Assembly (NCBI RefSeq): GCF_033153115.1
Contig: NW_026889809.1
Location: forward strand, 2,666,001-2,730,000
DNA length: 64,000 nt
Direction of reading: 5' to 3'
Source of the DNA: Saccostrea echinata
Lineage: Eukaryota
Within the stretch, counting starts at the first letter, position 1; the number at the start of each line of letters is the position of its first letter. This document shows, in pieces, positions 1-64,000 of the stretch. The notes below the pieces were generated by a model, which saw nothing but the letters and a program-made list of their open reading frames with translations, did not search any database and had not been told where the DNA came from. A program made the translations under genes and the position numbers.

Positions 1-66
1 CTGACTATCTGTGAAATATCATTAAATGTATGTACATATAAACATTATAGTATTTCTCTGTGGTAG

Positions 67-3000
67 GGTCCTATCCTGGGAGGCACGTTTGGCACAGTGA
101 TGCAGAACAAAGCACTGAGAGAACTTGGGATAAAGAATGAACTGATAGGGCTTTTTATATGTCTCATCAGTGGTAAGTATGTAATTAACCTCCAGTTTCA
201 CAAGTCAGTGTAATTTGTATTTTGTGCAATACATATTAAATATTTTGCTTTGTAAACTTTAAAAAATTTAAAAAATCTCTCTCTCATATAATAAGAAATT
301 TACTTTAAAAAAACTTTAGAACTAATTTATTAATGATCTGCTGTTTTTGATCACCTGATTTTTCTCAGGTGAGCAGTGTGGCTTATGGGCCTATTGTCTA
401 GTTTTTAGTTAGGCTGATTTGTGGTTTATTTGAGGGTTTGTCTGATTTTTACAGGACTTTTGTTTGGAATCATTAGTGGGATAGTCAACATTGATGGAAC
501 TAAATGGGGAAGTTCTGACAGCTGGCCAACCAATGAAATGAAATCCAGGTACATTGTATGTATGGGATAAAGAAGCAGGGTAGTTTTTATAATAGTTGGT
601 TCTTACCATCACACATGCTGATGGAATGATATTGTAAACCTTCTTTTTTTCTCATGACTTTGTGTTATTTTCCATTTGTATATTTGTTATTTGAATAAAT
701 AAGCAGGATTTTCTACGGTGATTCCACCTAAAGAATAAATAGTAAAACTGCTTATATATGCTAAATGTTATTTTGTTTCATTAAAATTCAGAGATGTTAA
801 TATAATAAAAGAAAAAAAAATTCTAAGTTATGAAGACAATAAGTCTAATTATACCCCCGCTCCGAAGGAGAGGGGGGTATACTGTTTTACCCTTGTGTGT
901 CAGTCTGTCTGTCTGTCCGTCTGTCTGTCCGTCCGTCTGTGTGTCTGTCTGTCCGTAACAAATTTTGGTCGCAGTTTTCTCAGCAACTACTCATCGCAGA
1001 TGCTTGAAATTTTAGCACAATCTTTGTTTAGGAATGCCATATGATGGGATTCATTTTTGTACTAATCCGATGTCAACTTCCTGTTTATCCGTGTGTCTGT
1101 CTGTATCACACATAACAAACTTTGGTCGCAGTTTTCTCAGTAACTGCTCATCACAGGTGCTTGAAATTTTAACACACTCTTTGTTTAGGCATGCCATATG
1201 GTGGGATTCATTTTTGTACGGATCCGATGTCAACTTCCTGTTTATCCGTGCATCTGTCCATACCATACATAACAAATTTTGGTCTTAGTTTTCTCAGCAA
1301 CTACTCATCGCAGATGCTTGAAATTTTAGCACAATCTTTGTTTAGGCATGCTATATGTTGGGATTCAGTTTTTACAAATCAGATGTCAATTTCCTGATTA
1401 TCACTGTGTTTGTCCGTAACCAAACTTGTGTATTCACATCAGAGCGGGGGTATTATTAGTGAGCATTGACTCACAGACTTCTTGTTGTACATATATTCCC
1501 TCAGTATCACCAGGTCTCTGTCACACATGCAGGCTGAACAAAACTACTGTGTATGAATATAAACATGATAAAAGTAGGAAGTGATAAATATGAAATTCTT
1601 CATTGTAGAGGTGTGTTAAGAAGCTTGTGGGTTGGTGTTTGTATTGCTATACCCTCTGGAGCGGGTGTGGCCTTATCTGTCCTGGGAGGGAACGCTGGGT
1701 CACTGGTGGGCGTGGCTATTTCTGCCTCACTCCTCCCCCCAGCTGTCAACGCAGTGAGTATGACAGAAGGAGAATGTCCTGTGTAAATCCAAATACCCCA
1801 ACTTCTCTAGAGCTCTCTGTACTGAAACAGAAACAGATGCTTTGTAATGTTACTTACGTATTAATTGTAAAAACATTTTTAAAAAATTAAATTAGGTTAA
1901 CCTATACAAGTAACTAGAAATATCAAAAATAGTACATGATTATACATCACCTCACTTTTAAATACATTATTTAAATATTCATAATTTTATATTCTATAAA
2001 TATATATAATATGTGTATATATAATCTTGCAATATACTATCAAATTTACAGGGCATGTTATGGGCATATTCAATTATTTCTGCCATCCGACCTCCAGACT
2101 TTGATGTGACCTACAGAAATGTGACAGTGAATAATACCTCCTTTCTGGAGGAAGTTTTCACCCCCACTGACACCCTGGGATGTAAGCCATTCCTCAACAA
2201 CAAGTACTCCCCTGCCCACAGCTGTGATATGTCTGTAGAGGCTGCGTATCTGGGGTTCATTAGCCTCATGCTCACCAATCTCAACATCCTGTGTATCTTT
2301 ATCATGGGAATAGCCTTCCTCAAGGTAACTTTTCACAGAAATAGCCTCAGCTTCCTTAAAATACCCTCCTCACCTGTTCTTGTAATTCACCTTTCCTCTA
2401 TGGAAATACTCTTAAAATTTGGTTCACCTTTCCAGAGTAAACTTAGATTTTGCCTTAAGCTTATTTCAGAGAATTACATCAAAAGTTTTGACAATCCATT
2501 GTTTTAAAGCAAGTTGAGACATCCACTGAAATTATTGAAATAATAATTAATAAATGCAACTGTAAAAAAAATTAATATAAAAATAAATATTGATGCTTTA
2601 TTAAATAAATTTCTCAATTTTATAAAGATAAAACAAGTAGCTCCCCAGCACACCACAACAGACTCCACGCGAGATTTCTGGAGTCAAGACATCCACGTGG
2701 TGAAGGAGTCATATTCTACATCTAAAGGCCCACAGAGCATGCAGCTGGCCGCTCAAGCTCGTAAACTCCTGGAGGAGTGGAGGGTCAGTATTTAAATTCT
2801 ATTACAGTATATCTGGCTATAAATTACTATAGATGTAGTATGTTACTGAGCTTTAATTTAATTAAAAATATTAATGTAAGTGTAAATGTAAGTGTTGCAA
2901 AACATTTGTATGCATGTAGTTGACAATAAGGCATAAGAGATATATTTACTTTCAATGCAATTTAAAAAACAAATGAGAAAAGTGCATGATTGTCAAATTT

Positions 3001-6000
3001 CTATTACTGGTATTGTGACTGACTAGACCAGTATATCTACATTGTAACTTGCTTGATGTGTACAGTATTGTTACTCGACTGGTATATCTACAGTGTAACT
3101 TGCTTGATGTGTACAGTATTGTTACTCGACTGGTATATCTACAGTGTAACTTGCTTGATGTGTACAGTATTGTTACTCGACTGGTATATCTACAGTGTAA
3201 CTTGCTTGATGTGTACAGTATTGTTACTAGACTTGTATATCTACAGTGTCACTTGTTTGATGTGTAAAGAATTGTTACTAAAATGGTATATCTACAATGT
3301 AACTTGCTTGATTTGTACAGTATTATTTCTAGACTTGAATCAATCTCCTATGCAGAGTTGTTGTTCGTTCTTCTCTCAGACACCTCTGCAATGGGCTCGC
3401 GTCAAGATTTTTGACATAACGTAAAAAACCTAATATTTCAAGGATTATTTCAAATTAAACTAATATCATCATCATCATTTATTTGGTATCATATATCATC
3501 ATACATAAAACAAATACACATAAATATACATAATCATTTGAAAGACAATATTTGGGAATCCATAAATTTTAAATAGATTTATAAATAAATATTCAGGAAA
3601 CCATATTTTAGATAGTGACTAGTTGATACCAGGATAACCCATTAAAGTTGGAGAGCTTATTTCCAATGGGGTCCTACCCTTAATAAGATAAAAATACAAT
3701 GTTTCATCATTAAAGCACTATAACAATTTTTGGCACTATAATCTTATCACTGCGTTGCTTACATGTTAAATTTAATTTAAGTATGACAACATATAGGATC
3801 AATAAAATAATAAAATATGTTTTATAAGTTAATGCTGAAACATATCACTTTCATGTTCTAAAATGCCATTTTGTAAGATAAAACTCTTAACTTGTTTCTT
3901 AAAAGTAATCTTTCCTTTAGTACATTTAATAGAAGCTGGTAAAAAATTCCAGTCCTTAATGCCATTATAGTAAAAAGTATCCGCTTGACATGCTTTCACA
4001 TGAGGAATAAAAAAATCTTCATTAGTGGATGCTCTAGTGTTTCGTGAAGACACAGCTGACCTTAAAGTAAAATTTTCGCTTAGATAGGATGGCGCACAAC
4101 CATGATATATGTTATACACATGGTTTAATCTGAGTTGTCTTACCCGGTCTTCTATATTTAAATAATTTAATGTACTAAGCACTTTGTAGTTTATGGAATG
4201 TAAAGGAGTTAAATTCAGAATAAATCTTACCATTTTGTTTTGGCATACTTGTAATTTCTTTTTCAAACTCTTTGACAAACCTGCATACCATGCACAACAA
4301 GCATAATCTAAATGACATTGTATAAGAGCAGAACATAATAACATTTTACTTCTTATATCCAAAAAACGAGCTTGTCTGTATAAAAAACGCAACCTGTTGT
4401 TGACTTTTTGTACAATGGACTCAACAATAAATTCACCACTCAAAAATTGATCAACAAAAACTCCTAAATATTCAACTTTTTCTATAGAATGTATTGTATG
4501 TCCATTACACTCAATGTGAAAATCTTGGACACTTGAAAGCTTCTTTCTTGATCCATATAAAATACATTCAGTCTTCCCAAGGTGTAGAGATAACTTATTA
4601 TCTACTAGCCAATTTGAACATTGTTTTAAAACAATACTAATAGTTTTAGATCTATTTAGTAAATATCTATCCCTAAGGACTATCATTAGATCAGACATTT
4701 AATTATAATGAATTAAAAGAAATGCACTATTTCTCGTGCTTATCACTGTGATATATGCGAGCCAACGACAGAGGTGAATGTATGAGCCGATGGTAGAGAG
4801 TGGACTTGTATATCTACAGTGTAACTTGTTTGATGTGTAAAGTATTGTTACTAGACTTGTATATCTACAGTGTAACTTTCTTGATGTGTACAGTATTGTT
4901 ACTAGACCAGTATATCTACAGTGTAACTTGTTTGAAGTGTACAGTATTACTACTAGACCAGTATATCTACAGTGTAACTTGTTTGATGTGTACAATGTCA
5001 TTGTCTGCTTACAGAAGAAGACAGGAGACTCTGCGGAGAACACTCTGAGGCTTAAGGATATTATAGAGGTCAGTAGATATCCTTTCTAATATTTTAGGCA
5101 TTGGGTTCCATCTTAGAGATGCTTTTGTATTATGTTAAGTTGTTACTGTGGAGATTGTTGAAAAATGGCTGAAGTACTGCTGTCTCTGCGTAAAGCCTCG
5201 AATCATCAATCAGTTAAACTGGCCAATTTCTTATTGTCTGTAAATATGCAAGATAAATAAGATTTTTAAAAAATAAATAACAAGTTGAAAAAAATTTACT
5301 TGAAAATAAAGTGCTTTACATATTTTCCTCAGATGAGTCTGATTTGGAATAGCTACAATCCAGTCATAGATTTTTGATGTGTTTCATCTTATTTACATGT
5401 AACATGTATATAAAGATGTTGGCAGATTAGAAACTAATTATATATCGTTATTTGACAGGAAGTAGAAAACAGTCCAGAGTACAATAAATTCCTGCCAAGG
5501 ATTGGTGGAGGAAATCAGGTGAGGCTAATTACAGGGTGAACTGGTCTCATGACACAGACACATCATAGTCAATGAAATACTGAGAAATTGTACATATATA
5601 TAAAACTTGTAGATTATTTTTGTCAAAATATTGTGTTTATGGAAACTTCAAAAATTTCCTATGAATACTATGGATAAATAAGTGTATTTTGAAGTTTGAG
5701 ATTTTTGTTTCTTAATATCATTATGAATAGAATATGCACACCCACTGTAGAACCAATAAGTAATTTTTTTTAATTTTTTAATTTTTTTTGCATGAAATCT
5801 TTCGTAGGAGGGGACTTATCCTGATCTGGTATACACGTGTGGTTTTATTTTCTTTCATTATTATAGCTATTTCTTTGAAACGTGTGTGAATAATGATCAC
5901 TGAAGGCTTTGCCAATTATCCATTATTTCTTTGTTTCCCAAGCATGGTTTACTATCCTATAGCACTTTTGGGGGAAACTATGGAACTCATTTGATTTTTT

Positions 6001-8191
6001 GGGTTTGGAACCATGAAGGGGATTTCAATTAATTTACAAATCTAGCCAATTCTTTGTTAAATCTACAAAAACAAACCTTAAAAATATGAAACTTAAAATA
6101 ACTTTTTTTTTCATTTAATCTCAACTTTCAAATGACTTTGGGTTAATTTACAGAGTTAACCTGGGTTAATTTAAATTCATATTGTGTAAATTTCTTTGAA
6201 ATATTGGATATATATGCATGTAATCATTAAGCCTGTAAATGCTTTTAAAGTGAATAACTGCTTAAGTGTAGCTCCAACAGGCAAAATAACTGACAAAAAA
6301 AACTTACAAAGCATGTATTACCTGATGTTTCTTTCTTATTTTGAATGTTTGGTACACTTAAATGGGCAGGAATAAAATAATATTTGATTTTGATAGGTAT
6401 TTTATAATAAAAATTATTTACAAACTTTAAGGTGTACTTGACTGTAACACCAGTAAACAGAAGTAGAAATCAGGTAAATAACTCCGGAGGTAATTGTGTG
6501 TAAAACTGACACGCTTCCCCAAGGGTACGGCTTTCCTGGTTTTTTAATAATCACATATTTCACAACACTAGAAGTGTGCATTTTACTGATAAACTGTTCA
6601 GATTTGGAGTACAACAATTTATTGTGTTTAAATGAGTTAAGCAACATGTACGTTACCAGCTGGAGAAATTTTTTTTTGTTCAAATCATTTCCAAAAATTG
6701 AGGTGCCATTTTGGGTCACTTGAGTCACTCGGGTGACCTATTGCTATCTGTTTTCTGCTGTTGCTCAATGTATGTTGGTTGTAAACTTTTGATGGTGATA
6801 AATGGAAGTGTATTAGCACTGACAAGTACAGGCAGGTAAATAGATCTACTTTTTGATTTGTTACTGAGTACTAGGCCAACAATTTTGTTGATCCCAAATC
6901 ATTCTATTTCTATTGCTTTTGGACAACATATCTTCATCAATCAGTTATGTTTTATTTTGTTCTACAGTGTTGTTTTATACTCAGGTGACTGTTAAAGCCC
7001 TTGGGCCTCTTCATGATAATGTTTAGAAACACAATGGCTTTTATTTTTCTTTTAACTCAAGCTAAGTTAAGATTTTATACAAGATTTGTTTTTTTCACCT
7101 CTTGTAATGTAGTGAGTTTACTCACATTCACTCCAAGTTCGGAGTTATTTTGACTTTATTAATTTGAATTTTATCTAATCCTTGTCTTTTCAAAAAAATA
7201 TTACACTTGCATTGATCATATTGATCAGACTTTATGAAATAATATTTTGATTTATTATATGATTAAATAATTCCTAACTTTCCGATTGGCTGAGATCCAA
7301 CATTGTAGGAAAAATGCTACCTTATATTCACATGACCTTCCAGTTGAATATAAGAATTTATTTTTTTCTACTTTGGACTAAAATTAGATTGAGAACTTCT
7401 GAAATGATACAATTAATTATGAAAAGTTATTTCACCTGCACCAAATTTTCACTCAGGTGAACATAACATTCAGGGATGGGAGTTAAATATTGTACTCCTC
7501 AGGTGGCTAAATCACCATATGGACCCCAGAAACAGCTATGATTATATAATATCCTTTAAACTCAATGAATAAAGCCTCAATAATCGACATAATGTGCCTA
7601 TGTCAACATCAAAGATTTCAGATAGCATATCCCAAAGTATTTCCTTCAGTTTTATTTATCTAGTTTTCAAAAAAAAAATATTGCAGACATATATATTAAG
7701 CATTTACCAGTTTTAGAGACTTAATGACTGTGTTCTTTTTTCCCCCACAGTACTCCCGTTACTTAAAGAAAGACTTTGAAAATGCTTTGCACCAAGTTCA
7801 GGAGGGTATGGTTCCCGAGACAAGAGTAGTAGAGGAGAAAACCAGAGGTGGCTACAACGTCTATAAAACGTACCACGGACTCCACCCAGTGATGCGCCGA
7901 AGACATCGCCCTCAGGTGACCTTTAACCTTGAAGGGGAATCCCCAACAAAGCAGGACTCACGCCCCATGTCAGACGGAAGTCCCCAGAAAAGTTCCTCAA
8001 ACAAAAGGTTTTCTTTGAATATGAAACCTTCACCACTGACCCTGAACAGTAGTCTGTATTCTAGGAGGAAAAGTAAGGAAAACAGCTCCGGCACCCCCCT
8101 CAGCCGATTTAAAGTCAGTAAGGTGGATAAAGAAAAGGAGAATTCTCCGACGACAGACGTAAGGGATCCACTACTGGATTCAGAAGTATAG
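67..8191 (+). CDS. DUF389-domain multi-pass membrane protein, 5'-partial; exons 67-172, 455-548, 1609-1753, 2052-2324, 2628-2783, 5015-5068, 5459-5518, 7751-8191
   Basis: All exons have AG/GT boundaries and keep frame. Motifs GPILGGTFG, WPTNEMKSRG and IAIPSGAGVALS...SLVGVAISASLLPPAVNAG are typical of DUF389. Stop TAG at 8189-8191. Confidence 0.85.
345..398 (+). mobile_element. Minimal remnant of a Helentron-type (HINE) element, ends only
   Basis: TTTTGATCACCTGA..CTCAGGTGAGCAGTGTGGCTTATGGGCCTATTGT resembles the fused 5' and 3' termini of the element at 41174-42570. Confidence 0.45.
849..1484 (+). mobile_element. Pearl/CvA-like non-autonomous Helentron (HINE)
   Basis: Subterminal inverted repeat ATACCCCCGCTC / GAGCGGGGGTAT, 5' hairpin, (GTCT/GTCC)n microsatellite, three ~157-bp core repeats, 3' hairpin GTGAGCATTGACTCAC. 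Confidence 0.8.
3341..4802. mobile_element. Short TIR element with 9-bp TSD, hosting a LINE fragment
   Basis: TSD GACTTGAAT/GACTTGTAT; termini CAATCTC..GAGAGTG; subterminal inverted match 3381-3400 with 4757-4776. Confidence 0.6.
3465..4698 (-). mobile_element. 5'-truncated non-LTR retrotransposon (CR1/L2-like), RT C-terminal half in ORF 3829-4698
   Basis: WLVDNKLSLHLGKTE, EYLGVFVD and ALIQCHLDYAC motifs; 3' UTR ends in AATAAA(TGA)n on the minus strand; no YADD motif. Confidence 0.88.
6710..7012 (+). mobile_element. Internally deleted HINE of the 22712-24957 family
   Basis: 5' GGTCACTTGAGTCACTCGGGTGACCTATTGCTATC and 3' TACTCAGGTGACTGTTAAAGCCCTTGGGCCTCTT. Confidence 0.7.
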
Positions 8192-11123
8192 ATAGCGTAG
8201 TAGCTAGTCGTGGAATTTATATGGGATTGTTATTAGTTTATTTTATTTATTATCATGTTATTCATAGTTAAGAAAATATATATGTATTCCATTCCTATAG
8301 GATAGAATTGCAGCAGTATAAAAGTTAGTGTAGTACATTGTACACCTTTTGTATTATTTCCTGTAGTCAAGCTATATGTGTGTTCTTATCTGAACAGAAG
8401 TCATAAAATATTGGTAAATATAAGTGCAATGATTTGTATGCTGTACCTGCCTGGTAAATAGGACATTTATTTCAATGATGATTCTGGATATGTGAACCAA
8501 CAAACACCAGAAAGCCAATTCTGATGATAAGCGCACACATACAGCAGATGGAAGTAGAGGCTCGTCCCTTTGTTAATTAGTCTTTTTCTTATGATATTTA
8601 TGTAGATATTGAATTACCTATAGACTTATAGAAGCTCCCTCTGTAACCCGTGCTATTAGTGTATGTACTGTAGACCTGGAATTGCTGTCACATTAATAGG
8701 CATTGTTAAGTTTTATTACACCAAAAGTTATATTTTTAAATGATTAATGTATTTTATTATTGATAGAATCTACAAGGTTCTTTTTACATGTGTGTTATTA
8801 ATAGTTTCACTGAAAGTGATTGTAATTTGATTGAGTGTTGATTTTAGGGATTTCTGCTGTTGGAGTGTTAATGAAATCAATTTTAAATCTAAGTACGATC
8901 TCGTATAGTGAGATGTCAGTTTATGGCATTTAGTTTGCCGTTTCCAAAGATTTTTTTTACCCTTCATTACATGTAGCAAATTATAATAATTATTAATAAA
9001 TTTTGTTGAATGATATTTTATGCATAGTCTCAGGCTAACATTTTAATTTGAGGCCATTATTTTTTTTTATCTAATCGCCCTTATGAGTGGCATTTTTTTT
9101 ACTGGACTAGTTTTCAAATTCTTAATTCTCTTCCATGCTTACAATGAGAATTGAAAGTGCCTTTACTTTATCGATTAAAGCTTACAAAATAACGACAATC
9201 ATTGAACAGACCCACAAATCAGAAGATATGGCTGGCATTCTGCTTAAATTCATGTCTTGGTACCCTTTGTAGTGTAGATAGAGCTTTCTTTATGTATTTG
9301 GTATGTGCATTTATAGTAATTGTTTCTAGACACTGAAATAGGCCATTTATACTTTTGTAAAATTGGTACTTCGATCTTTTGAACTCTTGTTGAACTCTTG
9401 AATTTTTTATTGAAAAATTTTCCTCAGTATTGTTTCTGAATGTTATTGTTTTTAACACCTTATTGTGTATGATTTCCAGGTTTTTAAAAAAAAGTCCGTT
9501 ACTTGAGTTTATTTAAAACCCGGGCATAAAGTTAAATCAAATTAATAAAATCACAGCTGAAGTGATCTAATATTACCTATAAAAGAAACAAAAGATGATA
9601 ATGCAATGATGAATGATCCTATTTAAATTATAAATATCTCCACAGTATTCTAATTATCAACGATGATATTGTTCCTTGTATTAATTATTACAGATATACC
9701 TGAACATTCCGTAGGCGGGGGTACGTAACAATGACTGTGGTCTCTACACCTATATACCTCATTATGTTGACATCGTTCAGGGTTTGTCAATGTAAAATAT
9801 TTGTGATATTTTGATGTTCAGCAGATATGCATAGATTTATTTTCAACTGCTGAACAGAACACAACAATCTTATTTCAGTGTTTCTTTATACAGTTTTATT
9901 TGGTGTAAATTTTTGTCAGTACTTGTTGTTTGATATCTGACATAGTTAAAGATGTAATGTCGACTTTAAGTTTAAGTGATATATGTTTTATGTAGGAGAA
10001 AATTATGTACTGTCATTACTTCATTTGTAAAGGGTCATGTTGTTACTTGAATCATTATAATAGGCACTTTGTAGCACCAAGGATAGAGTTTATGTCTGTT
10101 CTCTGTAGTTTTTGAAGTAGATCCACTCCCAAGAAAAGATAAAGCTTATGTGGTAGGATCAGATCCCTGGATGAGATGAAAATGCAGAGTGTGGACATGT
10201 AATAGCATATGTATTTCACAGGAGGGGTCAAGGACATGCTTGACTTGATCTTTTTTTTTTTTATTTTTTATTTTTTTTTTCCCCAGGACAGTTTGAAAAA
10301 GAGTACTCAGAGAAGAATATGACAATTTTACTTTGTAAATGGGTAGACGTATGACACAAAGGTATCTTTCTGACTTTGTTTAAAAAACTTTTAAAAACAT
10401 CTCCAAGGTCAATGAACAATTCAAGGTTAAGGTTACTTGGCAACAAATATGAAATTCTGAAGTTAAGACATTGGATACTGAGTACAGTTTAATTTGATAG
10501 AGAAACAAAATATGACTGCACATATGCACTGTGCTTCGTTTTTCTTAATTTCATATTTGGGAGTGAATGTTTAGATTGCATAATGTAGTTCACACATTGT
10601 TACAAACAGATTACTCTGTTATGTGTTGTACTGACCTACAGATCGTCTTACTAATTAGTTTGTGATTTAAGCCAAATTATAATTTATTTATTAAGATAAC
10701 TTGTTTTATTATTATACAAATTTTAAAAAGTATTTGTTTTGATTGCATTAAAGTTTGCTAACAATGAATACCAAGTTGAATCTTTAATTTTTTACTTATC
10801 ACATTCACATGGTTTAGTCCAAAGAGTCAAGCATTAATGGGCAGAAGCAGAAATATCAGAAGAGATTTTTAAAACCTGAGTTTTTTTTTGAATGAAGTTC
10901 ACATTCTTGGTGACATCAAAATTTGAACTCTTAAAAATTGTTTGCTTTTACAGCACCTTAATCTGGATGGGACAGCTAATCTGTCAAAAGGTTTAAAAGG
11001 TGCACTTCATTTTAAATATAGTCAAGATTTCTGAGACCAGGACTGGTTTTAGTTTTTACAAAAAGCTTATCAGTTTCTGTTATAGTTGATAACTTAAGGC
11101 TAAATGTACTAATTCGTGCCTCA

Positions 11124-11171
<48 letters not shown>

Positions 11172-12255
11172 CTCTGTCATCCTTCCATCTAGCTGTCTGT
11201 CAGACCGTCTGTAAACTTTTTCACATTTTCAACTTCTTCTCAAGAACCACTGGGCCAATTTTAACCAAACTTGGTACAAAGCATTCTTGGGTGGAGGAAA
11301 GTTTAAATTCTTAAAATGGAGGGCGAAGCCCCCTTACAAGGGGAGATAATCAAGAAAAGACAAATATGGGTGGGGTCATTAAAAAATCTTCTCCTCAAGA
11401 ACTACTAGGCCAAAAAAGCTGAAACTTAATATGTGGAAGCATCCTTGGGTAGTGTAGATTCTAAATTGTTCAAATCATGACCCCCGGGAATAGGGCGGGT
11501 CCACAATAGGGAATCAAATATTTACATTGAAAATTATAGAAAAAATCTTTAAAAATCTTCTTCTCAAGAACCACTGTGCTAGAAATGCTGAAACTTATGT
11601 GGAAGCATCCTAGGGTAGTGAAAATTGTAAATTGTTAAAGTCATGACCCCCAGGGGTAGGGCGGGGCCACAATAGGGAATCAAATTTTTACATTGAAAAT
11701 TATAGAAATGATCTTTCCAAAAAATCCTTTTTTCTCCTTTCTTCCTCCTCAAAAACCACTGGGCCAAAATGGCAAAAACTTATGTGGAAGCAACCTTGGG
11801 TAGTGTAGATTCTAAATTGTTCAAATCATGACCTGCGGGAGTAGGGCGAGGCCACACTAGGGAATCCAATTTTTACATTGAAATATATAGGAAAAATTCT
11901 TTAAAAATCTTCTCCCCTAGAAACCACTGGATCAGAATAGCTGAAACATGTGGAAGCATCCTAGGGTAGTGTAGATTCTAAATAATAACCACCAGTGTAA
12001 GGTGTGGCCACAATAGGGAATCAAATGTTTACAATGAAATATATTGGGAAAATCTTTAAAATTCTTCTTAAGAACCACTGGGCCAGAAATGTTGAAACTT
12101 ATGTGGAGCATCTTGGGATGGTGTAAAATCTAAAATGTTCAAATCATGACTCCTGGGGGTAGGGCCACAATAGATATTATTACAAGGGAAAATCTGGTGA
12201 AGAACAGCAGGGCCAAAGTAACTTATGTGAGCGTTGTGGCCCATGGGCCTCTCGT
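11124..12255 (+). mobile_element. HINE with ~166-bp Cg170/HindIII-like satellite core repeats
   Basis: 5' TTTTAGCTCACCTGAGCTGAAAGCTCAAGTGAGC; about 5-6 core units; 3' GTGAGCGTTGTGGCCCATGGGCCTC hairpin. Confidence 0.85.
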
Positions 12256-12580
12256 TTTTTAAATTGGTCAAATGTATATACAGTAGAAATCCACCACAGC
12301 TCATTACTGACAAGAATGCTTGTAAGTTAACAGAGAGTAAATAATTCTTGTTCTAGAAGAAAGTGCGCTACACAGAGGTATAGTTCCCCTTGAAGTGCCA
12401 AGCTGCATATTATGTACTATTTGCATTCTTTTTGTTTTCTGTATGAAGAAAAGAATACATTGTATACATTAAAAGTAGATAATTGAAGGGAAATACACAA
12501 GCCTCTATACTATTAATTAGAAGTCATAAAAGTGTGGCACCGGGTGGATTTAAATGTAATGGTTTAGGCCATGGATATCG

Positions 12581-12771
12581 GTCTGGGTAGCTCAGTGTTA
12601 GAGCTCCTGACTAGTGATGCAGGGGTCATGGGTTCAATTTCCGGTCCAGTCATATTCTCCATGCTACATAATTTGTTGCCGTTGACCACTCCTTGACTTG
12701 CAGGTGAAAGCCCTGCATGGGGAATAAGATCATGGGTTGTGTCTTCGAGGGTGAAGACAGTTTATTTATTT
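12581..12771 (+). mobile_element. tRNA-derived SINE
   Basis: A-box GTAGCTCAGTGTTAGAGC and B-box GGTTCAATTTCC, then a non-tRNA body and (TTTA)n tail. Confidence 0.65.
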
Positions 12772-13274
12772 ACGTCTTTGTTGTGTTTTCTTAAACCAAT
12801 AACTTACCCGTAGCAGTCCAATAAGTTATAATTTATCAGATTTTTTTAACTTATTGGATGGTTACAGGTAACTTATTGGACTGTCTTGCATGGGCCTTTC
12901 AAGAAAAAGAAAGTATTGAAAGAACAAAAGATGATGTTATACTTACGTTTTAAATGACTTGTATTTACTTTCGCAAACGTTTTCCCTTACATAACACTAT
13001 TTGAACAAGGCGTTTTTATACCTGTGTAAAACAAGTTTGTCATATGACCATAAATTAATCATTTAGTCATAAACGATCTACGTAATTTCATAGTGACGTC
13101 ATAAGTGATTGACGTGTTCAACACATTCAATTTATACCACTGAGTTTTAAAAAAAACAGATCAATTATGGGTTTAAAACTTTAGTACCTTACTATTTGTA
13201 ATAAATCAGTCACAAATGTAAATATAAGTAATAAGGTATCATTTTAAAAGTTTTATCGGGATGAATACTAATTA

Positions 13275-13450
13275 CAGTTGAACTTCGATATCTCAAACAC
13301 TAATATCTCCAATACCATGGATATGTTGAAGTGATTTGATAAAGTCCAACCCCTTATTATTTAAGTATTTTACCCCTGATATCTCGAATCCTCGGATATC
13401 TCGAAGTTTTTCCTCGGTCCCATTGAGTTTGAGATAACAAGGTTTGACTG
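13275..13450. mobile_element. Tc1/mariner-type MITE
   Basis: TA|CAGTTGAACTTCGATATCTCAAAC ... GTTTGAGATAACAAGGTTTGACTG|TA. Confidence 0.8.
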
Positions 13451-14604
13451 TATATGTACCAGTACTGAATAATTAACAACTTCTTTAGGTATTGATTATA
13501 ATGAAATTATATTGCATCAATTTGATTCACTAGTATTTGTTCCCTGATTGACTGACACTGATCAACTTTGAAAAAATCGTTTTTTGTCCATTGAATTTTA
13601 TTGTGTATGCAATGGAATAAAGCATGATTGACATCAATATACAATGTATTTATCCAATTACAGTAATAGATTGATGGGCAGAAAAAGACATTTCATGAAT
13701 CTATGAAAAAAAGAATTACAGAACATATTACAACCTGCACCAGGCAAAAATTTCAATTTAAAGAAGACATATAATTACATAATTCTCTTGTGGCAACATA
13801 TTTATCTTCAATATATATAGAAGCTACAGTCTAAAAACTGTACAGTAACTACAACCAAAACTTTGCAATGCAAACATGAAATTTTATTTTGTGGGACAGT
13901 TTTGATAGGTCAAATAATATATGTGTTTAGGGATGTCTTTCATTGCTTTGACTATGTATTTCCCATTATCCATGAAAATTATTATATTTTGCCTATCATT
14001 GCATGATTTTTGGATTCTATAAATGAGAAAAAGCATTTGAATCTTTCTTATCTTATGAATAAGATTCTCAATATTACATTTACATAACATTCCTTTTTAA
14101 TCCATATGATCTACATTGTAATTAAAATCATACGTTTGCTCAATCATCATGCATTATTATGAAGAAAAGGGGCATTCATATTCTTGTGTTTCCTAGAAAC
14201 ACACCAAGGCAGTGAAAGAAACAAAAACTTACAAGAAAGGTAATATGTAATTTGATAACTCTAAAATACATGTATCTAAATAGTTAACATATAGGGTATA
14301 TTTTCTGATATTTACTTTTTTAAATAAAACTTTTTCCTGTTTTTGTTCTTGGGTTCTTGTTAAATCTTGTGCTGTTTAATATTCAGATAAGAAATAGAGA
14401 AACTGGTGTTGATTATATTTATCAAAATATCAAAAACTAGAGGATAATTTTTCATTTTCTGACAACAGAGTAATGTTCCTTGACAGAAAAACAGTTTATC
14501 CTCATCTCATCAAATGAAGAGCAGACTCAAGATTCAGAAAGCTCCAGATGTCACCTGAAAAAAAAAAATACGGATAAAAAAAAGTAATCATGAACTAAAG
14601 AATA

Positions 14605-28167: not shown

Positions 28168-28265
28168 ATCTTTGCTAGCCAAGGGTTTATGATCCACTAC
28201 TCTCTTCGTAAACCCTTGGATTTGTTAGGAGAGTAATTGATCAGAAAACCTTGGCTAGTTAAGGT
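28168..28265. mobile_element. Short palindromic MITE-like element
   Basis: CTAGCCAAGGGTTTATGATC ... GATCAGAAAACCTTGGCTAG; half copy at about 37552-37592. Confidence 0.55.
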
Positions 28266-28372
28266 AATAGAAAACCGAAGACATTATCCTTTACACTGGC
28301 TTCTCTTGGTCTTTGAAGAACATTTTATGTACAAAGATAAGGTGTTTTTGTCTCATTTTTATTTAACTTTTA

Positions 28373-31300
28373 TTTTTATGCCCCGCCATGAATATGGCCA
28401 GGGCATACAGTGTTTGTCATGTCCATCTTCTGTCCTTCTGTCCTTCCGTCACGCTTTGCATATAGCTCTGTTCAAAGCTCAGTTTCAAAGAAACTATCCA
28501 AGATATTTTTATCAAACTTCATATGCTGATAGATATTGATGAGAGCTATGCAACTGCATCAACTTTTTTTACCTTGACCTTTCCTTTGACCTTGACCTCA
28601 CTTTTCTTAAATTAGTGTTTAGCTCAGTTTTAAAGATACCATTAAAGATTTTGTTATCAAACTTCAAATGCTGATACATACTGATGAGAACTATTCAACT
28701 GCATCAACATGTTTTGACCTTGACCTTTCCTTTGACCTTGACCTCACTTTTCTTAAATTAGTGTTTAGCTCAGTTTTAAAGATACCATTCAAGATAGTGT
28801 AATCAAACTTCATATGTTGATACATACTGATGTAAGCTATTCAACTGCATCAACATTTTTTGACCTTTACCTTTCTTTTGACCTTGACCTCACTTTTCTT
28901 AAATTAGTGTTTAGCTCAGTTTTAAAGATACCATTCAAGATATTTTTATCAAACTTCAAATGCTGATACATACTGATGAGAACTATTCAACTGCATCAAC
29001 ATGTATTGACCTTTCCTTTGACCTGACCTCACTTTTTAGGTCACCTGAGTAAACTCAGGTGACCTATTGCTATCCGTTTTCGTCCGTCGTCGTACGTCGG
29101 TCGTCGGTCGTAAACTTTTGAACATTTTTAGCTTCTTCTCTGGAACCACTGGACCAATTACATCCAAATTTGGTATACAGCATTTATGGGTGAAGGGGAA
29201 CAAAAATTGTGAATTTCATGGTCCCTGCTCCCCTGGGGCCTGAGGGGTGGGGCTAAAACCACCAAAAATAATGCAATCTTTAAAAATCTTCTTCTTTACT
29301 CCTGGACATCAAGCAGTCAAACTGTTGGCATCATTGTAATAAGCATTGAGCCCTCTACCAAAATTGTGAAATTCATGGCCCCAGGGTCAGGGGTTCTGGC
29401 CCCAGGGTGGGGCTATATAGATCATATAGTGAAAGTGCATTATTTCTTTGAAAATCTTCTTCTCTGCTCCTGGGTATTAAATAAAGTTACTAAGTACATA
29501 GTTATGATAAGCAAGAGTGCCTCTTTCAAAATTGTGAAATTCATGGCCCCAGGGTCAGGGGTTCTGGTGTTAGGGAGGGGCTCTATTGATTATATAGTGA
29601 AAATGCATTAATTCTTTGAAAATCTTCTTCTCTGCTCCTGGGTATCAAATAAAGGAACTAAGTACATAGTTATGATAAGCAAGAGTGCCTCTTTCAAAAT
29701 TGTGAAATTCATGGCCCCAGGGTCAGGGGTTCTGGTGTTAGGGCAGGGCTCTATTGATTATACAGTGAAAATGCATTAATTCTTTGAAAATCTTCTTCTT
29801 TGCTCCTGGGTATTAAATAAAGTAACTAAGTACATAGTTATGATGAGCAAAAGTGCCTTTTCAAAAATTGTGAATTTCATGGCCCCAGGGTCAGGGGTTC
29901 TGGTGTTAGGGCGGGGCTCTATTGATTATATAGTGAAAATGCATTAATTCTTTGAAAATCATCTTCTCTGCTTCTGGATATTTAATAAAGTAACTAAGTA
30001 CATAGTTATGATGAGCAAGAGTGCCTCTTCCAAAATTGTGAATTTCATGACCCCAGGGTCAAGGGTTCTGGTGTTAGGGCTGGGCTCTATCGACTATATA
30101 GTGAAAATGCATTAATTCTTTGAAAATCTTCTTCTCTGCTCCTGGGCATTAAGGTGATAAACTAAGTACATAGTTATGATGAGGAGGTGGGCTTCTTCCA
30201 GAATTGTGAAAGCCATGGCCTCTGGGTCAGGGATTCTGGTGTTAGGGCGGGGCTCTATTGATTATATAGTGAAAATGCATTGATTCTTTGAAGATCTTCT
30301 TCTCTGCTCCTGGGTATTATTTAAGCAAACTAAGTGCATGGTTATGATGCATAAGGATGCCTTTTCAAAAATTGTGAATTTCATGGCCCCAGGGTCAGGG
30401 GTCTGGTGTTAGGGCGGGGCTCTATTGATTATATAGTGAAAATGCATTGATTCTTCGAAAATCTTCTTCTCTACTACTGGAGAATATTTAAACAAACTAA
30501 GTGCCTGGTTATGATGCATAAGGATGCCTTTTCCAAAATTGTGAATTTCATGGCCCCAGGGTCAGGGGTTCTGGTGTTAGGGCGGGGCTCTATTGATTAT
30601 ATAGTGAAAATGCATTGATTCTTTGAAAATCTTCTTCTCTGCTACTGGAGATTATTTAAACAAACTAAGTGCATGATTATGATAGACAAGGATGCCTCTT
30701 CCAAAATTTTTAAATATATGGCCTCAGTTTTTGGGGTTCTTGAGGAGGGGGAGGGGGGGCTCTATTGATTATATAGTGAAAAAGCATTAATTCTATTAAT
30801 TAATCATTATTTAATCCTGGTGGCTCCTTAGTGTTGAGCTGATAAATAAATTGCTTAGCTATGATGAAAATGGGAGCTTCGAACAGAATTTTTAAATCTT
30901 GTGGTCCTAGGGTCAGGGGTTCTGGCATAACGAGGGAGGGGGGGGTGGGCTTTTGATAATATAGTGAAAAGTGTTAATTCTTTGAAGTCCATAGTAATGA
31001 TGATGAGGGTAACTCTTCCGAATTTGTAAATTTCTTGACCCTTGGTCTTGGGTTCTGCTGTTAGGGTAAGGTTTTGTTGAATCTGTAGTGAAAACGCATT
31101 GTACCTGTGAAATTCTTCTCTGCTTCTGGGCATATCGGAAGCAAACTGAGTAAAAGTTTAAAAGATATGAGTAAGCGTATTTCTACCAGATTTTTAAACA
31201 TCTGGACCATTCGTCTAAGCATTCTGGTCCTGGGCAGGGCTCTTTTAATTTGTATTCTACTGAGAGAAGTTATTCCCCTTTTCCATTCACCTTTGATAAT

Positions 31301-32298
31301 TAATCACTGTAAATAATGTATTTGAAAGGTTAATAGAATAAGATAATTATGCAAGAATGTTTATCGTATAATTAAAAAAGTACTTTCTTAGTTTTAATAA
31401 TCAGGTAGACCTGTAAGTAATAGATAAATAAAAATGAGACAAAAATAACTTATCTTATTAAAAGTTCTTTAAAGACCATAAGACAGGTCAATGCTAGAGG
31501 TCTTAATATGGGTTTAAAAATAGTACAGAAGCACTAATAGTTTGTTAATAGTCTGCATGGTGATAGTGTTAAGTGGGGGACAGATTAGAACTCAATTTCT
31601 GAGTTGATAGTGAATAATACTAGACTAATTATTTTGTTGATCCTGATCTTCCTACTTCTCTTGTTTTTGTTCCTCTGCTCTGCCTCTGGGTATTAAGTGA
31701 TCAAAGTAAGCATGCTAAGTGTATAGTTATGATGAGCAATAGTGCCTCTTTCAAAATTGTGAATTACATGGCCTCTGGTTTAAAATACAAACCAAATTCA
31801 ATTGTTGGAAAGTTGTTACACGATACTCAGGTGACCTATAAGGCCCGTGGGCCTCTTGTCTTAAATTAGTGTCAAACTTCATATGCTGATACATACTGAT
31901 GAGAGCAATTCAACTGCATCAATATTTTTTGACCTTGACCTTTCCTTTGACCTTGACTTCACTTTTTTTTTAAATTAGTGTTTAGCTCAGTTTTAAAGAA
32001 ACCATTCATAATATTTTTATCAAACTTCATATGCTTATACGTACTGATGTAACCTTTTCAACTGCATCAACAATTTTTGACCTTGACCTTTCCTTTGACC
32101 TTGACCTCACTTTTTTCTTAAATTAGTGTCAAACTTCATATGCTGATACATACTGATGTAAGCTATTCAACTGCATCAATATTTTTTCACCTTGACCTTT
32201 CCTTTGACCTTGACCTCACTCTCTCAATTTGTGTTAAAATATTGCATTACTAATATACCCTTGGCGGGGCATTCATGTCCTTTGGACATATTTCTAGT
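28373..32298 (+). mobile_element. Pearl-type HINE with ~146-bp cores, interrupted by another HINE
   Basis: ATGCCCCGCCA ... TGGCGGGGCAT subterminal inverted repeat; GACCTTGACCT-rich cores on both sides of the insertion; 3' hairpin ATGTCCTTTGGACAT. Confidence 0.8.
29033..31859 (+). mobile_element. Nested HINE with ~169-bp cores (same family as 22712-24957)
   Basis: Same termini and core; inserted in a T-tract of the host core (CTCACTT^TCTTAAATTAG). Confidence 0.85.
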
Positions 32299-33429
32299 TT
32301 AATCTTTTGACCATTAAAAAGCTACAACGCAGCTCTGTTAAGGCTGCATAAAGGGGGCGGGGCCTAATTTATACGGGAAAAGTTTACTGTGACATCACAC
32401 AAATATACATGTAGCAATTCCTCACAGTAACAGAAAATGAAATAATTTGCGAATCTAAACTGCATAAGAGTAATGAACTACATCAAAACTTACCAATGCA
32501 TTCATTTTTGTCGCTAGTTAAATCGCACACAGCAAGATATAAACAAGTCACTGATCGCAATGCACTTGTCGACATGACGTCATCGTGGTAAAGTTTGACG
32601 CATTTTATGTGCAGTGAGAGGCGGATCAAGTAATTTTTTCACAGTGAAAAATGCATTTTATTATCAAACAGAATATTATTTGAAAATCTTAGGTAGACCA
32701 TTAATACAAATCTGAAACGTTTGTTTATTGCCATTATTTAAAAAATATCGAGAGAATGTACTGAATTAATTCTACCGTGTTTTTGTATACAGGGTGTGCA
32801 TGTTTCACGCCGAGGTGCCTCATTAAATCGCCTTTTCGCAAGGGCATACACTTCATAGATCTTGACCATTTTTTGAATACACATAATGGACATATTCCTT
32901 AACTTGAAAAGTGCTGCTGCTTTCCTCAAATCGATAGCTTAACTTAATAAATACATAAAATACTTGGTAAAGGTCACACATATTGCGACATTAGTAAGAT
33001 AACTTGAAATTTAAACTAATAAAATGCGAATTCTATTTAAAGCAGCAGCACTTTCCATAAACTACAAGTTATGTAGAAACAATCCAATACTTTAATTTTT
33101 CATTTTAACTAGGGTATGCCCTTGCGATATTGAAATTTGTTTGTGACCTACATACAATACACATTACATGCATTTATCACGTGACTATCAAATAACGTGA
33201 CCAAACCAAATTCACTACAGAGCGGGGTATGCAATGTTATTTCAAAGAATATTAAAGTCATAAGATAATATAGTACCTTTACAAAATTGAAATTCATTTT
33301 AATAAGGTATGTATTTATGCACGTTTATATTCTGTTGATTTCTTCGAAGTACGCCTTAACAGTGCTGCGAAAAGATCTTTTTGTATTACCTGTTGAAAAC
33401 ATTCTTATTTAATTCTCTTATTCAATTGA

Positions 33430-33785
33430 GCTTTCAATTAGATTATTTACAGTGATTAAATATGATAGGTGAATAGCAAGGGGAAATAACTTCTCTCAGC
33501 ACAATACAAATTAATAGAACCCTGCCCAACACAGAACACCAGACTAAGTGGTCCAGAATTTCAAACATCTGTTAAAAATATCATTGTACTCTCAGACTGT
33601 TTGTTCCCTAGATGCCCTGAGGCTATAAATAAGGGGGAAAAATCATTTTTACAACGTAATCAATAGAACCCCATTCTTACACCAGAACCCCGACCCAGGG
33701 GTCAGGAATTTCAAAATTTTGGGACAGGCAACCCTGTTTATCATTACCATACACTTAGTTTTTCTGCTAAATATACTGGGGTAGG

Positions 33786-33816
<31 letters not shown>

Positions 33817-33932
33817 CACTATATAATCAATAGAGCCCTGCCACATAACCAGATCCCCTGACTCAGGGCCCGGGCCATGAAATTCACAATATTAGAAGAG
33901 ACACCCTTGCTCATCATATATAACCATACACC
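33430..33932 (-). mobile_element. Decayed HINE fragment (169-bp family)
   Basis: Reverse-complement match to the core and internal region of 29033-31859. Confidence 0.6.
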
Positions 33933-34610
33933 TTTGGTAGTAATGTAGATTGATTATATATGAATAGATATGAATAAAAAGTAAAACTCTTTAGAGCATT
34001 CGATTTAAAAGTATTTTATTAGCGAAAGTGGGTATCCTATGTAAGGAGTTCCATACCTTTATCTTTTTTATACACCCCATTTTTTAAAAGTCTGATTTAA
34101 GCGATCCAAAAGCCTGTGGTTTTACTCGTTCTCTGTGTCTCTATGTGTTTGAATATTTTTCATATTTATCACTGACCACTGTGATTTTTCTTGGATTTAT
34201 TATGTATTCCGATGTCTCAACTGACATCATAAAGAAACGCTGGAATTCTGTCTATTTTACAGCTCCTGTCACACTAGGGCTGCTGTTCCACAGAGTTGGC
34301 GAGGCGGTCTTAAATTTCTGGGATCACCGTGGAATGACAAATCATTATGTCACGGCGACCGAGGCCTTTCGGAGCTCACGCGGCATGCTACTGCGTTTCT
34401 ACGGAGTTCTTACTGACGATTACCTGCATCAGTGCTCTTCAGGCCCCTAGGAAGCAATTCCAGTTGGGGGGGGGGGAGGGGGGCACAGTCATACATTTTC
34501 AGTTGGGGGCACTATCAACTACTAAAAATTCCTTGACAAACAAACAAACAAACAATCAAAGTACTGAAAGTACTACTACGAGTTGATGGTATTGATTATA
34601 TAATGTTTAA

Positions 34611-34814
34611 GGAGGCTGGGGGTCAACAAATTAACCATCAGATATAACTTATTTTTTTAGATATGATATCTTAAGCTGTCAACTATCATTTGGCAAAGAA
34701 AAAATTCATACATTTTAGTTTTAAAATTTGATCATTTTTGTATATCTTTATATGGAGCTCTTCTTTTAAAGGAGATCAATATAGTCTAAAAATGGCCACG
34801 ACCACCCAGCCCTC
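34611..34814. mobile_element. TTAA-flanked MITE (Kolobok-like)
   Basis: TTAA|GGAGGCTGGGGGTC ... GACCACCCAGCCCTC|TTAA. Confidence 0.7.
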
Positions 34815-35320
34815 TTAAATGAGTTGAGGTCTCTAGTCCATATATGGATATGTGATATTATGTTCAATGATGAAAGCTATCACTTTAAAATCTTTTCTTT
34901 TTGTTTTCTTTGAGAAATAAAATTATATCATTTTATTTACACCTTTTGCAACATGTATTTTTAACATGTATATTTATTTTTGTTCTTTAATATTTACTGG
35001 AATGTATGATAATTTATCACAAATCGAACCCTTAAACATAGAAAACAAATAATACTAGCTAGTTTTGGGATTTTTCATAAAATGGCAATGTAGCTTGCAT
35101 TTAAAGTAATTCGTATTTTTACAAAATATTAAAGGATACCATCATTGAAATGGTCACAGAGCACAGACTATCATCATTAAAACTACCGAGAACAATTTTT
35201 GGTCACTCGATGTCATTTGACAGAAATATTATATATCAAATGACTAGAAATTTCAAATAGGGACAAATGGCACAACTGTTGTAAAATCATATAACAGTAT
35301 TAAAACAACTCCTAAATAGA

Positions 35321-35321
<1 letters not shown>

Positions 35322-35358
<37 letters not shown>

Positions 35359-35388
35359 AAGAAAGAAAGAAAGAAAGAAAAAGAAAAA
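35322..35388 (+). repeat. Poly(A) plus (GAAA)n simple repeat
   Basis: Seen directly in the sequence. Confidence 0.9.
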
Positions 35389-38300
35389 GCCTTAAACACA
35401 CATATCTAAAACTAATAGGTCAAACCTACTATAGTATTACAAATAGGGAATTATTATTTACAAATAGCGCAAATTGAATTATTTTATTAACATGCTTATT
35501 GAATATTTTCACTGCTTTCTTAAACTGACAAACAATTTGACATTTTCAATGCACATCAATATGTTCCAATTCATTTATATGTAGATTTCATAATTCAATT
35601 TTCTTGATTTAGTTACTATTGAAATTCAACTCCTTTTTTCAAAATTTACATGCACATATGATATTTCAAATCTTTTGATTTAGCCACTCTTGATATTCAG
35701 CCCCCTGTCTTTTATGATCATTCACAATAATATTCTTGATTACGCTACTCTTGGAATTCAACTTCTTGACATTTAATTGAAATGAGCATTTTATATGTTA
35801 TTTCGGTTAGTTTAGTCACTCCTGAAATATAACTACTTGACTTTAATTGACATGCACATTTTATATATCATTTCTCTCGGTTTAGCCTTTCTTGAAATTC
35901 AACTACTTGACTTTCATTGATACATGTATATATTTAAAAATTCGTTCGGCTTTTCGACTTAAGACTTTAAATTCATCACAATGACATGATATTGACTATT
36001 TACATGATCTATCTACTATTGAATTAATTTGATTTCTTGATCATTTCACATTTATAAATATGCATTTCACATTTAATTTATCAATAACATCCCACTTAAT
36101 TTTTTGTTTTTATTTATCGCCTTCAGTACTATTAATTCACTTTATAACATGGCCAGCATCTGGTAGCAAAACACAGCTGGACATATTAAAGAAAACCACT
36201 TTCCAGTGTAGTGCCAACAATTGAGATAAGAATCATAGGCGTGTTAAGTGACCATTGCTGTATTTAAAGCTTGCTGTGAAACAGATCTAGATTGTGGAAG
36301 ACAGGAATTCTCAACATTGTTTTTAACAGGGAAAAAGAAATTGGAGCACAAAGTTGTCCGCTGCTGAAAAAATCTGACCCTTTAAGCAATCGAAATATTT
36401 TATTGCTTGCACAAGAAATAAGAACTTTAATTTTAAAATTGTTTTTTCAACTAGTACAGCTCATTTCTTCCGTTTGAGATTAGTAGCTGATTTACTTCGA
36501 CCTTCCTTACTGCATACTTCTCGCCTTGTTTACAAATATAGGAAGTGTTCTCTGTGTTGAACGATTCATCACTAACGCGGAAAAACTGCTCTGTTCATTA
36601 GCATAACAGAGCAAGAATTACTTTATTTATATACCACCAGCACGTCAATCTTTTAAAAATAACCTGGTTTGTAAATGTTCAATTTTGTGAATTTTCTTTA
36701 AAAATCTGTTTTCAAAATACTTCTTATTATATAAAACATTTATTGATTTATAAATCAAAACTTTGTTTGCACGACATGTCACTTTTGTTGACCGCATGCC
36801 CCTAACACTATTTTCTTTCGCGGATGGACACAAATTCCAATAAAATTGATAATAAATATTTATGTTTATAAACACTTTAAAGCATATCAGGAAACATATT
36901 CTTGTTCTGTAGATTATGAAAACGGTAAATAAACCAATATTATACAAGAACCTGTACGCAAAATACTCAAATGAAAATGTGATTAGTTTCGATACATTGG
37001 GGAATCCCTTACAAGTCACATAACATGAGTTGATACCATCAACTCGTAAAAACGTCATCAGACGTTTTTATTGAGGGGGCACAAGTATATAGTACCTATG
37101 TTTTCTATAGTATAATTAATCTATATATCGGCAAAATTATTGGGGGGGGGGGGGGCGCCCGCCCCCCGGTTCCTATGGTAATACTCTTAACGTGCTAGAA
37201 GGACTTGTCACTTCGCGTTCATGTCATATGTACAATGCGCTGACTGCGTGCACAAGATGTTCTTTCGACGCAGTACCATCCCAAATGACTCTGAGAGGTC
37301 TCTGTGCAAGTGCCGTCGACTATACCACTGCGTTCACACTGCGATCATGAGCTTCATTTGAGCGCGCCAACGGAGCTCTTGCGGCGCTGTGCCGGAGACC
37401 TTACCGCGCTGTTACAGACTGTAATTTACAGTGATCATACATTTAAACTTGTGAACAGGAACCCCCTCCCCAATATTCAACCTCGGAGCTTCTTGGACAT
37501 TTCGTCAAAAATTATATATTGAATACACTTATTTATTATGTATATGATATGCATCTTCGCTAGCCAAGGGTTTCTGATACGCTACTCTCCTCATGATGTA
37601 TGATATGAAGAATCTGGAAAAAAAAAACCCGCAAAATAATCGTTCCATACCAAAAATACCCCACTTTACATTCTCTTTTATACTGTAAAGTGGAGTATTT
37701 TTTGAATGGAATGATTACATAACAGTATAATAGGGATGTTAAAAAAACCCAATGATTTATCTTAGATATTTCACTCTTAATTTACGGAAAATTTACTAAA
37801 TAGGCTATATTTCAGGTGGCCCATATGGGAGGTGGGCAAAATTAAAATTTCCTTGTTATAGATTTTTGGGGGGTTTAAAACTGATGACATGGTTTAATTA
37901 TATTAGTTCGGTGTTTCCACACATCTTCTGAAACTGTGGTAATTTTCATGAAAAAATTGCCTAAAATTGATTTTTTAAAAGATAAAATATTAGGTCTGAT
38001 AAAAAAGATGGTGCATTGAATTCGTAGAACACCATACCTTCAAATATCAAAATATCAACAAAATATTTAGTATTTGGAATTCTTATGCCTATTATCCAGG
38101 CCCGTAGGGAGCAATTTCGGGGGGGGGGGAGTTACAGCCGTACATTTCAGTTGTTGTGGGGGGGTGGGGTGGGGTGGGGTCATTGTACACAGATGTGATA
38201 CATGTTCTATTTAGTACTATTCATTTCCTTTTCATTGTAATAATTTCATACTTGTCTGTTCTGGGCTCTAAATTTAGTGGTGGTTATATAACTAGGTGGC

Positions 38301-38769
38301 AGTAACTGCACTTTTTTTGTTAAAAGTAATGAAAAACAATTTTTAATGTTTTAATTAAGTGTTAATTAGGTCAAACTAATTAAAAATTAGATGATCCGAA
38401 TCCGCTACCATTTGAGAAGCAGTAACTTATTTGGAACATCTTTTAATACCAGATTGTGTTTTAATTAAGCTCATTACTAAGTGTAACAAAGAGTAACGCG
38501 GGATGTTGTGACAGTTTCTATATATTCGGTGATACTCCTTAAATCTCATAATTCAAGAGCTTCCTGGAAATATATATCGAATCTGAATCTCCATCGGGGC
38601 TTTGCCCTGGATCTACATGGGGCCTCAAATCGGCCCCAAACTCCTGCCTCTGAAAACAATGGAAATTTCTGGATCCGCTCCTAAAATTCTATAAATAACG
38701 TGAATGACTCGTGACTGCTTCACATATCGTGCCAAATACTAGAACATGAGTTTCCTGATCTAAATTAGG

Positions 38770-38860
38770 AAATTGACGTAGAGTAGGTGTGCTCTTTTGG
38801 CCAATGAAATTTAAGGAAAAAATGAAATTGGCAAAACTCCAAATTTTCTGATGCAACTAT
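38770..38860 (+). promoter_or_regulatory. Candidate ATF4 upstream elements: CRE-like TGACGTA, CCAAT box, CARE/AARE-like TGATGCAAC
   Basis: Motif matches at 38775, 38801 and 38849, about 300-400 bp upstream of uORF1. Confidence 0.35.
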
Positions 38861-39165
38861 GACTGTTTGTTTACTAGAATATCCTTGTGCAATGAAAATA
38901 GTTCCAGTATCTATGAATTGTTAATTCATACTTTTTCCTTAAAATAAAGCTTCAATATAAATTTTGTAAAGAACTATTAACTATCTTAAATCAGGTATAT
39001 CTAGTTTCATTAAAAAGAGAGTTTTAATTCTATTGCTCAGTAACATGACCTTGGTGATTTAGCCTACTACGGGCAGCAGTACACGTCGTGATCATTCGTT
39101 ATGTGGACAACAAGACAGAAAGCACGTATCTATATTTATCCAAACTCGTACGCGAGCGATTAACG

Positions 39166-39177
39166 ATGGCTGCTTGA
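39166..39177 (+). promoter_or_regulatory. ATF4 uORF1 (Met-Ala-Ala-stop)
   Basis: ACG ATG GCT GCT TGA; three codons, like mammalian ATF4 uORF1. A further ATG GTG TGA follows at 39181-39189. Confidence 0.75.
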
Positions 39178-39244
39178 TAAATGGTGTGACCTTCACGCGT
39201 GCGAAAGCTTAGGCTTAGCACAAAGACAACTTTAATATATAATC

Positions 39245-39714
39245 ATGGCGTAAGTATATATTATAATACTCTGTATATTGTGTACAATGTACCACCATAA
39301 TTCTGTACAAAATGGCGCCTTATTGTATCCATATTGCATGTCCGGAAATTCTTGATAGTTGGCCAAAGATGGCCATATGTATGATTAAAGTCGCTTTGTA
39401 GACTGAAATTTGAAGCTATGTTGTTAAGTCTATAATAAAATGTTTCCTGGAATATTTCATGCAAATTTAACTCATTATTTTTGTAGATAACTAATTGAAT
39501 AAATGATATGAAATTTAATTTTTGCAGGCTTTACCCGCAATTCATCGAGGCCTTGGCCACCACTTCACAATTTTCACAAGAAACCCCCCTATTTAGTAAA
39601 TTTTTAACCACCAACAATGGATATGGAAGTTCTAGAGATGGAGCAGTTCCCATTGTTCGAGGATTTGGCAGTGCTGGACGAAGTCGATTCGTCCACCATC
39701 TCGCCGGAGTATGA
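39245..39714 (+). promoter_or_regulatory. ATF4 overlapping inhibitory uORF (63 aa; exons 39245-39249 and 39528-39714)
   Basis: ATGGC|gtaagt...ttgcag|G CTT TAC gives MALYPQFIEALA...HHLAGV*, overlapping the ATF4 CDS out of frame by 98 nt. Confidence 0.8.
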
Positions 39715-40797
39715 GGACAATGGGGAAAAGTATTTCCCTGGTAATGACCCAGCTCCCAAACTGGTTATTGACCAGGCCGGCAAGGAAGTGCTGGACGAAC
39801 TCCTCCTTCTGAGTCAAGATGGTAAGCATGGTTGTTGATACAATCAGTTTGGTAAAGTCTTGCTGAGCATCACCTTATTAATGTGTTTCCCAAAGTAGCA
39901 AATTCACATGATGTTTTTTACATTTTAGATCCATTGGACCTTGACTGGATGGAGACCGGAAGTCTCGAGCAGTTCCTTGAGGGCATGGGAGCAGGCCAAA
40001 ACACTCCGACGACGCAAGAGGTCGAAAAAGCCAGCGAGCCAATCATTGTGATAAAAGACACAAATGTAAACCACAGTGTTTTACATGATTTGCTCACACA
40101 ACCAATTACAATTAAACAATCTCCACCGGTTAGAGTGAGTCCTACACCTGTGGTTCAGCAAGAGTTGTCTCATCTTGATTTACTAGATGAAAGTGTTCAT
40201 TTGACTTCACTTCAGTCTGTTGCTGCGAGTTCCAGCAGTGACATGATTGAGGTACCAGCAGAAATCTCATTTGACTCGGGTTACGGAGTTACGAGTCTGA
40301 ACACTTCATCCTCCTCGCAGCATGACTTACTTGATGTTGGAAGTGTTGATAGCCTTATCAGTTCTCCTCTCTCTGCAGAAGAAATAGACAGTTTGTTATC
40401 AGGATCGGAGCCGTCCTCACCGAGTAGCCAGAGTGATGGCAACGACCCGGATTACTCCCCCCAACAAAGCGATGATGAGGATTATAAACCAAAGTCACGG
40501 TCCAGTGGGAAACAGAAGACCAAACAAAGGAGATCTGGGCCATACAGTACTACGGCAGAAAATCGGAAGGACAGGAAACGAGATCAGAACAAAAATGCAG
40601 CAATTCGATACCGCAACAAAAAGAGAGAGGAGGCAGATGTTCTCAAAAAAGAAGAGGAAAAACTTGCAGAGAAAAATAAAGAACTTAATGATAAAGTCAG
40701 TCAGTTGACTCGCGAAATTACATATATGAAAGACTTGATTTCAGAAGTTTGTAAAGCTAAAGGATTGAAAGTAACGTTCAAAAACAAATCTCATTAA
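39617..40797 (+). CDS. ATF4: bZIP transcription factor ATF4/ATF5 family, 357 aa; exons 39617-39821, 39929-40797
   Basis: LDWME motif, degron-like DSGYGVTS, basic region RKRDQNKNAAIRYRNKK plus zipper ending REITYMKDLI; uORF leader. Confidence 0.93.
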
Positions 40798-41173
40798 ATT
40801 TTCTCCTAATCATTTACCAGGGATTGATTGTATGTTGTGTAAATAGTCATTCATTGTACAAATTCATTAAAAATACAAATGCATGTTAGTGTTTGGTTGA
40901 TTGATTCCAAGCCATTTTGAAATGGTTTCTTTCACTGGATTTGAGGAATTGAAGTAAAACACCGATTATCATTAATGCAAACTCGCTAATGAATTCATGC
41001 TTACACTAACTTTACAGTGTTCATTTTCCGGATGAGTGACCAGGTTAAAAGTTTTTAGAGCAGGTCTCAATTCCAAGTAACTTCATAAGCCCTTTGTTGA
41101 CCAAACTTGCATGGATGATGCATCTAAAGATGCACACTACCAGGCTTGCTTTGGATGCTGTAGCTGACCGACA

Positions 41174-41221
<48 letters not shown>

Positions 41222-42570
41222 AATTGTCCGTCGTCGGTCTGTAAACTTTTCACATTTTCAACTTCTCAAGAACCACTGGGCTAATTTTAACCAAACTTGG
41301 TTCAAAGTATTCTTGGGTGAAGGGGAGTTTAAATTGTTAAAATAAAGGGCCAAGTCCCCTTACAAGGGGAGATAATCAAGAAAAGACAAAAATAGGGTGG
41401 GGTCATTAAAAATCTTCTTCTTAAGAACCACTGGGCCAGAAAAGCTGAAACTTATGTGGAAGCATTTTGGGGTAGTAAAGATTCTAAATTGTTCAAATCA
41501 TGACCCCCGGAGTAGGGCGGTACCACAATAGGGAATCCAAGTTTTACATTGAAATATATAAGAAAAATCTTTAAAAATCTTCTTGTCAAGAACCACTGGG
41601 CCAGAAAATCTGAAACTTAATGTGGAAGCATCCTGGGGTAGTGTAGATTCTAAATTGTTCAAATCATGACCCCCCGGTGTAGGGTGGGGCCACAATAGGG
41701 AATCCAAGTTTTACATTAAAATATATGAAAAATCTTTAAAAATCTTCTCAAGAACAACTGGGCCAGAAAAACTGAAACGTATGTGGAAGCATCCTCAAGT
41801 AGCGTAGATTTTAAATTGTTCAAATCATGACCCCTGGGGGTAGGGCGGGGCCACAATCAGGAATCCAAGTTTTACATTGAAATATATAGGAAAAATCTTC
41901 TCAAGAACCACTGGATCAGAAAAGCTGAAACTTATGTGAAAGCATCCTGGGGTAGTGTAGATTCTAAATTGTTCAAATCATGACCCCCCGGTGTAGGGTG
42001 GGGCCACAATAGGGAATCCAAGTTTTACATTAAAATATATGAAAAATCTTTAAAAATCTTCTCAAGAACAACTGGGCCAGAAAAACTGAAACGTATGTGG
42101 AAGCATCCTCAAGTAGTGTAGATTTTAAATTGTTCAAATCATGACCCCTGGGGGTAGGGCGGGGCCACAATCGGGAATCCAAGTTTTACATTGAAATATA
42201 TAGGAAAAATCTTCTCAAGAACCACTGGATCAGAAAAGCTGAAACTTATGTGAAAGCATCCTGGGGTAGTGTAGATTCTAAATTGCTAAAATCATGACCC
42301 CTGGGGGTAGGGCAGGGCCACAATAGGGAATCCAAGTTTTACATTGAAATATATAGGAAAAATCTTTAAAAATGTTCTCAAGAACCACTGGACCAAAAAA
42401 CTGAAACTTATGTGGAAGCATCCTGGGGTAGTGTAGATTTTAAATTGTTCAAATCATGACCCCCTGGGGTAGGGCGGGGCCACAATAGGTATTACAAGGG
42501 GGGCAATCTGGTAAAGAACAGCAGGGCTAACGTTACTCAGGTGAGTGATGTGGCCCATGGGCCTCTTGTT
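41174..42570 (+). mobile_element. HINE with ~166-bp satellite cores, nested in an older pearl-like element (about 41020-43150)
   Basis: Same termini as 11124-12255. Host units (GATGAGTGACCAGGTTAAA..CTTGCATGGATGATGCATC) occur on both sides, with a host-like 3' hairpin near 43120. Confidence 0.85.
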
Positions 42571-43223
42571 GAGATAAGTGACCAGGTTAAAGTAAACTAT
42601 AACCGCTATCTGAATCAAACTTGCATGGATGATGCATCACACTGAATCACAGGATGAATACTCTCGAATTTGCTTCAGATGCTGGATATGACTTACATTT
42701 TCTGGATGAGTGACTAGTTCAATGTTTTTAGGTAAGTCCATTCTTAAGTAACTGCAAGCCCTGTCGGACCAAAATTGCATAAATGTTGCACCTAGGGATG
42801 CACACCACTAGATTATTAGTTTTGGACTTTGCCTTACTTAAAGACAACATTTGTTGAGGTGAGCTCTGTTTTCTCTGATTACCTATGTTTATTATATAGC
42901 GTCATTGTGCACCCTCTCTTTTCCATTTTGATCAGGCAGATATTTGGGGTTTCCTTTAGCAAAACATGGTACACTGGTAAAGGAGTACCCAATTTGTTTA
43001 TATGCAACTCCTCCTACACCCCAGAATGAAATTCAATGAAACTTTCACAGAATCTTATTTACATACTGCCAAGAAATGCATTATGCCATTATACTCATAT
43101 GGCAGGGGGGATGCCATTTTGTGAGCTCAGTGCTCAGAGTACCTTTAGTTTGAAACTTGAACATGGGTATCTTGGAGAAATTTTTTTAAACAAGGAGGAA
43201 AACACAGTGCTGATAAAAGAGAA

Positions 43224-43575
43224 GTGAATGCGAGATTCACATAACAGTCACTCTATAAATCTGTCACAGTGAACGCCGAGATTAACATAACAGTCACTCT
43301 AGAAATCCGTCACAGTGAACGCGAGATTCACATAACAGTCACTCTAGAAATCCGTCACAGTGAACGCCGAGATTCACATAACAGTCCTTGTAGAAATCCT
43401 TCACAATGAACGTCCAATTCACATAACAGTCACTCTAGAAATCCGTCACAGTGAACGCGAGATTCACATAACAGTCACTCTAGAAATCCGTCACAGTGAA
43501 CGCGAGATTCACATAACAGTCACTCTAGAAATCCTTCACAGTGAATGCAAGATTCACATAACAGTCCTAGAAATT
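43224..43575. repeat. 45-bp minisatellite (about 8 units)
   Basis: GTGAACGCGAGATTCACATAACAGTCACTCTAGAAATCCGTCACA. Confidence 0.9.
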
Positions 43576-43641
43576 CTGCACTCTTAATTTTGTACATATT
43601 AAATTATTATATTCTACCACCAGGGAATACTGTGCTCCAAT

Positions 43642-43721
43642 CACAGGCACTTGTTTCGGTAATAAATTTTTAACCCTGTATAGTATGGGTTAAAAATTTA
43701 TTACCGAAACAAGTGCCTGTG
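43642..43721. mobile_element. 80-bp hairpin MITE, perfect 35-bp TIRs, 8-bp TSD
   Basis: GCTCCAAT|CACAGGCACTTG...CAAGTGCCTGTG|GCTCCAAT. Confidence 0.9.
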
Positions 43722-44802
43722 GCTCCAATACCAAAATATGTCATATTAACTAATTAACTTTGAAAATATCACATTGTATGAAGTATATGCTTTATTTTAT
43801 TTACACATCAACAGAATTGTATCAAACAAAACCTATCAATGAATCAAAATGGATTTTATCAAATAATGCAAAATATTTACAGTATATAACTTTATTACAA
43901 GGGCTCATGATTAAGAAAATTATCACATTTAACTCTTATTCCAACTTGAGATATCAGTCATAACTCACTGAATAAATTGTTCACCTCTTCTTATATGTAT
44001 ACTTACAACCATGTTACTTTTCTTTCTAATATTAAAGTTCATGATAAGCATTATGTTTTGGAATTGTGACATTGCCTTTTCCTTATAGAATTTTTAAAAA
44101 CAAACAAGTCCCAAATTTCCTCTTCATATTTTATCCAATATTTCCATGACTGATAATATCCATCAAATTGAATGCAACAAGGAACACTCGGAAGATCCTC
44201 ATTGAAAGAGAGCCCCCAACGCTCCACACAGAGAGGCAGTCTTTAGCAAACGGCTTTTCTGTCCGTAATTTCAACCACTCCTGATGTCAAAAAAGCTTAA
44301 TTGCACAAGTACAACTCACAACTTATTGAATAAAATTCATATCCAATCACAAAAATATAAGAAATCCTAATTATGTATTTAAAATTACATCATCAGGGCT
44401 TTCAAAAAGATTAGAAGAATAGGAGGTACCTAGTGGAAGAGTATGATACAGAATTTTTCTCCATCAAATATTCTTGCCAGTACAATCAGCCAGGTAAAAA
44501 GTACCTGGTACCAGCTGATTTTGAAAGGCCTGCATTTTCAATTACTGGTAGATCTTTTAGGTTAAACATGTATTACAACATGACAAATGTGAGGGGCAAA
44601 CAAAAAATATAGTAATCTTAATTATATTTCTAAAAGTGGCTTTCTGATCTAGCTAATGAACAACAGCAGACAACAAAATTTTTTTGCATTTCCCTAGTCT
44701 TTTGAATATTACTCACTTTATTCCAAGATATTTATGTGTCAAAGATTTAATTAATCAGTGACATTTTTTTAAAATAAAAAATCTGTTTCTTTTTTACCCA
44801 AC

Positions 44803-45823
44803 CTGGGTAATTGATTTAGGGGTACCGGTAAACTCTAATGGCTCCTGGATAATTGATTTAGGGGTAAACTCTAATTGCTCCTGGATAATTGATTTAGGGG
44901 TAAACTAGAATTGCTCCTGGGTAATTGATTCAGTGGGTAAAGTCTAATTGCTCCTGGGAAATTGATTTAGTGGGTAAACTCTACTTGCTCCTGGGTAATT
45001 GATTTATAGGTAAACTCTAATTGCTCCTGGGTAGTTGATTTAGGGGTAAACTCTAATTGCTCCTGGGTAATTGATTTAGGGGTAAAGTCTAATTGCTCCT
45101 GGGTAATTGATTTAGGGGTAAACTCTAATTGCTCCTGGGAAATTGATTTAGTGGGTAAACTCTACTTGCTCCTTGGTAATTGATTTAAGGGTAAACTCTA
45201 ATTGCTCCTGGGTAGTTGATTTAGGGGTAAACTGTAATTGCTCCTGGGTAATTGATTTAGGGGTAAAGTCTAATTGCTCCTGGGTAATTGATTTAGGGGT
45301 AAAGTCTAATTGCTCCTGGGTAGTTGATTTAGGGGTTAACTCTAATGGCTCATGGGAAATTGATTTAGTGGGTAAACTCTAATGGCTCCTGGGTAGTTGA
45401 TTTAGGGGTAAACTCTAATTGCTCCTGGGAAATTGATTTAGTGGGTAAACTCTAATTGCTCCTGGGAAATTGATTTAGTGGGTAAACTCTAATTGCTCCT
45501 GGGAAATTGATTTAGTGGGTAAACTCTAATTGCTCCTGGGTAATTGATTTATAGGTAAACTATAATTGCTCCTGGGTAGTTGATTTAGGGGTAAGCTCTA
45601 ATTGCTCCTGGGTAATTGATTTAGGTGTAAACTCTAATTGCTCCTGGGTAATTGATTTAGGGGTAAACTCTAATTGCTCCTGGGTAATTGATTTAGGTGT
45701 AAACTCTAATTGCTCCTGGATAATTGATTTAGGGGTAAACTCTAATTGCTCCTGGGTAATTGATTTAGGTGTAAACTCTAATTGCTCCTGGATAATTGAT
45801 TTAGGGGTAAACTATAATTGCTC
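44803..45823. repeat. 36/37-bp minisatellite (about 28 units)
   Basis: CTCTAATTGCTCCTGGGTAATTGATTTAGGGGTAAA. Confidence 0.95.
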
Positions 45824-46029
45824 TAGATTGTTAATACTCCACACATCCCAGTCTGACCAGCTGATGAAATCATCTCCTTTGGATTTCTTTCAAATGTTGA
45901 CATAAGTATCAATCATATCAGAGGCTTGACATAAGTATCAATCATATCAGAGGCCACTGTCACCTTGTAAGTGCTTCTGTGGCAGTGTCACTCACATGCT
46001 TGTAATTTCAGTAACCTGAGTTTCTATTT

Positions 46030-46625
46030 CAGCAGGTTCCTGAATGGTTCCTTGATAGTGGCTACCTCATTGGTACCAATTCACCAGCATCCTGAGTGGT
46101 TCCTTGTTGGTGGCCTCCTCAGTGGTACCAATTCAGCAGCATCCTGGGTGGTTCCTTGTTGGTGGCCTCCTCAGTGGTACCAATTCAGCAGCATCCTGGG
46201 TGGTTACTTGTTGGTGGCCTCCTCAGTGGTACCAATTCAGCAGCATCCTGGGTGGTTCCTTGCCAGTGGACTATAAGATGGTTTAATGTTGGTGGCCTCC
46301 TGAATAATACATTTCAGCAACCTCCTGAGTGGTTCCTTCCAGCGAACTGATTGGGCTCATTTTGGTGTCCTTCTCAATGTTTTAATTTCAGTAAGCTCTT
46401 GAGTGGTTCCACTTCTGATTGCCTCCTGAGTGGTTCAATGTGAGTGGCCCCTTCACTAGTTTTATATCAGTTGCCACTGTAGTGGTTCCATGTTTGTAGG
46501 GGCCTCTGTGCATTATTGTGGGTTTATTTTACTGCCTCTTCTGCGGTGTCAGTGTAAGGTGGCTCCTTGTGGGTTTATTTTACTGCCTCTTCTGTGGTGT
46601 CAGTGTTGGGTGGCTCCTCAGTGGA
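46030..46625. repeat. ~52-bp degenerate tandem repeat in the SETD9 3' UTR
   Basis: GGTTCCTTGTTGGTGGCCTCCTCAGTGGTACCAATTCAGCAGCATCCTGGGT and variants. Confidence 0.75.
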
Positions 46626-49600
46626 TGACAGTGAAGTAAGAAGAGAAGAGTTCCTCCCCGGCCTTTATCTCCCTGACTGACACCAGAACCACCATTCTCA
46701 AGGTCCTGTACCAAATCAATATAAATATAAAACAGTGTAAACAATATACTGTTTAAACATTATATAACGGTCTGATTCAAACTTACTAAGCAAGAACATG
46801 GTTTGTATTACAAATCAAGTAAAAATTAACCTGATCTTCTTTGTAATAAAATATATCAGGATATAAAGGTACTGTGTATCAGAGGTTAGCTTTATTGTCC
46901 CAGCTCTAATTTTTTTTTTTTTTTACATATATTATACTTAAAGACAGTAACTGGATAGATATCAATTTTACAGACCTCTCTAATGACATATGATCTTCTG
47001 TTATATGTGAGGAGTAGAATACATTGGGGATGAACTGTTTGAGGTGGAAAGGAAAATCCACAGGTACATCATACTCTTGATAGGCCACATTAGAGGGGAA
47101 TTCTACAGAGACAGGGGGGAAGCATATTGAATCTTCTGATTGACTTTTTTTTAAATTTTGTATATTAACATGGATAACAATGATACAGAAAATTAATTCC
47201 ATGCATTTTTTGAAGTATTATTTTGCATATCAATATTCATTTCATAAGCAGTACTGTAAATGTCAGAGCTAAAACTGCTCCATTTCAGTATACAGTAGAA
47301 TACTTTAATAGGGAATACTGATACTGCAAATTCCTGCTTACAATGAAGAAATATTTTTTTTTCATCCAGCACCAGAAATTAATAAATAATTGACTTGATA
47401 TGAAGACTTATGGAATAATGTAGCACTCTCAGCAGTCCCTGATGATTTGCTAAAATAGCATGTGTTGTACTACTGCAGCTTAATTCAACATTATTCCTGG
47501 GTAAATAAAATATAATTTTTCAAGAGGAGCAATACAGTATGAATACCCCCCCCCCCCCCCCCAATCAACTTCTACTTAATATACCTTTGTTATGATTGTT
47601 GACGTATTGGCCTATAGCCAGAGGATTCTGGGGGTAATTGGTCATCCATGACCAGTCACATGTATCAAATGGACCCTGTCTATCTCTTTGAGAACATGAT
47701 CTAGGAAAAGAAAAAAATACATGTGAGATCCTTTAAAGCTTATACTAATTTTATTACTGAATGGAATACACTGGTTGATATAAATTAACTTACTTGAATA
47801 TCATCCTTGAGAGAGACCTGTCATTTCCATCAATCAGCACACCATCAATACAGCGGAATATAAATGTATTTCCTATGCTCTGGAATAAAATCGCTTCATG
47901 TGGATAGTACACTGTTCCTGGAAATAAATGTCACGTGTATGAAAGTTATAGTATTGTAAATCTTAAGAATCGATCCCTACCCATTTCCAGCTAGCTGTTT
48001 GCAGACAAGCCAAATTCTTAGAAAAGAGACAACTGCATGTATGGTTTAAAGGTACATTAATTTATAGTTTTATAAATTTATAGAGTTTAACATCACACAG
48101 ATGAAATGCCAAAGCTCTTTGAATTTCACATATTTTCAATTCATTTCAGACATATAAGCATGCATTTACCATGACCTGGATACATTTTGTACCTGGATAA
48201 AAACACACTATTGTTCCTTGGGGCACAAGTCCACTGGTAACAAATACCCCCATTCCCCCGTGAGGCAAGGTGCTTGGTCCCTTCTCTACTGTGAAGCCAA
48301 ACTGGTCCTTTGTGGCCTGTAGGTTATGGCTGGCTATGTGGGCGGGGTCTCTGTCAGTCAGAGCTCTGTAAGCCCTCTCCAGACACACTCTCTGGCCAGG
48401 GTGATAAAACTGGTGAAATTTACTAAACAGTTTCACTAGAGATCCTTGGACGGCTTCATCTGGTATTAATTTATCACTGTAACCTTTGTCCACTGTTTTT
48501 GCTGACCTAGTAAGTATAAAAATATCCAGACACTTTTTTAAAAATATAATAGAACTCATGTTGCTTATCTACATTAGACATGAGGAACCTTTTTTCCATG
48601 TTATATATTTGACTAGGATCATGCATTTCTGGCAACCTTTAAGGAGGGATTCTTCTCATAAGAACACCTGTTTCTTATATTTAAAAATCAATGAAATTTT
48701 CATAGAATCAAGAAGACAATATCACTAAGTGATGGTATCAGTTCGATTAAATTTGACCGTTTTATATTAGAGGAAAGGTCAGGTCAAGGTCAGAACCTTT
48801 TCCCTGGACATTAAGAATAAAAAATTACTGTTGCCAATCATGCGATGCCAACTTCTATTTCAATAAATTAAATGTTTTTCATTTTGCATGAAGAGATATT
48901 ACCATATAGGGTCTATAAGATGATATTACCAAATTGACATAAATAATTTAACTAAAATGGATATTGGCTAATCCAAATTTTCTCTATTTTTCTTAAAATT
49001 TTAAGACATTTTAGTTATTTTTATATGCTTCTTATATTTAAATTTTTCTTATTTTCACATATGATAAAGTTGTCACATAAAGATACAAAATGATACAAAA
49101 ACAGAAAGTTTTGACCATTTACTAAGAGAGAAAAAACACTTTTTACGGATTTTTGGCTCAAATCTGAACTTAGATTGGAAGCTTTTAAAAGCTAACATAA
49201 TCGTAGTTTGTTTAGAAAATCATATTTATTTGATATATTTTAAAAATTTGTCCCTTATTATAAATTTAACTTACATTTAAACATTTTCTCCAAGTCTTTG
49301 ATTGTGTAAAAATTATAACTAAATTCATTGTTCTATAATTATTTTGAGAGGCAGAAAAGAAGATATTTTCATACGCCGCCATTCCGCCAAAAATATAGTC
49401 ACTGCTAGATTTCAAACTCAGTTTACCATTTCTATTTAAAGTTGTACAATTGTGATGAGGAAAGAAAAATATGATCTTTTAAATCTCTTACATCTAAATA
49501 TATAAAACATATAAGCAAATATATTTTGAATATTTCATCTAGTCAGAAACCAGACAAGAATCCCTCTTTAATACATCCTTATTTTATAATTTATTAACAT

Positions 49601-50531
49601 TTATACCAACCTGGTACCATTGTTTACTTTTACTTATTTTATTTATATTTTCTCAATTTTATATGATACAAACCATGCAAACATTATTGAATTGTTAATC
49701 TACATTAGTTATGAGAAGGAATGGTGTCCAGACAGTTACACTGCTGAGACATGCATATCCTAGAGCATTGAAAAAATCTCCCCTGCACATGTCAAAATAT
49801 AAAAGCTGGCCGGGGGTTAGAGTCAGAGGAATCTCGGATTAGATGCAGGATAACCTCCTTGGTCTCGAAATGTTGTCTCGGCTAACGCCTCGGCTTTTAT
49901 ATTTCAGACAACATTTCTCGACCTCGGAGGTTATCCTGCAACATTCACGATAACACTGACTTTATTTCTTAAATCATGCTTACTTGTATCTAAGTTATAC
50001 CCCCCAGTGGGACCATGATTGGCAAATAAAATCTATTCTATGTCCCCGTCTTAACATTATGGTTTAAAGAGAGCCATGTTAACAGGTTAATGTTTTAGTT
50101 GTTATCCACCTAATAAAGTGCTGAATAACCTTCGATTCATTTTATATTAAAACATAGGGTTAAAGCTAGGGCTAGCCCCTGTGTTGGGGCTAAGAAAAGG
50201 TAGAATAACGGAGAGCTTTTTGATTTAGGACCTATATATTATTCCTCGAGGAAATTCGACAGAAACTAATCCGAGATTCCTCTGAATCTTACCCCTGCTT
50301 TTATATTTTGACATGTGCACATGTCAAAATATAAAAGCAGGGGTTAGAGTCAGAGGAATCTCGGATTAGACAGAAACTTTCTACCACAGTACAGATTAAA
50401 ATTTAAACCAATAATAAAATAGGGATATAACTCACAGTTACCCACCTGTTCAAGTTTAAAGCGATCCAAGGTACGAATCTGTAGCGATACTGAGACCACA
50501 TCTGTTTGAATTTGTGATAAATTTTTAACAT
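46618..50531 (-). CDS. SETD9: SET domain-containing protein 9, 284 aa; exons 50531-50446, 48506-48193, 47917-47794, 47700-47585, 47102-46976, 46705-46618
   Basis: QYRYRFVPWIALN..GMGVFV..YPGTVY..FQSIGNTFIFRCIDGVLIDGND..NPLAIGQYVNN..SNVAYQEYDVP..VVLVSVREIKAGEELFSSYFTVIH*; all junctions are in phase. Confidence 0.95.
48644..49567. mobile_element. TTAA-flanked TIR element (Kolobok-like)
   Basis: TTAAGGAGGGATTCTT ... AAGAATCCCTCTTTAA. Confidence 0.7.
50267..50368. mobile_element. 102-bp spacerless palindromic MITE with 9-bp TSD
   Basis: GACAGAAAC|TAATCCGAGATTCC..GTGCAC..GGAATCTCGGATTA|GACAGAAAC; a half copy lies at about 49785-49842. Confidence 0.85.
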
Positions 50532-51457
50532 AACATCGGATTTGCCCTCTCAACATGCTAAGGCTAAAGAGTTTTTTAAATACTTTGCGGTAGCATTGTA
50601 GGAAAATGACTAAATTGCGGCGCGATGCGCTCACTACTCACTTGACGTTATAATTGTTGTTGTTGTTATTGATTATTTAGATAGGGGTTGACCTATATTT
50701 TTTATCAAAAGAAAAATAAATAACGTCAGGTGCCTGTGGGATTACAATACATTGGATCACATAGATTCGTCAGACTAAATATTTTGGACTGGCGAAGAGA
50801 CGCTGGCCAGTCTAAAATTTTTAGTCTCGACGAATCTCGCTGAGATTAATCATAGACGTATAATGTAACTTATGGATAGAATATTGAAAGAACTATTGAG
50901 GATATTATGACTCTATCTTTCTTTACACATTTCTTTAATAAATATGACTTACAATACACGGAACTACCTGGCGCTTCAATTTTAATTTTAAAAATTACAT
51001 AGTTGGTATTTCCTCAAAAATGGTTTTAAAAGAGGCCTACAGCATCAAATATAGGCGTTATAAGAGTCACACGAAGGGCCAGCCTTCTATAATTATTTTG
51101 GGACTCTTCAACCACAGGTGCTTGAGGACAGGAACCCCCCCCCCCCCCCGCCCCGATATAGACCCCGGGCCTGTTCGACTTTTTTCTCATAAATTATTTA
51201 TGGATGACACAAGCCGACAAGGAAGCTTATTTTACATTTGGAAATCCAACGTATTCTCACAATTCACTTTCTATAGACGAAATTCTCCAAAATCACATTT
51301 TAGTATCTGAATCTTTTAACATTCCAGTCAGTGAGTTTGATCTACCCTAACTATATTGCATTCTTAAACTTCATAAAAATCCTTACAAACAGAGATACAC
51401 AGATTACAGGTTCAAGCAAATGCTCTGCTAAGCCCTTGTCCTTACAAACAATTTTTA

Positions 51458-51676
51458 TACTGGATCTGACTACGGTATGTTCTGTCTGCCTGATCAATAC
51501 ATAGGTCTCACGCAGTTATGACCGGTCAACAGAGGATGCACACTCCTCCTAGGCACCTGATCCTACCTCTGGAATTTCCAGGGATCCGTGTTTGTGTTTT
51601 ATGCCCCCTTCACATATTTGTATTGTTTATAGATTTTTGAGATCGATCACTGTTCCTTATCCTCACCTTTTTTCAT
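51458..51676 (+). repeat. Dispersed repeat, probably a retroelement 3' end; related copies at about 57811-57980 and 58325-58525
   Basis: Shared core GGCGGGTGTGACCGGTCAACAGGGG..CTCCTCCTAGGCACCTGATCC..GGTCCGTGTTT. Confidence 0.6.
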
Positions 51677-52198
51677 TGAAAGATATAAATCAATACAACC
51701 ACATTTTCTTATTTGAATATTTAATGAATCTATAAAAAAGACACACAGTAACAATTTAAACTAATATGAAGTATTCAATCCAAATAAATAATAACTGAAA
51801 ATTTACGTCGACGGAGTCCATTTCGTAAAGATTTGCAGTCAACATGTGATTGCAACACAATAAATCATTTAAAGTTATTCTTAATTCATACATTTATAAT
51901 CATCTATTATTTCAATGTGATATATCTGCAGCATAAATATATACGATTTGTCATCTCATCATAAAAAATTGAAAAAAATAGATAAGTCCCCATTTTATTC
52001 TCTGTTTTACCCCCGTTTTTAATCTCCAAATCACATGACTTATGATAGCGAAAGGTGAAGAATGAATGAATTAAAATGACATAAAATCACATTTTCAACT
52101 ATTTGAGAAACATTCTCCATGTCCGAGGGTGGGGTTGGATGGTCCCAACTTCGTGGTGTCCAGTCCCGTTCACCCTCCTTTTCTTTGCCGTCACTCTC

Positions 52199-55100
52199 TC
52201 AGCGATTAGAATTCTTTATCGATGGCCGACATTCCGGACACTGTGATTCGTCACTAGTATCGACGAAAAAACCAATGCTGTAGATATGGCCTGTAATGTT
52301 ATATCAGTAAATGAGTCATTTCACAGATGGTTAATTACTAATATATAATGAACAAGAAATTTCATTTGTATTTAGTAAAGTAGAAAGGTTACTTATTGCC
52401 AATGTCTAATAATTTGTTAGTTTACAATGAATTAAAAAAAATAATGTACTTACTATTTGTACATTTGTACCATTTGCCTTGCTTTGTGCACGCCACATTT
52501 TGCAAACTGATCCTTCGTTCATCATCAGAAATCCAGGAACAAGAAGTTGGCTCTTTTCTCCTAAGTTCTTCGAACGCTGACTTGGCCTTTGTAATGTCTT
52601 CAGGTTTAAAGGTACTCCCACCTGGACATCTCAGCTTGGTCATATGACACTCAAGACGTTCTTTGTCACTTTGAGTAATGTTTGTATAGTCATTTTCATC
52701 AAACTCACGTTTCATTAAAATCAAATCTAAATATAACAAGTATCTCTCCACCTCATTTGCAAATTGCCTAAGTTCATAATCTTTAAAAATTATGTCAGCG
52801 TGTTTACCAATCCACTTTACCATTATTAGATATGTTCCTTTTATTTCAGGAGGAAATTCTCTATCTGCTCTTTCAAGCTCATTGAATCTTGGTCCTATTT
52901 TTAATACAAAATATATGAGTAATTTTCTGGCAAAAATATTTTTACTGTTTTTGGGCAACAATTCATCGATATTATCCACAAAGAACGAGACGGGAGTTGT
53001 ATTCTCTTTGAGTGATTGATTGATCCAAAAGCTATTGTGAAACATACTGACCCTCCCTTTTTCAATATCTCTTTTCACTTCTTCAAGGTCTCGAAATATT
53101 TGGTTGTTGATATTTCTGTACCTTTTGCTTCTCTTTATAGGAGTGGAACATTTCGGACACATTTTCAAAGCAACTTGCCTATTCTTGTTAGACTCATCAC
53201 TAGACTCAGACTGCATGTGTCTATCCATAGCGTCCAGATCAAATATGTGCCCACAGTCTACAAGCTCGATAAAAAGTGCTTTATCGTTTCGTTTCGCTTC
53301 AGAGAACATTTCATGTAGTTGATCATTGTTGCATCGTTTGCAGAAGTTTGGGCATATCTCACCACACACGCCGGTGCACCTGTGTCGAGAATTACAACCC
53401 TTTAAAGTCCTCTTGCAACGGTTGTCGCAGCGAGGCCTTTCACAATCTTCAAAGCACTGTTTAGAACACTTGAAAGAGTTTTTGCATTTCCTATCACAAT
53501 CCCAGTTGCACGGCCTCGTGCAAGGTTCACAGATTTCACCGCACAAGCGAGGACATCCCTCTCTATGTTCACATATTCTTTCGCACTTTTTGTTACATGG
53601 TGGACACATGCTCGAACAAAGATGACCAGTATTACAATTATGCCCACATATAAGATCTCGCGAGCATACTTGTTTACATTGGATATGTAATCTTCCATTA
53701 GAACAACTATGACAGGTACCCTTACAAAAATGACCACAAGGAAGCGTTTCCCTACATTCCTTTTGGCAGAAAAAGTTATCCTTTGCAGAACATTTTATCA
53801 CCGATTCATGACCACAGGCTGGATGTGTAACTTGTACCACAACTTGACATGGATATTTATTACAGTTTTGACTACATTTCAATGTGCAAATATGACCGCA
53901 ATCACGTTGTCTTGTGCACTTTGCCGGACAAGGACGATCGCTTAGATCTTCTGAGCAAGGAACACATACTTCATGTTCACAAGTAAGGTACTTCTTTTTT
54001 ACTCTTTCCATGCATGGTCCGCATTCTTTATAACATTCTTTCTGGCACAGATGTCCATCGTCACACCATTTCTTTAAACATGCTTTTTGACATGGGAGGT
54101 CATGAATTGAGTTATCTGCATGACACTTTCTTTCACAGACATGGCCACATTGAAGAAGAGTAGCACAAGGTTCATCACATCCACCGTCTTTGACATTCTC
54201 AAAATCCTCTGGACCTGAAACGCTGGTGATCTTTTGAGGGTGATTTTTACAAACCAGTGATAAGCTTTTCCCGAGCACATCTTTTTCCTTTGCTTTTGTG
54301 ATTATTTTCATCCACAGAGGGTTATTGCGTTTATATAACATCTGAAAATTTCCAAAAGCATAAAATCCTTCCTTAGCTCTTGAAAGCAAAACACAGATTC
54401 TTTGTGGATCTCCAAGATGACCTAATTTACAATCTTCATTGCTACGAACAAGCGATAACAAAATTATTTTATTTTCCTCTCCTTGGAAGTTATCAACAGC
54501 AGTGATATGAACTCTTTGGTTAGAGAGCTCTCTTCCTATCACTAATTGTTGTGAAATTTGAGAAACTCTCGTTCTTATCTTTCTCACTTGATCATTATAG
54601 GCAGATAAAATTGTTATATCGGAGTTTGAATAACCCTGTAATATAAGGTATTTATACAAGTTGGCTATCATTTCAACTTCAAAGTCATTCGTGTAACTTG
54701 TAGAATAGTTTGTTTGGCTTTCTGGATTTTGATGATCAATGAAAAATATGTTATGTTTCATCCCTTTAACATCCTGGTATTCTAGAACAGTCAAATGGTC
54801 TTGAAGAGATGGATAAATTGCAGGGGTCAACATGCATGATATTTCTGGCCTCATCCGATGTTGTTGTGCCAAACATTGAAAAGGAAAACCATTCATGACG
54901 AGTCGCTCCATTAGAGAAACATCTGTGTTATATTGACATCTAAGATCATAGTTGTTCATTGTTGGGCGAAGTTGTTGGTGGTCACCAATCAGAATCAAAT
55001 GCTGCAAATCTTTCGTTAAGCAACCAAGAATGTGCTGCTCGTGAACTTGAGCCGCTTCCTCCACCACCACAATTCGTGGTCGAATCTCTCTCAGAAGTTC

Positions 55101-57722
55101 CATATTTGACGCTGCGCCAGTTGTGGTCATTCCTATCATTTGACAGGAGGTCAGAATAGAAAGATCACGTTTGAAGCGTTCATGGTGATCATCTTGACTT
55201 TTCCTGCTGAAATGAGAAATTAAATTCGTCCTTTGATTTTGAAACTTTATTGATAATTGGTGAATCCAAAACCTATACAGTTTCCAGCGTTCGCGAAGAC
55301 TTAGCCTCCATACATTACGAATGCGGCGCACGTTCTGAACTGGCATAATATCCTGGCAGCGCAGATTTTGTTGAACATAAGACAACATTCTCCTGCGTTT
55401 TTCGTAAGACACTCGGTTCCAAAATACCTGATGAATGTTTCGGAAGATCTGAGGGAAGAAAGTATTAAATATTATTCCGTTTGAATTCACATTGTTTGGA
55501 CACAGATGTTCATCTGCAAAGACAAAAGAAGGACGAATAGCGTGTAGAATTTCTTTCTCAAAATCATCATCGTCATCGCCAAGAATCCTTTTTTGATTTT
55601 CTTGCAAAAATAAGTCATCTATTTCTATTCCATTTTCTCTTTGCGCTTTGGTCACGTGTCCACGGAAATCCGTCGCTACATTTGGTATGCATAGCCAAGA
55701 AATAATAATAGCTTCTTTACATGGGACGAACTTCTCATGAAATCTGAAATTTATTTCCAATGACCAAATATGTTGAGGGGATATAATGTTTTCAGTCTCT
55801 AAAAACCGCGTCGATACGATACCTTTCTGTAAGTAGGAAAGAAACGTATCAATATACTTAACACATTTAGTGGAGTTTTGTACATGCCGCCTGTTTTCAC
55901 TCCAGTATCGTTCTTGTTTTCTGTGTTCTTTCAGCATAAATTTTTGTACTCGTTCATTTGCACATCTACCACCTACTCTCACAAAAGGCCGCTCTTTTCC
56001 TCTAAACAAAAATCGGAGACTAACTGAATCTAGTAATTTTTCAAAAAACTGATCGAGTGCATGGTTGGTGTAACTGAGAAGCAATATAGGTCGACTTTCT
56101 TCAAATTTGCTTTTGTTGTAAAGTAAGAATTCCATTATTCGCAATCCCATCCATGTTTTACCCGTCCCAGGCGGGCCTTGAAGAATACCAATTCTCTTTG
56201 TCAGACATTTTTTGAGCGCCTCATATTGATCTTTGTTGAGACCCATTTCTTCCGATGTTGGCCACTTGTCCACATTGAGCATAGGAACCTTCTCATACGA
56301 GGTTTTTGATGTTTGTTTTCCATATCGCAACAGGCATCCAAAGTCTGCTAGTCTTACGTCAAAATTCTTTTTGCGTGTGTAAAGAGGTTCCAAAACGTCC
56401 TGTTTTAAATAAACCAAATACTTTGCAAACGGTATGTTTTCATTTTTCTCTAGCATTGCAGATGCAAGAGTCTTAAGTGACTTCAATGTGTGATCATAAA
56501 CCATGTAGAATGATTTACTTTCTATCATAACGAGACGGCATTCCTGAACATTTCGCAGATTGTTAATACTTTGGACGTCATCGTTTAGAATTTTAAGCAA
56601 CACTCTTCCATCCGTTAGTTGTTTTAGATCACGATTTGCAATTAATGCGTACACTAAATCAGAACAGTCATCATAGGTCAAACACACAACATTCCCGTAT
56701 TGCAAAAAATTACAACTTTCCCAACGAATCTTCTTGAACATCTTCATGTCAAATTGCACCTCTAGACCAACACCTGATCCGGGGACACATTTGTTGTCAA
56801 GGAGACGTATTCTTTTGTATATCCGGACATTATCGTCTTTAAACCTTCCCTGTGTTTCCTTGGAATTGACATATTCCATATAATTCCGGATACCCCGGCG
56901 CAGTGGCCCGATAAAATCTTCCAAAAATAGACTGAACTGATCAATCAGGTAATGGGCGGGACTTTTGTAAGGCAAATTTAGGTCGCGGGGTAATATCGGG
57001 AGTGATTCGTTCTGGCGTATCATTTGTGCTGATGGTAAAATTGGCCAATTAACTAATTTTCGCAACTCGTCTTTTATTTCATCAGACAGAATAAACGTAG
57101 TGTCACCGTCATCTTTGAGCTTTTCCAGCTTTTCCCTAACGTTCAATATTCTAATAGTCTCCCTTATCTGGTCCTTGACGATAGTGTCATCATTGATACA
57201 TTTTATCTGAGAGAGTAGTCCTAGTATGGTTTTTGTGTACTTTGTTTTGATATCTTCTTGTTTTGTAATTAAAATTACAAGTTTGACCATATTTTCAAGC
57301 CATTCCTCTGAATCGCAACATTTTGATGTCAATTTTTCAGTAACTAGACTCAAAACATCATGTCTGCGGAAAAAGTCCTTTGTTTTTAAAAGTGAACAAA
57401 TGCGGTCTGGTTCACTACCAAGAGCGGCTGTCAGCATGCATACAATATATTTGATGTCATGTCCATCCAATATTGGCACATCAAACATTTTTTCTACATT
57501 TTTCAGTTCAACTGGCAACTTGTCTTCCCCATCCGGTTCGCCACTTGTTTCCATGGAAATCTCGTAACCGATCTCGTCATCACTTCCGTAATCATAGTAA
57601 TTTTGAGCTTGTTCTTCTACGTACTTGGCATACCTTCGAAAATCGAATGGACTTTTCACTCGCCGTCGTTTTGGTTCAAATGGTTTACGATCAAACGATC
57701 GTCTTCTTTTTCGACGTCCCAT
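52199..57722 (-). CDS. ZNFX1: NFX1-type zinc finger-containing protein 1-like UPF1-family SF1 RNA helicase, 1786 aa; exons 57722-52454, 52290-52199
   Basis: GPPGTGKT, YTNHALDQF, VEEAAQ, IGDHQQLRP, QHRM, VDNFQGEE and LSRAK motifs; tandem NF-X1 Cys/His fingers; CGHIF..CPKC; C-terminal RZ-like finger completed by splicing. An acceptor at 57752 argues for the ATG at 57722. Confidence 0.92.
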
Positions 57723-59269
57723 GTTAAAGTTTAGAAGAAAATTTCCTCTTTCTGTAGAAAATAAAATTTCATTTGTGAGTATTTTATGAATAGCAATGTA
57801 AATGATTATATTCATGGCGGGTGTGACCAGTAGACAGGGGTTGTTACTTCTCCATGGCACCAGATCCCATTTCTGATGCTTTTAGAGGTCCGTGTTTGCT
57901 CTTCTCCCTTCTTATTGTCTCAAATGACATTTAACTTTTTTTAGATTTCAATTATTATTAAAATTTAACTTGATCACTATTCGTTATTTTCCAGTATTTA
58001 TTTGCTTCCCTTTGGCACGAATAACATTCTTAATGCGACCAGGTTTGCTAAGAATTAACTTTTCATTTATTTATTTATTTTGATATCGCGTTTCTCTCCT
58101 GTTCGAGTATCTAAACACTTAAAATATTTTTAGTGATTGACATGTATTTCCCAAGTATTTTGTTTTTCAGCCCAAAATGTTTTCAACTGTTTTTTTCCGT
58201 AAATTCTATGGTAGTTATAATGACCTTGTTAGCAAATATAACCTATCAGTGGATCGTTTTTTGGCTGACTTGTTTCATACTAATTGTTAGGCCTTTGTTT
58301 TTTGTACTAAATTTGACTATGAAATATTCCGTCTACTAAATCAATACATAGGGCTCATGGCGGGTGTGACCGGTCAACATGGGGTGCTTACTCTTCCTGG
58401 GCACCTGATCCCACCGCTGGTATTTTCAGGGGTCCATGTTTATGCCCTGTTACAAATCTGTATTGTTTGGATTTTTTTGTTTTTTTGTTTTTAGATCGAT
58501 CACTGATCGTTATTTCACCTTTTTCAAAAATAACACTTACAAGGAAGCTTTCATACAAGTTTAATCTTTTTGGCCAATCTCTTTTTGGTTTCAAAATTTG
58601 TCAAAAGATGCCAAAAACAATCTTTTAACTATATTCGTTTTAAGAAAGGAACAAATATGAATCCCCTTTAACAAAAAGCTTTGTACAAGTTTGTTTGAAA
58701 TTTGTCAGTATTCCGGAGAAGTAAAAGATGGAACAGTTTATAAACAATTCAATAATCGGGCAGACGGACACACTACAGTCAGAAAAGCCCATACTGTCTT
58801 TCACTCTGGTGAGTTAAAATGGAACATTCAAGTATAGTTGGAATATGCAATAAAAGTTACATAAATGAAAAGAAATGTAATTATACAGAAAACCGCTTTT
58901 ACAACAATTGACATACAACCCCCTTAAAATATTATATGACATGCAAAAAGATTGAAAATTAAACTGAGTCTCTAAGATAATTTTAATTCGTCAAAGGTTC
59001 AACAATTTTACAATTAATCTATTCATCTAGTGTACAATGTATTTATGAGGACCTACCAACTGAATTAGATGCTTAGTGTACCGACATACTGCGCTATCTA
59101 AACATATTACAGAGAAATTTAATTCAGAATTACAGGGTTCAATTGACCGTTTTTGGTATAGGGTCCTGTACCCTTCCAATTGGGAATTTTTAATCGAAAA
59201 AGTGGCAGAATTTGGAAATATTGATGTCATATTTTATATTAAAATGTTGAATAAAGAGTTACTTTGAAG

Positions 59270-61237
59270 GCTTAATTCTTATTCACATCTACATCTAAAT
59301 GAATCATCAGAGTCTCAAAATTCAAGTTTGTTTTATATCAAAAGCACTAAAAAAATCCAGTCTGTGTGTCATTTAGGAATTTTTTACATTAAATTTGGGA
59401 AAAAAGAGTAAATTTTCAGTTGGGACAAGGTCCTCTTATAGGACCTGGATGTAAGGATTATTAAGCCCTGAATTAGGAATGAGAAAAAACAACTTAAAAG
59501 TTTTAAGAGCCATTCTCTGTAATGACTTGAACTTTTATATAGGAGTTGTAGCACGCATAGTCTCAGAATTTCTCCAAACTCTCTATGATAAAAGACTTTG
59601 ATACCTTAAACTCAAATCAGGCAAAAATTGGTTGCTATGTGTCATGGTTTCCATAGCAACACGTCCTAAAGTTTGAAAAACGGCATTTTTCAACATGTTC
59701 AGAGTCCCACAATTAACGTTTGCGGCAAAGCAAAGACGTGGCAATGACTGTTTCTGAAAGTTGAAGGTCTGATGTCTTAAATGTTTGATAAACATGTTTG
59801 GTAAACCAGCTATTATATACGTTACTATGGAAACAAAGTATTCAAAAGTAATAATTCTGTTCATTTAATTTTAAAAAGTCATACACTTAAGAATAAAAAC
59901 AATTATAGCTTGAAATGCAAGCAAATAATAGACAAACGATCCTTGAAACATATGCCAAGGGCAAAATATGATATTTCTTTTGGGTTGGCAATGGTTGCCA
60001 TGGTTTTAATACCACGAAGGGATTTTTTATTTGTTCTCTTAGGTTTTCAATCTTATCCTATCTTTTTAAAAAACATATTTCTATACAACTGATGATAAAT
60101 TTTTACAGGCGTTGGTGTGACCCTAATTTTCACATTTCAAAAATTTCAAATTTAATTCTTTAAATAGAGCGTTGCTATGGAAATTAGCCGAAAAAATATG
60201 CATAAAAATGTGAAAAATATTATGTTTCCTTGGATACGTGCCCTTGTATATAGATTCCCAAAACTTTTATGATTGATATTTATGAACAACTAACCTGACT
60301 TTCAATTTTGACTACCACCCAATCACTAACTGGATGCAAAAAGCTGGCACATAGGGTTTATTATTAATATAAATTAACAAAATCGAACATTTTCACTTCT
60401 TGGTAACCATAGCAACAGTGTTGTATTTTTCAACAAACTTTATCAATATATGATATTCAACTTTAGCTCTACCAGATAAGTACTATTCAAGGTTAGTCAA
60501 ATAGTATGTTTCTTGATTAAAAGGTAAGTAAATTCCTAAAGCAGCAAAAATATATCACTTTAAACAACTAGTACGTTGTTTCCATGGTAACACTGCAGAA
60601 AAACAATTAATTCCAATTTTTCTTATGTTGTCGGTGTTGCAAGGTCCTAAGGATGTATATGTGCCAGTCATGAATTTTATTGTTTTTTCCTCAAGATAGT
60701 AGCATTAACCCAATCATAGAAACATATTTTGCATGGCAACATTGTGTTACCATGGCAACCATGAAATTTATTTTTAGAATAATATTCCCAATACCTGATT
60801 ACTTAAGGTCATATACTTTTTTATTGTTTTTCTTAAGTTGTTGATTGAGTTTGATCATGTAACATCTATCATTTGTGAATATTGAGCATTTTTCAGCATT
60901 TTTCAGCATCTAAAATGTATTCCAAATGTACCCATGGTTACCACTTACTTAGAGATAAATTCTAAATAGTTTCTTTATAGCATAAGTGGCAACAAGGTGT
61001 CATGTTTTTGTGAGAATGGTTTGTTTGTTTTTCTTAGTCTTTATTAAGGCTTAATAAAGATTGAAAGTAGCTGAAAATCTCAATTTTTTCAACTTTTCTG
61101 GCTGTTACCATGGCAACCAAGACACATAGCAACGAAATTTTGTTTGATATATGTTTCTGGTGTCAAGTTGTAATAATGCGCAAAGTTTCATCAAAATCAG
61201 TGACCATGCGTGGCAAAGAAGTTGAATCGCTATTAAT
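59270..61237. repeat. Probable non-autonomous DNA transposon with ~175-bp periodic GTTNCCATGGNAAC palindromes
   Basis: Nine motif copies at 59647-61117; element boundaries are approximate. Confidence 0.45.
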
Positions 61238-63095
61238 TATTTAGCTTTAGTTAGAAAATATTTTTCTCTCTTTAATCTCTTCTTTAAAACAAATATAGTT
61301 ATATTATATCAATACTACTTTGAATTTTATTGGACCAAAAAAAAAAATTTAAAAAAAATAAAATAAAATTTAAAAAAAATAAAATAAAAAGTAAATAAAT
61401 AAAGCACACATATACTATAAATATTCAATGTTTAGGCAAAATGTTTAGGCAAAATATAGTAAAAAATAGAACTTACCGTATTTTGTTCATACAGTAAAGA
61501 AGAATTTTGAAGAATCAAATTATGCTTAGTTGTATGAGGATATATGTATTTAGAAAACCAAAGAGTTCTACGAAATAAAATCGAAACACATTTTTTAAAA
61601 GTCTTACTCAGCAAAGATTGATTTAAAAAATGGGTGCAGTTTATTTAACTCCACTAAACCGTATCGTCAGTAGAAAAGATATTGATTAATGAACTTAGAT
61701 TCATACCTATAAATAAATTATTCATGTGCATTAAATATACCCGTTGACTCTCTATATCCTACACATATCAGAGATAAACCAATTTTTAAAGGTTCAAATG
61801 AACAATTGTTAATCAGCGCAGTTTTTAAAGCAAATAACTTTTCTTTGTCCAAACTTTGTTATATTCTTTTTTTATTCAATAAAGAGAATCCTACTCTACT
61901 GTCTAATTCAGAGCACGGTTTTTAAAAAACAAGCTGGATTGCGCACGTTTATTTCCTTGAATCAAGGAAGTAAAGAAAGTAGAGCAGATACTAGTATGCA
62001 TAATTTTGACTGTGTCTTCAAAACTTGATTTTGAATGTTCAATACTTTCAGGAGCATTTGGAAATCCAAACATACGGTGAGAATTTTTTCTTATAATTAA
62101 TATATGAAAAGGTTCTCTGGCTATATCACGGAAACTTGATATATTTGTTTGTAAAACAGCTGTTTATAGCCAGAACATTTTCTTTAAATGCAACATGAAC
62201 AGACCCCCCCCCCCCCCTTAGAAAGAAACAAAAAATGAAGGAAGTAAATGATATGTTATACTCAATGTATGCAATAAAGGTTCATACTTCGCAGAGGTTG
62301 CAAAATGAAAAAAAAATAGTCGCAGTATTAAGAATGTAATTTGTAATTTTTATTTGATATTTCCGTAATTTTACTTAATTAAAACCTCACATTTTTACAT
62401 TTTTTATATCCATAATGAACTTTCTAATTGCCCAAATCATGACAATTTTGTTAAGGTTTCTCCACAGGAGACAACCAATGTCTACAGTAACCCTGATAAT
62501 AAGGATGTCTACAGTGTGTATATGTATCTATATCATAAATATTATAAATGTATACGAAAAGTCCATATTTATTTTATAATTCAACATCCTGTTCTAATTT
62601 TTTTTTAACAGCATTGATTACAAAGCTGATTAGGCTGTATATCTTAGATTTAGAGTTTGAGAAATCCAACAAAACCGATAACATGTCAAGTGTTTCTTTC
62701 TTCTGAGGAATAGACGTTATATTTCTAACATTATTAAATTGGGGGAAGGGGTATCAATCTCTGAAATAACTCTATAAGGAGTCTACAAATTTTCACTGGA
62801 ATAAAAAACGAGATGTTTTAAACAAATACTGGCTTACTGCCAATAGGGCGATACCCCAAATATATTACATTACCAGTTTGTTTTTCAAATATAAAAATGT
62901 AAAAGATAATACCTTCCTGGTAATCATATGATTCATTTACACTTAATAAGTTAAAAACGCATTGTTTTGTTGCAGAATCCTGAAATATAAGTTAACATCA
63001 TAACCGGGGATTATTATGCACTCCAGTGCAATTTCTCAGAGAGAAAACATGTAACCAAAGTACACATTTAAAGTCTGAATAGAAAGAATATAGAC

Positions 63096-64000
63096 ATGCA
63101 TTCCCAGAAGAGAAAACAGGAACAAGGACATCGCCATACAAAGCGAAGTCGAAATAACCCTCACCCGACAATGAAATGGAATGGTAGTTTACCAACCAGT
63201 CCTAGCTACAAACCGACTAGTCCTAGCTACAGACCAACCAGTCCTAACTACAGTCCAACCAGTCCTAGCTACAGGTCAACTAGTCCTAGCTACAAACCAA
63301 CTAGTCCTAGGTTCAGACCAGCCAGTCCTAGCTACAGTCCAACCAGTCCTAGCTACAGACCAACTAGTCCTAGCTACAGACCGTCGAGCCCTAGCTACAG
63401 ACCAACTAGTCCTAGCTACAGTCCAACCAGTCATAGCTACAGGTCAACTAGTCCTAGCTACAAACCAACTAGTCCTAGGTTCAGACCAACCAGTCCTAGC
63501 TACAGTCCAACCAGTCCTAGCTACAGACCAACTAGTCCTAGCTACAGACCGACGAGCCCTAGCTACAGACCAACTAGTCCTAACTACAGTCCAACCAATC
63601 CTAGGTACAGACCAACTAGTCCTAGCTACAGACCAACTAATCCTTGCTACAAACCGACTAGTCCTAGCTACAGACAGACTAGTCCTAGGTACAGACCAGC
63701 AAACCCTAGATACAGACCAACCAGTCCTTACTACAAACCGACTAATCCTAGCTACAGACCAACTTGTCCTCGCTACAGAGCATTTTACCCAAGCTTCAGA
63801 TCAGACCACAGCCAAACTACTGCTGAGCAGACAAAAAAGTTATTTAGGAGACATGCAAGCCCTGGAAGATTTCCTTACTCCAATTCAAAAAGGAAACAAT
63901 CTATACACAAAGATGACATGATGCAGCGTTTTTATAGAATCCAAGACTTTGAGGGATTTAACGTGAAATATCTTGATGATTTAAAGTTTGTATTGGCATC
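63096..64000 (+). CDS. 3'-partial protein with N-terminal Pol II CTD-like heptad array; candidate second ZNFX1-like paralog
   Basis: In-frame TAA at 63069, ATG at 63096, then open to the window end: [27 protein letters not shown](YxPTSPS)~28..[26 protein letters not shown]; acceptor TTGCAG at 62976. Confidence 0.75.
63207..63794 (+). repeat. 21-bp coding tandem repeat (28 units) encoding Y[R/K/S]PTSPS
   Basis: Unit TACAGACCAACTAGTCCTAGC; units 3-10 and 11-18 form a 168-bp higher-order duplication. Confidence 0.95.

Follow-up and report, generated by a model that had tools for sequence, protein, structure and literature searches.

Background

RPB1's C-terminal domain (CTD), a tandem array of the heptad YSPTSPS (PF05001), is treated in reviews as specific to RNA polymerase II (PMC3335468). 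A functional unit is made up of two successive repeats in which Tyr1, Ser2, and Ser5 are spaced (PMC5940151; PMC3335468), and the yeast CTD has 26 repeats (PMC5940151). A CTD-mimicking region has been reported for Sen1, an SF1 helicase related to the protein studied here (PMC7110113), and influenza polymerase has been reported to bind the Ser5-phosphorylated CTD (PMC4907247).

ZNFX1 proteins are known from humans (PDB 9q9z), Caenorhabditis elegans (ZNFX-1), and Schizosaccharomyces pombe (Hrr1). The human protein, an RNA helicase and two-part E3, is auto-inhibited; it dimerises via its armadillo domain, forms polymers via weak multivalent contacts (10.1101/2025.10.14.682297), and gathers viral RNA into condensate-like aggregates, where the RNA is trapped (10.1101/2025.09.05.674436). 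In worms, ZNFX-1 acts in condensates of the germline and uses its N-terminus to bind a partner (PMC11959080), and OsHV-1 induces a Znfx1 gene in the Pacific oyster, the paralog not being stated (10.64898/2026.05.15.723513).

In the present study, we analysed a window of 64,000 nucleotides (the whole stretch of Saccostrea echinata DNA, contig NW_026889809.1, positions 2,666,001 to 2,730,000). A previous sequence-only reading of this window had pointed to an open reading frame (ORF) at its right edge with 28 CTD-like heptads. We found that the ORF is almost certainly the N-terminus of an oyster ZNFX1 paralog, and we examined how the array may have arisen and what it could do. The literature searched, mostly outside subscription journals and exclusive of supplements, gave no report of heptads in ZNFX1, and a search with the same limits gave no match for CTD-like repeats outside the polymerase or for arginine substitution of Ser2.

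Methods

To assess the reading frame, we scored all six frames with a codon model for which two further exons in the window served as training set. Canonical diheptads were counted by the exact 2-5-9 (Ser2-Ser5-Ser2) pattern. The family sample consisted of 44 ZNFX1 clusters, which were fetched through the helicase core by a route blind to repeats. The phylogenetic tree was built from 48 rows (45 of them different), and the repeat columns were left out.

The whole ORF, when compared with longer proteins, gave 2635 matches, and the best 120 of these 2635 all carried RPB1 Pfam domains. The tail alone (residues 232-301) gave four candidates among proteins of 528-2000 aa, none of them at E 10, and zero matches among 1.84 billion representatives; in the ESM Atlas, neither the tail nor the array gave a usable match. 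These blank results were false negatives: with its 2053 aa, the full-length protein, P0166, exceeds that size range, and its cluster is represented by another sequence. P0166 was reached by a search with the neighbouring paralog A, which led to a second oyster clade and then to the cluster of its S. cucullata member. We discarded a weak pairwise resemblance between the tail and the neighbour's residues 337-359 (E 0.11), as the two positions are not homologous.

Results and discussion

The heptad array and its reading frame

The features of the locus are as follows.

63096..64000, forward strand: N-terminus of ZNFX1-like paralog B, the first 301 codons of the 2053-aa P0166; the gene runs past the window
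63108..63152, forward strand: bipartite NLS-like leader (KRKQ..KRSR), the sole part of the N-terminal tail common to the orthologues
63207..63794, forward strand: heptad array, 28 tandem 21-nt units, Y-(R/K/S)-P-T-S-P-(S/R/N)
63795..63917, forward strand: basic spacer from the array to the folded part, in the best coding frame and weakly alignable to the O. edulis orthologue
63918..64000, forward strand: start of a folded helical N-terminal domain (MMQRF...), as judged from likeness to S. cucullata and predicted helices
63175..63921, forward strand: overlapping +1 frame with a VLATDQL repeat, 248 open codons, 246 aa from the ATG at 63181
52202..57722, reverse strand: paralog A, ZNFX1-like XP_061166134.1, coding 57722-52434 and 52288-52202

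The frame begins at the ATG at 63096 behind a TAA at 63069 and stays open to the window edge (301 aa), as the sequence-only reading had described. Its counts of 28 heptads, three of them perfect, and of Arg or Lys at position 2 in 23 of the 28 were right, as was its placing of the array in an N-terminal position behind an NLS-like leader. The consensus is YRPTSPS, all 28 units are exactly 21 nt long, and SLPTSPS stands directly ahead of the first unit; in P0166, the array occupies residues 38-233. Position 2 is Arg in 18 units, Lys in five, and Ser in five. The earlier statement that Tyr1 and Ser5-Pro6 are largely kept while Ser2 is mostly lost also holds: Tyr1 is present in 26/28 units (Phe in the other two) and Ser5-Pro6 in 21/28, with Tyr1-Tyr8 spacing in 23 of 27 adjacent unit pairs. 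The array holds 29 basic residues, no acidic ones, and 26 Ser-Pro dipeptides, and it matches the Pfam family RNA_pol_Rpb1_R at 28.2 bits against a cut-off of 20.3.

At the nucleotide level, the array contains a recent duplication of an eight-unit (168-nt) block, the copies of which differ at four of 168 nt, and there are 20 distinct sequences among the 28 units. The codons for Ser2, Ser5, and Ser7 are all AGY, and the variants are mostly one base away from the consensus codon; positions 1 and 6 each show a single amino-acid variant. No further copy of the 21-nt unit was found elsewhere in the 64-kb window, which is rich in unrelated minisatellites (37 rows of tandem repeats).

The codon model gave the YRPTSPS frame +10.9 for the leader, +20.5 for the array, and +6.8 for the tail, the best of the six frames in each segment, whereas the VLATDQL frame scored +1.3, -9.7, and -15.1, respectively. 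With a model from half of one exon, the tail score fell to -2.6 and was still the best of six. Non-coding stretches of 204 nt are open in 1.8% of cases. The best Pfam match of the VLATDQL frame had an E value of 0.33, and we judge this frame to be a by-product of the repeat. Short ORFs of 12 aa and 1 aa start from upstream ATGs at 63016-63054 (forward strand), and the out-of-frame ATG at 63181 opens the VLATDQL frame; these ATGs could possibly serve translational control. A candidate splice acceptor ending at 62975, upstream of the ATG and below the splice-site filter, is a guess.

We consider it barely credible that the array is a non-coding repeat, is read in the wrong frame (VLATDQL), or is an assembly artefact. 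Such an explanation could draw on the +1 frame that is open across 248 codons and on the S. cucullata gene model, which begins at MMQRF and has no tail. However, a single open frame links a start shared with the orthologues to a domain that is 87% identical in S. cucullata, the codon score prefers the YRPTSPS frame, the 20 distinct unit sequences speak against read duplication, and the orthologues have tails of 190-318 aa at the same position.

The carrier protein

The public protein P0166 begins with all 301 residues of the ORF, which, together with the codon model, bears out the earlier choice of the YRPTSPS frame over VLATDQL as coding. The ORF had been called hidden; in fact, P0166 already has entries in NCBI, UniRef, and nr, and among the sources listed, none belonged to the read-derived Logan set. 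Pfam assigns to P0166 a ZNFX1 domain at 520-628 (PF25396, 71.7 bits), AAA_11 at 722-1147 (90.4), AAA_12 at 1159-1350 (142.8), and an RZ finger at 1976-2025 (PF20173, 75.7), all above the cut-off. P0166 matches ZNFX1 of PDB 9q9z at E 6e-190 and Sen1 chains at E 6e-22. Its helicase motifs (Walker A, EEAA, III, and VI) are intact. The RZ finger retains the catalytic Cys and His, which were equated with human C1860 and H1881 by motif position and not by full alignment, and a Cys-rich, Miz-like stretch lies at 1716. The region of about 1380-1690, in the place of the NF-X1 stalk, is Cys-rich, with no Pfam zf-NF-X1 match at E 0.01. Pfam found no polymerase domain in P0166; the sequence-only reading, which held that the protein is not RPB1 and that more coding sequence follows, was correct on both points.

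From this evidence, we have hardly any doubt that the ORF encodes the N-terminal end of paralog B of the oyster ZNFX1 pair, which is an SF1 RNA helicase that carries putative NF-X1 zinc fingers and ends in a Miz/RZ ubiquitin-ligase module. The protein shares with the known family the domain order, the helicase motifs, the 1B domain, the Miz-like region, the RZ Cys/His, and, putatively, the zinc-finger stalk. It differs in belonging to a divergent mollusc clade, which was duplicated to A and B in oysters, and in having an NLS-like start and the 28-heptad N-terminal array.

The NLS-like leader is identical to the start of the O. edulis orthologue at 10 of 19 residues. An NLS-like pattern was present in the first 40 aa of 18/22 oyster rows, which are kin and represent one inherited trait rather than independent counts, versus 2/26 others; the leader may direct nuclear import. 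In the AlphaFold model, residues 1-270 are disordered with no structure ahead of 272, and the array has no secondary structure (pLDDT block means of 38-48); helices follow at 272-280 and 290-300, with pLDDT up to 77. The last 27 aa of the ORF are 81% identical to the start of S. cucullata XP_062603583.1. Going by the domain order given in 10.1101/2025.10.14.682297, the domain beginning at MMQRF probably corresponds to ZNFX1's armadillo-type domain.

Paralogs A and B are arranged head-to-head, with start codons 5374 nt apart, and A is 43.5% identical to P0166. In the tree, the oyster paralogs A and B form sister clades, and in S. cucullata their consecutive accessions, with contigs of equal length, suggest that the adjacent pair is conserved there. 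Paralog A has no heptads and lacks the RZ catalytic residues. The RZ Cys/His motif was absent from 9 of 11 clade-A rows (the other two appear to enter an intron and cannot be judged) and present in all six clade-B rows. Loss of the RZ residues in A and their retention in B suggest a putative division of labour within the pair.

Elsewhere in the window, a 731-bp perfect inverted duplication (25156-25886 and 25972-26702, with an 85-bp spacer) lies just upstream of a BUD31 exon and is either a hairpin-forming element or an assembly artefact. A bZIP (ATF4-like) exon is located at 48146-48568 on the reverse strand. The sequence at 3829-4698 (reverse strand) is presumably a LINE-like reverse-transcriptase C-terminal fragment, and we take 39856-40797 (forward strand) to be a SET-like exon.

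History of the array in oysters

The sequence-only reading had suggested looking for array-bearing orthologues in bivalves, and no heptad run is present in the orthologues of paralog B from O. edulis, C. gigas, and C. virginica. At the same place they carry tails of 190-318 aa with 33-59 Arg and Lys residues and almost no common sequence; the S. cucullata gene model, starting at MMQRF, has no tail. As it is missing from the Ostrea and Crassostrea orthologues, the array appears to be young and lineage-restricted, and paralog B in general can do without it. As the orthologue tails are also basic, the heptad repeat may add little. O. edulis has two degenerate units, YNQTSPS-YHQASLN, aligned to array units 23-24, which is consistent either with the growth of a seed in Saccostrea or with the decay of an array in Ostrea. 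The AGY codons and one-base variants are as expected of a minisatellite grown from one unit. We infer that, within the Saccostrea line, a short Tyr/Ser-Pro motif in the fast-evolving disordered N-terminal tail probably grew into a 21-nt minisatellite by amplification in place, in which case the likeness to the CTD is convergent.

Another origin, which would fit any function of the array, is that a fragment of the host's RPB1 CTD was captured and later amplified with a Ser2-to-Arg change. The three perfect heptads and the single base that separates Ser (AGT) from Arg (AGA) at position 2 agree with capture; the degenerate units already at the orthologous place in O. edulis and the uniform codon set, as from a single seed unit, argue against it, and we regard capture as quite improbable.

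Differences from the consensus are synonymous in 25 of 65 cases, which are copies of a few events. When distinct variants were counted, 7/24 were synonymous, which gives no sign of purifying selection (P 0.27-0.47, at the low power of 24 variants), and the synonymous differences that had been offered earlier as an argument for coding are no more than chance. The stop-free array frame is likewise at chance expectation (P 0.31-0.50); two of the seven other tandem arrays checked in the window also have a stop-free frame. We rejected both the synonymous excess and the absence of stops as proof of selection.

These values are what would be expected if the array were a neutral coding minisatellite, a 21-nt unit that expanded in a tolerant disordered tail and is merely carried. 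The restriction of the array to one lineage, the 37 rows of unrelated minisatellites in the window, and the near absence of common sequence among the orthologue tails point in the same direction. The constant 21 nt of all 28 units and the single amino-acid variant at each of positions 1 and 6 do not, and the family survey below also bears on this explanation, which we rate as somewhat unlikely.

Heptad arrays elsewhere in the ZNFX1 family

Tandem Y-x-P-x-S-P-x heptads were found in two of the 44 cluster representatives, a within-family count only: those of the anemone Exaiptasia diaphana and of the ENA record P0143. The Exaiptasia ZNFX1 (XP_020904023.1/XP_020904024.1) has 16 units in P0161 and about 26 in isoform X1, P0171; the array spans residues 663-844, and the isoform models differ by 70 residues within it. 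The P0143 array has seven units (residues 960-1008). Both resemble the oyster array in having a ZNFX1 carrier and tandem heptads, but they are located in the linker that joins domain 1B to the first RecA lobe, have more Ser2, and belong to separate branches. In 45 of the 48 rows this linker is 25-77 aa long, as compared with 192-307 aa for Exaiptasia, P0143, and Littorina. The Littorina saxatilis protein (P0140), a sister of P0143, has a disordered linker insertion of 192 aa with a single heptad-like stretch, which is possibly a seed or a remnant.

A repeat scan of 46 family proteins at periods of 5-59 gave strong repeats only in P0166, Exaiptasia, and P0143, all of period 7, with self-identity of 0.87-0.90 (the next value was 0.53). 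Among further cluster members, 5/115 proteins had runs, and these came from three genes, none of them new. Among other members of the sample, P0163 (Funneliformis geosporum) is ZNFX1-like and listed with Argonaute domains, and P0165 (ENA record) is ZNFX1-like and listed with a PARP catalytic domain; these combinations are either real fusions or gene-model errors.

The tree requires three changes for the arrays, and the AU test rejects their monophyly (p 1.6e-68, for a tree that carries a long-branch warning). The oyster array lies at another site, the N-terminal tail, and is thus independent of the linker arrays; a single ancient gain followed by many losses may be an alternative for the linker arrays of Exaiptasia and P0143. 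That all three strong repeats in 46 ZNFX1 proteins share the same period and the Y-x-P-x-S-P frame counts against neutral expansion, as random expansion does not predict the same motif three times, unless the motif is generally common. The opposite extreme is that ZNFX1 helicase-E3s gained CTD-like arrays at least three times and that these are functional, being marked by CTD kinases and tying an RNA-trapping ligase to transcription sites or to nuclear CTD readers of viral or host origin. The oyster array would then be a natural "Ser5/Ser7-only" CTD. We find this doubtful. As for the RNA-binding reading set out below, Arg occupies position 2 in 4/26 units of Exaiptasia and 0/7 of P0143; these two arrays are far less basic, so that a single mechanism of RNA binding cannot account for all three.

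Comparison with the RPB1 CTD

The oyster array resembles the RPB1 CTD in its period of 7, in Tyr1, Pro3, Thr4, Ser5-Pro6, and Ser7, and in its number of units, which is close to the 26 of yeast (PMC5940151). It differs in being N-terminal, on a helicase, and not conserved across oyster genera. A further difference is Arg or Lys at position 2 in 23/28 units versus 0 of 4457 RPB1 heptads, as counted in 97 named records among the best 120 of the 2635 matches. Canonical Ser2-Ser5-Ser2 diheptads occur at 0/27 pairs in the oyster array, compared with 39/44 in a 45-unit stretch of scallop RPB1, 8/25 in Exaiptasia, and 4/6 in P0143; in the oyster, Ser5 is followed by Ser2 of the next unit at 5/27 junctions. 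Thus, by the yeast definition, the sequence of the array is not that of a functional CTD, although the heptad spacing and Ser5-Pro6 are kept. The mimic in Sen1 is reportedly a single short acidic motif that binds Nrd1, and in this it would differ from the tandem heptad array of the oyster ZNFX1.

It has been proposed, by the sequence-only reading, that the array is a working CTD mimic. In its strict form, a nuclear ZNFX1 marked at Ser5 and Ser7 would join Pol II condensates or capture readers of phosphorylated Ser5, a proposal we consider unlikely; that the captured readers would be the capping enzyme of the host, Pin1, or CTD-binding proteins of viruses, brought in this way to the helicase and E3, seems to us equally doubtful. 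The retention of Tyr1 (26/28) and Ser5-Pro6 (21/28), the five junctions that offer Ser5 and then Ser2, the NLS-like leader conserved across the oyster clade, and the eight and four canonical diheptads in the Exaiptasia and P0143 arrays are in keeping with mimicry. Reported precedents are the mimic region of Sen1 (PMC7110113) and influenza polymerase on the Ser5P-CTD (PMC4907247). Against it stand the absence of canonical diheptads (39 in the scallop RPB1 stretch), the 0/4457 RPB1 heptads with Arg or Lys at position 2, the lack of detectable selection, and the array-less orthologues, and a working mimic is unsupported so far. The antiviral and condensate ideas that accompanied this proposal have fared better and are more plausible given the ZNFX1 carrier.

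A proposed cationic RNA-binding tail on an antiviral helicase-E3

Our leading reading, which we hold tentatively and at slightly less than even confidence, is that the array is a convergent, cationic, phospho-tunable RNA-binding and condensation tail on an antiviral helicase-E3, CTD-like in its physical behaviour rather than in carrying a code. It lies a short way before the presumed dimerisation (armadillo) domain. It would form a multivalent tail of about 200 residues with Tyr at every seventh residue and a net charge of about +29, which may bind RNA and promote the clustering of the armadillo-dimerised enzyme into RNA-trapping assemblies. Proline-directed kinases (CDK7/9 or MAPK) could phosphorylate the 21 Ser5-Pro6 sites and neutralise the charge, and phosphorylation would tune or dissolve the clusters; factors that read Ser5P might bind the array incidentally. 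Every functional step of this reading is inferred. In its favour are the complete domain set, the disorder and composition of the tail, the recurrence of heptads in the family, and the polymers and RNA-trapping aggregates of human ZNFX1; the array-less orthologues with basic tails of their own, the lack of detectable selection, the far less basic linker arrays, and the absence of Logan among the sources of P0166 count against it.

Conclusions

The gene family and the gene model are already known. The best reading of the array is the cationic clustering tail, with neutral expansion as a close rival and true CTD mimicry less likely. If the array is neutral, what remains is a ZNFX1 paralog, already annotated, that carries a striking minisatellite. 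A long heptad array on an innate-immune RNA helicase-E3 in three separate lineages of one family would show that this repeat can be reinvented and reused, and the oyster array, in which Arg replaces Ser2, offers natural test material, with close array-less orthologues as controls.
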